Made by a program: the position numbers and the translations under genes
In this document: piece by piece, positions 1-19,056 of the stretch
How the letters are laid out: every line of letters starts with the position of its first letter
Numbering within the stretch: position 1 is the first letter of the stretch
Notes under the pieces: model-generated
Seen by the model: the letters and a program-made list of their open reading frames with translations, nothing else
Databases searched by the model: none
What the model was told of the DNA's origin: nothing
Origin: a virus
Lineage: Duplodnaviria; Heunggongvirae; Uroviricota; Caudoviricetes
Length of the DNA stretch: 19,056 bases
IMG/VR virus record: IMGVR_UViG_2713896899_000019
Span: 1 to 19,056 of that record
Strand: one strand, 5' to 3'

Positions 1-1314
1 CTAACCCACTGATTTTAATAAGTCTCTTGTGTCACTTTGGTGACCATGGGACATCATTGGGACATAATCTGCCAGCTTCTGATTCAGCATTGCGATCTGT
101 TCTGCATTACTGTCAGTCATCCATGCTCCGTATACATTGAACACCATCTGGGCACTTGCATGGCCCATCTGGCTGGCAATGAAGCTTGGATTTGCTCCGG
201 CAGATAATGACCAGCACGCATAAGTGTGTCGTGACTGGTATGCTTTCCGGTGCCTGATGCCCGCACGCTTAATGGCTGTTTCCCATGAGTCGCCAATAGA
301 ATCTACCTTGTAGATAAAACCGACCTGTTTGCTTTTTCTAACCACCTGGGGGTTAAATACGAAAGTACATTCATGATTCACTGAACGCCCATATTCACGT
401 AGTTGAACCTTGATGTGGTGCTGCTTACCCAGTCTTGTCATTTCAGCCTGATTTTTCAGGACACTGATAGCGGGCTGGATAAGATGCACAACCCTGTTTG
501 TACTTGCTTCAGTTTTAGGTAGAGTGAACTCACCGAGTTTCGTATAATTGCGCCTGATAGTAATAGTTCCTGCTTTCAGATCGATATCTTCCCAGGCCAG
601 GGAGACCAGTTCACCGTGACGCATTCCTGTGTACACAGCCAATGACCACAGGTTTTTCGTCTGCTGATGTCGGCAAGCATCTATCAGGCGAATAAATTCG
701 TCACGAGTTAGCGGATCTGGCTCTGCCCTGGCTCTTTTAAGAGGCTTAATTCCCTGGAAAGGATTTGCTTCTAAGTAACCGTGATCTGCAGCAAACTGAA
801 ACATTCCTGCGATTGTCGTCATGTAATAATTTACAGTAACGACGCTCCGTCCTTTTGCTGCTGCTTTGTTTTTCGTTGAATTCTGATATCCGGTCAGCAA
901 ATCTTTCCTGATATACAGCAATTCCTCTTTAGTTACCGATGACACCAGTCTGCTGCCTCCAATTTTCGGAACCATCGTTCTTGCAACGGATTCATAGCGA
1001 TTGAATGCATTTGCAGAGATTTCCATTCGTTTCAGATCCAGCCACTTTTCTTCAAGTTCCTTCACCGTAATTTCTTTTTTACTTACCCCAAAAGCCTTGA
1101 GGTTAGGAGAGTCAGGGAACTGCGCAGCGTAATCAAAGTTTCCTGTACGAATAGCAAAACATACAGATGTCCGCAGCTCTCCGGCGATCTTCCTGTTCTT
1201 GGCAGTGTCAGGGACACCAAGATTTTCCCTGACACGTTTACCTTTAAAATTAAACCAGATGCGTAATGTGCCACCGTGGTTTTCGACGCCTGTTGGATAT
1301 TTGACTTTATCCAT
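1..1314 (-). CDS. int: Phage integrase, tyrosine recombinase
   Basis: 437-aa ORF. C-terminal region has the tyrosine-recombinase pattern (…SRHTYACW…MGHASAQMVFNVYGAW). ATG at 1314-1312 is preceded by GGAGG; stop TAG is at 1-3, the window edge. Confidence 0.88.
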   Translation of the reverse strand: MDKVKYPTGVENHGGTLRIWFNFKGKRVRENLGVPDTAKNRKIAGELRTSVCFAIRTGNFDYAAQFPDSPNLKAFGVSKKEITVKELEEKWLDLKRMEISANAFNRYESVARTMVPKIGGSRLVSSVTKEELLYIRKDLLTGYQNSTKNKAAAKGRSVVTVNYYMTTIAGMFQFAADHGYLEANPFQGIKPLKRARAEPDPLTRDEFIRLIDACRHQQTKNLWSLAVYTGMRHGELVSLAWEDIDLKAGTITIRRNYTKLGEFTLPKTEASTNRVVHLIQPAISVLKNQAEMTRLGKQHHIKVQLREYGRSVNHECTFVFNPQVVRKSKQVGFIYKVDSIGDSWETAIKRAGIRHRKAYQSRHTYACWSLSAGANPSFIASQMGHASAQMVFNVYGAWMTDSNAEQIAMLNQKLADYVPMMSHGHQSDTRDLLKSVG

Positions 1315-1369
1315 TGATACCTCCAGACGCCCAAGAGCGATACGAGCTTACATACTTCATGGCATTAAA

Positions 1370-1606
1370 TCACCCAGGTTGTTTGTTTTTCATTGAAGCG
1401 ACCCAGGCATCTATTGCTTTTCTGTTATACATACATTCACTGGAAGGCTTTGGATTACCGTCTGGTGATACGTGAATATACTCTCTTCCAACCATCCAGC
1501 ATTCTTTCCGGGCCCGAAGAATTGTGCCTGGTTTGAGCCCGGTAATTGCGATTAGAACGCTTTCACAAACCCATTCATTGGGAGCCAGTTGAATCACATT
1601 GCCCAT
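1370..1606 (-). CDS. xis: Excisionase-like small DNA-binding protein
   Basis: 78-aa ORF immediately upstream of int on the same strand. The ITGLKPGTILRARKECWMVGREY segment resembles excisionase-family proteins from recollection, and the position matches xis. Confidence 0.55.
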   Translation of the reverse strand: MGNVIQLAPNEWVCESVLIAITGLKPGTILRARKECWMVGREYIHVSPDGNPKPSSECMYNRKAIDAWVASMKNKQPG

Positions 1607-1614
1607 GCATTACC

Positions 1615-1761
1615 TCACACAACACTCAGCCCACGGCAGTGGCACCACACTTCAAACATTCGTTTCACAATTTCACGACAGTAGAAACCGTCAACATCTC
1701 GTGTCAGGTCATAGCGATTGCCGTAACGCTGGTGGACCCATCGTTCAAATGCTTTATTCAT
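1615..1761 (-). CDS. Small hypothetical protein (48 aa)
   Basis: Hand-translated as MNKAFERWVHQRYGNRYDLTRDVDGFYCREIVKRMFEVWCHCRGLSVV. AAGGAAG sits 7 nt upstream of the ATG. It fills the gap between the 80-aa gene stop (1765) and xis start (1606). It is below the ORF-track length cutoff. Confidence 0.3.
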   Translation of the reverse strand: MNKAFERWVHQRYGNRYDLTRDVDGFYCREIVKRMFEVWCHCRGLSVV

Positions 1762-1764
1762 TCT

Positions 1765-2007
1765 TTACTTCCTTTTCATGGCTCGTAATTTTTTCAGATG
1801 AGCTTCCTGCTCTGTTTCTGCCAGAATTTGTCGGTATTCCTGGTGATCGATCCGTTCAAACAGTTCATTAAAATCGTTTATTTTTACCGACTGTGTTCGC
1901 CCATCCATTCTTCTGTACAACACAGTGTTGTTTATGCAGCGAATAATTTTTATCGGGTAGCCAGCACTATCGGTGTATATCTGACCACGTTGAATCAGAG
2001 CGAACAT
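1765..2007 (-). CDS. Hypothetical phage protein (80 aa)
   Basis: ORF in operon orientation, tightly packed with its neighbours. Confidence 0.5.
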   Translation of the reverse strand: MFALIQRGQIYTDSAGYPIKIIRCINNTVLYRRMDGRTQSVKINDFNELFERIDHQEYRQILAETEQEAHLKKLRAMKRK

Positions 2008-2011
2008 TCCT

Positions 2012-2098
2012 TTATCCCCAGCGGAAAAGCGAATACAGAATAAATGCCACCGCTATTGCAACTCCTACTGCGGTGAATGCTTCAGGCCAATTCATCAT
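2012..2098 (-). CDS. Small hydrophobic peptide (28 aa), putative membrane micro-protein
   Basis: Hand-translated as MMNWPEAFTAVGVAIAVAFILYSLFRWG. Its ATG overlaps the stop of the upstream 151-aa gene (ATGA at 2095-2098). It fills the gap to the next gene exactly. Confidence 0.3.
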   Translation of the reverse strand: MMNWPEAFTAVGVAIAVAFILYSLFRWG

Positions 2099-2550
2099 TT
2101 CACCTCCACGCCGATCCCGGCAATAACACAATCCCGTTTAATAGCTTCTTTCACCCAGCGTTTATAGGTTGCCGGATGGAATTTTGCGTTTTTTCCGGTA
2201 CCGCTCCAGAATGCCTTTGATGTGATATCGGGCAGGGTGATAGTCAGGCCTTTCTTCTTGCTGCTTTCAGAACTTTTGCAAAAAGTTAATGCGTCGCGTA
2301 GTTCTTTAACGCACGCATAGTTTTCTGCTTTCTCTGGATCGCCGGTACGGTGTTCAGCTTCTTGTCTGCACCATTTGAGGACTTTCTCAGCGGCTGCGTG
2401 GAGACGCTGACGTTGCCAGTCGTATGTGTCGACCAGCCCATATGCGTGATCCTTTGCTTTGCTTAATTCAGCTACGAGGCATTCGGAATCAATCAGATTA
2501 TTTTCCGCAGCGGAAAGTGCTTGTTTCAGTCGCTCGATTTCTTCAGCCAT
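2095..2550 (-). CDS. Hypothetical phage protein (151 aa)
   Basis: ORF in operon orientation; no family recognised. Confidence 0.55.
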   Translation of the reverse strand: MAEEIERLKQALSAAENNLIDSECLVAELSKAKDHAYGLVDTYDWQRQRLHAAAEKVLKWCRQEAEHRTGDPEKAENYACVKELRDALTFCKSSESSKKKGLTITLPDITSKAFWSGTGKNAKFHPATYKRWVKEAIKRDCVIAGIGVEVK

Positions 2551-2732
2551 GTAATAGCCTGTTTTACTCTAGGTATCGACATCATCGTCACTCATATCCA
2601 GTTCCATCGACGCCATCAGAACGGCGTCGTGATAGTTCTGGCTACCGCAGGTGATTGTAACGGCGTAGGAGTCACTATTTTCTCGCTTATGGATAAGTAC
2701 AACTGGGTTTTTGATCTTGCCCACCCCGCACC

Positions 2733-2828
2733 TCAGTAATTCATTAAAAATTTATATTCAATCAGCGTACCGAAAACGACGGACGCCAGCAGCAGACTAA
2801 ACAGTATGGACAGGAGGAATGACTTCAT
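2733..2828 (-). CDS. Small hydrophobic peptide (31 aa), putative single-pass membrane protein
   Basis: Hand-translated as MKSFLLSILFSLLLASVVFGTLIEYKFLMNY. Its start overlaps the upstream stop as TGATG at 2826-2830. Confidence 0.3.
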   Translation of the reverse strand: MKSFLLSILFSLLLASVVFGTLIEYKFLMNY

Positions 2829-3049
2829 CACTTTGCCTCCCGCTGTACGATTTTGTAGGCGCGCAGGATGTCGCGTGTTTTTCCTGACAACGATGACTTA
2901 ACCCAGAAAAAGCCGCTGCGGTTTTCAGAGATCCCCTGTACATTAAACAGCACCGCATCAACAACGCGGTTATGCTTTTGCAATGTCAGGCAGGAACTGG
3001 TGATCACGATGTTCGCTACGGCGCCATAGTCCTGGTATTGGATTTTCAT
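2828..3049 (-). CDS. Hypothetical phage protein (73 aa)
   Basis: ORF with GGGGAA upstream of the ATG; its start directly abuts the stop of the 112-aa gene. Confidence 0.5.
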   Translation of the reverse strand: MKIQYQDYGAVANIVITSSCLTLQKHNRVVDAVLFNVQGISENRSGFFWVKSSLSGKTRDILRAYKIVQREAK

Positions 3050-3388
3050 TTACATGTTCCCCATAACGGTATCGCTCATGTCGTTGACCATGCTCTGCCA
3101 GATTTCTTTGCCGCTTTGCGTCAGCTCGTTTCCACGAACGCATTTGCTTAACAGTTGAATACCAACGGCTTCCCATTGGGGGTAATTTTCTTTGATAGCC
3201 TTCAGAGCATAACCATCGATTAAGTCCCTGATGCCTTTAACCCCACCGATGATGTTTACTCGTATGGATTGCCCATTGACATTAATCAGGAAATGACCAC
3301 CGCTGGTGGCGGATATGTGGTTGTGCAGTGCCGCCGCATACTGATTTGCCAGCGCATTGAGGCGGAAATTTTGTGTAATGAGTGACAT
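3050..3388 (-). CDS. Hypothetical phage protein (112 aa)
   Basis: ORF whose start overlaps the upstream stop as TAATG at 3386-3390. Confidence 0.55.
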   Translation of the reverse strand: MSLITQNFRLNALANQYAAALHNHISATSGGHFLINVNGQSIRVNIIGGVKGIRDLIDGYALKAIKENYPQWEAVGIQLLSKCVRGNELTQSGKEIWQSMVNDMSDTVMGNM

Positions 3389-4134
3389 TATTTACCCTCC
3401 CAACCAATCACCTGAAACAGCCCCATCTTCGGGTGATACCAGCGGGTACCACGTGGCTCTGCCTCTGACATCATCTGATGAAATGCTTTCATGAATGGCT
3501 CCAGCTCCACGATAGCCCGGCGCGAAAGAAGACCATCTGGTGTCATAAATTCGTGCGTATCGGTTGGGATGCTGTAGGCATTGACCAGATTGCGGCACTT
3601 AGCATCAGTCATTCCGCTTTTGGCGACCACCTGGCGATAACCGACATATCCGGCGCGCATATTTCCGCGTTTGATGGTTTCCACCGCTTCTGTGACTGTT
3701 TCGAGCTGTTCTTCCACATGATTCAGGCGCTTCTGTTGACGAACAGCGTCGGCGGCTATCGCAGCGATCATCTCGATTTCCGTTAGCGGTGTGCGAGTGC
3801 GGAAGTAGCTGTTAACCAGTTCGCGCTGAACCTGCCAGGCAAGGGCGTCATTGAATGGCTTCGTCAACATCAGGTAACCTGATTCAAAAAGTACAATCCC
3901 TGATGGTGCAAATTTAGAGAATGTTCCTTCCGGGAGGTCCGTACGTATTACGTCCGCACCTAATTCGGCATAATCCACACCGCTGATGAAATGCTCACGG
4001 TTTCGGTTGAATGCTGCACGCGCTGTTCCTTCCGGTCGCTGGTGGACTTCATCAATCATCGCCAGCGTCACAACACGCTGACCGCGATATTCGACTGCCG
4101 GAAGCTGTTTGTTATTGATCGTTACTATGTTCAT
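3388..4134 (-). CDS. ORF6N/KilA-N-like DNA-binding protein (antirepressor-like)
   Basis: 248 aa. N-terminus (…LAMIDEVHQRPEGTARAAFNRNREHFISGVDYAEL…) matches my recollection of the ORF6N domain seen in phage antirepressor-like proteins. No search was run. Confidence 0.55.
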   Translation of the reverse strand: MNIVTINNKQLPAVEYRGQRVVTLAMIDEVHQRPEGTARAAFNRNREHFISGVDYAELGADVIRTDLPEGTFSKFAPSGIVLFESGYLMLTKPFNDALAWQVQRELVNSYFRTRTPLTEIEMIAAIAADAVRQQKRLNHVEEQLETVTEAVETIKRGNMRAGYVGYRQVVAKSGMTDAKCRNLVNAYSIPTDTHEFMTPDGLLSRRAIVELEPFMKAFHQMMSEAEPRGTRWYHPKMGLFQVIGWEGK

Positions 4135-4145
4135 TTTCGTCCACC

Positions 4146-4724
4146 TCAGTGCATAACCGGCATGTCTGGCATACCGTCTTTCTGAATCAGTTCAATGAAG
4201 CTGTCATGTAGTATGTTGAGTCCCTCCCGGCCCATCGCTGACAGCCTGAATCCGCATTTCTCGTCAGTTACAACCATGTCCTGATACATACGCAGCGCCA
4301 TCTGCTGGCCAACGTCAGGCCCGTATTTTTCAATTGCGCCCGCCTCGATATGGTTAGCGAGCGCGAAGCGCTCAGACCATGGATAAATGCTGATTGAACC
4401 GGGTTTTCCTGTGTATACAACGGCTGTATCTACGCCGCCCTTGTCATTCTGAACATCGACAGTCCCGTTCTTCTCCTGCTCCTCAGCAATGAACACGGCG
4501 ACAACAAGCCAGCGCCATAGGATGATTTGTTTTTCAATACACGGCATAAACCAGCCGCTTTCAATCCCTTCCATAATGCAAGCTATCAGATCGAGCCCGT
4601 CCGGAATTCGTTTGTCATAGTTACCGTTGTCGATCTGGCGAACCGCAGTTGAATAACCAATAATTCGATTACCAAAACGGATGCCTGTTAATGTAGGTTC
4701 AGGGGTAATGGTTGAATTAATCAT
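4146..4724 (-). CDS. Hypothetical phage protein (192 aa)
   Basis: ORF track gives a TTG start at 4727; the adjacent ATG at 4724-4722 with AAGGAGAG about 6 nt upstream is the more likely start. Confidence 0.6.
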   Translation of the reverse strand: MINSTITPEPTLTGIRFGNRIIGYSTAVRQIDNGNYDKRIPDGLDLIACIMEGIESGWFMPCIEKQIILWRWLVVAVFIAEEQEKNGTVDVQNDKGGVDTAVVYTGKPGSISIYPWSERFALANHIEAGAIEKYGPDVGQQMALRMYQDMVVTDEKCGFRLSAMGREGLNILHDSFIELIQKDGMPDMPVMH

Positions 4725-4757
4725 CAATACTCTCCTTTTGGTTTGAAGGTTTATTGT

Positions 4758-4979
4758 TCATTTCCGGTCCTTAACTTTGCTGTATCGTTCATGGCTCATT
4801 ACTTCCCAGTTCTGGCCGCCGTCTCGGGACAGCAGCCGCCAGCGGCGATTAACCCTCAGACTCAGGTTTCCGGAGCCGTGCATACGACAGGGATGAATTC
4901 GTCTGGCTCTGAACTGGCGGAGAACACGGACCGCCTGCAGGTGCACCCACTCAGGAATTCGTATTGCTGTTAATGTCAC
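4758..4979 (-). CDS. Small arginine-rich protein (73 aa)
   Basis: GTG start preceded by GGAGG. High arginine content (…RVLRQFRARRIHPCRMHG…RVNRRWRLLSRDGG…). Overlaps the 3' end of the upstream 69-aa gene by 29 nt in another frame. Confidence 0.35.
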   Translation of the reverse strand: MTLTAIRIPEWVHLQAVRVLRQFRARRIHPCRMHGSGNLSLRVNRRWRLLSRDGGQNWEVMSHERYSKVKDRK

Positions 4980-5160
4980 CGATTTCCTCCAGATCAGGAG
5001 CGATTACCTGATATCCCGCTTTCTTTGCTATCCATAAGAAGGTATCCATGCTGGCAATCATCTCGTTATTGTGAACTTTACGGGTATTTATTACCTGACC
5101 ATTTTCAATCGTCATAATGATCTGTACTTTTTCGTGTATAAGAGGGGATAAATCAGACAT
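4951..5160 (-). CDS. Hypothetical phage protein (69 aa)
   Basis: Start overlaps the upstream stop as TGATG at 5158-5162. Confidence 0.45.
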   Translation of the reverse strand: MSDLSPLIHEKVQIIMTIENGQVINTRKVHNNEMIASMDTFLWIAKKAGYQVIAPDLEEIGDINSNTNS

Positions 5161-5519
5161 CAGTTAATTCCTCCACTGATATATTTCTCTTTTACGTAGT
5201 CAACAACCTCTTTTAAAAGGCCGTCCACTATCAGTTTCCCTGATTCAGTGAGATATTCCGTGTGTTGATTAATACCGATGGCATTCTGGTATGCGGTACG
5301 GATTGTTGCTTCTCCTTCCGTCCGTCCATATTCAACACGGGTAAGACCCTCAAATCGTAATAACAACTGGTTCATGAACTGTTCAGTTATTTCTATCGTT
5401 GTTATTTCTCCGTCCGGGAGGTCAACGACGAGCAGATTACTACCTGTTTTACGTTGCATCCGCCGGAGTGCCGCTGTTACCATGCGGCGACGATCTTTAT
5501 AAATGGTTGTACATGCCAT
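5160..5519 (-). CDS. Hypothetical phage protein (119 aa)
   Basis: ORF in operon orientation; no family recognised. Confidence 0.55.
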   Translation of the reverse strand: MACTTIYKDRRRMVTAALRRMQRKTGSNLLVVDLPDGEITTIEITEQFMNQLLLRFEGLTRVEYGRTEGEATIRTAYQNAIGINQHTEYLTESGKLIVDGLLKEVVDYVKEKYISGGIN

Positions 5520-5522
5520 TTG

Positions 5523-5621
5523 TTATTTCCCGTATGCTTTTCTGAGAAACAGTATTGCAACTGACCAGTATCCTGCATTAGCCATTAATAATGCGGTTTT
5601 ATAAGCGTTTCTATTTTTCAT
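5523..5621 (-). CDS. Small hydrophobic peptide (32 aa)
   Basis: Hand-translated as MKNRNAYKTALLMANAGYWSVAILFLRKAYGK. Stop lies 3 nt before the start of the 119-aa gene. Weak RBS. Confidence 0.25.
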   Translation of the reverse strand: MKNRNAYKTALLMANAGYWSVAILFLRKAYGK

Positions 5622-5703
5622 GCATCACCATTATTTTCTGGTTGTGGAAATCCACGACCAGAGGCCGTCATGTTTTTATGTGTGATTTTTTACTGAATGT
5701 TCT

Positions 5704-5895
5704 TTATTCGTTGCGTAGTGTTTCTATATACTCGTAAGCCATTTCACAGGTCTTATTCATGGAGCGAATGAGACAGCATAAATAATCGTCTGTCTCTCCT
5801 TGGTCGGGCGAATTCTTAAATATAAATTCAAGCATTGATGTATTCTCTTTTATTTGTGCCGCCACTTCCTCAAGAATATTTAATGGAGTTATCAT
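5704..5895 (-). CDS. Small acidic protein (63 aa)
   Basis: ORF in an AT-rich segment. Acidic composition (…EEVAAQIKE…DQGETDDY…EMAYEYIETLRNE). Start overlaps the upstream stop (5892-5895). Confidence 0.45.
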   Translation of the reverse strand: MITPLNILEEVAAQIKENTSMLEFIFKNSPDQGETDDYLCCLIRSMNKTCEMAYEYIETLRNE

Positions 5896-6116
5896 GTTCT
5901 TTGCTCCTTAAATGCATCGCATGCGCTTCTGGCGTATTGTTGTGCCAGTAAAAAGATATCATCCGAAAGTTCATCACATTCTTCATCACCGGAAGCCGAA
6001 ATGATTAACCCCGCTTCAAGCAGTACGGCAATGTGATGAAAAGCTGTCTCCGGTTCGTTGGTAAGGCCTTTGAACATTTTCATCTTATGCTTCCTCCTGA
6101 TTTTGTTTATAAGCAT
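5892..6116 (-). CDS. Small acidic protein (74 aa; start may be an internal Met)
   Basis: ORF in an AT-rich segment with an acidic stretch (…ASGDEECDELSDDIF…). Overlaps the 3' end of the 138-aa gene. Confidence 0.4.
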   Translation of the reverse strand: MLINKIRRKHKMKMFKGLTNEPETAFHHIAVLLEAGLIISASGDEECDELSDDIFLLAQQYARSACDAFKEQRT

Positions 6117-6501
6117 CAGTCAATAACAACATTGGATCACAGCCAAGAACATTAGCCAGAGGGATAAGCATGCTGATGGTTGGTTCGTACTCTCCGCTTT
6201 CCCACTGGATGATGATTTCTTCATCGAGGTCGAGCAGTCTGGCGAGTTCGGCTGTTGTTAAGCCGCAGTCTTCGCGTTGGGTACGAAGACGGTTGTTGAT
6301 TGCAGAATTTTTGTTCTGTAAAAGCATTGCTGACGATAGCTTTCTGGATATGCTATTTGTCATATCCCATGCCAGTCCTGCGCATGACTCTATATCGCTA
6401 GAGAGCGTAGCATCTGGTGTTGCTTTTGCTATTAGTGTAATGAGGCTGCCGAGGTTTTTCAGTTCTTCGAGACAGTCAAGAGTTGTAGCTTTATTGATCA
6501 T
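6085..6501 (-). CDS. HTH (XRE-type) domain protein with an unrecognised N-terminal domain; first gene of the leftward early operon
   Basis: 138 aa. C-terminal segment GLTTAELARLLDLDEEIIIQWESGEYEPTISMLIPLANVLGCDP is a typical XRE-family helix-turn-helix. It sits directly downstream of the putative OL/PL. Confidence 0.55.
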   Translation of the reverse strand: MINKATTLDCLEELKNLGSLITLIAKATPDATLSSDIESCAGLAWDMTNSISRKLSSAMLLQNKNSAINNRLRTQREDCGLTTAELARLLDLDEEIIIQWESGEYEPTISMLIPLANVLGCDPMLLLTDAYKQNQEEA

Positions 6502-6604
6502 GAGATGATACCTCAGTTACGAACTTTGCTTCATGGTAACTAAGGTATCAAGGTGTGGCAAGTGATTTTTGATACTTTGGTTTCTTTTTGTGTTTTGTGT
6601 CTGG
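6502..6604 (-). promoter_or_regulatory. Putative OL/PL region (leftward early promoter and operator)
   Basis: Candidate minus-strand promoter: -35 TTGCCA (plus 6556-6561), 17-nt spacer, -10 TACCAT (plus 6533-6538). The 12-mer TTGATACTTTGG (6569-6580) is identical to the 12-mer at the PR -35 (7308-7319). GATAC/GTATC pentamers occur at 6507, 6545 and 6571. Confidence 0.35.
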
Positions 6605-7261
6605 TCAGAAAATATCCCACCTGGCATCAACCACAACACCTACTATTTCGCAATCATTGTCCATTTCTATGATTGGATATTGTGGATTAAGGGGCTTTAG
6701 AAACGCCTTTCCCATTTCAGAAATATATTTTTTGAATGTTGCTTCATTGGTAGATTTTTTTCTGGCGATGACGTAACACCCTGAAAAAACTTCTTTATCT
6801 GGGTTGACAAGGATCGACATTCCTTCAGGAAATGTTATTCCTACGGGCGAAGTCATTGAGTCTCCGTGCACTTCCAGCCAGAACCCCCTCTCTCCAGCGT
6901 ATTTTACAGAATGCCTCCAATTATCCTGATCATACATGTTGTAGTCATCACCAGCAGTTGCGAATAATCCTGCCTGAACCCAGTTAATTACAGGGTAAGA
7001 GTGTGCTGTGTCTCTCTGTGGGCAGCTCTTAACATTATTTTCCCAATGCTTATCTTTTTCATCTCCGTTCTGAAGCCACTGCGGTGAACACTGCAGTGCA
7101 GCTGCGACTTTAAAAAGGGTGTCACCGTTGAAACTTTTTGTAAGGCCTTGCTCGGCTTTACTGATTGCAACTCTGGTGACCCCTGCTTTTTTAGCCAACG
7201 CATCTTGCGTTAACCCAGCTTTTTGTCGTGCGTTGATGAGGCGTTCACCTAAAGATTTCAT
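6605..7261 (-). CDS. cI: CI-like prophage repressor (HTH-XRE N-terminal domain, LexA/S24-like C-terminal autopeptidase domain)
   Basis: The ORF track extends to 7336, but the in-frame ATG at 7261-7259 (MKSLGERLINARQKAGLTQDALAKKAGVTRVAISKAEQG…) is preceded by AAGGAGA. The C-terminus has GDSM and a downstream lysine, as in S24 peptidases. It is divergent from the cro-like gene. Confidence 0.85.
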   Translation of the reverse strand: MKSLGERLINARQKAGLTQDALAKKAGVTRVAISKAEQGLTKSFNGDTLFKVAAALQCSPQWLQNGDEKDKHWENNVKSCPQRDTAHSYPVINWVQAGLFATAGDDYNMYDQDNWRHSVKYAGERGFWLEVHGDSMTSPVGITFPEGMSILVNPDKEVFSGCYVIARKKSTNEATFKKYISEMGKAFLKPLNPQYPIIEMDNDCEIVGVVVDARWDIF

Positions 7262-7372
7262 TTTTCTTCTCCTTTCATGGCTGCTGATACTAAAGTAACA
7301 GAATTTCTTGATACTTTGGATTCTCGCGTTTAACATTCTTGGATAACAGAGTATCCGGTGTGAGGCTAAAGA
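7262..7372. promoter_or_regulatory. Immunity-region control region (putative OR with PR rightward and PRM leftward)
   Basis: Rightward promoter: -35 TTGATA (7308-7313), 17-nt spacer, -10 TAACAT (7331-7336), about 37 nt upstream of the cro-like ATG. GATAC-containing motifs at 7286 and 7310, and the palindrome GGATAacagagTATCC at 7341-7356. A leftward -10-like TAGTAT lies upstream of cI. Confidence 0.45.
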
Positions 7373-7624
7373 ATGACCCTTTATGAAATATTAAAAACTC
7401 AATTTAAGACCAATGCCGCTATTGGCCGTAGGTTCCCAAAGAAAGGAAGGCCTCGTGGTAGTCAGGGAGTTGGAAAGTGGAAAACACGGGGCGTTCCGGA
7501 GGATGTTGCCATTCTCTGCCATCTGGATCCGAACATTCCATATACACATCCAAGCTTAGCGCGCACGGGAGAGGTGAAGGGCTTGTATGTCCCAGAATTA
7601 CGTTCAGACAGAGATGCCATCTAG
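7373..7624 (+). CDS. cro: Cro-like small DNA-binding regulator
   Basis: 83-aa ORF divergent from cI, with GAGG 8 nt upstream of the ATG. The cro call rests on position and size; no motif was aligned. Confidence 0.55.
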   Translation: MTLYEILKTQFKTNAAIGRRFPKKGRPRGSQGVGKWKTRGVPEDVAILCHLDPNIPYTHPSLARTGEVKGLYVPELRSDRDAI

Positions 7625-7880
7625 GTACTGCCAGGCAGACGAAGAGTGGATTCAGCAGCAGTTACAGGGGCTGCCTCCGTCACTGAGACGGAAGGTCGCC
7701 CTGAAATATGCGGAGGTATACGAAATCACTTTTGACGCTGAGCCTGTTTCATTCCGCAAGGAGAACAGAGCAAGGCACGAAGCAAACACAAGGCTCCGCT
7801 TGTTTGTGAGAAATCAGGGCAGAGCTTTACAGGGGTATACAACTCAGCCGCCCCTGGCAGGAACGCAATCGCGCTCCTGA
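7587..7880 (+). CDS. Hypothetical protein in the cII position (97 aa; start uncertain, alternative ATG at 7614)
   Basis: ORF immediately after cro, overlapping its 3' end. No family recognised. Confidence 0.4.
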   Translation: MSQNYVQTEMPSRYCQADEEWIQQQLQGLPPSLRRKVALKYAEVYEITFDAEPVSFRKENRARHEANTRLRLFVRNQGRALQGYTTQPPLAGTQSRS

Positions 7881-7936
7881 TTGGTACCGGGCTTAAAGGT
7901 GTCCGGTGGCTGAATCCCAAATCTCATTGCATTTGT

Positions 7937-8112
7937 GTACTAGCTAAGGAGTACATGCAAAATTCAGTGAGAGGAGGGGAGGGGGAGGAGTGCTCGTGTG
8001 TTAGTGCGAAGCACTGGAACAGGCTTTTCCAACAGACGGGTACATAGGTTAGGTAGATCTCGATCTAAAGGGGGATACCTCTGAAAAAACGGCTGTACCA
8101 TAAAGCTAGTAC
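7937..8112. repeat. Inverted-repeat-bracketed non-coding element (19-bp arms) containing a polypurine G-rich tract
   Basis: Left arm GTACTAGCT-aagga-GTACA (7937-7955); right arm TGTAC-cataa-AGCTAGTAC (8094-8112), whose reverse complement is GTACTAGCT-ttatg-GTACA. Inside are a 22-nt pure-purine tract (7969-7990, GGGGAGGGGGAGG core) and an AGTGCT…AGCACT hairpin (7989-8015). Confidence 0.5.
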
Positions 8113-8129
8113 AAAATGGATAAAAAAGT

Positions 8130-8498
8130 ATGAGTGAAGACCTGAAGCAAAATTTAATCGCTCTCCTGGAAGAGCAATTCATTCGCTCCGATGACAAAGT
8201 CGTTTTCGATTATGTGATGCAGAAAAAAATCAAGTCTCAGGGATACCATCTGCAACGCAATTTCAGCATCAGCATTAGCGGTGGTCGTAAAGGGTTTATT
8301 GATTGCCTGGTTACATCATCAGACGGCCAGCAGTGTGCCATTGAGGTCGATAAGAAGTCTCCCCGCAACCGTTCGTTGATGAAGCTGGCTCAGCTACCTG
8401 AGGGGATGTCAGGCTTTGTCCTGCTCAGGGATGGTAAGCACCCTCTTCGATATAGCGAGAACGGAATTGACGTTATTCGTGCGACGAAATTTAAGTGA
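8130..8498 (+). CDS. Small PD-(D/E)xK-like nuclease-fold protein (possibly VRR-NUC-like)
   Basis: 122-aa ORF. The segment GGRKGFIDCLVTSSDGQQCAIEVDKK resembles a restriction-endonuclease-fold core (hydrophobic strand ending in D, then E-x-D/K-K). Weak RBS. It sits just upstream of the replication genes. Confidence 0.4.
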   Translation: MSEDLKQNLIALLEEQFIRSDDKVVFDYVMQKKIKSQGYHLQRNFSISISGGRKGFIDCLVTSSDGQQCAIEVDKKSPRNRSLMKLAQLPEGMSGFVLLRDGKHPLRYSENGIDVIRATKFK

Positions 8499-8609
8499 GT
8501 TGATTCGGAAAGGGGCTGGCAGCCTTTGGGGAGACCACCAGCCATGTGAGGAGGAATCCATGAAAACCACATCACAAAATTATTATCTCATCACTGCGGG
8601 GACAGCACA

Positions 8610-10268
8610 ATGCAGCTGACAATCACGCCGAATTTTGCACAGGAGCGAGCGCTAAACATGTTGCGCCGTGACTGGAAGGCAAACGACACCTTCATGGTTT
8701 ACTCGCCAACAGGTAGCGGTAAAACGGGTCTGGCAGCCTTCATCGTTGCTGGTTTTGTCAGCCGTGGTATGCGTGTTCTGTTCTGTGTTCCGTACACCAT
8801 CCTGATTGGTCAGACGGCTAATCGGTTCGTGCAGTATGGTTTACCTGGAGATGAAATCGGTTATATCTGGGCGGATCACCCGAACTACGATCCGGACCGG
8901 AAAATTCAGATTGCCAGCGCTGACACGCTTATTCGTCGTGTTTTTCCTGAAAATATCGATCTGCTGATTATCGACGAAGCGCACCTGCGTAAAAAACGCA
9001 TCCTGAAGGATATCGAACGTCTGCGCGGCAAAGGCGTAAAGGTGATTGGCCTGTCGGGTACTCCGTTTTCTCCGTTCCTGGGCAAATACTATGACCGACT
9101 GATTAAGCCGACCACCATCGGCGAGTTAATCCAGCGTGGCGATCTGAGTAAATACGAATTTTACGCGCCAACTAAGCCGGATCTGAAAGGTGTTAAAACC
9201 ACATCTTCGCTTGAGTACGGCCGCGATTACAACGAAACACAGCTGGCTGAAATCATGTGCGGCTCTACGCTGGTGGGCGACATCGTACAGAACTGGCTGG
9301 AGAATGGTCGGGATCTACCTACCATCGCTTTCTGCGTCAACGTAGCCCACGCCAATTACCTGACAATCCAGTTTAACCTCGCAGGTGTTAACGCTGAGGT
9401 AATGACCGCAGACACTCCGGTAGATGAGCGCCAGACCATCATTCACCGCTTTGAAACTGGTGCAACGAAAATCATCGTTAGTGTGGGCGTTCTGGTGGCC
9501 GGCTTTGATAGTGACGTTCGTTGCATCATCTACGCCAGGCCAACAAAAAGCGAAATTCGCTGGTTGCAGGCACTCGGGCGTGGGCTGCGCACCGCACCGG
9601 GTAAAGAGTCCTGCCTTATCTTCGATCACAGCGGCACCGTGCACCGTTTGGGTTATCCGGATTCAATCGAGTACGACGATCTTCCCGGTAAGTCTGACGG
9701 CATGGAGGAAAGCGCGCGCCGCGCAGTTGAGGAACGGGCCGAAAAACTGCCACATGAATGCCCTCAATGCCACTACATGAAGCCAGCTGGCGTCTATGTT
9801 TGCCCTAAATGTGGACACAAGCCGCTGCGAGGTGAAGATGTTGATACTGACACTAGCCGCAAACTTAATAAGCTGGGTAAAAATCAGCATCAGTCGACGA
9901 AGACAGAGAAACAGTCCTGGTGGAGTCAGATCAAATTTTATCAGCGCCAGCGTGCTTCGCTGGGGCGTCCAGTCAGTGATGGATGGTGTGCTCACACTTT
10001 CAGGGAGAAATTCGGTGAATGGCCTGATGGGTTGAGCAGTTTCCCGATGGAAATAAGCCCAGAAGTAAGTAACTACATCAAACACAAGCTGATTCGGTTT
10101 GCCAAAGGCCGTCAGCGGACGCAGAGAACTATAGAAAAATTGCAGGCAACGATTCCTCTGTCTCAGGAACGAGGTGAGCGAAGCGAGATGCCAATAGGCA
10201 CTGAGGCTTGGCGCATCATGCAAGCAAAGCAACAACTCCAGAAAAATATAAACAGTTTGAGTCAGTAA
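8610..10268 (+). CDS. Replicative SF2 (DEAD/DEAH-box) helicase with C-terminal zinc ribbon
   Basis: 552 aa. Walker A SPTGSGKT, DEAH box LLIIDEAH, motif VI QALGRGLR, and zinc ribbon CPQCHYMKPAGVYVCPKCGH. Confidence 0.85.
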   Translation: MQLTITPNFAQERALNMLRRDWKANDTFMVYSPTGSGKTGLAAFIVAGFVSRGMRVLFCVPYTILIGQTANRFVQYGLPGDEIGYIWADHPNYDPDRKIQIASADTLIRRVFPENIDLLIIDEAHLRKKRILKDIERLRGKGVKVIGLSGTPFSPFLGKYYDRLIKPTTIGELIQRGDLSKYEFYAPTKPDLKGVKTTSSLEYGRDYNETQLAEIMCGSTLVGDIVQNWLENGRDLPTIAFCVNVAHANYLTIQFNLAGVNAEVMTADTPVDERQTIIHRFETGATKIIVSVGVLVAGFDSDVRCIIYARPTKSEIRWLQALGRGLRTAPGKESCLIFDHSGTVHRLGYPDSIEYDDLPGKSDGMEESARRAVEERAEKLPHECPQCHYMKPAGVYVCPKCGHKPLRGEDVDTDTSRKLNKLGKNQHQSTKTEKQSWWSQIKFYQRQRASLGRPVSDGWCAHTFREKFGEWPDGLSSFPMEISPEVSNYIKHKLIRFAKGRQRTQRTIEKLQATIPLSQERGERSEMPIGTEAWRIMQAKQQLQKNINSLSQ

Positions 10269-10269
10269 G

Positions 10270-11238
10270 ATGAAAACAGCAGCTGCAGCGAAAGGCCGCT
10301 GGCCTGAAATATTAGAGCACTTCGGCTTGCCGCCGATAACAGGAAAAAATCACTTCAAGGGTGAATGCCCGGTATGCGGTGCACGTGGCAAGTTCCGAAT
10401 TGATGACCGCGACGGTGCAGGAACGTGGATCTGTGTATGTGGTAGTGGCGATGGTATGAAACTTGTCACCCTGACACAGGCGAAGCCATTTAACGAGATT
10501 TGTACCGAAATAGACCGCCTGATCGGTAATGATTACCAACGGGTTAAAATCCCGGTAACCAGCAGCGCCACCAGCTTACGCAAACGGGTATTGAGCAAGT
10601 TTTCAAAACTGGAGGCACTGCGTGGTACATCCGGCGCAGCGTATCTTAATTCTCGTGGAATATTCAGTCTTCCTGCTGAGGCGATCCGGTTCAATGCCAG
10701 GCAGAGACACAACGGGAGTGTGTTCCAGTCTCTTTATTCACTTGCTACGGACGATAAAGGGGAGTTGTGCTATCTGCACCAGACTCTGCTTGATGGTGAT
10801 AAAAAAGCAGATATCGGTAGCAGTGCAAAGCGCCTCAAATCCCTGCAGGAAGATAACTATTTGGATCACGCTCGTTCTGTAGCTATCCGCATGTTTCCTG
10901 TTGCTAGCACTCTGGGTATCGCCGAAGGCATCGAAACAGCGCTGTCAGCGCACCAGATTTATAACGTGAACACTTGGGCAACCATTAACAGCGGCTTTAT
11001 GAAAAAGTTCCGCGTACCAGCTGGTGTTCTGCACCTGATTATTTTTGCCGACCGTGACGAGAACAGCGCCACCGGGCTGGCTGCGGCTTGCGAATGTGCT
11101 CATGCCAATCTGATGGCAAAGAATGACCTGCAGCGCGTGAGCGTGTACTGGCCGGATCACGATGATTTCAACAATATGCTCATGAACGGTGATCAGGTTC
11201 GAGAGCTGGTTTTCCATAAGAAAAAGGCGGTTGCGTAA
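10270..11238 (+). CDS. DNA primase (zinc-binding N-terminus plus Toprim domain)
   Basis: 322 aa. Cys cluster GECPVCGARGKF…WICVCGSGDG; Toprim-like acidic motifs GIAEGIETALS and LIIFADRDEN. Start is 2 nt after the helicase stop. Confidence 0.8.
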   Translation: MKTAAAAKGRWPEILEHFGLPPITGKNHFKGECPVCGARGKFRIDDRDGAGTWICVCGSGDGMKLVTLTQAKPFNEICTEIDRLIGNDYQRVKIPVTSSATSLRKRVLSKFSKLEALRGTSGAAYLNSRGIFSLPAEAIRFNARQRHNGSVFQSLYSLATDDKGELCYLHQTLLDGDKKADIGSSAKRLKSLQEDNYLDHARSVAIRMFPVASTLGIAEGIETALSAHQIYNVNTWATINSGFMKKFRVPAGVLHLIIFADRDENSATGLAAACECAHANLMAKNDLQRVSVYWPDHDDFNNMLMNGDQVRELVFHKKKAVA

Positions 11239-12095
11239 TGCGTACTGATAACAACGAACATAAAGCACTATTCACCATCCCGACGGCAGCGTACAGCTCC
11301 GCCCTCGCAAACATCAAGCCCCTGCCAGAGCAACGGAGAATCACCGGGCATAAGCAGACTGATGCTTATCTTTGGGTGCTGGAGGTTATCCGTCTGAACG
11401 AACCCGCACATCTGGATGCTGCTGAGGCTGCGCTGGTGAAAATTAAAATTTCCCCAAAAGAGGCCCAGGAACGCTATTCGCGTTATCTGCTGGCGAATGG
11501 TGGTGATCCTTTCCAGATTGCTTTCGGTACCATCGGCATGGATAACCCGGCACAGGCAATCAGGATCGCCCGGGAGAATATCAAAAAAGCAACATCAGTC
11601 AGGGCTACGTTTGGTAGCTATGAAGCAGCACTCGAAGATGTGGAAGCCGAGCGAGTGATCAAGTCTTCCCAGAAATTTATCGACGATCATCTCTGGGGCT
11701 GGACTGCAGCCGAGAAGACAGCGGGCAGAATTGATGGCATCCGTATGAATGAAATTGATGATCAGCGTCGTGCATATGTTGATGGCTATCGTGATGTACT
11801 GCCAGAGCCTCATACATTGTCAGACGTAGTTCGTGAGTTTGTTTACTGGGACTGGCTCTACAGTGTTCGCCACACTGCGTCTAAAGAACAGGGCGATGAG
11901 TATGGTTACTCTGAGCATCACGAATCGGTATATGACCGCGAGCGCTACCTTGAAAAATTGCTGATGACCATCAAACCGGTGACACGGGCTGAAGCCGTGG
12001 AGGTGTGTCGTTGGTTTTTGGCAAGCGGAAAGGGCGAATATATGAAAGACAATGGCGCGGCTGTTATTCTTAATCTGGTTGGGGAGTGTGAATAA
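11238..12095 (+). CDS. Hypothetical phage protein (285 aa) in the nin-region position
   Basis: ORF coupled to its neighbours by TAATG overlaps at both ends; no family recognised. Confidence 0.6.
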   Translation: MRTDNNEHKALFTIPTAAYSSALANIKPLPEQRRITGHKQTDAYLWVLEVIRLNEPAHLDAAEAALVKIKISPKEAQERYSRYLLANGGDPFQIAFGTIGMDNPAQAIRIARENIKKATSVRATFGSYEAALEDVEAERVIKSSQKFIDDHLWGWTAAEKTAGRIDGIRMNEIDDQRRAYVDGYRDVLPEPHTLSDVVREFVYWDWLYSVRHTASKEQGDEYGYSEHHESVYDRERYLEKLLMTIKPVTRAEAVEVCRWFLASGKGEYMKDNGAAVILNLVGECE

Positions 12096-12925
12096 TGAAG
12101 CTTGAGGCATCGCTAAAATACTTCAGTCCTCAGGGAATGTATATCGGCGACGATGTGAAAGGAACCTCTCCGGAACGTCTTACAGGCACCGATGTTATGG
12201 CGGCTATTGGTACCACCAGCAATCGTGAGCGGTTTGGCTTGGCGGCCTTCTTCGGGAAGGCCGGTATCAGCAAGACTGATGAGCAGATGGCAGTCCAAGC
12301 GCTGGCGCGTCACGCGATGGAAATTGCACCGAAGAATGTGCGTAAAGCAGCTGGTGGTGAATTTGGCTGGTGTATGCTGGTACTGGCGCAGTTTGCTTTT
12401 GCTGAGTATTCCCGATCGGCAGACACCAGCGTAACATGCCATAGTTGCAGTGGTACCGGACTAACACCCCGTAAGCAGGTCATTCGTAAGGTTTCATACC
12501 CATGGGGTAAAGCACCATATTGGGCCAGTCGCTCCCGTGCTGTTCGACCGTCAGACTGGGAGAAATGGACAGAGGTAACGGAAGTTGTACCAGTCGTTTG
12601 CGATGTATGTAAAGGGAAGGGAGTGATAAGTGCCAGGTGTCGTTGTGGTGGAAAGGGGGAGGTACTCGACCGCAAAGCTACAAGCGAGCGTGGTGCACCA
12701 GTGTTTAAAATCTGCGAACGTTGCAGCGGAAATGGATTTTCCACGGTACCGTCTACCACAGTATATAAAGTTGTACTGAAGCGGATACCCGAGCTACATG
12801 TCAGGACATGGACGCGTAATTGGAAGCCGTTTCTTGATTCTCTGGTTGACATTTGCCACCAGGAAGAGCGTAAGGCCGATATTGCTTTTCAGAATGTGAC
12901 AAGTTTTGGTGATGATGTGAACTAA
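12095..12925 (+). CDS. Putative late-gene antiterminator Q-like protein with four CxxCxGxG zinc-finger repeats
   Basis: 276 aa. Sits directly upstream of the candidate late promoter/terminator and lysis genes. Repeats CHSCSGTG, CDVCKGKG, CRCGGKG and CERCSGNG are DnaJ-type zinc-finger spacing. The Q call is from position plus zinc-binding character, not an alignment. Confidence 0.5.
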   Translation: MKLEASLKYFSPQGMYIGDDVKGTSPERLTGTDVMAAIGTTSNRERFGLAAFFGKAGISKTDEQMAVQALARHAMEIAPKNVRKAAGGEFGWCMLVLAQFAFAEYSRSADTSVTCHSCSGTGLTPRKQVIRKVSYPWGKAPYWASRSRAVRPSDWEKWTEVTEVVPVVCDVCKGKGVISARCRCGGKGEVLDRKATSERGAPVFKICERCSGNGFSTVPSTTVYKVVLKRIPELHVRTWTRNWKPFLDSLVDICHQEERKADIAFQNVTSFGDDVN

Positions 12926-12950
12926 GCTTAGGGTTTTTGCGACATTACAC

Positions 12951-12999
12951 TTGATTTTGTCCGAATCTGTCATGTATGCTTTTAAGCATGTGGAATAAT
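12951..12999 (+). promoter_or_regulatory. Candidate late promoter PR' with promoter-proximal -10-like pause element (qut-like region)
   Basis: -35 TTGATT (12951-12956), 18-nt spacer, -10 TATGCT (12975-12980). A -10-like AATAAT lies at 12994-12999 in the initial transcribed region, as in sigma70-dependent pause sites used by Q proteins. Confidence 0.4.
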
Positions 13000-13018
13000 G
13001 CGTAAATGATTTTGATAG

Positions 13019-13041
13019 AAGCCCCTTTCGGGGCTTTTATC
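13019..13041 (+). terminator. Intrinsic terminator (candidate tR', ending a short 6S-like leader RNA)
   Basis: Stem AAGCCCC / GGGGCTT with loop TTTC (13019-13036), followed by TTTTATCATTT. The T-tract is on the plus strand only. It overlaps the stop codon of the minus-strand 310-aa gene. Confidence 0.6.
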
Positions 13042-13972
13042 ATTTCAGCCCTTTTAAAAAGCGTTCGAAATTATGGAATTCAAGTTCATCCGCTGTCGAT
13101 GAGTATTTTATTTTGTTTGCGATGGGACGCAGATTTTTTTTAGTTAGGAATTTACTGGCTTCATGTTTCAGTTTTTTTAATCGCTTGATTCGTTCTTCGA
13201 TTGAACTGGCAATTTTGGCAACATTAGAAATTTCTGGGCTTGGGGCTGTTTGTAGATCAATACACTGAATTTTTTTTAGATCTTCTTTGAGCGCAACAAA
13301 AAAATCACGAAGATTGTTTTCTGGTAAAAGAACATGACTAAATGATACTTTTCCTATGTAGAATTCACTTATTGCCTCTCCAGACTCGCGCATGTGTTCA
13401 TTCATTGCGAACAGAATTGTTTTGGTATTCTTATCAGTTTCCACTTCAGAAAGGGTTACAAGGCCTGTCTGGCTCTTGGTCAAAAAACGAATTTCTGTAG
13501 CACCAAGTCTTCCGGAGTAATTGGAATTTTTACTATTTTCGATGGTAGAAGATAGATAATCTATTGTGGGTTTGATATTTCGTATCGTTTCAATATTTTT
13601 TTGCCACTCTTCACATTTACTTTTTGCGGTGCTAATAATTTCCCGATTGGTTTCGAGTTGCATAAATTTATTGAAACTAAGAACGTTTTCACCAAATTCC
13701 ACACCAAATTCGTTTTTACCACATTTATTTCCGATGTTGGTTTCAATGCCACTAGATGTTTTTACAATATAACCCATTTGATGTGGTTGGTTGCAACCAG
13801 TTAGACCACAGTGGATTTCTTCTTTAAATTTGTAGTAACCAATTATCTCCTCAAGTTGTTGAACTCCTTTGTCTATAGTGGTGACAAAGTTTGGTCTGGA
13901 TATAATTTCCTCCCAGTTTTCAAGTTTCTCGATGCCGTTTTCAGTTCTGAGAAAAATCATGAATCGCTCCAT
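13040..13972 (-). CDS. AT-rich hypothetical protein (310 aa; likely start at the ATG at 13960), moron oriented against late transcription
   Basis: Long ORF rich in K/N/I/E. Hand counts of two 60-nt lines give about 32-33% G+C against about 50% in flanking phage genes. GGAG lies 8 nt upstream of the internal ATG at 13960. No family recognised. Confidence 0.6.
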   Translation of the reverse strand: MERFMIFLRTENGIEKLENWEEIISRPNFVTTIDKGVQQLEEIIGYYKFKEEIHCGLTGCNQPHQMGYIVKTSSGIETNIGNKCGKNEFGVEFGENVLSFNKFMQLETNREIISTAKSKCEEWQKNIETIRNIKPTIDYLSSTIENSKNSNYSGRLGATEIRFLTKSQTGLVTLSEVETDKNTKTILFAMNEHMRESGEAISEFYIGKVSFSHVLLPENNLRDFFVALKEDLKKIQCIDLQTAPSPEISNVAKIASSIEERIKRLKKLKHEASKFLTKKNLRPIANKIKYSSTADELEFHNFERFLKGLK

Positions 13973-14074
13973 TTGAAAGTGGACCGTTTATTTTATCGGC
14001 ATAAAAATGAGAACACCACAAGTTATTTTATTACCGAATACTTGGTAAAGATGGGTAACTTCGCCACACAGCTT

Positions 14075-14098
14075 AAACCCGCCGCCGTGCGGTTTTTT
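14075..14098 (+). terminator. Possible weak intrinsic terminator
   Basis: Short GC stem CCGC/GCGG (14079-14092) followed by TTTTTT (14093-14098). The stem is only about 4 bp, so this is tentative. Confidence 0.3.
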
Positions 14099-14369
14099 GT
14101 CTGCACAACAGGTAAGAGCATTCTCCCTTATGGGGCTTGGCTTAAATGCACTGAGTGCTCTTATCGTTGTGCTGAATTAAGCGAATACCGGAAGCAGAAC
14201 CGGATCACCAAATGCGTACAGGCGTCATCGCCGCCCAGCAACAGCACAACCCAAACTGAGCCGTAGCCACTGGCTGTCCTGAATTCATCAGTGATAGTTA
14301 CGCTGCGGCCTTCTTTTCCCCATTCCCAATATAAGAACTACGCAATCCGTTACTTGCGGAGGCGTTGCT

Positions 14370-14585
14370 ATGAAATCCATGGACAAAATTTCAACGGGCA
14401 TTGCCTACGGCACCTCCGCAGGCAGTGCTGGCTACTGGTTTTTACAGTGGCTTGATCAGGTCAGTCCGTCACAGTGGGCTGCGATTGGTGTACTGGGGAG
14501 TCTGGTTCTGGGCTTCCTGACTTATCTGACAAATCTGTACTTCAAAATCAGAGAAGACAAGCGTAAGGCTGCACGGGGAGAGTAA
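14370..14585 (+). CDS. S: Class II holin, phage 21 S21-like pinholin (dual start Met1/Met4)
   Basis: 71 aa, [71 protein letters not shown]. Two transmembrane segments and a charged C-terminus; closely matches my recollection of S21. Confidence 0.85.
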
Positions 14586-14589
14586 TTCA

Positions 14590-14940
14590 ATGACTCAAAA
14601 CTATGAACTGATTGTGAAAGGGATCCGCAATTTTGAGAATAAAGTTACGGTAACTTTAGCGTTACGGGACAAAAAACGCTTTGACGGTGAAATTTTTGAC
14701 CTGGACATCTCGCTGGACCGTGTTGAAGGTGCCGCGCTGGAGTTTTATGAGGCAGCAGCCAGAAGGGGCATCAGACAGGTCTTCCTGGATGTTGCTGCCG
14801 GGTTATGTGAAGGGGATGAGCAGTCGCCGGAAAAGCGCCCCGTAATTTTAGATGCGCAGAATGTGTGGATAACCCACAAAGGAAAGCTACCAGGAAGAAT
14901 TACTGGTTCTCTGAAGACTCCTCCAGAATCACAACCTTAA
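14590..14940 (+). CDS. Hypothetical protein (116 aa) lying between holin and endolysin
   Basis: ORF with GGAGAG upstream of the ATG, starting 4 nt after the holin stop. No family recognised. Confidence 0.5.
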   Translation: MTQNYELIVKGIRNFENKVTVTLALRDKKRFDGEIFDLDISLDRVEGAALEFYEAAARRGIRQVFLDVAAGLCEGDEQSPEKRPVILDAQNVWITHKGKLPGRITGSLKTPPESQP

Positions 14941-15003
14941 GTCACTGACCGGAACAGATAAACCTGTCCGTGGGCAGAAACCGATAAATCCTGATAAATA
15001 TCC

Positions 15004-15537
15004 ATGAACGCAAAAATCAGATACGGCCTGTCGGCTGCCGTTCTGGCACTGATTGCCGTCGGTGCGCCCGCTCCTGATATTCTCGACCAGTTTCTGGATG
15101 AAAAAGAAGGTAACCACACAACGGCATACCGCGATGGGTCCGGCATCTGGACCATCTGTCGGGGTGCCACGATGGTGGATGGAAAACCCGTTTTTCCCGG
15201 TATGAAACTGTCGAAGGAAAAATGCGACCAGGTCAACGCCATTGAGCGTGATAAGGCGCTGGCATGGGTGGAGCGCAATATTAAAGTACCACTGACCGAA
15301 CCACAAAAAGCGGGTATCGCGTCATTTTGTCCCTATAACATTGGCCCCGGTAAGTGTTTTCCGTCGACGTTTTATAAGCGACTGAATGCCGGTGATCGTA
15401 AAGGTGCATGCGAGGCGATTCGCTGGTGGATAAAAGATGGTGGGCGCGATTGCCGCATACGTTCAAATAACTGCTATGGACAGGTTATTCGTCGTGACCA
15501 GGAAAGCGCATTAGCCTGTTGGGGGATAGATCAGTGA
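15004..15537 (+). CDS. R: SAR endolysin (lysozyme, T4-lysozyme-like fold, R21-type)
   Basis: 177 aa. N-terminal signal-anchor-release segment [22 protein letters not shown], then the catalytic-region pattern [20 protein letters not shown]. Confidence 0.85.
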
Positions 15538-15998
15538 GCAGAGTCGCCGCGATTATTTATGCTCTGGTTATCTGCATCATCGTCTGCCTGTCGTGGGCGG
15601 TCAATCATTACCGTGATAACGCCATCGCCTACAAAGAACAGCGTGATAAAAAAGTCAGTGAGCTGAAGCAGGCGATCGCCACCATCGCTGACATGCAGCA
15701 GCGTCAGCGTGATGTTGCTGCTCTCGATGCAAAGTACTCGAGAGAATTAGCCAATGCGAAAGCTGAAAATGAAACTCTGCGCGCTGATGTTGCCGCTGGT
15801 CGTCGTCGGTTGCACATCAAAGCAGTCTGTCAGTCAGTGCGTGAAGCCACCACCGCCTCCGGCGTGGATAATGCAACCAGCCCCCGACTGGAAGACACCG
15901 CTGAACGGGATTATTTCACCCTCAGAGAGCGGCTGATGACGATGCAGATGCAACTGGAAGGGGCACAGGAGTATATCCGCACTCAGTGCATTAAGTAG
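15534..15998 (+). CDS. Rz: Rz i-spanin
   Basis: GTG start overlapping the endolysin stop (GTGA). N-terminal transmembrane segment [25 protein letters not shown] followed by a coiled-coil-like region; strongly resembles lambda Rz. The ORF track gives an alternative TTG start at 15519. Confidence 0.8.
15754..15936 (+). CDS. Rz1: Rz1 o-spanin lipoprotein (embedded in Rz, +1 frame)
   Basis: 60 aa. Signal peptide with lipobox LVVVGC, proline-rich PPPPPAW; lies entirely within Rz, as in lambda. Confidence 0.75.
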
Positions 15999-16040
15999 CC
16001 TTTTTATCGTGGTAAACATTTCGCAGGGTATGAGGTATTT

Positions 16041-16391
16041 ATGCCATCACTAATTCCACGTGCCTGCCGTAAGCGTGGATGTGCAGGTACAACCACAGAC
16101 AGTTCTGGTTACTGCGATAAACATCGTGGCGAAGGATGGGTACAGCATCAACGCGGACTGAGTCGCCACCAGCGTGGCTATGGCTCGAAATGGGATGCCA
16201 TACGTGCGCGCATACTGAAGCGTGATAATCATCTGTGTCAGAACTGCCTGCGCAATGGGAGAGCCGTTGAAGCCAGAACTGTGGACCACATCATTCCGAA
16301 AGCTCATGGTGGCACGGATGCAGACAGTAACCTGCAGAGTCTGTGCTGGCCCTGTCATAAAGCAAAAACAGCGCGCGAACGCATCAATTGA
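16041..16391 (+). CDS. HNH endonuclease (terminase-associated)
   Basis: 116 aa. HNH motif DHIIPKAHGGTDADSNLQSLCWPCHKAKT with flanking Cys pairs. Positioned immediately upstream of terS, as in HK97-type cos phages. Confidence 0.85.
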   Translation: MPSLIPRACRKRGCAGTTTDSSGYCDKHRGEGWVQHQRGLSRHQRGYGSKWDAIRARILKRDNHLCQNCLRNGRAVEARTVDHIIPKAHGGTDADSNLQSLCWPCHKAKTARERIN

Positions 16392-16414
16392 TAACAGTTC
16401 CCATCTGTAGGGGA

Positions 16415-16480
16415 GGGGCGGGTCAAATCTCTGCAGCCCTGGCTGCTCAGTACCGCCGCCTGACCCTTCCTCACATCGCC
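16415..16480. other. Candidate cos/packaging recognition region
   Basis: Intergenic stretch between HNH and terS. GC-rich imperfect inverted repeat GAGGGGCGGGTCA … TGACCCTTCCTC with GGGTCA/TGACCC arms, about 37 bp apart. Assignment is positional inference. Confidence 0.3.
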
Positions 16481-16539
16481 GCAGGTTCGAAAACTTTTTT
16501 TTGGAAATGTGATTAAACGATTGATAGGTAAAACCGATT

Positions 16540-17022
16540 ATGCCAGGACCCCCGAAAACCCCGCCACGCCTGCATTTGATACGAGGCAACCCCTCAAAAC
16601 GCCCCGTTAAAGACCCCAAAAAAACCGCTAAAAAGGATGAAAAAGGTCTCCCTAAAATTCCGCAACATTTAGGGGCACAGGGGAAGTACTGGTTCAGGCG
16701 AATGGCGGAAGAATTGAATGCGGAAGGGATCATTTCTCAGCTTGATGCGCGTGCACTCGAGTTACTGGTGGAAGCCTACACCGAATACCGGCATCACTGC
16801 GAAACACTCGATGTTGAGGGTTATACCTACCGCACGGAAACGCAGAATGGCGATGTGATGATCAAGGCACATCCGGCTGCGGCGATGAAGGCGGATGCCT
16901 GGAAGCGGATCCGGGCGATGCTTGCAGAGTTTGGTATGTCACCGGCAAGCCGGGCTAAAGTAAATACCGCCGGACCGGATGATGTTGATCCACTGGCAGA
17001 GCTTTTAAAAGCGAGAGACTGA
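16540..17022 (+). CDS. terS: Terminase small subunit (P27-family-like)
   Basis: 160 aa, immediately upstream of terL with overlapping stop/start. Sequence pattern matches my recollection of P27-type small terminases. Confidence 0.75.
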   Translation: MPGPPKTPPRLHLIRGNPSKRPVKDPKKTAKKDEKGLPKIPQHLGAQGKYWFRRMAEELNAEGIISQLDARALELLVEAYTEYRHHCETLDVEGYTYRTETQNGDVMIKAHPAAAMKADAWKRIRAMLAEFGMSPASRAKVNTAGPDDVDPLAELLKARD

Positions 17023-18779
17023 TGGCAAAAGTGGCTGACGGGATCCGTTACGCCGAACGTGTTGTTGCAGGAGAAATTGTTGCTGGCGAATTTGTCCGTC
17101 TGGCCTGCCAGCGTTTTCTTGATGATCTGAAGTACGGCGAAGAGCGGGGGATTTATTTCAGTGAACCCCGTGCACAGCACATCCTGAATTTCTACAAATT
17201 TGTGCCCCATGTGAAAGGGGCGCTGGCAGGCCAGCCCATTGAGTTGATGGACTGGCATGTATTTATCCTCATTAATATTTTTGGTTTTGTCATTCCGCTG
17301 GTGAATGAAGAGACCGGGGAAGTTGTCATGCGCAGCGATGGCAGCGGACGCCCGGTGATGGTGCGCCGGTTCCGGACGGCGTACAACGAAGTCGCCCGTA
17401 AAAACGCAAAATCAACCCTGTCATCGGGTATCGGCCTGTATATGACGGGGGCAGATGGTGAAGGCGGTGCTGAGGTGTATTCAGCCGCAACCACGCGTGA
17501 CCAGGCCAGAATCGTGTTTGAAGACGCCAAAAATATGGTCAGAAAAGCCCGGTCGACACTCGGGCGGTTGTTTGATTTCAACAAGCTGGCGATTTACCAG
17601 GAGCAGAGCGCATCAAAATTTGAACCGCTTTCCTCGGATGCAAACAACCTGGATGGTCTGAACATCCACTGCGCCATTATTGATGAGCTGCATGCACATA
17701 AAACCCGTGACGTGTGGGACGTTCTGGAAACGGCAACCGGTGCCCGTCTGCAGTCCCTGTTATTTGGCATCACCACGGCTGGCTTTAACAAGGAAGGGAT
17801 TTGTTACGAGCAACGCGATTACGCCATCAAGGTATTGCGAGGCTATAACAGCGACGTGGAGGGCGCGGTAAAAGACGACTCCTACTTTGCAATTATTTAC
17901 ACGCTCGATGAGGGAGATGATCCGTTTGATGAAACGGTCTGGCAGAAAGCGAATCCCGGCCTGGGCATCTGTAAACGCTGGGATGATCTGCGTCGTCTGG
18001 CGAAAAAAGCGAAGGAACAGGTCTCTGCGCGGGTGAATTTTTTCACGAAACACATGAATGTGTGGGTCACTGCCGAATCTGCCTGGATGGACATGATTAA
18101 GTGGGAGAAGTGCGAATACATTGCTCCACAGCATGAGCTGAAAACATATCCCATGTGGGTCGGCGTCGACCTTGCTCATAAGATTGATATCTGTGCGGCG
18201 GCAAAGCTCTGGCGAACCGATAACGGACATGTTCATGCCGATTTTAAATTCTGGCTTCCGGAAGGACGGCTGGAACGATGCTCGCGGCAGCAGGCAGAAC
18301 TTTACCGGAAGTGGGCAGAGATGGGGAAACTCATCCTGACGGATGGTGATGTTATCTATCATGCTCAGATAAAAAGTGACTTACTGGAATGGATTGGTGG
18401 TGAAAACCTGAGGGAACTGGGATTTGACCCGTGGAGTGCAATGCAGTTCAGTCTGGCGCTGGCTGAAGAAGGGATACCGCTGGTGGAAGTTCCGCAGACG
18501 GTCCGCAATCTGTCAGAGGCCATGAAGGAAACGGAATCACTGGTCTATGCCGGGCGTTTCCATCACAGCAATCATCCGGTCATGAACTGGATGATGTCTA
18601 ACGTTACGGTAAAACCGGACAAAAACGACAACATCTTCCCGAATAAATCCACGCCGGAAGCCAAAATCGACGGCCCTGTTGCGATGTTTACAGCAATGAG
18701 CCGGATGCTGGTCAATGGCGGTGAACCGGAGCCGGATCTGTCTGAACATCTGATTAGTGTTGGTATCCGCTCGCTTTAA
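17022..18779 (+). CDS. terL: Terminase large subunit
   Basis: 585 aa, located after terS and before the portal start. Size and synteny are typical of HK97-like TerL; no motif was aligned. Confidence 0.85.
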
Positions 18780-18790
18780 CCGAGGACATT

Positions 18791-18973
18791 ATGTTTCTGA
18801 TAATTCTCGCGCCACTGGTGGGCGTGCTGGGTGCGCTTTTGCTGGCGTATGGTGCCTGGCTGATTTATCCCCCGGCGGGTTTTGTTGTTGCCGGGGCGCT
18901 GTGCCTGTTCTGGTCGTGGCTGGTGGCGCGATATCTCGACCGTACACAGCCGTCTGTCGGCGGAGGTAAATAG
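18791..18973 (+). CDS. Small hydrophobic protein (60 aa) between terL and portal
   Basis: ORF with GAGGA upstream of the ATG; two hydrophobic segments; stop overlaps the GTG of the next gene. Confidence 0.4.
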
Positions 18974-19056
18974 TGTTCTTTTCGGGATTATTTCAACGAA
19001 AAAGTGACGCGCCGGTGACCACGCCAGCAGAGCTGGCGGATGCTATCGGGCTGTCA
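18973..19056 (+). CDS. Portal protein, 5' end only (truncated by window edge)
   Basis: GTG at 18973-18975 preceded by GGAGG. Reads [28 protein letters not shown] to the window end. Portal assignment is by synteny after terL. Confidence 0.4.
   Translation, partial: MFFSGLFQRKSDAPVTTPAELADAIGLS

Follow-up and report, generated by a model that had tools for sequence, protein, structure and literature searches.

What do the first genes of the leftward operon do in a lambdoid prophage in which the place of the lambda N gene is taken by a helix-turn-helix (HTH) protein? The question is raised by a cluster of three genes at 5704-6501 in a stretch of 19,056 nucleotides, which was analysed over its whole length and is called the window here. 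The window comes from an E. coli prophage, and this region of it matches the E. coli phages phiP27 and phi467, as well as about 330 complete genomes of E. coli, piece by piece at 94-99% identity. A preliminary description, made from the letters alone, had placed three co-directional ORFs of the minus strand at this site, and both the ORF calls and PGAP agree with it (Table 1). Upstream lies the repressor gene, whose product is read as 218 aa from MKSLGERL, the ORF being readable back to 7336. Judged from its sequence, the cluster opens the leftward early operon of a phiP27/phi467-type E. coli prophage, next to the promoter and under the control of the repressor. Further downstream, a conserved ORF of 32 aa has homologues of 31-37 aa, ending in LRKAYG[KR], in the corresponding position of almost every related locus, and its counterpart is called as a gene in two of them (L085 and L087). 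It had no Pfam match and may be a fourth gene of the cluster, its membership of the module being uncertain.

Table 1. Features of the cluster and its surroundings (positions in the window)
Feature	Position	Strand	Basis or annotation
cro-like gene	7373-7624	divergent	cro by position
cI-like LexA/S24 repressor gene	6605..7261	-	Pfam Peptidase_S24 1.3e-22, HTH_3 1.3e-14; PGAP: LexA family protein
OL/PL-like control region	6502..6604	-	TGATAC repeats, promoter-like site; 103-nt gap between repressor gene and gene 1
Gene 1, 138-aa HTH protein	6085-6501	-	PGAP: helix-turn-helix domain-containing protein
Gene 1, N-terminal two-helix hairpin, cassette type A (aa 2-60)	6322..6498	-	AF2
Gene 1, linker, XRE-type HTH core (aa 72-123 = 6133-6288) and 10-aa tail	6085..6321	-	Pfam
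P2, 63 aa, free-standing predicted two-helix hairpin, S1 family	5892..6083	-	PGAP: hypothetical protein
P3, 63 aa, free-standing, homologue of cassette type F	5704..5895	-	PGAP: hypothetical protein
Conserved 32-aa ORF MKNRNAYKTALLMANAGYWSVAILFLRKAYGK	5523..5621	-	Homologues at the same place in related loci

The gap between the repressor gene and gene 1 has the features of a control region. Exact copies of TGATACYT occur six times in the whole window, three of them in this gap (at 6506, 6543 and 6570) and a fourth in the cI/cro intergenic region. Operator-like TGATAC repeats extend over 6506-6520, 6536-6550 and 6569-6582, and a 20-nt stretch at 6566-6585 recurs with 90% identity at 7305-7324, between cI and cro. 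Between the repeats lies a promoter-like TTGCCA-17-TACCAT (6561-6533), the predicted PL, and the OL/PL that had been proposed ahead of the cluster is supported by this site together with the repeats common to the cI/cro region. It had also been said that no terminator separates cI from the cluster, and indeed no intrinsic-terminator-like site was predicted on the minus strand between them. In RNA reading through from the repressor gene, the arms 6550-6536 and 6520-6506 are predicted to pair over 15 bp (-21.6 kcal/mol, z -3.6), which encloses the Shine-Dalgarno sequence of gene 1 (GAGG) in the hairpin, while mRNA from the predicted PL is without the 5' arm, appears unstructured by RNA folding and has the same Shine-Dalgarno sequence free. 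Operator-bound repressor could be a further block to read-through from PRM. The repeats before gene 1 may be operators, perhaps acting as RNA as well. Ahead of gene 1, immunity types C, C', D and E have inverted repeats of the same geometry and unrelated sequence, and in immunity type B a canonical terminator after the repressor gene stands in their place; an Rfam search over 4800-7500 gave no match. Downstream of cI and on its strand lie also rexAB of lambda and hex of phage 434 (PMC3564112), whereas the cluster described here lies beyond the operator region.

As the first gene after OL/PL, gene 1 fills the slot of lambda N, as had been noticed, but its product has an XRE fold, is acidic (pI 4.34) and carries in its N-terminal 65 aa 6 K+R and 7 D+E with no arginine cluster or arginine-rich motif. 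Phages of the mEp021 type, which have an arginine-rich N-like Gp17, were considered as relatives and found to be unrelated. The cluster had further been called AT-rich. Its G+C content of 42.5% does lie inside the range of the earlier hand count, the whole window having 48.1%, yet it reaches only the 13th percentile among the 798-nt windows of this DNA and is like, rather than lower than, that of the adjoining repressor gene (43.4%). Within the cluster only P3 (36.5%) is clearly AT-rich. The true compositional outlier of the window is 12900-14100.

The second gene, formerly read as 74 aa, almost certainly encodes 63 aa: PGAP also starts P2 at the ATG at 6083 (MKMFKG...), AGGAGG lies 9 nt ahead of this internal ATG, and the upstream ATG of the longer reading is absent from several related loci. 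The stop of P2 and the start of P3 share ATGA, and such stop/start overlaps of adjacent genes in the cluster imply coupled synthesis. That the small proteins overlap and are acidic was rightly seen; their pI values are 4.45 (P2) and 4.31 (P3) and each has a net charge of -7. Among 11-12 distinct alleles of each gene, pN/pS was 0.20 for P2 and 0.14 for P3 (pS up to 0.61 for P3). Since such low ratios indicate purifying selection, the comparison of alleles identifies P2 and P3 as real translated genes and not chance ORFs, and the possibility that the small ORFs are untranslated is contradicted.

The HTH domain that had been recognised in the C-terminal part of the 138-aa protein is a clear match to Pfam HTH_3 (E 1.6e-10, 41.3 bits against a gathering cut-off of 23), and the structure model, aligned to P22 c2, gives the core the five helices of an XRE fold; the N-terminal part, as also described, matched no family in Pfam, NCBIfam or PADLOC. 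Across alleles the HTH core is nearly constant (mean identity about 88%, minimum 79%). Over 60 aa this core carries a net charge of -7, compared with +6 for the HTH of the window's cI and +5 for that of P22 c2, and a charge of -7 or below was found in only 8 of 321 XRE-like segments of a representative search (2.5%), half of the eight being relatives. In the alignment its recognition helix starts with D-E-E, where P22 c2 has S-N-V. Given the acidic core and the start of the recognition helix, DNA binding by the single-HTH 138-aa protein is not assured, and the protein may not bind DNA at all. Many alleles of gene 1 (215-232 aa) have a second HTH domain, and in these two-HTH relatives the first HTH is acidic and the second neutral to basic. 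One such allele is present on at least 1000 contigs and another in EHEC O103:H2 strain 12009. No conserved non-coding k-mer that could be a candidate operator of the HTH protein was found outside coding regions. As to the names in use, the phi467 allele is labelled DicA, and phrog_4836 and the protein of phage ASU11 are labelled CII; these labels are no more than names. Gene 1 shares with DicA an XRE-type HTH, which in DicA is N-terminal, and the identity was rejected because the match to NCBIfam NF007257 was confined to the HTH and scored 39.7 bits, the cut-off being 101. With regard to CII, gene 1 lies in the leftward operon and not after cro.

The N-terminal part of gene 1 was compared in 80 viral loci, 7 further contigs and 120 homologous proteins (about 90 loci). 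Its approximately 65 aa fall into at least 8-9 cassette types (A, A', B, C, C', D, E, F and G) with a mean identity of about 21%. When the DNA of the window is aligned with phi467 and phiP27, mosaic joints appear near codons 72 and 128, at the borders of domains, and the window combines a phiP27-type immunity region and N-domain with a phi467-type tail, P2 and P3, the HTH core being the segment common to both. Each cassette type goes with a single repressor type, without exception among the loci examined. Selection on the N-domain among type-A alleles is strongly purifying (pN/pS 0.05), and AF2 models this domain as helices 2-27 and 31-78 with pLDDT of about 90 over the hairpin. We also asked whether the N-domain could be a copy of a part of the repressor or of Cro; this was rejected, as the N-domains showed no similarity to their cognate cI or Cro in local alignment (z-scores about 0). 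Structure searches with both AF2 models (the type-A protein and P2) found nothing beyond XRE domains and helical bundles of generic or de novo kinds.

The relatives of the two small proteins proved to be such cassettes. In a database of 2857 ORFs, phmmer matched P2 with the E-type N-domain (2.9e-6) and with the B-type one (7e-5), and a profile of P2 alleles aligned with cassettes B, C, C' and E and with the C-terminal half of phiP27 L08 at an hhalign probability of 96.4% (E 1.2e-9). We refer to the P2 alleles, the N-domains B, C, C' and E and the C-terminus of phiP27 L08 as the S1 family. AF2 predicts P2 as a two-helix hairpin (helices 11-29 and 34-62, pLDDT 88, pTM 0.73), and a profile search of a set of 5.8 billion proteins found many free-standing S1 proteins of 53-78 aa in E. 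coli, E. albertii and Salmonella. Similarly, P3 matched the F-type N-domain P0107 (phmmer 4.4e-9), its alignment with the more distant F-type proteins P0211 and P0274 is convincing, and the first 63 positions of phrog_27579, a profile of 138 positions, match P3. P2 belongs to phrog_4587, where no function is given, and the PHROG families of gene 1, P2 and P3 alike have no function assigned. The homology of P2 and P3 to the N-domain of other HTH alleles points to regulation through protein-protein contacts.

The resident cassette is a different matter. Between type A and P2 or P3, hhalign gave 1-3% (E 0.01-0.05), so that homology is not detectable. A MAFFT alignment of type A with P3 has 32% identity, but their homology is not claimed, given the hhalign value and a phmmer E-value of about 1 in the database of 2857 ORFs and 0.007 in a set of 103 sequences. 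A relation of S1 to types A, D, F or G or to the 80-aa ORF of phiP27 was rejected (hhalign below 1%), and among the S1, A and F families no relation was detectable by hhalign. Sequence searches of the PDB with the S1 profile and with P3 found only a designed repeat protein, and species-representative genome scans gave no useful relatives. One exhaustive profile (221 positions) had taken in HTH columns through sequence weighting, so that XRE proteins dominated its matches; its yield was limited to a few distant proteins made of a hairpin and two HTH domains. A PaaA2-type antitoxin, also of 63 aa and helical, was rejected as the identity of these proteins on its sequence. The ParE-like gene of the window has its own upstream partner ORF. 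Remote-homology and structure comparison, a check named in the preliminary description, led to cassettes of HTH proteins (B, C and E for P2, F for P3) and to AF2 hairpins for type A and P2, and to no anti-restriction family.

The association of the small genes with the HTH gene is nearly universal. In 84 of 86 loci the HTH gene is followed within 1.1 kb by an S1-type free hairpin ORF, the remaining two being a deletion fusion and an IS insertion, and a P3-type ORF is present as well in 28 of the 84. Four F-type loci have an S1 gene of 66 aa, and C'-type loci also carry a free hairpin. P2 and P3 are linked to the tail of gene 1 (DAYKQNQEEA) and not to its N-domain; they were seen with repressor types A, B, C, D and E, and the type of the free hairpin is independent of the type of the resident cassette. 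The carriers are widespread E. coli prophages, among them Stx1- and Stx2-converting phages and prophages of EHEC O103:H2, and some genomes have two copies. In databases the members are labelled 'HTH domain protein' or 'hypothetical protein', and our literature search returned no paper with the RefSeq accessions and no paper or database entry describing the module.

How could fused and free hairpins work together? We argue, tentatively, for an association of the free hairpins with those HTH proteins that bear a hairpin, comparable to that of SinI with SinR and of AimX with AimC, a reading that we regard as possible and would put before the others. It follows from the combination of an XRE protein having a two-helix domain, free homologues of such domains encoded downstream, translational coupling and near-universal co-occurrence. 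The operator-bearing position, the variation of the cassettes, the AF2 hairpins and the purifying selection on P2, P3 and the N-domain were also counted in its favour. Two helices on their own generally leave a hydrophobic face exposed unless a partner covers it. The product of gene 1 is modular, with an exchangeable, immunity-linked N-terminal part, predicted as an antiparallel two-helix hairpin, fused to a near-invariant XRE-fold HTH, and genes 2 and 3, translationally coupled to gene 1, supply free hairpins homologous to the cassettes of other alleles. In the proposed mechanism the hairpins would serve as protein-protein association modules; free ones would pack against those of HTH proteins of the gene 1 family into mixed helical bundles, and the HTH protein would thereby be altered in its oligomeric state and activity. 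An obligate hetero-complex is as likely an outcome as inhibition.

In Bacillus subtilis SinI acts on SinR by an association of hairpins that changes the oligomeric state, and SlrR and SlrA form a paralogous pair. In a pair of the SinR/SinI type the small protein is homologous to the helical multimerisation domain of its regulator; a likeness of this sort may exist here at the level of the domain families (P2 to B/C/E, P3 to F), although the resident type A has no match. The domain order is reversed, the hairpin being N-terminal in gene 1 and the HTH N-terminal in SinR, and the hairpins of SinR/SinI have no detectable sequence homology to those of gene 1, P2 and P3. Moreover, the present locus has many exchangeable cassettes, free copies that match other alleles, three genes that are apparently co-transcribed and translationally coupled, and a putative association. 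In AimC/AimX, the small helical antirepressor AimX replaces the two-helix oligomerisation domain of its AimC partner, which abolishes DNA binding, and AimX varies together with the AimC domain that it binds (bioRxiv 10.1101/2025.11.23.689978). Here too a phage XRE-type HTH protein with a small, variable and mainly helical domain is accompanied by a small helical protein. AimC, however, is a master repressor of phages of Gram-positive hosts with a C-terminal oligomerisation domain, and AimX is separately controlled by AimR and has no reported homology to the domain it binds.

Several points weigh against the association of hairpins or against its details. Type A has no detectable homology to P2 and P3, and pairing by homology is thus not expected in this locus, unless the hairpins all have a common origin that lies beyond the reach of detection. 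By the loci compared, the free-hairpin types do not follow the resident cassette type. If an antagonist is made together with its target from a single mRNA, the regulatory benefit is hard to see. Finally, the HTH core is unusually acidic, so that it may not bind DNA at all, and no conserved candidate operator was found for it.

The same free combination of free-hairpin types and resident cassettes would be expected if the two were functionally unlinked, the hairpin being a fast-evolving helical module spread by recombination whose copies have separate targets, for example host proteins. The high mosaicism of the region agrees with this, as does the fusion of an S1 hairpin to a different N-terminal part in phiP27 L08. 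We nevertheless consider it unlikely, for the free hairpin gene follows the HTH gene in all but two loci, is translationally coupled, and in the searches made was found only in this context.

That P2 and P3 match the cassettes of other alleles and not the resident type A could also mean that they are decoys in a competition between prophages, acting in trans on the early HTH proteins of heteroimmune relatives, which bear S1-type (B, C, E) or F-type hairpins. As copies of the assembly domain, they would poison the assembly of the rival's HTH protein upon superinfection or co-residence, stop the rival's development and spare the resident type A, and the diversity of the cassettes would be the record of escape and of an arms race. 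Discrete and very diverse cassettes on a constant HTH fit this well, as does a hairpin that diverges faster than the repressor (between C and C' the hairpins are 51% identical and the repressors 88%), and the opportunity would exist, the family being common in E. coli prophages including Stx phages, with two copies in some genomes. In several loci, though, the resident cassette has its nearest relative in the free hairpin (C' with the L08-short protein, E with P2), the hairpin within a type is under strong purifying and not diversifying selection, and expression in lysogens is doubtful with the promoter repressed and the Shine-Dalgarno sequence buried in read-through RNA. On this evidence a decoy role, with its arms race, appears quite improbable, and the view of it as self/non-self recognition, comparable to allelic dimerisation domains carried by conserved DNA-binding domains, has a slight chance.

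The strict pairing of cassette and repressor types has a further possible explanation, namely that fused and free hairpins bind the repressor or Cro, and not each other, as an immunity-linked antirepressor or co-regulator. The cassette co-varies with the repressor type with no exception among the loci examined, the cluster adjoins the repressor gene, and cases of small proteins inactivating cI are on record (Silpe et al. 2023, PMC10432266). However, physical linkage alone explains the co-variation, about 100-180 bp of non-homologous DNA separating the repressor gene from the HTH gene. P2 and P3 occur with repressor types A to E alike and are therefore not specific for the resident repressor, and the N-domains are without similarity to their cognate cI or Cro. 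In the TF-smORF modules of linear plasmid-like phages, the smORF is divergent and activated by the TF, its product inactivates cI, and the authors propose a role in the competition of co-resident prophages (Silpe et al., Nature 2023, PMC10432266). Those modules resemble the present one in having a TF gene and a gene for a small domain-less protein beside the cI of a temperate phage, whereas here the small genes are co-directional, are homologous to the HTH N-domain family and show no co-variation with the repressor. We thus see little prospect for an antirepressor of this kind. Least of all do we expect P2 and P3 to be the early DNA mimics or anti-restriction (anti-defence) proteins of the preliminary description, a highly improbable role despite their small size, their acidity (pI 4.3-4.5), an early expression judged by position and the ral-/lar-type functions of other lambdoid left operons (a Lar_restr_allev gene is present in locus L089), for their acidity is modest (-7 over 63 aa) and short of the charge density or known-family membership of Ocr and ArdA, they matched nothing in Pfam, NCBIfam or PADLOC, and their homology is to the N-domain of other HTH alleles instead.

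Combined together, the comparisons of loci and alleles describe a widespread prophage module in which a polymorphic hairpin cassette on an HTH protein is accompanied by free-standing paralogues, and they suggest the control of a phage regulator by small proteins. If the hairpins do bind HTH proteins, the module would be a Gram-negative, lambdoid counterpart of control of the SinI/SinR and AimX/AimC type, to which a cassette-like polymorphic interaction domain tied to the immunity type would have been added. It would then bear on the independence or interference of the switches of co-resident prophages, and hence on the induction of Stx phages.

When compared with phi467 (L001) and phiP27 (L002), the region of the HTH gene in the window (6085-6501) is a recombinant. 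The immunity region and the N-domain of the HTH gene were found to be phiP27-like, and the last 10 codons of the gene, together with the two small downstream genes P2 and P3, were phi467-like. One junction falls near codon 72 and the other near codon 128, so that they coincide exactly with the borders of the HTH core. We also noticed that many alleles of this protein (P0011, P0049, P0077, P0224, P0229 and others) carry the hairpin followed by two tandem XRE domains. The first of these has an acidic charge (-4 to -7). For the second, the charge is neutral to basic (0, +3) in distant relatives and -3 in P0011. The AT-richest stretch of the window is located elsewhere, at 12900-14100 (34-38% G+C), and deviates far more in G+C than the region of the HTH gene, P2 and P3 (5704-6501).

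Features of the early left operon and of related loci (window coordinates unless a locus is named)
Feature	Position	Strand	Basis or remark
Long inverted repeat, immediately 5' of HTH gene start	6506-6550	-	RNA folding
Imperfect 24-nt palindrome CTGGTCGTGGATTTCCACAACCAG	about 5639-5662	-	between P3 and 32-aa ORF
32-aa ORF (MKNRNAYKTALLMANAGYWSVAILFLRKAYGK)	5523-5621	-	conserved at same place in related loci
69-aa gene, overlapping ParE_like ORF from upstream	4951-5160	-	position
73-aa ORF, ParE_like toxin domain	4758-4979	-	PF24732, E 9.9e-20
Unannotated 80-82-aa ORF (MKNCDAYHICLIGE...)	L002 (phiP27) 3730-3978	-	
Canonical intrinsic terminator CCCGCCCACUCUUAAGUGGGC then U8	L011 2696-2724		immunity type B, after repressor gene

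Folded as RNA, the inverted repeat preceding the HTH gene forms 15 bp (-21.6 kcal/mol, z -3.6) and buries the Shine-Dalgarno sequence. Repeats of equal geometry and unrelated sequence were observed in four other immunity types (L001, L088, L010 and L028), and the element may serve as operator palindromes, may stop read-through transcripts from being translated, or may do both. Unlike the type B locus L011, the window, which is of type A, has no intrinsic terminator of that kind after its repressor gene.

In phiP27 the place of P2 is taken by the 80-82-aa ORF, whose start overlaps the stop of the preceding gene L10 as ATGA. Many A-type loci have kept this ORF, and no homology between it and the hairpin families could be detected. 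In the window, further downstream, the 32-aa ORF ends 3 nt ahead of the start of the next gene and gave no match in a Pfam family search. Nearly all related loci possess a homologue of 31-37 aa at the equivalent position with the C-terminus LRKAYG[KR], although identity is low. The palindrome upstream of it likewise has a relative, GGGGATTGTTACAACC, at the equivalent position in loci with the alternative module of the phiP27 gene L08.

In the relatives, the counterpart of the ParE_like ORF is labelled by PGAP as ParE family toxin-like, and the overlapping 69-aa gene could be its antitoxin. If so, a toxin-antitoxin pair would reside within the early left operon.

Follow-up and report, generated by a model that had tools for sequence, protein, structure and literature searches.

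The window (i.e., the complete 19,056-nt stretch of phage DNA that was analyzed) contains two short arms that match the operator of the host repressor TrpR, and these flank a conserved noncoding region directly upstream of a helicase and a primase gene. From the sequences, we judge it about an even call that the arms are host TrpR operators bracketing the control region of the helicase-primase module, with gating of replication. In related prophages, operators for the host repressor MetJ occur at the same two positions, which suggests that the phage ties its replication module to the host amino-acid supply. Full-text literature searches turned up no earlier account of host amino-acid repressors being tied directly to the replication module of a phage.

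Both arms reported by the sequence-only reading are real: the left arm, GTACTAGCTAAGGAGTACA, lies at positions 7937-7955, and the right arm, TGTACCATAAAGCTAGTAC, at positions 8094-8112. On the opposite strand the right arm reads GTACTAGCTTTATGGTACA, and the two have GTACTAGCT-N5-GTACA in common (14 of 19 positions). The outer inverted repeat grew in a repeat search to 13 nt at 92%, pairing 7933-7945 with 8104-8116. Each arm is also a dyad of its own, GTAC-N10-GTAC; this pattern occurs twice in the window, both times as an arm, against an expectation of 0.07, and two occurrences were reached in only 1 of 200 shuffles. The inverted repeat is not a product of chance. To the left of the right arm, and separated from it by 5 nt, is an A-run on the upper strand (8084-8089); most relatives have one at the same position.

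The bracketed element is the centre of a ~330-bp noncoding module that starts at about position 7884, directly 3' of the stop codon of a 97-aa gene (7587-7880, upper strand; PHROG 852). The earlier statement that no convincing ORF covers the element is borne out: none is conserved, because G-run lengths vary among relatives and shift every frame. Two candidates were rejected, a 30-codon ORF at 7955-8047 with an SD-like AAGGAG within the left arm and a mini-ORF starting from a GTG 3' of the purine tract; not even phi467, which is 98% identical, retains either of them. The right arm was correctly placed at the RBS region of a 122-aa gene (8130-8498, upper strand; PHROG 1347, no Pfam match), its end lying 17 nt before the ATG. 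That gene is optional among family members, whereas the right arm is not; elsewhere in the family the slot is empty or is taken by a 230-aa gene or a NUMOD4 endonuclease-like gene.

The sequence comparison supports the earlier suggestion of paired regulator-binding sites, which can be narrowed to a match with host TrpR operators, replaced by MetJ arrays at the same positions in sister phages. The arm pattern GTACT-N8-AGTAC is that of the E. coli TrpR operator, for which the trp, trpR, aroH, and mtr operators of K-12 served as the check; the left dyad, GTACTAGCTAAGGAGTAC (7937-7954), has 10 of the 10 specified bases, and the right, GTACCATAAAGCTAGTAC (8095-8112), has 9. When one mismatch is allowed, the two arms are the only matches in the window, against 0.20 expected. 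The K-12 operators were taken directly from the MG1655 sequence: trp GTACTAGTTAACTAGTTC, trpR GTACTCTTTAGCGAGTAC, mtr GTACCAGTACACGAGTAC, and aroH GTACTAGAGAACTAGTGC. Compared with the idealized site GTACTAGTTAACTAGTAC, the left arm is identical at 15 of 18 positions and the right at 13, and the natural K-12 operators at 14 to 17; the left arm of one relative, L034, is identical to the trp operator at 17 of 18. In 146 related loci, totaling 1.42 Mb, the two arm positions account for 173 sites that have 9 or 10 of the 10 bases, and only 17 lie elsewhere. Both arms are like the E. coli TrpR operators (trpEDCBA, trpR, aroH, mtr, and aroL) in being 18-bp dyads with GNACT and AGTNC half-sites 8 bp apart, in which the outer bases are conserved and the centre is free. 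They differ from them in not preceding a tryptophan gene, in having no recognizable promoter, and in being paired ~150 bp apart around a prophage core. A promoter scan and manual inspection of both strands found no sigma-70 promoter overlapping either arm, whereas chromosomal TrpR and MetJ operators do overlap promoters; the one sigma-70-like promoter that the scan predicted within 7300-8700 is at 7308-7336. Binding of TrpR to DNA depends on L-tryptophan (PMC7518442). In agreement with a host-encoded repressor, tblastn of 1.6 Mb of related phage DNA revealed no TrpR or MetJ homologue, and a Pfam search detected no Trp_repressor domain among the early genes of the window.

Among the distinct arms compared, 54 left and 60 right, conservation reaches ~90-100% at the outer bases (G1 T2 A3; G15/G16-T-A-C18), and the central bases are free. 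At the dyad pair 5/14, the combinations TA, TG, CA, and CG were found 29, 21, 19, and 1 times, respectively, i.e., the half-sites vary independently, without compensation. Because the outer bases are fixed and the half-sites degenerate independently, the pattern is that of a protein-binding site and not of an RNA stem or helix. An RNA stem or hairpins formed by the arms were ruled out, there being no compensation either from arm to arm or within an arm. Almost all distances between 145 and 158 bp separate the arms in one module or another, with a single module at 165, and a rigid, phased DNA loop between them is therefore unlikely. Relative to the core, the two slots are fixed in all clades, at about -80 to -93 and +64 to +71.

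Some relatives share cro, the 97-aa gene, and the primase with the window, but tandem MetJ met-boxes replace one or both arms. In the loci L043, L044, and L155, compared with phi467 and the window, cro is the same, and the 97-aa protein, primase, and helicase are 98-100%, 99%, and 94-95% identical; yet both arms are tandem met-boxes, matching (AGACGTCT)2 at 12 to 14 of 16 positions in consecutive 8-bp registers. On the same measure, the K-12 metJ/B, metF, and metA operators score 11 to 12 of 16. A MetJ operator requires at least two adjacent boxes (PMC3228920). In three further loci, L115, L147, and L151, the left slot holds seven tandem 8-mers, whereas the right arm is TrpR-type. The 103 distinct modules comprise 88 that are TrpR-type on both sides, 6 that are MetJ-type on both, and 9 that are mixed or unassigned; one of these 9 scored as MetJ on the left and TrpR on the right, and three more have near-threshold met-box arrays on the left. 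Met-boxes were seen only in relatives (L043, L044, L155, L059, L063, and L205, and at the left arm of L077, L115, L147, and L151), and the window itself has no MetJ operator, no 16-mer reaching 12 of 16. The sister loci resemble the metA, metBJ, and metF operators in having two to seven tandem AGACGTCT-like boxes in strict 8-bp register that score at least as well as those of K-12; they differ in standing in a nonmetabolic context, the same one as the TrpR-type arms. A metagenome scan yielded 12 true members among 120 matches, every one TrpR-type or MetJ-type, with no third operator type at the arm slots of those 12.

A phage-encoded dimeric regulator with TrpR-like specificity might instead bind the arms, either autoregulating the downstream gene or marking an origin. 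Palindromes of 16-18 bp are common phage-regulator sites, the right arm is only 17 nt upstream of the 122-aa gene, and in L043 and L044 the arm type and the optional downstream gene change together, from the 122-aa gene to NUMOD4. We nevertheless consider such a regulator rather unlikely. TrpR-type arms are present in many family members in which the helicase gene follows the module without an intervening gene (L042, L081, L084, and L085), and binding by the 97-aa protein, the helicase, or the primase was rejected, as these proteins are 94-100% identical between TrpR-type and MetJ-type phages. CI and Cro were also rejected: the cI-cro intergenic regions of three immunity types have no sequence similar to the arms, and phi467 and L043 have cro in common but differ in their arms. 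Moreover, a second match, to the unusual tandem 8-bp architecture of MetJ sites, is hard to accept as a coincidence.

The arms might also act in trans as operator decoys, soaking up scarce TrpR or MetJ as phage genome copies reach the hundreds, thereby derepressing host tryptophan (or methionine/SAM) synthesis and uptake for phage protein production; their place beside the core would then be inherited and not functional. Derepression by multicopy operators is established for trpO, and the sites are near consensus, equal to or better than the chromosomal operators. They also have no overlapping promoter, and arrays of up to seven met-boxes go beyond the need of one promoter. A pure decoy would, however, be free to sit anywhere and have no need to flank the core, whereas the two positions are kept in all clades and the replacement type fills the same slots, one at a time in mixed modules. 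Decoy function is an improbable explanation of the arms.

The module has a constant place in lambdoid prophages of the Enterobacteriaceae, always between a gene of 94-98 aa (the 97-aa gene in the window) and a pair encoding an SF2 helicase and a Toprim primase; all loci examined, from at least eight genera of enterobacteria, have it directly upstream of this pair. In the window, the helicase (8610-10268, upper strand) has ResIII and Helicase_C domains, with E. coli RadD as its closest solved relative, and the primase (10270-11238, upper strand) has Zn-ribbon, DUF7146, and Toprim domains. The 97-aa protein is variable in its N-terminal half and has a conserved Arg-rich helix (...RKENRARHEANTRLRLFV...) in its C-terminal half; its AlphaFold model is of low confidence (pLDDT 63, three helices) and had no fold match, and neither it nor the 122-aa protein had a sequence match in the PDB. 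Searching for other copies of the arms, a check proposed along with the sequence-only reading, showed them to be conserved in related prophages in the same context: 57 of 5,426 E. coli genomes have one or two copies, one per prophage. A scan of species-representative genomes gave only three chance matches, in unrelated MAGs. The same results dispose of the proposal that the element is a miniature inverted-repeat transposable element or a remnant of one, which is extremely improbable. Its ~176-bp length, terminal inverted repeats, and noncoding nature would fit, but the window has no further copy of the arm core, all copies examined share the one prophage context, and there is no target-site duplication; the flanks are not direct repeats but prolong the inverted repeat (TTTGT...ACAAA). 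In addition, the interior is more conserved than the neighboring genes.

Both internal features described by the earlier reading are present. The 22-nt all-purine tract, GAGAGGAGGGGAGGGGGAGGAG (7969-7990, upper strand), contains two G-runs, GGGG at 7976-7979 and GGGGG at 7981-7985, and typifies the family signature: two runs of at least four G, 1-4 nt apart, on an upper strand that is G-rich and C-poor. Paired G-runs are found in 91 of 92 distinct cores, their lengths differing by slippage, and the 75 nt to the left of TTTTCCA average 46% G and 9% C over the distinct cores. The small hairpin, (T)AGTGC-GAA-GCACT(G) (8002-8016, upper strand), is missing from several clades; in other relatives it is GCGC-GAA-GCGC or CCGC-GGA-GCGG, which are fully compensated changes. 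It is followed by a ~50-bp conserved box, GGAACAGGCTTTTCCAACAGACGGGTACATAGGTTAGGTAGATCTCGATCT (8016-8066), which is near-identical in phages whose flanking genes are only ~75% identical; it contains GATC sites at 8056-8059 and 8062-8065, and GATC is kept in 89 of the 92 cores. RNAalifold predicted no pairs over 42 diverse cores, and since there is no consensus RNA structure, the conservation of the core is at the sequence level. Counting against our preferred reading, the core has no AT-rich unwinding region (GC 0.39-0.52) and no clear iterons. A Xer/cer-like core, a DnaA box, an IHF site, and a lambda oop-like antisense unit were sought by eye in the element sequence and rejected.

Our best guess is that the core is a replication origin, from its fixed position, its sequence-level conservation, and the absence of another candidate site. 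In a 37-kb relative, the helicase and primase are the sole replication genes and the module is the largest noncoding gap of the early region. The invariant box would most likely be the origin itself or a loading site for the helicase and primase. The G-run tract appears compatible with R-loop formation and, on the strand transcribed from pR, may be prone to form an R-loop or a G-quadruplex. Plentiful tryptophan would place corepressor-loaded TrpR on both sides of the core, and its occupancy could gate either the passage of pR transcription to the replication genes or the accessibility of the core, thereby coupling phage replication to the amino-acid status of the host; in the sister phages, the same coupling would run through MetJ and SAM, with the met-box arrays in place of one or both arms. 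It counts against TrpR gating that repressors bound under amino-acid plenty would shut replication down in good conditions, unless binding serves the core. TrpR also dissociates quickly and would be a weak transcriptional roadblock.

Several known systems have parts of this arrangement. Phages read host DNA damage via LexA, and also quorum or arbitrium signals; temperate phages such as coliphage 186 (tum), CTXphi, and GIL01 carry host LexA operators in their own regulatory regions and thus read host physiology. Here, the signal would be tryptophan or SAM sufficiency and not DNA damage, the paired sites flank a core and do not lie over a promoter, and the repressor type is interchangeable between related phages. 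At ColE1 cer, a mobile element uses ArgR and PepA as accessory or architectural factors for Xer recombination and not for promoter repression. The module, like cer, would have a host amino-acid repressor site beside a cis-acting DNA site; unlike cer, it has no Xer-like core, and its neighbors are a helicase and a primase and not a recombinase. R-loop-primed origins with G-runs include ColE1 RNA II, phage T4 oriF and oriG, and mitochondrial CSB II. The module would be analogous in its clustered G-runs on the nontemplate strand and in being a transcribed, untranslated stretch by replication functions, with a helicase that is SF2-type and RadD-related; no RNase H or Pol I processing site or primosome assembly site was identified in the module. 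In the pri-rep-ori regions of SaPIs and PICIs, primase and helicase genes adjoin a noncoding origin with repeats flanking a centre, a layout similar to that of the module. The flanking repeats of SaPIs are iterons to which the Rep helicase of the element itself binds and with which it covaries, whereas the flanking sites of the module resemble operators of host repressors and show no covariation with the helicase.

A more ambitious version of the TrpR reading, which we offer tentatively and with some doubt, is that the module has two modular slots, each taking a TrpR or a MetJ operator in any combination. The loaded repressors would license or veto a transcription-dependent, R-loop-type origin at the G-runs, served by the SF2 helicase and the primase, so wiring replication to the two costliest amino-acid-derived metabolites throughout a widespread family of enterobacterial temperate phages. 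If TrpR and MetJ bind, this would explain how many prophages of E. coli, Salmonella (Fels-1), Klebsiella, Citrobacter, and Enterobacter sense nutrition; the TrpR and MetJ regulons would reach into mobile DNA, and the module would be a natural case of a single cis-acting core whose sensor slots are interchangeable. The comparison also delimits the most likely origin region of a common and unstudied helicase-primase module. In the only expression data found, from Salmonella LT2 on tomato roots, the trp regulon and many Fels-1 genes rise together (PMC7527575); the pattern resembles a general induction of prophages and favors none of the readings over another.

The region might, finally, encode a structured cis-acting RNA on the pR transcript (put- or nut-like antitermination, a processing site, or an sRNA precursor), with the arms pairing to close a ~170-nt domain. 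The single sequence does fold better than its shuffles (z = -3.9), and both the compensated stem changes of the GAA-loop hairpin and a second hairpin at 7886-7907, backed by covariation and plus-strand G.U pairs, are in its favor. It is, however, very unlikely: pairs between and within arms are uncompensated, the MetJ-type arms are tandem direct repeats and thus not complementary, and the diverse cores gave no RNAalifold pairs. An Rfam scan of 7000-9000 at E<=10 returned only a chance snoRNA-like match within the 122-aa gene, and a scan of the element detected neither a promoter nor a terminator that would delimit a discrete RNA; the earlier suggestion of a small-RNA locus is thus not upheld. 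The second, better-supported hairpin lies outside the bracketed element, starting 6 nt past the stop codon of the 97-aa gene (ACCGGGC-TTAAAGGT-GTCCGGT, upper strand). Neither a second copy of its loop in the leftward operon, as in a nut-like arrangement, nor a conserved boxA was found. Its loop is invariant and its stem covaries: among 51 distinct instances, 85.5% of the cells are paired, against 24-44% with slid partners, and 63 cells are changed on both sides; G.U pairs, which on the minus strand would become mismatches, are frequent. Some relatives have two copies of this hairpin.

The window is a lambdoid prophage; over the element region it is 98% identical to E. coli phage phi467, 85% identical to the Salmonella LT2 prophage Fels-1, and ~75% identical to two Klebsiella phages. 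The cI-like repressor gene (6605-7336, minus strand) is followed by the cro-position gene (7373-7624), a 97 amino acid (aa) gene (7587-7880, PHROG 852), the element (7937-8112), a 122-aa gene (8130-8498) whose product has no family match, an SF2 helicase gene (8610-10268), a Zn-ribbon/Toprim primase gene (10270-11238), a 285-aa gene, and antiterminator Q. Among solved structures, E. coli RadD is the helicase's nearest relative. The 97-aa protein has no match in Pfam, NCBIfam, or PDB, and its AlphaFold model (three helices, low confidence) has no structural match. It is a mosaic: the N-terminal half varies with the immunity region and the C-terminal half (EPVSFRKENRARHEANTRLRLFV...ALQGYTTQPPLAG) is kept with the downstream non-coding region, which places a recombination boundary within the gene. 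A perfect palindrome, GGATAACAGAGTATCC, at 7341-7356 in the cI-cro intergenic region is likely an immunity operator. A weaker look-alike, GGATAAAAAAGTATGA, lies at 8118-8133 over the 122-aa gene's start codon (direct repeat of 15 nt, 87%); with two mismatches allowed, the pattern occurs 11 times in the window versus 5.7 expected (at least 11 in 5 of 200 shuffles), a marginal enrichment.

On re-reading the sequence, the arms, purine tract, and hairpin described in the sequence-only reading were all present where it had put them. The left arm, GTACTAGCTAAGGAGTACA (7937-7955), and its imperfect inverted copy, the right arm TGTACCATAAAGCTAGTAC (8094-8112), form an outer inverted repeat that a repeat search extended to 13 nt at 92%. 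Each arm is itself a dyad, GTAC-N10-GTAC, which occurs only twice in the 19-kb window, in the two arms, versus 0.07 expected. The arms share the consensus GTACyAG-N4-CTrGTAC, the pattern that operators of the tryptophan repressor TrpR have in E. coli. Comparison operators were taken directly from the MG1655 genome sequence: trp (GTACTAGTTAACTAGTTC), trpR (GTACTCTTTAGCGAGTAC), mtr (GTACCAGTACACGAGTAC), and aroH (GTACTAGAGAACTAGTGC). The left arm matches GTACT-N8-AGTAC at 10/10 positions and the right at 9/10, and these are the sole such sites in the window (0.2 expected). Against an idealised 18-mer the arms score 15/18 and 13/18 and the natural operators 14-17/18, and we placed the arms inside that natural range; the left arm of one related locus (L034) is identical to the trp operator at 17/18 positions. 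Across 146 related loci (1.42 Mb), sites of at least 9/10 number 173 in the two arm slots versus just 17 in all other places.

Compared over 54 distinct left and 60 distinct right arms, the dyad hardly varies in its outer GTAC bases, shows partial degeneracy at the three positions inside them, and is unconstrained over its central four to six. The dyad halves degenerate independently (positions 5/14 are TA in 29, TG in 21, CA in 19, and CG in 1), and no compensation was found in left-arm/right-arm pairing; together these are the signature of a symmetric protein-binding site and not of an RNA or DNA helix. Of the functions first proposed for the element, the correct one was a pair of sites bound by a regulator, and the likely regulator can now be named: we have high confidence that by sequence the arms are of TrpR type, and rather less, although still favoring it, that host TrpR binds them in vivo. 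TrpR occupies its 18-bp operator only with L-tryptophan (PMC7518442). The arms agree with TrpR operators in sequence but lack the usual promoter overlap (no promoter overlapping them was found), and are TrpR-type by sequence rather than proven regulon members. By general knowledge, the nearest concepts are the operators for host LexA that temperate phages carry and the accessory ArgR/PepA sites of ColE1 cer.

The element is genuine and strongly conserved. In an alignment of the window with four phages the central ~100 nt are nearly invariant, even with flanking genes at only ~75% identity. More than 100 distinct versions of a larger module came from scanning viral contigs, plasmids, metagenomes, and E. 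coli genomes for its pattern and from looking up distant homologues of the 97-aa protein; they derive from E. coli, Salmonella, Klebsiella, Citrobacter, Enterobacter, Kosakonia, Trabulsiella, and Yokenella. All comprise 250-370 bp of non-coding DNA with a 94-98-aa gene on one side and the helicase-primase pair, the only replication genes of these phages, directly downstream; no other non-coding gap in the early region of a 37-kb relative is as large as the module. On the plus strand the order is one or two hairpins right after the stop codon, the left arm, a purine- and G-rich tract, a small GNA-loop hairpin (some clades only), a conserved ~50-bp box (GGAAyAGG..CTTTTCCA...CCATnGGTTAGGTAG..GATCT), an A-run, and the right arm. 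The gene slot before the helicase is optional, holding the 122-aa gene, a NUMOD4 endonuclease-like gene, a 230-aa gene, or nothing (8130-8498 in the window; 3614-4235, 3591-4224, and 3125-3817 in related loci L043, L044, and L083). A miniature inverted-repeat element, as had also been suggested, is excluded: the element was found in 57 of 5,426 E. coli genomes, at one or two copies each, as a single copy in a fixed context and without target duplication.

At ~6410-6480 of locus L018 the element is broken off right after GCACTGGAA and fused to a late-gene ORF of 1409 aa. The defective prophage has undergone a large deletion, one end of which falls inside the element shortly beyond the G-tract and small hairpin. 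Several Klebsiella pneumoniae 'plasmids' of 37-42 kb in PLSDB (NZ_CP076549.1, NZ_CP095237.1, NZ_AP024758.1, and others; locus L173) are complete genomes of module-family phages, from integrase through terminase and tail genes, presumably excised or induced phage DNA assembled as separate replicons.

Between the arms, the core carries a 22-nt all-purine tract (7969-7990) and a GAA-loop hairpin (8002-8016). Its G-runs vary in length among close relatives (G6TAAG7, G7TAAG7, G8TAAG7), which shifts all reading frames; the core is therefore not coding, as the earlier judgement that no ORF of convincing quality covers it had held. A 30-codon ORF, MQNSVRGGEGEECSCVSAKHWNRLFQQTGT, at 7955-8047 starts 3 nt past an AAGGAG located in the left arm; its start codon is missing in the 98%-identical phi467 and its frame is unconserved, so it is probably fortuitous. 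Paired runs of at least four G, 1-4 nt apart, occur in 91 of 92 distinct cores, the mean composition over the 75 nt left of TTTTCCA is 46% G and 9% C, a canonical G-quadruplex motif is found on the upper strand in 53 cores and on the lower in none, and a GATC in the box is retained in 89. That the element acts as a structured RNA could be argued from the window's single sequence, which folds better than shuffles on both strands, but RNAalifold predicted zero base pairs over 42 diverse cores, arm pairing is uncompensated, and Rfam gave no match; we disfavor this reading. With no promoter or terminator detected in the core either, the small-RNA locus once proposed is not supported, and the core is conserved as primary sequence, which points to recognition by conserved proteins as DNA or unstructured nucleic acid. 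For the core, the nearest concepts are R-loop-primed origins with G-runs and SaPI pri-rep-ori modules (general knowledge).

Both arms are replaced in three E. coli loci (L043, L044, and L155) that share cro with phi467 and are otherwise close to it (97-aa protein 98-100%, primase 99%, and helicase 94-95% identical). The replacements are tandem 8-bp repeats, e.g., AGACGTCT-ATATGTCT and GGACGCCT-AGACGTCC, matching two boxes of the host methionine repressor MetJ at 12-14/16 in three consecutive 8-bp registers per side; by the same measure the genuine MG1655 metJ/metB, metF, and metA operators score 11-12/16. MetJ needs at least two adjacent 8-bp boxes (PMC3228920), and within these 7-kb loci met-box matches occur only in the arms. 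Mixed modules also occur: in three further loci (L115, L147, and L151) the right arm is TrpR-type and seven tandem 8-mers take the place of the left, and L077 is another such module. Overall, 88 of 103 distinct modules are TrpR/TrpR, six are MetJ/MetJ, and nine are mixed or unassigned; a metagenome scan added 11 TrpR-type members and one MetJ-type, with no third arm type among them. The right arm of L144 and L161, ~+55 to +95 from the core, is neither type; it reads CTGCACTGTCGTTTGGTTTGCAGGGCAAACC, contains the inverted repeat GGTTTGC/GCAAACC, and may be a third type of site or merely a decayed arm. Modules with a MetJ-type left arm (L043 3440-3495; L115, L151, L144, and L059) have an upstream C-run or CCUCA, left of the G-runs, that can pair with the first G-run (e.g., CCCCC-N11-GGGGG) and is absent in TrpR-type modules. 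In E. coli the NUMOD4 (homing-endonuclease-like) slot version accompanies MetJ-type arms, as would be expected if flanking sequence had been co-converted.

These phage loci, 1.6 Mb in all, encode no homologue of TrpR or MetJ, and the window's early genes offer no candidate. Because two independent host-repressor operator matches occupy the same two slots with no matching change in any phage protein, host repressors are the simplest candidate binders. A phage regulator with TrpR-like specificity is possible but disfavored, as the arms stay where the optional gene is missing and switch type while the conserved proteins stay unchanged. Phages co-opting a host repressor are already known; what would be unusual is two sites serving as interchangeable slots for different host repressors, and full-text literature searching turned up no earlier description of TrpR or MetJ sites in the replication regions of prophages.

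When tryptophan is plentiful, TrpR with its corepressor would sit on both sides of the core, which would be an origin or a region where helicase and primase load; an R-loop formed as pR transcription crosses the G-runs may open it, and arm occupancy would control either whether transcription continues into the helicase and primase genes or whether the core is accessible. We give this combined cis-regulatory reading even chances, and an origin in the core somewhat poorer ones. Against it stand the arms' want of an overlapping promoter, the failure to find an AT-rich unwinding element in the region, and the spacing between the arms, which takes nearly every value from 145 to 158 bp and excludes a rigid phased loop. 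The arms could instead be trans decoys titrating TrpR or MetJ during genome amplification, as their near-consensus sequences and the seven-box arrays would suit, but the fixed flanking positions and slot-by-slot replacement argue otherwise. The only expression data found, in which LT2 on tomato roots raised the trp regulon together with many Fels-1 genes, including STM0899 and STM0900 (PMC7527575), do not discriminate. The proposed gating mechanism is directly testable.

The one clear structural part lies outside the element, in a hairpin at 7886-7907, 6 nt past the 97-aa gene stop codon. Its stem is paired in 85.5% of cells across 51 distinct instances, versus 24-44% with slid partners, and both sides of the stem have changed in 63 cells. 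Many pairs are G.U, which would mismatch on the other strand and thus fit the plus strand only. The loop, CUUAAAGGUG, is invariant, and two tandem copies are present in several loci (L081, L083, L084, L085, and others). It has the look of a hairpin recognized by a protein on the pR transcript, perhaps of the nut kind, and an Arg-rich helix of the 97-aa protein is a candidate partner.

What the first reader, a model, noticed from the sequence alone, without database searches (positions are those of the whole stretch)
8130..8498. Small PD-(D/E)xK-like protein at the entrance of the replication operon
The 122-aa ORF contains GFIDCLV…(10 aa)…AIEVDKK, which resembles the catalytic core of restriction-endonuclease-fold nucleases of the VRR-NUC or resolvase type. 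It sits just upstream of the helicase, downstream of the inverted-repeat element, with a weak RBS. It could be a replication or recombination nuclease, or a nuclease effector.
Basis: inference. Interest (0 to 1): 0.45.

Follow-up and report, generated by a model that had tools for sequence, protein, structure and literature searches.

The report
Optional nuclease-fold protein in phage replication unit
The 122-residue gene is real and folds like a restriction-enzyme-type nuclease. It is an uncharacterised, optional add-on to the helicase-primase replication unit of Fels-1 and "Eru1" Shiga-toxin phages, and the same domain is built into the middle of many phage replication-initiator proteins.

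Summary

It is not VRR-NUC or a resolvase. It has no Pfam or NCBIfam hit, only PHROG 1347 (function unknown). The conserved site is D58...E72-x-D74 plus R79, S82, K85 and R100.

Context gives three new points:
- The gene-helicase-primase trio is the "Eru1" unit of Stx2a phages such as TL-2011c and O104:H4 P13374. Their gp29 is 40% identical and is not mentioned in the two Eru papers I searched.
- The whole protein matches (hhalign 99.6%) an optional central domain in lambda-O-like, DUF1376 and other phage initiators. There it sits just after the iteron origin and just before the helicase gene.
- It is dispensable. Klebsiella phages 97-98% identical on both sides differ by its presence.

Best reading (about 0.5): an accessory origin-acting nuclease or DNA-binding factor that helps helicase loading. 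Catalysis is uncertain, because D58 is N or G in several lineages.

The parts
8130..8498 (+). 122-aa PD-(D/E)xK-fold protein (13.9 kDa, pI 9.3). Orthologue of Fels-1 STM0899 and phi467 CUW01240; homologue of TL-2011c gp29. Matches PHROG 1347 at profile positions 149-271 of 417.
8301..8303 (+). Codon D58, on strand beta2. Aligns with the catalytic Asp of the Mrr-like protein AF1548. About 94% conserved in the family, but N in P0035, P0038, P0041 and P0066, and G in about 8% of contigs carrying the listed members of the query's 90%-identity cluster (E. coli/Salmonella).
8343..8351 (+). Codons E72-V73-D74, on strand beta3. E72 aligns with the Glu of the canonical ExK motif, and the invariant D74 occupies the Lys position (an ExD variant, comparable to ExE in BamHI).
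8364..8384 (+). Helix after beta3, carrying the near-invariant R79, S82 and K85 (family motif PR-x-K/R-S-x-x-K). K85 is a candidate 'migrated' lysine.
8259..8261 (+). Codon N44. This position is Glu in 82% of the family and Asn throughout the helicase-linked clade. AF1548 also has Asn at the aligned position.
7881..8129 (+). Conserved structured non-coding element directly upstream, a candidate origin or leader. It contains a G-run tract (7968-7991), hairpins at 8004-8014 and 8017-8031, a TAGGTTAGGTAGATC block (8045-8059) that is near-identical in seven of the eight loci aligned, and a closing inverted repeat (7933-7945 with 8104-8116). It travels together with the ORF as one exchangeable segment.
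7587..7880 (+). 97-aa protein (PHROG 852, function unknown). It is found upstream of the helicase in all the Enterobacterales modules examined, with or without the 122-aa gene.
8560..8619 (+). 19-codon mini-ORF behind a strong GAGGAGG site (8548-8554). Its stop codon overlaps the helicase ATG at 8610. It is conserved in Fels-1.
8610..10268 (+). RadD-like SF2 helicase with a zinc ribbon (homologue of eru1A, 67% identical).
10270..11238 (+). Primase of the P4-alpha N-terminal type, with zinc ribbon and Toprim domain (homologue of eru1B, 57% identical).

Best explanation
The ORF encodes a small protein with a restriction-endonuclease fold. It is an accessory, non-essential component of a helicase-primase replication unit of the 'Eru1'/Fels-1 type. 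It is the free-standing form of a domain that many phage replication initiators carry between their origin-binding N-terminus and their helicase- or loader-recruiting C-terminus. Proposed mechanism: it is expressed from the early rightward operon, immediately after the conserved structured G-rich element that I take to be the origin region. It engages origin DNA in a structure-dependent way (a melted bubble, fork or R-loop) and helps the downstream RadD-like helicase and the primase gain access. It would do this by binding, possibly with metal-dependent nicking through D58, E72 and D74, with K85 and R79 supplying positive charge. Shown here: the fold, the conserved residues, the synteny, the homology to the initiator domain, and dispensability. 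Inferred: DNA as the substrate, action at the origin, interaction with the helicase, and catalysis.
Against: The gene is dispensable. Klebsiella phage ST340-VIM1phi10.1 lacks it, yet it is 98.5% and 96.7% identical to KPP5665-2 on the two sides. Serratia phage OS31 also lacks it. Only 2 of the 9 Klebsiella phage records with this helicase carry it. More distant standalone homologues are the first genes of early operons that are not next to a helicase. Catalysis is doubtful. The canonical Lys is Asp. D58 is Asn in four diverged but otherwise conserved lineages and Gly in about 8% of contigs carrying the listed cluster members. There is no experimental data on any family member; the two Eru papers do not mention gp29. 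Neither the origin of this module nor any physical contact with the helicase has been demonstrated.
Confidence: 0.5

Rival explanations
1. It is a catalytically inert scaffold. Under this reading the nuclease fold serves only as a dimerisation, DNA-binding or helicase-docking module within the replication unit, and the conserved acidic and basic residues form a structural salt-bridge network.
For: D58 is N or G in several lineages that keep every other invariant residue and the full synteny: P0035 (N44 and N58, 9 contigs), P0038, P0041 and P0066. The Lys of ExK is replaced by Asp. The domain combines with many unrelated N- and C-terminal initiator modules, as an adaptor would.
Against: Three acidic residues at the canonical metal-binding positions are kept in about 94-98% of the family, together with K85, R79 and S82. 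Inactivated PD-(D/E)xK domains usually lose these residues. ExE and ExQ variants such as BamHI and BglII are active enzymes (established knowledge), and both are among the top structural matches.
Confidence: 0.22
2. It is a selfish cassette of the homing-endonuclease type. It inserts next to, or in-frame within, replication genes beside the origin and spreads by cleaving alleles that lack it.
Against: Purifying selection is strong (dN/dS 0.08). The association with the helicase is stable across lineages 36-47% identical, and the stop codon overlaps the helicase start in TL-2011c. In-frame retention in about 35% of family clusters, with diverse partners, is atypical for homing genes. At 122 aa there is no separate DNA-recognition domain. 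Mosaic exchange at module boundaries is ordinary in lambdoid phages.
Confidence: 0.13
3. It is a defence, counter-defence or toxic nuclease effector (a moron) unrelated to replication.
For: It is optional within the module. Distant standalone homologues are first genes of early operons. There is a weak PADLOC hit to PDC-S01 at E 0.03.
Against: The PADLOC hit is not significant. There is no promoter or terminator signal above chance around the gene. The gene is coupled to the helicase and homologous to a domain embedded in initiators.
Confidence: 0.08
4. It is a VRR-NUC-type or Hjc/RusA-like junction resolvase serving recombination.
Against: There is no Pfam hit to VRR_NUC or Hjc for the ORF at E<=1. 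Better structural matches lie elsewhere. The motif differs, being ExD with no conserved Lys in beta3. Related phages carry separate NinG or RusA genes downstream.
Confidence: 0.05

Closest known systems
Mrr-like / AF1548-type restriction-endonuclease-fold proteins (Pfam Mrr_cat, PDB 1y88)
   Different: The Lys of (E/Q)xK is replaced by the invariant D74. There is an extra conserved PR-x-K-S-x-x-K helix. The Pfam Mrr_cat threshold is not reached by the ORF, and is approached only weakly by 2 remote members. The genomic context is phage replication, not restriction.
Bax1, the nuclease partner of the archaeal SF2 helicase XPB (PDB 6p4w, 6p4o, 8gy8)
   Different: There is no significant sequence similarity (E 0.76). 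Bax1 is 3-4 times larger and has a separate XPB-binding domain. The phage helicase is RadD-like, not XPB-like. The function of Bax1 is repair, not replication.
BamHI/BglII/OkrAI/BstYI type II restriction enzymes
   Different: No sequence relationship was detected. Those enzymes are 200-220 aa with DNA-recognition elements and have a cognate methyltransferase, and none is encoded here.
Eru1 replication unit of Stx phages (Llarena et al. 2021, PMC8044961: eru1A helicase, eru1B primase, eru1C)
   Same: The window's helicase and primase are 67% and 57% identical to eru1A and eru1B. TL-2011c gp29, just upstream of eru1A with a 7-nt overlap, is the 40%-identical homologue of this ORF.
   Different: The published unit, as far as my term searches of the two Eru papers show, does not include gp29, the 97-aa gene or the upstream element. 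eru1C (NinB/DUF1367) is not conserved here; an unrelated 285-aa ORF takes its place.
Lambda O / P22 gp18-type replication initiators (Pfam Phage_rep_O) and DUF1376-type initiators
   Same: A subset of these proteins contains a central domain homologous to the whole ORF (hhalign 99.6%). They occupy the same position in the early operon, directly upstream of the helicase gene and just downstream of the origin.
   Different: The ORF has neither the origin-binding N-terminal domain nor the C-terminal recruiting domain, so it is not an O protein. Lambda O and P22 gp18 themselves lack this domain.

Membership tests
PD-(D/E)xK (restriction-endonuclease-like) superfamily | Alpha-beta-beta-beta-alpha-beta core fold | tested here: met
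PD-(D/E)xK (restriction-endonuclease-like) superfamily | Acidic residue on beta2 (the 'PD' Asp) | tested here: met
   D58 is present in the ORF and aligns to the Asp of AF1548. It is 94% conserved, with N, G or A exceptions.
PD-(D/E)xK (restriction-endonuclease-like) superfamily | (D/E)-x-K on beta3 | tested here: not met
   E72 is present, but the Lys position is held by the invariant D74. K75 and K76 are not conserved. Variant motifs without the Lys are known within the superfamily, so this argues against the canonical motif and not against the fold.
PD-(D/E)xK (restriction-endonuclease-like) superfamily | Metal-dependent phosphodiester cleavage | not testable with these tools
   This needs biochemistry.
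VRR-NUC (Pfam PF08774) | Match to the family profile | tested here: not met
Hjc/archaeal-type Holliday junction resolvase (PF01870) | Match to the family profile and the E...D...ExK motif | tested here: not met
Mrr_cat / AF1548-like | Profile match above the curated threshold | tested here: inconclusive
   The ORF has no hit. Two remote members hit at E 2.8e-3. The family profile against PDB 1y88 gives E 9e-4 over helix to beta3 only.
PHROG 1347 (function unknown) | Profile match | tested here: met
   E 1.9e-62, but covering only profile positions 149-271 of 417. Full-length members are initiator-like proteins, for example P0039 over positions 1-417.
Eru1-type helicase-primase replication unit | Adjacent orthologous SF2 helicase and Toprim primase in the early right operon of a lambdoid phage | tested here: met
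Lambda O-type replication initiator | N-terminal origin-binding domain (Phage_rep_O) and C-terminal helicase- or loader-recruiting domain | tested here: not met
   The ORF corresponds only to the optional central domain. The neighbouring 97-aa protein is not homologous to any part of the initiators.
Homing endonuclease (PD-(D/E)xK class) | Sporadic presence among near-identical genomes, plus cleavage of the empty site | tested here: inconclusive
   Sporadic presence is shown. Cleavage and biased inheritance cannot be tested here.

The most novel reading that the evidence does not exclude
The domain is an origin-processing nuclease, which would be a previously unrecognised, PD-(D/E)xK-based step in initiating replication in temperate phages. 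Transcription from pR through the G-run element upstream would create a persistent R-loop or structured single strand. The protein, free-standing here and built into O-like or DUF1376 initiators elsewhere, would nick or trim that structure to give the RadD-like helicase and the primase (or DnaB in the fused systems) an entry point or a primer end. In modules lacking the gene, longer G-run arrays or host RNase H would do the same job.
Probability: 0.15. Interest if true: 0.8.

Novelty: new variant of a known kind. Interest (0 to 1): 0.5.

Why it matters
Eru1-type replication units drive the Stx2a phages of the O104:H4 and O103:H25 outbreak strains. The literature I could search states that nothing is known about how Eru phages replicate (PMC8951638). 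This work makes four contributions. First, it adds a conserved fourth gene (gp29/STM0899), a 97-aa gene and a structured cis element to that unit. Second, it shows that the small protein has a nuclease fold. Third, it links the protein to a domain hidden inside many annotated 'replication protein O' genes, where nuclease chemistry is not expected. Fourth, it provides natural ORF-plus and ORF-minus phage pairs for direct tests. If the domain acts on origin DNA, it would be a new accessory step in phage replication initiation and a possible handle on Stx phage induction.

Tried and rejected
- Direct family assignment failed. Pfam and NCBIfam gave nothing at E<=1 and PADLOC gave only E 0.03. Single-sequence and shallow-profile PDB searches gave only noise.
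- My early idea that the motif marks a DUF559/Vsr-like protein could not be tested directly. The only support is weak MTES_1575 hits in 5 remote members, and the significant sequence link is to Mrr-like AF1548 instead.
- 'Split initiator' idea, in which the 97-aa protein would be the detached origin-binding domain: rejected by hhalign, probability 0.3%.
- Bax1-XPB analogy as homology: rejected, because the helicase is RadD-like and XPB hits are marginal.
- The search for related loci with the broad alignment failed because no stretch was conserved enough. The afdb50 fold library was unavailable.
- Rfam found nothing for the upstream element. RNAalifold on five sequences was inconclusive, at -2.6 kcal/mol with a covariation term of 0.
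- Literature searches for STM0899, Eru1, DUF1376 and nuclease-fold initiators found no functional study.

Full report
**1. The observation**

The ORF runs from ATG 8130 to TGA 8498 on the + strand and encodes 122 aa. The protein is 13.9 kDa with pI 9.3. GFIDCLV is residues 55-61 and AIEVDKK is residues 70-76, so the gap between them is 8 residues, not 10.

The window is the early region of a lambdoid prophage. It is 98.8% identical to E. coli phage phi467 and 85% identical to Salmonella phage Fels-1. The gene order is:
- S24/HTH repressor, 6605-7336 (-)
- cro-like gene, 7373-7624
- a 97-aa gene, 7587-7880
- a 249-nt non-coding gap
- the ORF
- a 111-nt spacer
- SF2 helicase, 8610-10268
- zinc-ribbon/Toprim primase, 10270-11238
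- a 285-aa gene of unknown function
- antiterminator Q

The ORF is Fels-1 STM0899, annotated 'hypothetical' everywhere. It is under strong purifying selection, with dN/dS 0.08 against Fels-1. The identical protein is on 954 contigs.

**2. Fold**

Pfam and NCBIfam give nothing even at E<=1. The only family hit is PHROG 1347 (function unknown), at E 2e-62 and covering only profile positions 149-271 of 417.

At sequence level, a 35-sequence profile hits the Mrr-like protein AF1548 at E 9e-4. The alignment places D58 on its catalytic Asp and E72 on the Glu of ExK. Remote members give weak Pfam hits to MTES_1575, Mrr_cat, Hjc, NucS_C, NERD and PDDEXK_9. Superfamily membership is therefore secure. 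Membership of VRR-NUC or of a resolvase family is not supported.

**3. Conserved residues**

An exhaustive profile search found 122 cluster representatives at E<=1e-3. Across them:
- E72, D74, S82 and K85 are about 98% conserved.
- R79 is 97%, R100 95%, D58 94%, G55 96% and P78 91% conserved.
- Position 44 is Glu in 82% of the family.

The site is therefore D58...E72-x-D74, with Asp in the canonical Lys position, followed by a PR-x-(K/R)-S-x-x-K helix. Loss of the Lys is known in active enzymes such as BamHI (ExE) and BglII (ExQ). That point rests on established knowledge, not on a test here.

In the helicase-linked clade to which the ORF belongs, position 44 is Asn, as it is in AF1548. D58 is replaced by Asn in four diverged lineages that otherwise keep every invariant residue and the full synteny: P0035, P0038, P0041 and P0066. 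D58 is Gly in several alleles of the query's 90%-identity cluster, which together account for roughly 8% of the contigs listed. Catalytic competence is therefore uncertain.

**4. Context: the Eru1 unit**

A tblastn search finds the ORF in 103 phage records. Most are Stx2a-converting phages, including TL-2011c and the O104:H4 phages P13374 and phiON-2011, at about 40% identity.

In TL-2011c the homologue is gp29 (125 aa), and its stop overlaps the start of gp30 by 7 nt. gp30 and gp31 are the published eru1A helicase and eru1B primase (PMC8044961). They are 67% and 57% identical to the window's proteins.

The papers that define the Eru units do not mention gp29 or an origin. They state that nothing is known about Eru replication proteins.

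Homologues only 36-47% identical, found in other Enterobacterales contigs, show the same order: repressor, cro, 97-aa gene, gap of about 250 nt, small ORF, helicase, primase. The small ORF lies 2-55 nt from the helicase start. The helicase is closest to RadD among solved structures, at E 3e-20.

**5. Context: a domain of replication initiators**

Forty-one of 117 representatives are proteins of about 220-500 aa with the domain in the middle. Profile-profile comparison of the standalone family with ten of these gives 99.6% probability and E 6.5e-25 over residues 4-120. A plain tblastn with one fused domain finds phi467 at 2e-13.

The flanks of the fused proteins match Phage_rep_O, DUF1376, DUF6291 and Phg_2220_C. 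They also match PHROGs named 'replication initiation O-like', 'replication initiation protein', 'primosomal protein' and 'DnaD-like helicase loader'. All 40 tested also hit PHROG 1347.

The fused genes sit in the initiator slot, after cI and cro and directly before DnaC/DnaB-type genes.

P0044 is 54% identical to lambda O over its N-terminus. Its C-terminus resembles that of P22-type O proteins, which lack the insert, so the domain is optional there too. In the Providencia phage O gene, four 23-nt iterons and an A-rich stretch lie immediately upstream of the domain-coding segment. That is a lambda-like origin.

**6. The gene is optional**

Helicase orthologues occur in more phages than the ORF does. 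Klebsiella phage ST340-VIM1phi10.1 has no homologue anywhere in the locus (HMM search). It is nonetheless 98.5% identical to the ORF-bearing phage KPP5665-2 up to about 30 nt past the 97-aa gene, and 96.7% identical from 9 nt before the helicase ATG onward. Between these boundaries, one phage has 626 nt (cis element plus ORF) and the other has 268 nt (a diverged cis element only).

Serratia phage OS31 likewise goes straight from the 97-aa gene, through a G-run gap, to the helicase. Vibrio and Pseudoalteromonas phages with 56-57% identical helicases carry a winged-helix 'replication protein' or a RepL-like gene in that slot.

More distant standalone homologues are the first genes of early operons near Rad52, YqaJ, NinG or methyltransferase genes, not near helicases.

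**7. Interpretation**

What all these observations share is an autonomous, optional module with a nuclease fold that phages place immediately downstream of an origin-like element and immediately upstream of the replicative helicase gene. It occurs either as its own gene or in-frame within the initiator.

I therefore favour (about 0.5) an accessory role in replication initiation at the origin: structure-specific binding, and possibly nicking, that eases helicase and primase entry. The rivals are:
- an inert scaffold (0.22), favoured by the D58N and D58G lineages
- a homing-endonuclease-like selfish cassette (0.13), favoured by the presence/absence polymorphism but disfavoured by strong selection, stable coupling to the helicase and frequent in-frame fusion
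- a defence or toxin effector (0.08)
- a VRR-NUC or resolvase-type recombination nuclease (0.05)

None can be excluded without experiments.

**8. Novelty**

The fold is ordinary. The family has not been described: there is no Pfam or NCBIfam model, and the PHROG is of unknown function. Its active-site variant is unusual. Its link to O-like initiators and to the Eru1 unit does not appear in the literature I could search. I rate it a new variant of a known kind, interest 0.5.

Noticed in passing
window 7881-8129 (core 7968-8059): The non-coding element upstream of the ORF is better conserved than the ORF itself across modules. It has a G-run tract (GGAGGGGAGGGGGAGG) and two small hairpins with compensatory changes (GTGC-GAA-GCAC against GCGC-GAA-GCGC). 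A TAGGTTAGGTAGATC block is near-identical in seven of the eight loci aligned, down to TL-2011c. A closing inverted repeat (7933-7945 with 8104-8116) covaries: GTACTAG/CTAGTAC here, GTACCAG/CTGGTAC in Klebsiella L022. Folded as RNA it has a z-score of -3.96. There is no Rfam match. It is a candidate origin or a structured leader.
   Followed up: partly
L022 2230-2400; L021 2312-2500: Modules that lack the small ORF (Klebsiella ST340-VIM1phi10.1, Serratia OS31) have much longer arrays of G-runs, six or more runs of at least 3 G, in the same element. This hints at a trade-off between the ORF and G-quadruplex or R-loop-forming sequence.
   Followed up: no
window 7587-7880; L003 4500-4793: A 97-aa protein (PHROG 852, function unknown; invariant arginine-rich stretch R-x-x-N-R-A-R-x-x-A-N-x-R-L-R) precedes the element in all the Enterobacterales modules examined, including those without the small ORF. 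It is unannotated in TL-2011c (NC_019442). It is not homologous to any initiator domain (hhalign probability 0.3%).
   Followed up: partly
window 8514-8619: Between the ORF and the helicase there is a hairpin (GGCTGG 8514-8519 with CCAGCC 8538-8543), then a strong GAGGAGG site (8548-8554), then a 19-codon mini-ORF (8560-8619, MKTTSQNYYLITAGTAQCS). The TGA of the mini-ORF overlaps the helicase ATG. The arrangement is conserved in Fels-1 and suggests translational coupling or leader control of the helicase.
   Followed up: partly
window 8116-8133: A five-codon mini-ORF (ATG GAT AAA AAA GTA TGA) ends in a stop that overlaps the ATG of the 122-aa ORF. It is present in phi467 but not in Fels-1.
   Followed up: no
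window 8265-8279: The codons for S-I-S-I-S (agcatcagcattagc), in the beta1-beta2 loop, show length polymorphism among close alleles: +2 aa in P0002 and -2 aa in P0184. This is consistent with slippage in a 6-nt repeat.
   Followed up: no
window 11238-12095: The 285-aa ORF after the primase (PHROG 6204, function unknown, no Pfam hit) is not a conserved part of the module. TL-2011c has NinB there, and loci L013 and L014 go straight to Q.
   Followed up: no
L023 2872-3369; L001 6036-7694: There are annotation errors in public records. The small ORF is called 'helicase protein' with an extended start in Klebsiella phage KPP5665-2. The helicase is called 'type I restriction enzyme EcoKI subunit R' in phi467.
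   Followed up: no
L004 4345-4470: The O gene of Providencia phage PSTCR7lys contains four 23-nt iterons spaced 20-24 nt apart, followed by an A-rich stretch. This is a lambda-like origin encoded in the linker, directly before the inserted nuclease-fold domain.
   Followed up: partly

Follow-up and report, generated by a model that had tools for sequence, protein, structure and literature searches.

The 276-residue product of the gene analysed here is, with high confidence, a phage late-gene antiterminator of the lambda-Q family (PF03589), to which antitermination activity can be assigned by homology. It has the long-arm form of phi80 Q, and its additional zinc-knuckle module most likely forms a second zinc ribbon. 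The gene lies in a 19,056-nucleotide stretch of a Caudoviricetes virus (IMG/VR record IMGVR_UViG_2713896899_000019; hereafter, the window), and both the gene and the switch downstream of it are already known in kind. The open reading frame is genuine. Its ATG start codon overlaps the stop codon of the preceding ORF 11238..12095 (TAATG) and is preceded by GGAG, which bears out the description, given in an earlier sequence-only reading, of a gene in the Q position that is coupled to the replication operon. The genes on its 5' side encode a helicase, a Toprim/primase-like protein, and a PHROG-6204 protein of unknown function. The Q gene follows the early/replication genes and precedes the lysis genes, the position that marks members of the lambda-Q family.

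The PF03589 profile matched the protein in two stretches with 172.9 bits (cut-off 26.7, E = 1.5e-51), and PHROG 127 ('Q-like') matched with E = 5e-98. A phmmer search against the PDB retrieved lambda Q (7ubm, E = 1.9e-35), where residues 1-123 are aligned with lambda Q 1-126 and residues 180-268 with 116-205. Except for a single insertion, the two proteins are aligned from residue 1 to the C-terminus. The top Foldseek matches of the AF2 model (pLDDT 74) were all lambda Q structures (7ubn_Q, E = 9e-11, TM 0.75). In a Pfam scan with E values up to 0.01, neither the phage-21 (PF06530) nor the phage-82 (PF06323) Q family matched; comparison with the three known Q families, the check suggested in the sequence-only reading, therefore points to the lambda family only. 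The protein is indeed larger than lambda Q (207 aa), as that reading had stated. It had left a choice between a Q-family antiterminator with an unusual zinc module and a different zinc-finger protein in the Q slot. The Q-family part of the first option holds, whereas the word 'unusual' does not, because the four-knuckle form is common and already annotated.

The second option would be a DnaJ-related chaperone or thiol-redox protein that replaced Q and has no antitermination function. The cysteine-rich domain of DnaJ/Hsp40 (PF00684) contains four CxxCxGxG knuckles, which bind zinc via Cys4 sites, and the window Q protein gives a weak profile match and a weak fold match to it. However, the profile scores are under threshold (24.2 bits against a cut-off of 32.7 for PF00684, 20.6 against 377.2 for TIGR02349), and both matches cover residues 167-215 only. 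Neither a J domain nor a DnaJ C-terminal domain was found with Pfam and NCBIfam, and it is a Q body that carries the knuckles. The whole protein, including its cysteine-free N- and C-terminal parts, is homologous to lambda Q, with no match to another Q family, and a cognate Q-binding cassette that covaries with the protein lies 3' of the gene. The replacement of Q by a DnaJ-type protein is effectively refuted by the full-length homology and is scarcely conceivable; the resemblance to DnaJ is at the motif level only. Table 1 lists the features of the lambda-family Q gene and of the cassette that follows it.

Table 1. Features of the long-form Q gene and its downstream cassette (window coordinates).
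Feature	Position	Strand	Basis
Q gene, long-form (phi80-type) lambda-Q family	12095..12925	+	276 aa; ORF, profile, and structure matches
aa 1-60, N-terminal segment	12095..12274	+	Aligned to lambda Q 1-60, 25/60 identical
aa 61-113, helical body, first half	12275..12433	+	Aligned to lambda Q 61-113; AF2 helices
aa 114-178, extra module without lambda Q counterpart	12434..12628	+	Gap in lambda alignment; AF2 secondary structure
aa 179-215, homologue of lambda Q arm (zinc ribbon)	12629..12739	+	HMMER alignment of aa 180-268 to lambda Q 116-205
aa 216-276, body second half with helix-turn-helix	12740..12922	+	Aligned to lambda Q 153-205
Late promoter, -35 hexamer TTGATT	12951..12956	+	Conserved TTGAYT/TTGCAT at the same place 3' of long-form Q genes
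Predicted Q-binding element TTGTCCGAATCTGTC in promoter spacer	12957..12971	+	Placed as lambda TTGAATAAAATTGGG and annotated phi80 Q-binding site TCGCGGA
Probable -10 hexamer TATGCT, 18-nt spacer	12975..12980	+	TATGCT conserved in clade
Putative sigma-dependent pause element, -10-like AAGCAT (12984-89) then GTGG	12984..12993	+	Likeness to lambda AACGAT+GGG and phi80 AACGCT+GGG
Intrinsic terminator (tR'-like), GAAGCCCC-TTTC-GGGGCTTT + T-tract	13018..13045	+	Fold -26.3 kcal/mol, z -4.6; hairpin 13018-13037

The identities of the N-terminal segment to lambda Q include GTDVMAA and the invariant G39. In free lambda Q the counterpart of this segment has no ordered structure, and together with NusA it refolds into a torus at the RNA exit channel (PMC9388147); a lambda-like torus function may be assigned to residues 1-60 by analogy. 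The first half of the body is predicted to consist of helices 60-77 and 80-107 (pLDDT 86-93). The extra module contains knuckle 1 (C115, C118), a long beta-hairpin, and knuckle 2 (C169, C172), the hairpin being predicted by AF2 to have two 12-residue strands (123-134 and 157-168). The arm homologue comprises knuckle 3 (C182/C184), an intervening helix (193-199), and knuckle 4 (C207/C210). These four cysteines are aligned with C118, C121, C144, and C147 of lambda Q, and the first pair is CxC in place of the CxxC of lambda. The lambda Q arm touches positions 11-13 of the Q-binding element and sigma region 4 (PMC9388147). In the C-terminal part, the helix-turn-helix motif HVRTWTRNWKP is predicted to set the DNA specificity.

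The four CxxCxGxG repeats counted in the sequence-only reading include three exact ones, at residues 115 (CHSCSGTG, nt 12437), 169 (CDVCKGKG, nt 12599), and 207 (CERCSGNG, nt 12713). The knuckle at residue 182 is CRCGGKG, that is, CxCxGxG, shorter by one residue; this CxC form is invariant among close homologues and common across the family. The occurrence of CxxCxGxG is far beyond chance, as only 0.2% of shuffles of the protein have at least one such motif. Two CxxCxGxG motifs (CRDCHGTG and CGRCKGVG) are present in lambda Q as well, which had been overlooked, and only two of the four knuckles are thus extra.

On the basis of spacing, homology, and secondary structure, knuckles 1 and 2 (C115/C118 with C169/C172) most likely bind a second zinc, and residues 114-178 most likely form a second, tandem zinc ribbon of ~65 residues at the arm base. 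The zinc pairing is probably tandem and not nested as in DnaJ. Nested pairs (1 with 4 and 2 with 3) would make the arm of a lambda-family Q one long V-shaped domain, an arrangement that we regard as unlikely. The spacing from knuckle 3 to knuckle 4 is 25/26 residues, as in lambda Q and all short forms, and the short forms, in which the zinc site is solved, also match knuckles 3 and 4 in their flanks (ARCRxC...D...T). Loss of knuckles 1 and 2 would leave unpaired knuckles if the pairs were nested. In addition, knuckles 2 and 3 are always 13 residues apart; of the knuckle spacings in the family, only that from 1 to 2 varies (14 to 58 residues), and the segment spanning it is predicted to pair with itself.

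The closest architecture among the named proteins compared is that of phi80 Q (gp17, 'late transcription antitermination protein', 269 aa), which belongs to the same family and has its knuckles at the same positions (115, 169, 182, and 207), the third again being CxC. It is reportedly a studied antiterminator (Guo and Roberts, 2004, J Bacteriol 186:3599). The extra module, residues 114-178, is the region best conserved between the two proteins (39/65 residues, 60% identical), and the hairpins have KVSYPWGK.PYW...SRAVRPSDWE.W in common. Overall identity is, however, only ~41%, and the C-terminal DNA-reading part of phi80 Q is unrelated in sequence to that of the window Q (14/61 identical). The binding elements also differ (TCGCGGA in phi80, TGTCCGA in the window). 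Downstream of the gene, phi80 has the same order of -35 hexamer, Q site, -10 hexamer, pause element, and terminator, and its record annotates pR', the Q-binding site, and the terminator in this arrangement. YdfT (QuuQ, 250 aa, 'putative antitermination protein Q') of the Qin prophage of Escherichia coli K-12 also has four knuckles (113, 148, 161, and 186), is 37% identical to the window Q over the full length, and is followed by a cassette with AACGATGGG and a terminator. It differs in the loop between knuckles 1 and 2 (35 residues versus 54), in its CxxC third knuckle, in its C-terminal motif, and in its location in a cryptic prophage. As to lambda Q (PDB 4MO1 and 7UBJ-7UBN), the N-terminal torus segment, the four-helix body with its helix-turn-helix, and the zinc-ribbon arm built from two CxxCxGxG knuckles are shared, but residues 114-178, that is, knuckles 1 and 2 and the hairpin, are absent from it.

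The PR'-like promoter and terminator that the sequence-only reading had placed downstream of the gene are real, with the terminator boundaries refined from 13019-13041 to those in Table 1. The promoter scores 8/12 and was not called by a consensus promoter scan; it was located by comparison with related loci, and its -35 hexamer corresponds to the annotated pR' -35 of phi80. The binding-element pattern occurs once in the window, where 0.01 matches are expected. We infer the register of its positions 1-13, the sequence and numbering of the lambda element being given only in figures of the source paper. The exact -10 hexamer, the start site, and the promoter register are uncertain, because TATGCT would have to be used with a spacer of 18 nt and is separated from the pause element by only 3 nt, compared with 6-7 nt in lambda and phi80; in other clades, the -10 is TATTCT, TAATTT, or TAGATT. 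The layout is the same as in the lambda cassette, with 27 nt from the binding element to the pause element. With the start of the binding element as reference, NANNNT+GG occurs at a distance of 27 nt in 48 of 52 loci, as well as in the window and lambda. The -35-like element beside the lambda pause element, bound by sigma region 4, is not evident in the window cassette, and the leader is probably ~55-60 nt long, compared with 194 nt in lambda.

The minus-strand gene 13040..13972 is convergent and also ends at the 13018-45 hairpin, and the terminator is therefore probably bidirectional. The hairpin might then serve only to terminate this gene and the early operon, with the true late promoter near 14010-14100, before the lambda-like region. 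A second plus-strand terminator-like site (14081-14098) indeed precedes sequence that matches the region 3' of lambda tR' with 93-97% identity, and 14047-64 resembles the lambda pause region at 15/18 positions. This match has an E value of 3.6, however, and no credible -35 or -10 hexamer lies upstream of it. Moreover, in phi467 and F719 the segment 13973-14098 accompanies the minus-strand gene. On these grounds, a lambda-like late promoter near 14010-14066 was rejected. Dozens of loci have the Q gene and, directly behind it, a conserved cassette whose binding element covaries with the helix-turn-helix, and one related locus (L004) keeps the cassette without the convergent gene, with tRNAs and late genes following on the same strand. 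In nearly all related loci, those lacking a convergent gene among them, a strong terminator of different sequence occupies the equivalent position. A late promoter farther downstream is thus very improbable. No consensus structure, terminators included, emerged when 39 leader regions aligned with MAFFT were analysed with RNAalifold, because the alignment was not structural; each leader was instead folded singly, with shuffles.

The long four-knuckle form, which includes phi80 Q and K-12 YdfT, is a widespread, standard subfamily. Four knuckles are kept in 64 genomic loci from Citrobacter to Erwinia (34-84% identity) and are present in about half of the family representatives; in 133 of 250 phage records, an uninterrupted match covers at least 80% of the Q protein. 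The -35 hexamer, binding element, -10 hexamer, and pause element are conserved 3' of long-form Q genes across Enterobacterales and are followed by a lineage-specific strong terminator. The binding element and the protein covary. Classes TTGTCCGAA and TTGCATAAA of the element segregate with the helix-turn-helix motif at 24:0 and 30:0 (54 loci, no exceptions), QSSW being paired with CATA and VRTW with TCCG in the left part of the element. A natural chimera, found in phage vB_EcoS-611R1, is ~98% identical up to about codon 200-212; past this point, the helix-turn-helix and the binding element are both switched.

Here, we propose how the switch may operate, based on the mechanism and contacts of lambda Q (PMC9388147 and its preprint); the start site, pause, and read-through at the window cassette are predictions from this homology. 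RNA polymerase would initiate constitutively at the promoter 3' of Q (-35 at 12951-56, -10 at about 12975-80) and pause after ~15-20 nt, when sigma-70 re-binds the -10-like AAGCAT (12984-89). Q would bind TTGTCCGAATCTGTC in the promoter spacer, reading the class-specific left part of this element with its C-terminal helix-turn-helix and the conserved TG on the right with the zinc-ribbon arm, in which knuckles 3 and 4 (C182/C184/C207/C210) lie. Q would then move onto the paused polymerase, and its N-terminal 60 residues may refold into a ring, as those of lambda Q do with NusA, and so constrict the RNA exit channel. Because of this constriction, the polymerase would ignore the 13018-45 terminator and later ones and proceed into the lysis and head genes and, in the sister phage phi467, also stx2f.

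In lambda Q, the surface at the arm base touches the zinc-binding domain of the RNA polymerase beta-prime subunit (PMC9388147 and its preprint). By analogy, the hairpin of the extra ribbon most likely projects from this surface. Our best guess is that the extra module enlarges or alters the polymerase contact, or merely stiffens the arm. Across the wider family, the hairpin that joins knuckles 1 and 2 is hypervariable, which argues against one conserved partner for its tip. A more specific and rather doubtful idea is that the extra ribbon gives phi80-type Q an additional or different grip on polymerase, sigma, or NusA, changing the cofactor need for loading (e.g., NusA independence) or the processivity relative to lambda Q. 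The second zinc ribbon is undescribed in the literature searched, which did not take in the text of Guo & Roberts 2004. Nothing specific was found there on the four-knuckle form, on QuuQ/YdfT, or on the Q of Stx2f phages, and a preprint on the Pas sRNA mentions PF03589 only as a neighbouring gene.

The main value of these results is a clean annotation: the Q-dependent late switch of the window is a standard one, and its promoter, binding element, pause element, and terminator are placed to the base. Genes 98-99% identical to the Q gene are present in phage phi467 and in E. coli prophages, where they are labelled 'antitermination protein'. The Q gene and cassette are the same as those upstream of stx2f in phi467, and Stx2f production in that phage is very probably controlled by the same Q switch. 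A second zinc ribbon at the site where lambda Q contacts the polymerase may be of use to specialists, and if the extra grip is real, the Q-lambda family would hold two mechanistically distinct loading modes. The covariation, together with the natural chimera, provides a testable specificity code for the Q family.

The gene at 12095..12925 (+), where the sequence-only reading had placed it, encodes 276 amino acids from an ATG start and belongs to the lambda Q family. PF03589 ('Antitermination protein Q') was the sole Pfam family above threshold (172.9 bits versus a cut-off of 26.7). Among the known Q families (lambda, 21, and 82), only that of lambda was found, the Pfam scan of the window protein giving no match to the phage-21 (PF06530) or phage-82 (PF06323) family. 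PHROG 127 ('anti-termination protein Q-like') matched end to end (E 5e-98), and lambda Q structures were the only real matches in a PDB search (7ubm, E 1.9e-35), with aa 1-123 aligned to lambda Q 1-126 and aa 180-268 to 116-205. With an AF2 model of the protein (mean pLDDT 74), the eight best Foldseek matches were all lambda Q chains (7ubn_Q, E 9e-11, TM 0.75), and DnaJA2 was listed only at E 3.5. The other proposal was that the Q slot is now occupied by a zinc-finger protein of another kind. DnaJ profile signals do occur at aa 167-215, but they are below threshold (PF00684, 24.2 versus 32.7 bits; TIGR02349, 20.6 versus 377 bits), and profile searches detected no J domain in the window protein. 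In view of the lambda Q matches throughout, this alternative is therefore rejected. PF27659 is listed in the precomputed annotations of P0001 and other related proteins.

The Q start codon is preceded by GGAG and, within TAATG, overlaps the stop of the ORF before it; the last early-operon gene is thus translationally coupled to Q, in agreement with the earlier claim of coupling to the replication operon. The early right operon (8610-12095), which has no nin region, encodes a DEAD-box helicase, a Toprim/primase-like protein (P4-like), and a conserved 285-aa PHROG 6204 protein (function unassigned, present in Fels-1 too) that adjoins Q.

Four CxxCxGxG repeats had been claimed. Those at aa 115, 169, and 207 are exact, whereas that at aa 182 is CxCxGxG. 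At least one CxxCxGxG motif appeared in only 0.2% of shuffled versions of the protein, and the motif observation is therefore real, with its count slightly corrected. The arm of lambda Q is itself built of two such zinc knuckles (CRDCHGTG and CGRCKGVG), so only two of the four are extra. In lambda Q, the N-terminal 60 residues refold with NusA to form a torus at the RNA exit channel, residues 61-113 and 153-207 form a four-helix body containing a helix-turn-helix, and residues 114-152 form the zinc-ribbon arm (Yin et al. 2022, PMC9388147). With its tip the arm recognises positions 11-13 of the 13-bp Q-binding element and contacts sigma region 4, and with its base (110-112, 117, and 122-126) it contacts the beta-prime zinc-binding domain (PMC9388147). 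The window protein keeps all of the lambda parts and adds about 65 residues (aa 114-178) at the arm base, in which a long beta-hairpin (AF2 strands 123-134 and 157-168) separates knuckle 1 from knuckle 2. The sequence flanking knuckle 3 (ARCRxC.G.G..D...T) is common to the lambda-like short forms too.

Features of the Q protein and of the cassette directly 3' of its gene (knuckle spacings are from 50%-identity family representatives)
Feature	Window position	Window	Related proteins or loci	Lambda
Knuckle 1	aa 115	CHSCSGTG, exact CxxCxGxG		
Knuckle 2	aa 169	CDVCKGKG, exact CxxCxGxG		
Knuckle 3	aa 182	CRCGGKG, CxCxGxG		
Knuckle 4	aa 207	CERCSGNG, exact CxxCxGxG		
Knuckle 1-to-2 spacing			variable, 14-58 residues	
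Knuckle 2-to-3 spacing			always 13	
Knuckle 3-to-4 spacing			25-26, also in every short form	matching
-35	12951-12956	TTGATT	TTGAYT or TTGCAT	TTGACT
Spacer element	12957-12971	TTGTCCGAATCTGTC	TTGCATAAA-N-TGGCG or TTGTCCGAA-N-TGTC	TTGAATAAAATTGGG
-10	12975-12980	probably TATGCT, 18-nt spacer	TATGCT, TATTCT, TAATTT or TAGATT	TAAATT
Pause element	12984-12993	AAGCAT+GTGG	NANNNT then GG(G)	AACGAT+GGG
Terminator	13018-13045	-26.3 kcal/mol, z -4.6	strong, 50-65 nt past pause element	tR'

The description as a Q-family antiterminator with an unusual zinc module holds for the family but not for 'unusual', as four-knuckle relatives are abundant. Proteins 99% identical to the window protein are annotated as 'prophage antitermination protein', and hundreds of relatives of 270-278 aa from Escherichia, Salmonella, Enterobacter, Citrobacter, and Klebsiella carry precomputed PF03589 and PF00684 labels. 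An exhaustive search of 50% representatives matched 233 clusters; of 61 full-length-like representatives, about half carry at least four CxnC knuckles and roughly one in three carries two. The four knuckles are kept in 64 genomic loci (34-84% identity), spanning Citrobacter to Serratia, Photorhabdus, Xenorhabdus, Providencia, Yersinia, Pantoea, and Erwinia. One-piece matches covering 80% or more of the protein were found in 133 of 250 phage records, including phi80, HK225, mEp460, SPN3UB, SE1, and Stx2c phages; lambda, P22, and HK620 have short forms. YdfT of the E. coli K-12 Qin prophage also has four knuckles. In phi80 Q (269 aa), the knuckles lie at exactly the same positions, and the CxC third knuckle and the hairpin sequence are shared; conservation between the two proteins is highest in the extra module (39/65 identical, versus 14/61 at the C-terminus). 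The protein, its family, and the long architecture are thus already in databases, the type being represented by the classical phage phi80, whose Q has reportedly been studied experimentally as a Q protein.

The PR'-like promoter and terminator that had been noted after Q are supported and could be placed more precisely, and the layout proved to be conserved. When the sequences past the Q stop codon of the window, phi467, E. coli F719, an STEC prophage, and Salmonella Fels-1 were aligned, a conserved TTGAYT was followed by a conserved spacer and TATGCT, and then by a strong terminator whose place is constant and whose sequence differs between lineages. The STEC locus has no convergent gene downstream, so the terminator there serves the plus strand. 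The same grammar is present directly 3' of Q in ~52 of the 64 loci, matches lambda PR', and is annotated in the phi80 record (pR' -35, Q-binding site, -10, and terminator). The starts of the spacer and pause elements are 27 nt apart in lambda, in the window (12957 to 12984), and in 48 of the 52 loci, and the -35 plus spacer pattern has a single match in the window, versus 0.01 expected. A consensus promoter scan did not call the proposed late promoter after Q. We infer the -10 and start site of the window; this -10 is only 3 nt from the pause element, versus 6-7 nt in lambda and phi80. A minority of long-form loci (L006, L023, L024, L035, L044, L049, L057, and L063) lack the promoter and binding element directly 3' of Q, and three of them have a terminator ~30 nt past Q instead. 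Leaders of loci L003-L069 and lambda (L001, 886-911) tend to form small hairpins whose 5' arm overlaps the 3' half of the pause element (AGTGGCG..CGCCACT, TAATCA..TGATTA, and lambda CAACGA..TCGTTG; mean MFE z-score -1.27 for 50 unique leaders). That of the window (12984-13002) is weak (GCAT/ATGC, z -0.6), and RNAalifold gave no consensus structure for the leaders.

The left part of the spacer element falls into two classes, each of which always goes with its own version of a motif in the C-terminal helix-turn-helix region (loci L002-L070; window 12740-12922 for the protein motif and 12957-12971 for the element). TTGCATAAA is paired with [TH]QSSWSRNWKP in 30 loci, and TTGTCC[GA]AA with H[VILP]RTW[TS]RNWKP in 24 loci, including the window; in short, CATA goes with QSSW and TCCG/TCCA with VRTW, ahead of RNWKP. 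In lambda, TTGAATAAA is paired with TQPTWSRTVKP. The Q gene of vB_EcoS-611R1 is ~98% identical to the window up to ~nt 12694, past which both the last 60 residues of the protein and the element 3' of the gene belong to the other class; it is a natural chimera with a breakpoint near window 12694-12740. This covariation is independent evidence for the spacer element as the predicted Q site. The right part of the element (TG, ~positions 12-13) is constant, as are arm knuckles 3 and 4, which fits the lambda structure, where positions 1-4 are recognised by the body and positions 11-13 by the arm (PMC9388147). Element positions are numbered by inference, the published lambda site sequence being shown only in figures.

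By homology, the window Q would load onto sigma-paused polymerase at this cassette, and the modified polymerase would read through the terminator and later ones, including a second plus-strand terminator-like hairpin (14081-14098), and transcribe the holin at 14370 and the genes that follow. A conserved 310-aa gene of unassigned function (13040-13972 (-); PHROG 7003, E 7e-111) separates the late terminator from the lysis genes; it shares hairpin 13018-13045 as a probably bidirectional terminator, and Q-modified transcription would therefore have to cross it antisense. In phi467 this gene is split into two ORFs. The window lacks stx genes and is closely related to the Stx2f-converting phage phi467 (98% identity across Q and the region around it), in which stx2fAB and tRNAs lie past the antisense gene and precede the holin; the same Q and cassette thus probably control Stx2f expression. 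The second hairpin is at a mosaic junction: upstream of it, the window shares 13973-14098 with phi467 and F719, and downstream, 14093-14122 and 14154-14312 are 93-97% identical to lambda DNA between tR' and S, even though the next gene encodes a 71-aa class II (phage-21-like) holin (14370-14585). A match of 15 of 18 positions (E 3.6) to the lambda PR' pause region AACGATGGGTTAATTCGC occurs at 14047-14064 (AAAGATGGGTAACTTCGC); promoter hexamers are absent upstream of it, and the likeness is probably chance or a relic.

The insertion site of the putative extra zinc ribbon corresponds to the surface with which lambda Q contacts the beta-prime zinc-binding domain. Its strong conservation between the window protein and phi80 Q despite different DNA specificities argues for a functional role, whereas the hypervariable hairpin tip in the wider family argues against a single conserved partner. 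No description of a second zinc module was found in the literature searched. The most economical guess at its function is that the ribbon modifies or extends the beta-prime contact, or stiffens the arm.

Follow-up and report, generated by a model that had tools for sequence, protein, structure and literature searches.

A functional accessory gene nested antisense in the predicted late leader of lambdoid prophages, with a possible role in phage exclusion

The reverse-strand gene that follows the Q antiterminator gene in the window (the whole 19,056-nucleotide stretch of viral DNA analyzed), designated X here, is a real gene under purifying selection. Comparison of its alleles from Escherichia coli, Salmonella and Enterobacter gave dN/dS values of 0.09–0.11 at dS 0.7–1.5, and the protein is therefore clearly functional. 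The reading developed below is that X is a functional prophage accessory gene (moron), nested antisense in the late operon, switched on in the lysogen and off late in development, with phage exclusion as its leading candidate role; taken as a whole, it falls slightly short of an even chance. Promoter activity, the lysogen-on/late-off switch, zinc binding and the exclusion function are properties that we infer for X.

The window corresponds to the left arm of a lambdoid prophage in its integrated state, and its genes are, in order, integrase (positions 1–1314, reverse strand), cI-like S24 repressor (6605–7336, reverse strand), helicase, primase, Q, X, P21-type holin, DUF1327, lysozyme, Rz, HNH and terminase. 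Q (12095–12925, forward strand; PF03589, E = 1.5e-51) encodes a 276-amino acid protein of the lambda Q family that is 32% identical to lambda Q (E = 5e-39) and carries an insertion of ∼69 residues. The P21-type holin gene (14370–14585, forward strand; PF04971, E = 1.4e-35) is the first lysis gene of the late operon. A preliminary description of this DNA had placed X in a cargo slot between Q and the holin gene, an assignment borne out by these two neighbors and by the presence of stx2f after X in the Stx2f phage phi467. No Rfam family was found in the window.

The longest open reading frame of X spans 13040–13972 on the reverse strand and comprises 310 amino acids counted from the first ATG. 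From base composition, the chance of 310 codons remaining open is ∼5e-11, and the longest open frame obtained in 1000 shuffles of the sequence was 173 codons. These values, together with a dN/dS of ∼0.1, led to rejection of a spurious open reading frame. The true start is most likely the second ATG, at 13960, giving a coding sequence of 13040–13960 (reverse strand) and a 306-amino acid cytoplasmic protein of PHROG 7003. This assignment is based on the homologues, almost all of which have 306 amino acids and the N terminus MIF..., on a GGAG ribosome-binding site read from the sequence 6 nucleotides before this ATG (13967–13970, reverse strand) and conserved in relatives, and on the upstream ATG being out of frame in relatives L048/L054. 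No other 933-nucleotide stretch of the window is as low in G+C as X (35.6%); the remainder of the window has 48.7%, and Q and the lysis genes have ∼51%. Thus, the AT-rich reverse gene originally described is confirmed, although its G+C content had been estimated by hand slightly too low, at 32–33%, and its product probably has 306 rather than 310 residues.

In the window, Q and X are separated by 114 nucleotides. This gap contains a promoter-like element resembling lambda pR′ (12951–12980, forward strand), consisting of a −35 hexamer TTGATT (12951–12956), an 18-nucleotide spacer with TTGTCCGAA and a −10 hexamer TATGCT (12975–12980). The −35, spacer and −10 are conserved in E. coli, Salmonella, Yersinia and other loci with the same Q type. 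With respect to the Q stop codon, the element is placed like lambda pR′, its −35 lying 26 nucleotides past the stop compared with 44 nucleotides in lambda, and it is predicted to be a Q-dependent promoter. The gap also contains a −10-like AATAAT at 12994–12999; this motif and the spacer sequence TTGTCCGAA are candidates only for Q-binding and promoter-proximal pause elements.

Downstream of the predicted promoter lies a hairpin followed on the late strand by a T-tract (13017–13038; −22.3 kcal/mol, z = −4). The order of a Q-dependent late leader, a sigma-70-type promoter directly after Q and then an intrinsic terminator, was therefore found in this gap. The T-tract overlaps the stop codon of X (13040–13042), and the hairpin ends 1 nucleotide from that stop. 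When folded on the X strand, the same hairpin has an energy of −18.8 kcal/mol and is followed by a moderate U-tract. It is probably the first late terminator and the terminator of X as well, and could plausibly terminate both transcripts. Each of the 33 distinct Q-to-X gaps, which come from loci with two unrelated Q families, contains a GC-core hairpin whose T-tract is on the Q strand (33/33); the sequence of the stem varies. The hairpin lies at most 6 nucleotides from the X stop codon in 28 of these gaps and 12–49 nucleotides away in the other 5, one of which precedes a frameshifted copy. A position for pR′ between X and the second terminator was rejected, given the −35/−10 pair and the T-tract hairpin in the Q-to-X gap (33/33 gaps).

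The second late-strand terminator (14081–14098, forward strand) was called by the terminator scan and is the positional homologue of lambda tR′. Its fold in the window is weak (−9.7 kcal/mol, z ∼0) but canonical in several relatives. It aligns with lambda tR′, and past the T-tract both phages read TCTGCACAACAGGTAAGAGCAT. The block common to X-carrying E. coli prophages stops exactly at 14098. Further downstream, between tR′ and the holin gene, a lambda-like segment of the late leader (14155–14300, forward strand) is 96.6% identical to lambda 44845–44991 and occurs in ∼1000 E. coli genomes. Given that the second terminator is the positional counterpart of tR′ and that the pR′-like promoter precedes X, X and the first hairpin are placed by this alignment inside the counterpart of the lambda pR′-to-tR′ leader. 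X lies on the opposite strand between the holin gene and the pR′-like promoter, the latter predicted from conservation and comparison with lambda. From this layout, late transcription reaching the holin gene would have to pass two terminators and cross X in antisense.

The two flanking terminators of the preliminary description are retained, the first being strong and the second weak in the window and better in relatives. The first hairpin, which had been taken for tR′, is indeed a terminator between Q and X, but the counterpart of lambda tR′ is the second. The predicted antisense read-through of X by late transcription accords with the layout, in which Q and X are separated by the pR′-like promoter and a terminator.

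A candidate promoter for X itself is located at 13990–14018 on the reverse strand, with a −35 of TGGTGT (14018–14013), a 17-nucleotide spacer and a −10 of TAAAAT (13995–13990). It falls in a block, ATTTTATCGCCATG..GATCACCA, that is conserved upstream of X in relatives at 57–86% protein identity and reads on the X strand as TGGTG(T/A)-17-TAAAAT followed by a short leader with GGAG. In a consensus promoter scan the element scored below threshold and was not called, and its −35 is poor.

To place X in its wider genomic setting, its contexts were analyzed in 72 loci. X is immediately convergent with a Q gene in 53 of them, 41 beside the PF03589 type and 12 beside a DUF1133/PF06530-like type found in Pectobacterium, Providencia, Proteus and others. 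This position holds down to 23–27% identity of the X protein. The far-side neighbor of X varies and includes three holin types, stx2f, a nuclease and tRNAs, and replication and lysis modules have been exchanged freely. The identities of X and Q are 78 and 81%, respectively, in Salmonella and 42 and 43% in Yersinia. Over Q-type-matched pairs, which are not independent, the two identities correlate with a Spearman coefficient of 0.90. X has, on these sequence comparisons, co-diverged with Q across genera and is not a recent one-off acquisition. Given that the G+C content of X is below that of its flanks in 71 of the 72 loci, AT-richness is a property of the X family and no sign of recent transfer. 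The suggestion of a recent acquisition, which the low G+C content had invited, is thus overturned by the co-divergence, by the same position beside two Q families and by the composition of the family at large. A function in the biology of the phage itself would also be compatible with strong purifying selection and co-divergence with Q.

Variation at the slot had been proposed as a check on the cargo interpretation, and the comparison of related prophages bore it out, with other cargo, insertion sequences, a deletion or a 26%-identical allele found in place of X. Approximately 16 + 22 (∼38) of 5426 complete E. coli genomes carry X as either allele. Phage vB_EcoS-611R1, the other genes of which are 86–100% identical to those of the window, carries the 26%-identical form, allele B, as do 22 E. 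coli genomes. The mosaic junction of allele-B phages is within Q, such that the Q C terminus, pR′ and X move as a unit. On at least three occasions X alleles only 26–29% identical were found behind Q genes 87–96% identical, and X alleles at least 50% identical occur beside unrelated Q families. Locus L077 has no X but retains both terminators and ∼70 nucleotides of the X 3′ end, and is therefore regarded as a deletion remnant. L080 has a related Q module with forward-oriented cargo in place of X, and L081 has a related Q module with insertion sequence elements and no X. Frameshifted or truncated copies were observed in L002, L032/L033, L055, L056, L058 and L063, and frameshifted copies notably in some Stx2f phages. 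The slot is variable, and X is an optional accessory gene. One and the same pR′ sequence type is shared by loci with allele A, loci with allele B and loci that lack X (L078, L077 and L080), and for this reason the idea that X recognizes the sequence of an inverted repeat overlying the pR′ −10 was rejected.

The X protein is soluble, with a mass of 35 kDa and a pI of 8.1. It has no hydrophobic segment (maximum 19-residue hydropathy 0.73) and no signal peptide or membrane segment. Residues 5–310 matched positions 1–309 of the PHROG 7003 profile with an E value of 6.6e-111, i.e. over the full length. PHROG 7003 carries no functional annotation, and the X family is far larger than this phage set. 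An exhaustive HMMER search recovered 846 cluster representatives, 522 of them at E ≤ 1e-10. The best 150 of the 846 matches are mostly full-length proteins of ∼280–320 amino acids, together with some shorter fragments, and no added domains or fusions were present among these 150; a profile search with the N-terminal domain returned fragments only. A further profile search of a word-indexed database with a divergent family alignment added few homologues.

The protein had been described as belonging to no recognizable family, and this held: no significant match to Pfam, NCBIfam or PADLOC was obtained for X, no relative was found in the PDB, and PHROG 7003 is without function. Searches of 101 family members against Pfam and of the family profile against the PDB returned coiled-coil noise only. 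The proposed search against defense profiles was likewise blank; PADLOC-DB 2.0 gave no family for the X protein of the window and none for eight diverse relatives (one chance-level match, E = 0.011), and nothing was found for two candidate partner proteins. No effector, membrane, nuclease or known virulence domain was found in the X family. The blank PADLOC result for nine members and the lack of an effector, membrane or nuclease domain speak against an exclusion function. No description of the family was found in the literature searched. X thus represents an uncharacterized family in a known type of niche, with an unusually strict positional rule.

Conservation of X is concentrated at residues 40–90, the C-terminal two-thirds being much more variable, and extends over the full length with invariant residues down to 23% identity. 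Among 101 diverse members, Tyr-43, Cys-51, Cys-56, His-60, Gly-63, Gly-77, Cys-80 and Gly-81 are invariant, and Thr-74, Asn-75, Phe-85, Phe-89 and Asn-276 are nearly so. The Cys/His cluster that had been picked out by eye is real and matches these invariant residues. Given its CCHC pattern, the site C51-x4-C56-x3-H60-x19-C80 (codons at 13721–13810, reverse strand), invariant in the 101 members, presumably binds zinc. An AlphaFold model of X was confident (pLDDT 86.8, pTM 0.75) and comprises a β-rich N-terminal domain (residues 1–85) and a helical C-terminal part with long helices. In AF2 models the N-terminal β-barrel domain covers residues 1–86 (13703–13960, reverse strand). It resembles small barrels of the chromo/chromoshadow/SH3-like type, the fold assignment being weak. 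The structure-prediction check thus produced a confident model, but fold searches with the whole model returned only generic helical bundles and no defense match. An HNH or His-Me finger nuclease, suggested by the H-C...C-N...H...N cluster, was rejected because the corresponding profile, or a ββα-metal fold with its catalytic His, was not found. Given that no catalytic domain is recognizable, X most likely acts by binding protein or nucleic acid.

Away from Q, members of the family lie between the early-left operon and the cI repressor gene, convergent with the cI operon, in prophages of Klebsiella, Pseudomonas (Hollowayvirus), Gilliamella and P. fluorescens. In Burkholderia phi644-2, X is found beside a toxin-antitoxin pair. 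At non-phage loci it adjoins AbiJ, Fic, resolvase, integrase or HTH-M78 genes. These Q-free contexts (early-left/cI, toxin-antitoxin-adjacent and non-phage) are accessory slots too. A distant member is stably placed directly downstream of nrdAB in marine metagenomes and bacteria, which is not an obvious defense context.

The definition of morons reportedly goes back to Juhala and colleagues in 2000. X resembles a moron in its presence in only some related phages, its deviant G+C content, its own terminator, its promoter-like element, which is a candidate only, and its location at a module boundary of the late region. It differs in that it is not sporadic, since its position and orientation are unchanged next to either of two unrelated Q families and it has co-diverged with Q, and in that its terminator doubles as the first late terminator. 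A transcriptomic signature of morons, or prophage accessory loci, has been described (Owen et al. 2020, PMC7067206). An experimental precedent for antisense nesting comes from Staphylococcus aureus phage 80alpha, in which noncontiguous operons of this kind couple the defense gene tha to the phage life cycle (Rostol et al. 2024, PMC11087260). There, the cI operon encloses the gene for the inhibitor, ith. The present case differs in that the cargo itself would be nested in a Q-dependent late operon; there is no relation in sequence or fold, and the likeness is one of layout.

Like lambda bor and E. coli iss, which are reverse-oriented, lysogen-expressed genes in a lambdoid late region, X is reverse-oriented in that region. 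However, Bor and Iss are small lipoproteins encoded downstream of the lysis genes, whereas X is a 35-kDa cytoplasmic protein with a putative zinc site, encoded between pR′ and the holin gene. X has no hydrophobic segment and no Pfam match and does not belong with Bor/Iss. A relative of the window prophage carries iss after Rz. The toxin genes stx occupy the same Q-to-S slot but are co-oriented with, and dependent on, late transcription, whereas X opposes it. In E. coli Stx2f phage phi467, which has the same Q, the stx2f genes lie directly beyond X. The candidate pR′ is found right after Q, ∼1.5 kb upstream of stx2f, with X and two terminators in between, an arrangement that should affect toxin expression. 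A study of Stx2f prophages in E. albertii detected no pR′/qut immediately before stx2f, and reported the 276-amino acid Q for two of the strains covered (PMC10673567). The phi467 layout may be relevant to this missing pR′/qut.

The layout suggests the following minimal model. In the lysogen, pR′ transcripts would be made constitutively and stop at the first hairpin, and X would be expressed from its own promoter, with its transcript also ending there. Once the prophage is induced, RNA polymerase modified by Q would pass both terminators and run antisense across X, which would be shut off late by polymerase collision and antisense RNA. Such wiring would suit a product from which the lysogen benefits but which, when the phage itself enters late development, serves no purpose or does harm. 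X might guard the lysogen against other phages or serve another lysogen-specific function harmful to the phage's own late development. Here, the variable helical C-terminal part is a candidate specificity determinant, and the zinc barrel would be the common functional core. Given this wiring, the exchange of alleles in a slot that stays fixed, the occurrence in accessory slots and the defense-like neighbors, phage exclusion is the single most likely role, although it is held tentatively and at distinctly less than an even chance. The stronger proposal, that the X family is an unrecognized, widespread single-protein system of phage-phage conflict combining a CCHC zinc barrel, a fast-swapping helical specificity domain and a late-leader antisense switch through which antitermination would keep the prophage from being poisoned by X late in its own development, is doubtful.

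The tight association with Q might instead reflect a part played by X in the phage's own regulation, through Q-dependent late transcription, terminator read-through or lysis timing. As the first gene past pR′-tR′ at 53 of the 72 loci, whichever of the two unrelated Q families is present, X would be well placed for such a role; its identity follows that of Q, the allele-B junction inside Q moves the Q C terminus, pR′ and X together, and the SH3/chromo-like barrel of its N-terminal domain, a weak likeness, is a fold of several RNA polymerase-binding factors. Yet the same pR′ type is found with either allele and with none, and members beside cI or outside phages have no Q. Moreover, the linkage of X to Q may be put down to the 1-nucleotide spacing between X and the terminator, which suffices to explain it. 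We consider a regulatory role improbable. The same low probability is given to X being a lysogenic-conversion gene that alters host physiology or virulence and not phage susceptibility. X sits in the stx slot, bor and iss are likewise reverse-oriented in the late region, and carriers include gut commensal and pathogenic E. coli, Salmonella and Enterobacter. The protein is nevertheless cytoplasmic, lacks a signal peptide, a membrane segment and a recognizable virulence domain, and belongs to a family spanning Pseudomonas, Burkholderia, Gilliamella and marine bacteria, organisms of very different lifestyles.

A counter-defense or other early-acting function, with X expressed on infection from its own promoter and aiding establishment, is less probable still. 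A promoter-like element separate from the late operon would allow it, and the swapping of divergent alleles at a fixed slot is a pattern of defense and counter-defense genes alike. Counter-defense genes, however, are usually part of early operons, and convergence with the strongest late promoter would silence a gene exactly during phage replication. Relatives between the early-left operon and cI, convergent with cI, occupy the rexAB slot of lambda. Finally, the broken copies of X and the L077 remnant could be taken to mean that X is a decaying or selfish passenger, kept only by its place between Q/pR′ and a needed terminator. With a dN/dS of ∼0.1 over dS 0.7–1.5 and full-length conservation with invariant residues to 23% identity, this functionless reading is largely refuted by the selection analysis and is very improbable.

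Should the proposed lysogen-on/late-off switch of X be real, it would show how genome layout can solve, by simple means, the self-immunity problem that defense genes pose for the prophages carrying them, and the solution would occur in many enterobacterial prophages. X would then also provide a way into a family of 846 cluster representatives with no known function.

The Q gene of the window (12095–12925) is a mosaic, as is that of the related locus L079 (3001–3816). In ∼20 Escherichia coli genomes, the first 644 nt of the gene are 97–98% identical to the Q of the window, and the homology ends at that point. The sequence encoding the Q C terminus, the pR′-like late promoter, and the divergent allele of X (26–29% identical to the reverse-strand gene X of the window, 13040–13960, and located in the same slot between Q and the holin gene) appear to travel together as a unit. 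Relative to lambda Q, the Q protein encoded in the window carries an insertion of ∼69 amino acids containing additional Cys-x2-Cys pairs; this insertion accounts both for a weak match to the DnaJ CXXCXGXG-like motif and for the division of the PF03589 match into two stretches.

Downstream of Q, a perfect inverted repeat (ATGCTT-TT-AAGCAT, 12977–12990) overlaps the −10 element and start region of pR′. Given that its Salmonella counterpart, ATGATT-CT-AATCAT, is likewise perfect, the symmetry has been maintained through paired changes, and the repeat could be a protein-binding site. If, like its lambda counterpart, the pR′-like promoter is active, a terminated leader RNA of ∼55 nt (12987–13045, forward strand) with its 3′ end at the hairpin of the first late terminator (13017–13038) should be present in lysogens. 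Such a transcript would be the analogue of lambda 6S RNA and of the StxS small RNA of Stx phages; a search of Rfam returned no family match for this region.

A sign of mosaicism is also present beyond the second terminator (14081–14098), the positional homologue of lambda tR′. The joint between this terminator and the lambda-like leader (14104–14240) contains short stretches 93–96% identical to phage-plasmids of the P1/P7/D6 type, in which the similarity falls around the plp lipoprotein gene, a sign of mosaic recombination at that joint. Further downstream, a gene of the DUF1327/YdfR family (14590–14940) lies between the holin and lysozyme genes, an unusual position inside a lysis cassette. 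In Stx2f phages with a Q of the window type (L002, which is phi467, L055, L056, and L058, together with L029 and L030), stx2fAB is found ∼450 nt past the second terminator, and X is frameshifted in some of these phages and intact in others.

Relatives of X (PHROG 7003) also occur outside phage Q slots. In four marine metagenome contigs from different samples (L008–L010), a distant member, with 33% identity across the N-terminal 41% of the query, shares the strand of nrdA-nrdB and lies 55 nt 3′ of these genes. It is followed by a 79-amino acid ORF with no match in Pfam, and this context does not look like that of a mobile element. In a Burkholderiales genome, an AbiJ-type abortive-infection gene with AbiJ_NTD3 and Abi_C domains (L018, 32–994) is located 228 nt upstream of a co-oriented family member. 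At cI-adjacent loci, a conserved ORF of 74–93 amino acids (L015, 6911–7135; L022, 6890–7171; L025, 6865–7089; L065, 6902–7129), also without a Pfam match, is encoded on the strand of the repressor gene; it is convergent with the family member and overlaps the 3′ end of the latter by 11–45 nt. Pseudomonas phage Atpa001 and Klebsiella phage ST13-OXA48phi12.2 each carry a second, co-oriented gene 3′ of the family member (L073, 6000–6989, 329 amino acids, and L072, 5639–6073, 144 amino acids, respectively). Neither product was matched in Pfam or PADLOC, and both could be partner proteins in the respective lineages.

Follow-up and report, generated by a model that had tools for sequence, protein, structure and literature searches.

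Two described lysis cassettes built on an S21-family holin are closest to the locus analysed here. In phage 21 (S21-R21-Rz) and in DLP12 (essD-rrrD-rzpD), there is no ydfR, and the start codon of the gene for a 165-residue lysozyme of the R21/RrrD type overlaps the stop codon of the holin gene (TAATG). In the Qin cryptic prophage of Escherichia coli K-12, the order is essQ, a gap of 4 nt, ydfR (b1555, P76160; 103 residues), rrrQ (177 residues), and rzpQ. Other phages provide further points of reference. T4 RIII and the ‘releasin’ gp25 of Mu are proteins other than holins whose genes accompany the lysis genes and which control the action of a holin or SAR endolysin; RIII is a soluble lysis regulator, and gp25 is reportedly membrane-tethered. 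Lambdoid phages carry morons (lambda bor and lom), small accessory genes that occupy variable slots of the late operon and that closely related phages may have or lack. Phage modulators of the host RNase E include T4 Srd, T7 gp0.7, and phiKZ Dip.

We have analysed a stretch of 19,056 nt from a tailed-phage record (IMGVR_UViG_2713896899_000019), referred to below as the window; all of its features discussed here lie on the plus strand. The first-pass annotation had described a 116-residue open reading frame (ORF) as an extra gene inserted between the holin and endolysin genes of a phage-21-type cassette. We suggest a different explanation, which as a whole we consider likely: the ORF is the standard ydfR of a Qin-type cassette and encodes a late accessory protein that would most likely act by binding a host factor.

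Cassette layout and identity of the second gene

The cassette opens with the gene for an S21-type class II holin of the pinholin family (14370-14585; 71 residues), which matches PF04971, the Phage_holin_2_1 family of P21 holin S, with an E-value of 1.4e-35, and also the PHROG holin families. Its counterparts in relatives are annotated ‘class II holin family protein’, and its N-terminus reads MKSM, the dual-start motif. Within the last holin codons lies the Shine-Dalgarno-like sequence GGGGAGAG (14575-14582), whose GGAG core sits 9 nt before the ATG of the ORF. A gap of 4 nt (TTCA, 14586-14589) leads from the holin stop to the ORF (14590-14940, stop codon included; ATG at 14590 and TAA at 14938-14940), and a 63-nt spacer (14941-15003) leads from the ORF stop to the lysozyme ATG. 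The layout given in the first-pass annotation, with its ribosome binding site and spacer, is confirmed by these coordinates. The lysozyme gene (15004-15537; PF00959) starts 418 nt downstream of the holin stop and encodes a 177-residue phage lysozyme of the RrrQ type, 94% identical to K-12 RrrQ. Its N-terminus is hydrophobic and rich in Gly and Ala (hydropathy 1.87 versus 2.11 in RrrD) and is possibly a SAR domain, an assignment we regard as putative. The gene for the i-spanin Rz follows (15534-15998; PF03245, E 4.4e-49; ‘lysis protein’ in relatives), its GTG start overlapping the lysozyme stop, and the 60-residue o-spanin lipoprotein Rz1 (15754-15936) is encoded inside Rz in another frame and has a lipobox-like VVGC. 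At the equivalent position in the related loci L002 and L003, an ‘Rz1 family lipoprotein’ is annotated.

A consensus scan of the region from holin to lysozyme (14370-15537) found neither a sigma-70-like promoter nor an intrinsic terminator. Because no such site separates the three genes, the holin, the ORF, and the lysozyme are most likely carried on one late transcript, as judged from the sequence; the ORF is co-oriented with its neighbours, in keeping with the co-expression with the lysis genes that had been proposed earlier. Translation of ydfR would probably be coupled to holin translation. We considered whether the 63-nt spacer holds a regulatory RNA or a terminator and rejected this, as the predicted fold of the spacer RNA was not significant (z -0.86), a comparison with Rfam gave no credible match, and the promoter and terminator scan was negative.

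Every tested feature of the Qin-type S21 cassette was found in the window. The second gene belongs to the same Pfam family as in K-12 Qin and occupies the same place, 4 nt after an S21-family holin, and the 177-residue RrrQ lysozyme is shared. The two cassettes differ at the end of ydfR, where the K-12 stop overlaps the rrrQ start (ATGA) and the window has its spacer, and also in the spanin gene, K-12 rzpQ (DUF2514) being different from that of the window. The comparison with phage 21 and DLP12 is divided. These occupy the same genomic slot after the Q antiterminator, their holins are 97-100% like that of the window, a class II S21-family protein with a dual start in each case, and their Rz/Rz1 are similar, but an R21-type lysozyme abutting or overlapping the holin is absent from the window, whose lysozyme is 34% identical to that type. 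Strictly taken, the cassette of the window is therefore not one of the phage 21 type.

The protein encoded by the ORF matches the Pfam family PF07041 (DUF1327) over residues 1-112 with an E-value of 4.6e-41 and 139.4 bits (cut-off 25), and it matches PHROGs 406 and 2091 (E ~1e-66), both PHROGs of unknown function. No NCBIfam model was found for it, and a profile search of the PDB found nothing. In RefSeq E. coli genomes, the DNA spanning holin, ORF, and lysozyme is up to 99.2% identical to the window (ORF alone up to 99.1%), and there the ORF is annotated ‘YdfR family protein’. It is a real protein-coding gene, not a chance frame, and we are practically certain that it belongs to the YdfR family and is a standard member of its cassette. 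The 1168-nt block of holin, ORF, and lysozyme, counted as present at a coverage of at least 80%, occurs in 4045 of the 5426 complete E. coli genomes, and ydfR-like DNA occurs in 4269 of them (~79%).

Among phages, 101 records carry ydfR, including many Stx1a and Stx2c phages, Stx2 phage 86, H-19B, YYZ-2008, and mEp460. The YdfR proteins of such lambdoid and Stx phages (mEp460 gp55, YYZ-2008 gp44, and those of Stx2 phage 86, H-19B, the Stx1a/Stx2c phages, and PhiR12) are 44-97% identical to that of the window and have different tails. The order holin, YdfR, 534-nt lysozyme was seen in all three annotated phage records that we inspected (YYZ-2008, PhiR12_2, and mEp460); PhiR12_2 has in addition an opposite-strand gene for a ‘DUF1823 containing protein’, and some of these phages have an antirepressor gene further downstream. 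Both ydfR and its place in the cassette are thus already known and annotated, in K-12 and in thousands of other genomes. The view that an ‘extra’ gene has entered a phage-21 cassette has to be abandoned in favour of a Qin-type cassette with another lysozyme allele, widespread in E. coli. The first-pass annotation had itself raised the case of a conserved, already characterised cassette member; the gene is indeed conserved and annotated, and it is weakly characterised.

Two alternative modules behind one holin

Two samples of loci were compared. The first consisted of 80 viral contigs anchored on the holin and then classified, and the second was anchored on the RrrQ-type lysozyme. The sampled loci are mutually related, and their counts are thus not independent events: where ydfR is present behind the holin, the lysozyme is of the RrrQ type (51/51), where ydfR is absent, the lysozyme is of the R21/RrrD type and starts on the holin stop (29/29), and in the lysozyme-anchored sample, ydfR is present in 76/76 loci and always 4 nt past the holin stop. 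No mixed pairing occurred among the classified holin-anchored loci, and the association holds over several holin subtypes and at least 10 different tail or insert architectures. Five loci were left unclassified, on account of contig ends or, in L005, of an IS66-family element. L005, in which no lysozyme follows the holin, was considered as a third cassette type and rejected, its arrangement being the result of the IS66-family insertion. The statement in the first-pass annotation that holin and endolysin genes are adjacent in phage-21-type cassettes holds for all 29 loci of the phage 21/DLP12 type.

The Stx2f prophage L003 is a close relative of the window, 98.5% identical to it over 79%. It has the same holin, followed directly by a 165-residue lysozyme of the RrrD/R21 type, and has no ydfR. 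As this lysozyme is just 34% identical to that of the window, we read the two cassette types as differing by a module and not by one inserted gene. In the Qin-type S21 cassette, made up of pinholin, ydfR, RrrQ-type lysozyme, and Rz/Rz1, ydfR is the fixed second gene.

That ydfR is linked without exception to the RrrQ-type lysozyme and joined to the holin at a constant distance could instead indicate a lysis-related role. YdfR would then be a cytoplasmic lysis regulator dedicated to this lysozyme or to the pinholin, which controls how much of the presumed SAR endolysin is made, exported, or released, or tunes the triggering of the pinholin. Its gene lies inside the cassette at an invariant distance from the holin stop, and its co-occurrence with the RrrQ type (51/51 and 76/76, again in related loci) persists when holin subtype and architecture change. 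There is, moreover, no obvious Shine-Dalgarno sequence before the rrrQ start, and in K-12, this start overlaps the ydfR stop; the R21-type lysozyme is instead coupled to the holin stop. The distance from the ydfR stop to the lysozyme start, however, ranges from 50 to 450 nt across loci, the window and most others included, with the 4-nt overlap in K-12, and an opposite-strand gene often intervenes; direct translational coupling of ydfR and lysozyme is therefore not general. The linkage itself could be passive, both genes lying between the conserved holin and Rz, which could serve as recombination anchors.

Other observations also make a dedicated lysis regulator improbable. Neither a membrane segment nor a signal peptide is present in YdfR, the S21 holin has its own dual-start antiholin and works in cassettes that lack ydfR (the holin allele of the window is itself found in such cassettes), selection on ydfR is weaker than that on holin and lysozyme, and distant homologues are located in tail operons, remote from lysis genes. 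No antiholin features are seen in the YdfR of the window, which has no hydrophobic segment (maximum 19-residue hydropathy 0.71) and no similarity to holins. It shows no homology to T4 RIII or Mu gp25 and, unlike the latter, would not be held at a membrane. We know of no lysis phenotype for YdfR. A genome-wide screen counts the K-12 ydfR deletion among its envelope-leaky mutants (supplement of PMC3879167), a result that would suit a regulator of lysis, but the leaky phenotype could be a polar effect, with the kanamycin cassette upstream of rrrQ driving expression of the lysozyme. In our judgement, YdfR is probably accessory and dispensable for lysis.

Core domain, variable tail, and distant homologues

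The protein of the window (13 kDa, pI 5.9) is predicted to be soluble, since sequence analysis identified neither a membrane segment nor a signal peptide. It consists of two parts. The core domain (residues 1-74; 14590-14811) is delimited by its AlphaFold model, by its likeness to K-12 YdfR (80% identical and 95% similar over residues 1-74), and by homologues that consist of this domain as a stand-alone protein. The model, built from an alignment that includes distant homologues, has a mean pLDDT of 85 and places strands at residues 5-14, 18-27, and 34-43, followed by a helix at residues 50-72. In the alignment with homologues of 72-76 residues, Y5 is nearly invariant, and Y53-E54 are invariant. 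The C-terminal tail (42 residues, 75-116; 14812-14937) has a pLDDT below 50, and past residue 74, the proteins of the window and K-12 (116 and 103 residues) are unrelated. Across loci, ydfR encodes 72, 103, 104, 114, 116, 174, 183, 243, or 268 residues, and on such comparisons we take the tail of the window to be one of several interchangeable tails.

The variability and poor structure of the tails raise the question of whether the ORF is non-functional or decaying, kept only by its place between essential lysis genes. Truncated or pseudogene copies do exist, L002 being an example, and in K-12, ydfR gives almost no reads under standard growth (PMC13232886). In pooled pairwise comparisons of ydfR, however, dN/dS is 0.38 over codons 1-74 and 0.30 over codons 75-112, such that the tail, too, is under purifying selection; the holin has a value of 0.09 and the lysozyme one of 0.10. 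The ORF thus encodes a real protein, though one less constrained than the products of the lysis genes. The core is also preserved as an intact stand-alone ORF in other genera of the Enterobacterales (~27-39% identity), its fold is predicted with confidence, and the start site with its ribosome binding site is invariant. A spurious or decaying ORF was rejected on the conservation and dN/dS, and we regard it as extremely unlikely.

DUF1327 is a tiny family in sequence space, with 307 matching clusters among 5.8 billion and 90 representatives among 1.84 billion. Nearly all of its named members come from Escherichia or Shigella, and the distant ones come from Yersinia, Serratia, Sodalis, and Salmonella. 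Single-protein scans of genome and viral contigs found no loci of distant homologues, which were located by exact-protein look-up. The stand-alone DUF1327 proteins of 72-76 residues (Yersinia, Serratia, and Sodalis) are 26-39% identical to the core. Their genes and those of other distant homologues are found in quite different surroundings: between the homologues of tail genes L and K of a lambda-like tail operon (L087-L089), before the tail L homologue (L092 and L093), after an I-like gene of a tail operon (L086), between the tail-assembly-chaperone genes and the tape-measure gene (L095 and L096), and upstream of a holin (L097). In L090, a tandem two-domain DUF1327 protein is encoded between Q and the holin, beside toxin-antitoxin genes.

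The DUF1327 domain is thus not bound to lysis cassettes, and because its distant homologues occupy tail operons or positions upstream of the holin, the evidence favours late-operon cargo over a lysis component. Of the two roles that the first-pass annotation had offered, late-expressed cargo is accordingly the better fit, and a lysis-timing regulator has found no direct support. In its absence from L003, and in the placing of its homologues in tail operons and upstream of holins, ydfR is moron-like. Unlike a classical moron, it has no promoter or terminator of its own according to the consensus scan, and it keeps a fixed junction with the holin within the operon. PADLOC defence models matched neither the protein of the window nor its distant homologues.

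The downstream cargo site and the proposed role of YdfR

When six architectures are aligned, a variable stretch separates the end of the ydfR tail from a conserved right border of ~45 nt just before the lysozyme start (~14956-15003 in the window). The spacer of the window (14941-15003) corresponds in this alignment to the ‘empty’ state of a variable cargo site. In ~19 of the 51 E. coli cassettes, the site between ydfR and rrrQ holds a small minus-strand ORF of 86-104 residues, and an opposite-strand ORF after ydfR is also found in L002 and PhiR12_2. In the literature searched, we found no description of either the pairing of ydfR with one lysozyme allele or the cargo site.

The DUF1327 gene could be viewed as one half of a mobile two-gene unit, together with a small convergent gene, or as a landmark of a cargo-insertion hot spot. 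The partner would be absent from the window, with ydfR left behind, and the role of the gene would concern that partner or the site itself (by regulation, insulation, or neutralisation) and not lysis or RNase E. The convergent ORFs just described and the fixed right border of the inserts ~45 nt upstream of rrrQ are what one would expect of such a unit, as is the finding that, in 8 of the 9 distinct contexts outside E. coli, DUF1327 is directly followed by a small minus-strand ORF within a late operon that is otherwise co-oriented. A partner of phrog_25324 is even shared by the E. coli locus L040 and by L085 and L097, whose distant DUF1327 homologues are 36% identical. The partners come, however, from six unrelated families or more, a diversity that speaks against a specific pairing of two proteins, and none has a known function or a PADLOC or Pfam match. 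The gene is partnerless in 32 of the 51 E. coli loci, including the window and K-12, where ydfR is intact and under purifying selection, and L092 and L093 also have no convergent partner. We consider this explanation improbable and return to that of a late accessory protein with a role of its own.

We propose that YdfR is a cytoplasmic ‘cargo’ protein that would be made late, at the end of infection, and would act outside the lysis machinery. Within the literature searched for ydfR, nothing but PMC13232886 and PMC3879167 (supplement) concerns the protein. K-12 YdfR was recovered in a bacterial two-hybrid screen and gives signals with Rne 1-597, and Strep-YdfR co-elutes Rne 1-598 (PMC13232886). 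Residues 1-72 of K-12 YdfR are enough for the interaction with RNase E, and the protein falls among the binders of the RNase E N-terminal domain, designated group II (PMC13232886). DNase-resistant nucleic acid co-purifies with K-12 YdfR, although the authors consider it possible that a contaminating protein retains the RNA (PMC13232886). Over-expression of ydfR changed few transcripts and left growth unaffected, and the RNase E evidence as a whole comes from over-expression in this one study (PMC13232886).

The region of K-12 YdfR sufficient for the interaction falls within the core domain, and from the similarity of the two cores we infer that RNase E binding may carry over to the protein of the window. 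The core would bind a host factor, for which RNase E (its catalytic N-terminal half) and/or RNA would be the best candidate, and this binding would change how RNA is degraded or processed at a late stage of infection. That binding of RNase E or RNA is the physiological role of YdfR we hold to be possible but somewhat unlikely, the proposal being drawn by analogy with the K-12 protein. Should the K-12 result hold, YdfR would join Srd, gp0.7, and Dip as another small phage protein to contact the RNase E of the infected host.

A broader proposal can be formulated for the family. DUF1327 proteins would be late host-factor binders (of RNase E and/or RNA) specific to prophages of the Enterobacterales, and their gene, locked in E. 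coli to the RrrQ-type lysozyme, would mark a cargo site that recurs in several genera and holds small convergent genes of at least six unrelated and uncharacterised families. In this full form, the proposal is unlikely to be correct. Were both of its parts true, ydfR would tie the control of RNA decay to the closing minutes of infection and would point to a new hot spot of cargo genes expressed in the lysogen.

As regards the architecture of lysis cassettes, the window adds nothing new. The strict pairing of ydfR with one lysozyme allele and the variable site for cargo behind it are, on the other hand, simple regularities that can be tested. YdfR still belongs to the uncharacterised “y-ome”, despite the presence of its gene in ~79% of complete E. 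coli genomes and in many Stx phages. If binding of RNase E or RNA does prove to be physiological, YdfR would provide a case of a temperate phage that manipulates the RNA decay of its host late in infection.

Segment shuffling and convergent neighbours in the DUF1327 family

Segments have been shuffled within the DUF1327 family: the conserved core (A), the segment EKRPIILEAQNVWITYKGKLPGRITGSLKTPP (B), and the segment 'DDIES..KLSVLIPSEDEKKRRDEQFAAFYDYC' (C), which is coiled, are found in the orders A, A-B, A-B-C, and C-B (proteins P0008, P0038, P0087, P0154, and P0128), and the core itself is present as a tandem pair in P0190 and P0193.

Directly 3' of the DUF1327 gene there is very often a small convergent ORF of 83-186 amino acids on the opposite strand, both at the distant homologue loci (L085-L099; for example, L087 4001-4821, L095 3501-4019, L090 4001-4811, and L097 529-1070) and at E. 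coli loci (L040, L019, L033, L002, L013, and L079). Such an opposite-strand ORF separates ydfR from rrrQ in approximately 19 of the 51 E. coli cassettes; the spacer between ydfR and the lysozyme gene in the window (14941-15003) contains no convergent ORF. The convergent partners belong to at least six unrelated PHROGs, all annotated as of unknown function (10490, 25324, 18578, 2572, 2411, and 1853). One of these, phrog_25324, adjoins DUF1327 in E. coli and is also located beside distant homologues of around 36% identity. Convergent ORFs adjoining DUF1327 genes also occur within tail operons whose other genes are co-oriented.

The start of the RrrQ-type lysozyme and an insertion behind the holin

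A conserved A/T-rich sequence, GAAACCGATAAATCCTGATAAATATCC-ATG, precedes the start of the RrrQ-type lysozyme (window 14974-15006) in all of the aligned RrrQ-type loci, and no Shine-Dalgarno motif is recognisable within it at any of them. The R21-type lysozyme differs from the RrrQ type in that its start codon lies on the holin stop codon; in K-12 the start of rrrQ overlaps the stop of ydfR. In one viral contig, L005, an IS66-family element with Orf1/TnpB-like ORFs (3315-4575) directly follows the holin stop, and the rest of the lysis cassette has been replaced or displaced by it.

The window ends and the interval between Q and the holin

At the left end of the window, a tyrosine integrase gene (1-1314) is found, and in the closest genome (L002) the integrase gene adjoins yecE. 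Towards the other end, an HNH endonuclease gene (16041-16391) lies immediately upstream of the genes for a P27-family small terminase and a large terminase (16540-18779), an order of HNH and terminase genes that is usual in HK97-like cos phages.

The interval separating the Q antiterminator gene (12095-12925) from the holin contains a minus-strand ORF of 310 amino acids (13040-13972) that matches phrog_7003, annotated as of unknown function, and has neither a Pfam nor a PADLOC match. L002 and the Stx2f prophage L003 also carry homologues of this ORF, and there stx2f and/or tRNA genes are placed downstream of it, before the holin. The Q-holin interval of the closest relatives holds either four tRNA genes (Ile, Lys, Thr, and Gly) or two (Thr and Gly) together with stx2f; ARAGORN found no tRNA genes in the whole window. 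The stretch at 13973-14369 looks like a variant, formed by deletion or replacement, of the cargo region that the relatives carry between Q and the holin.
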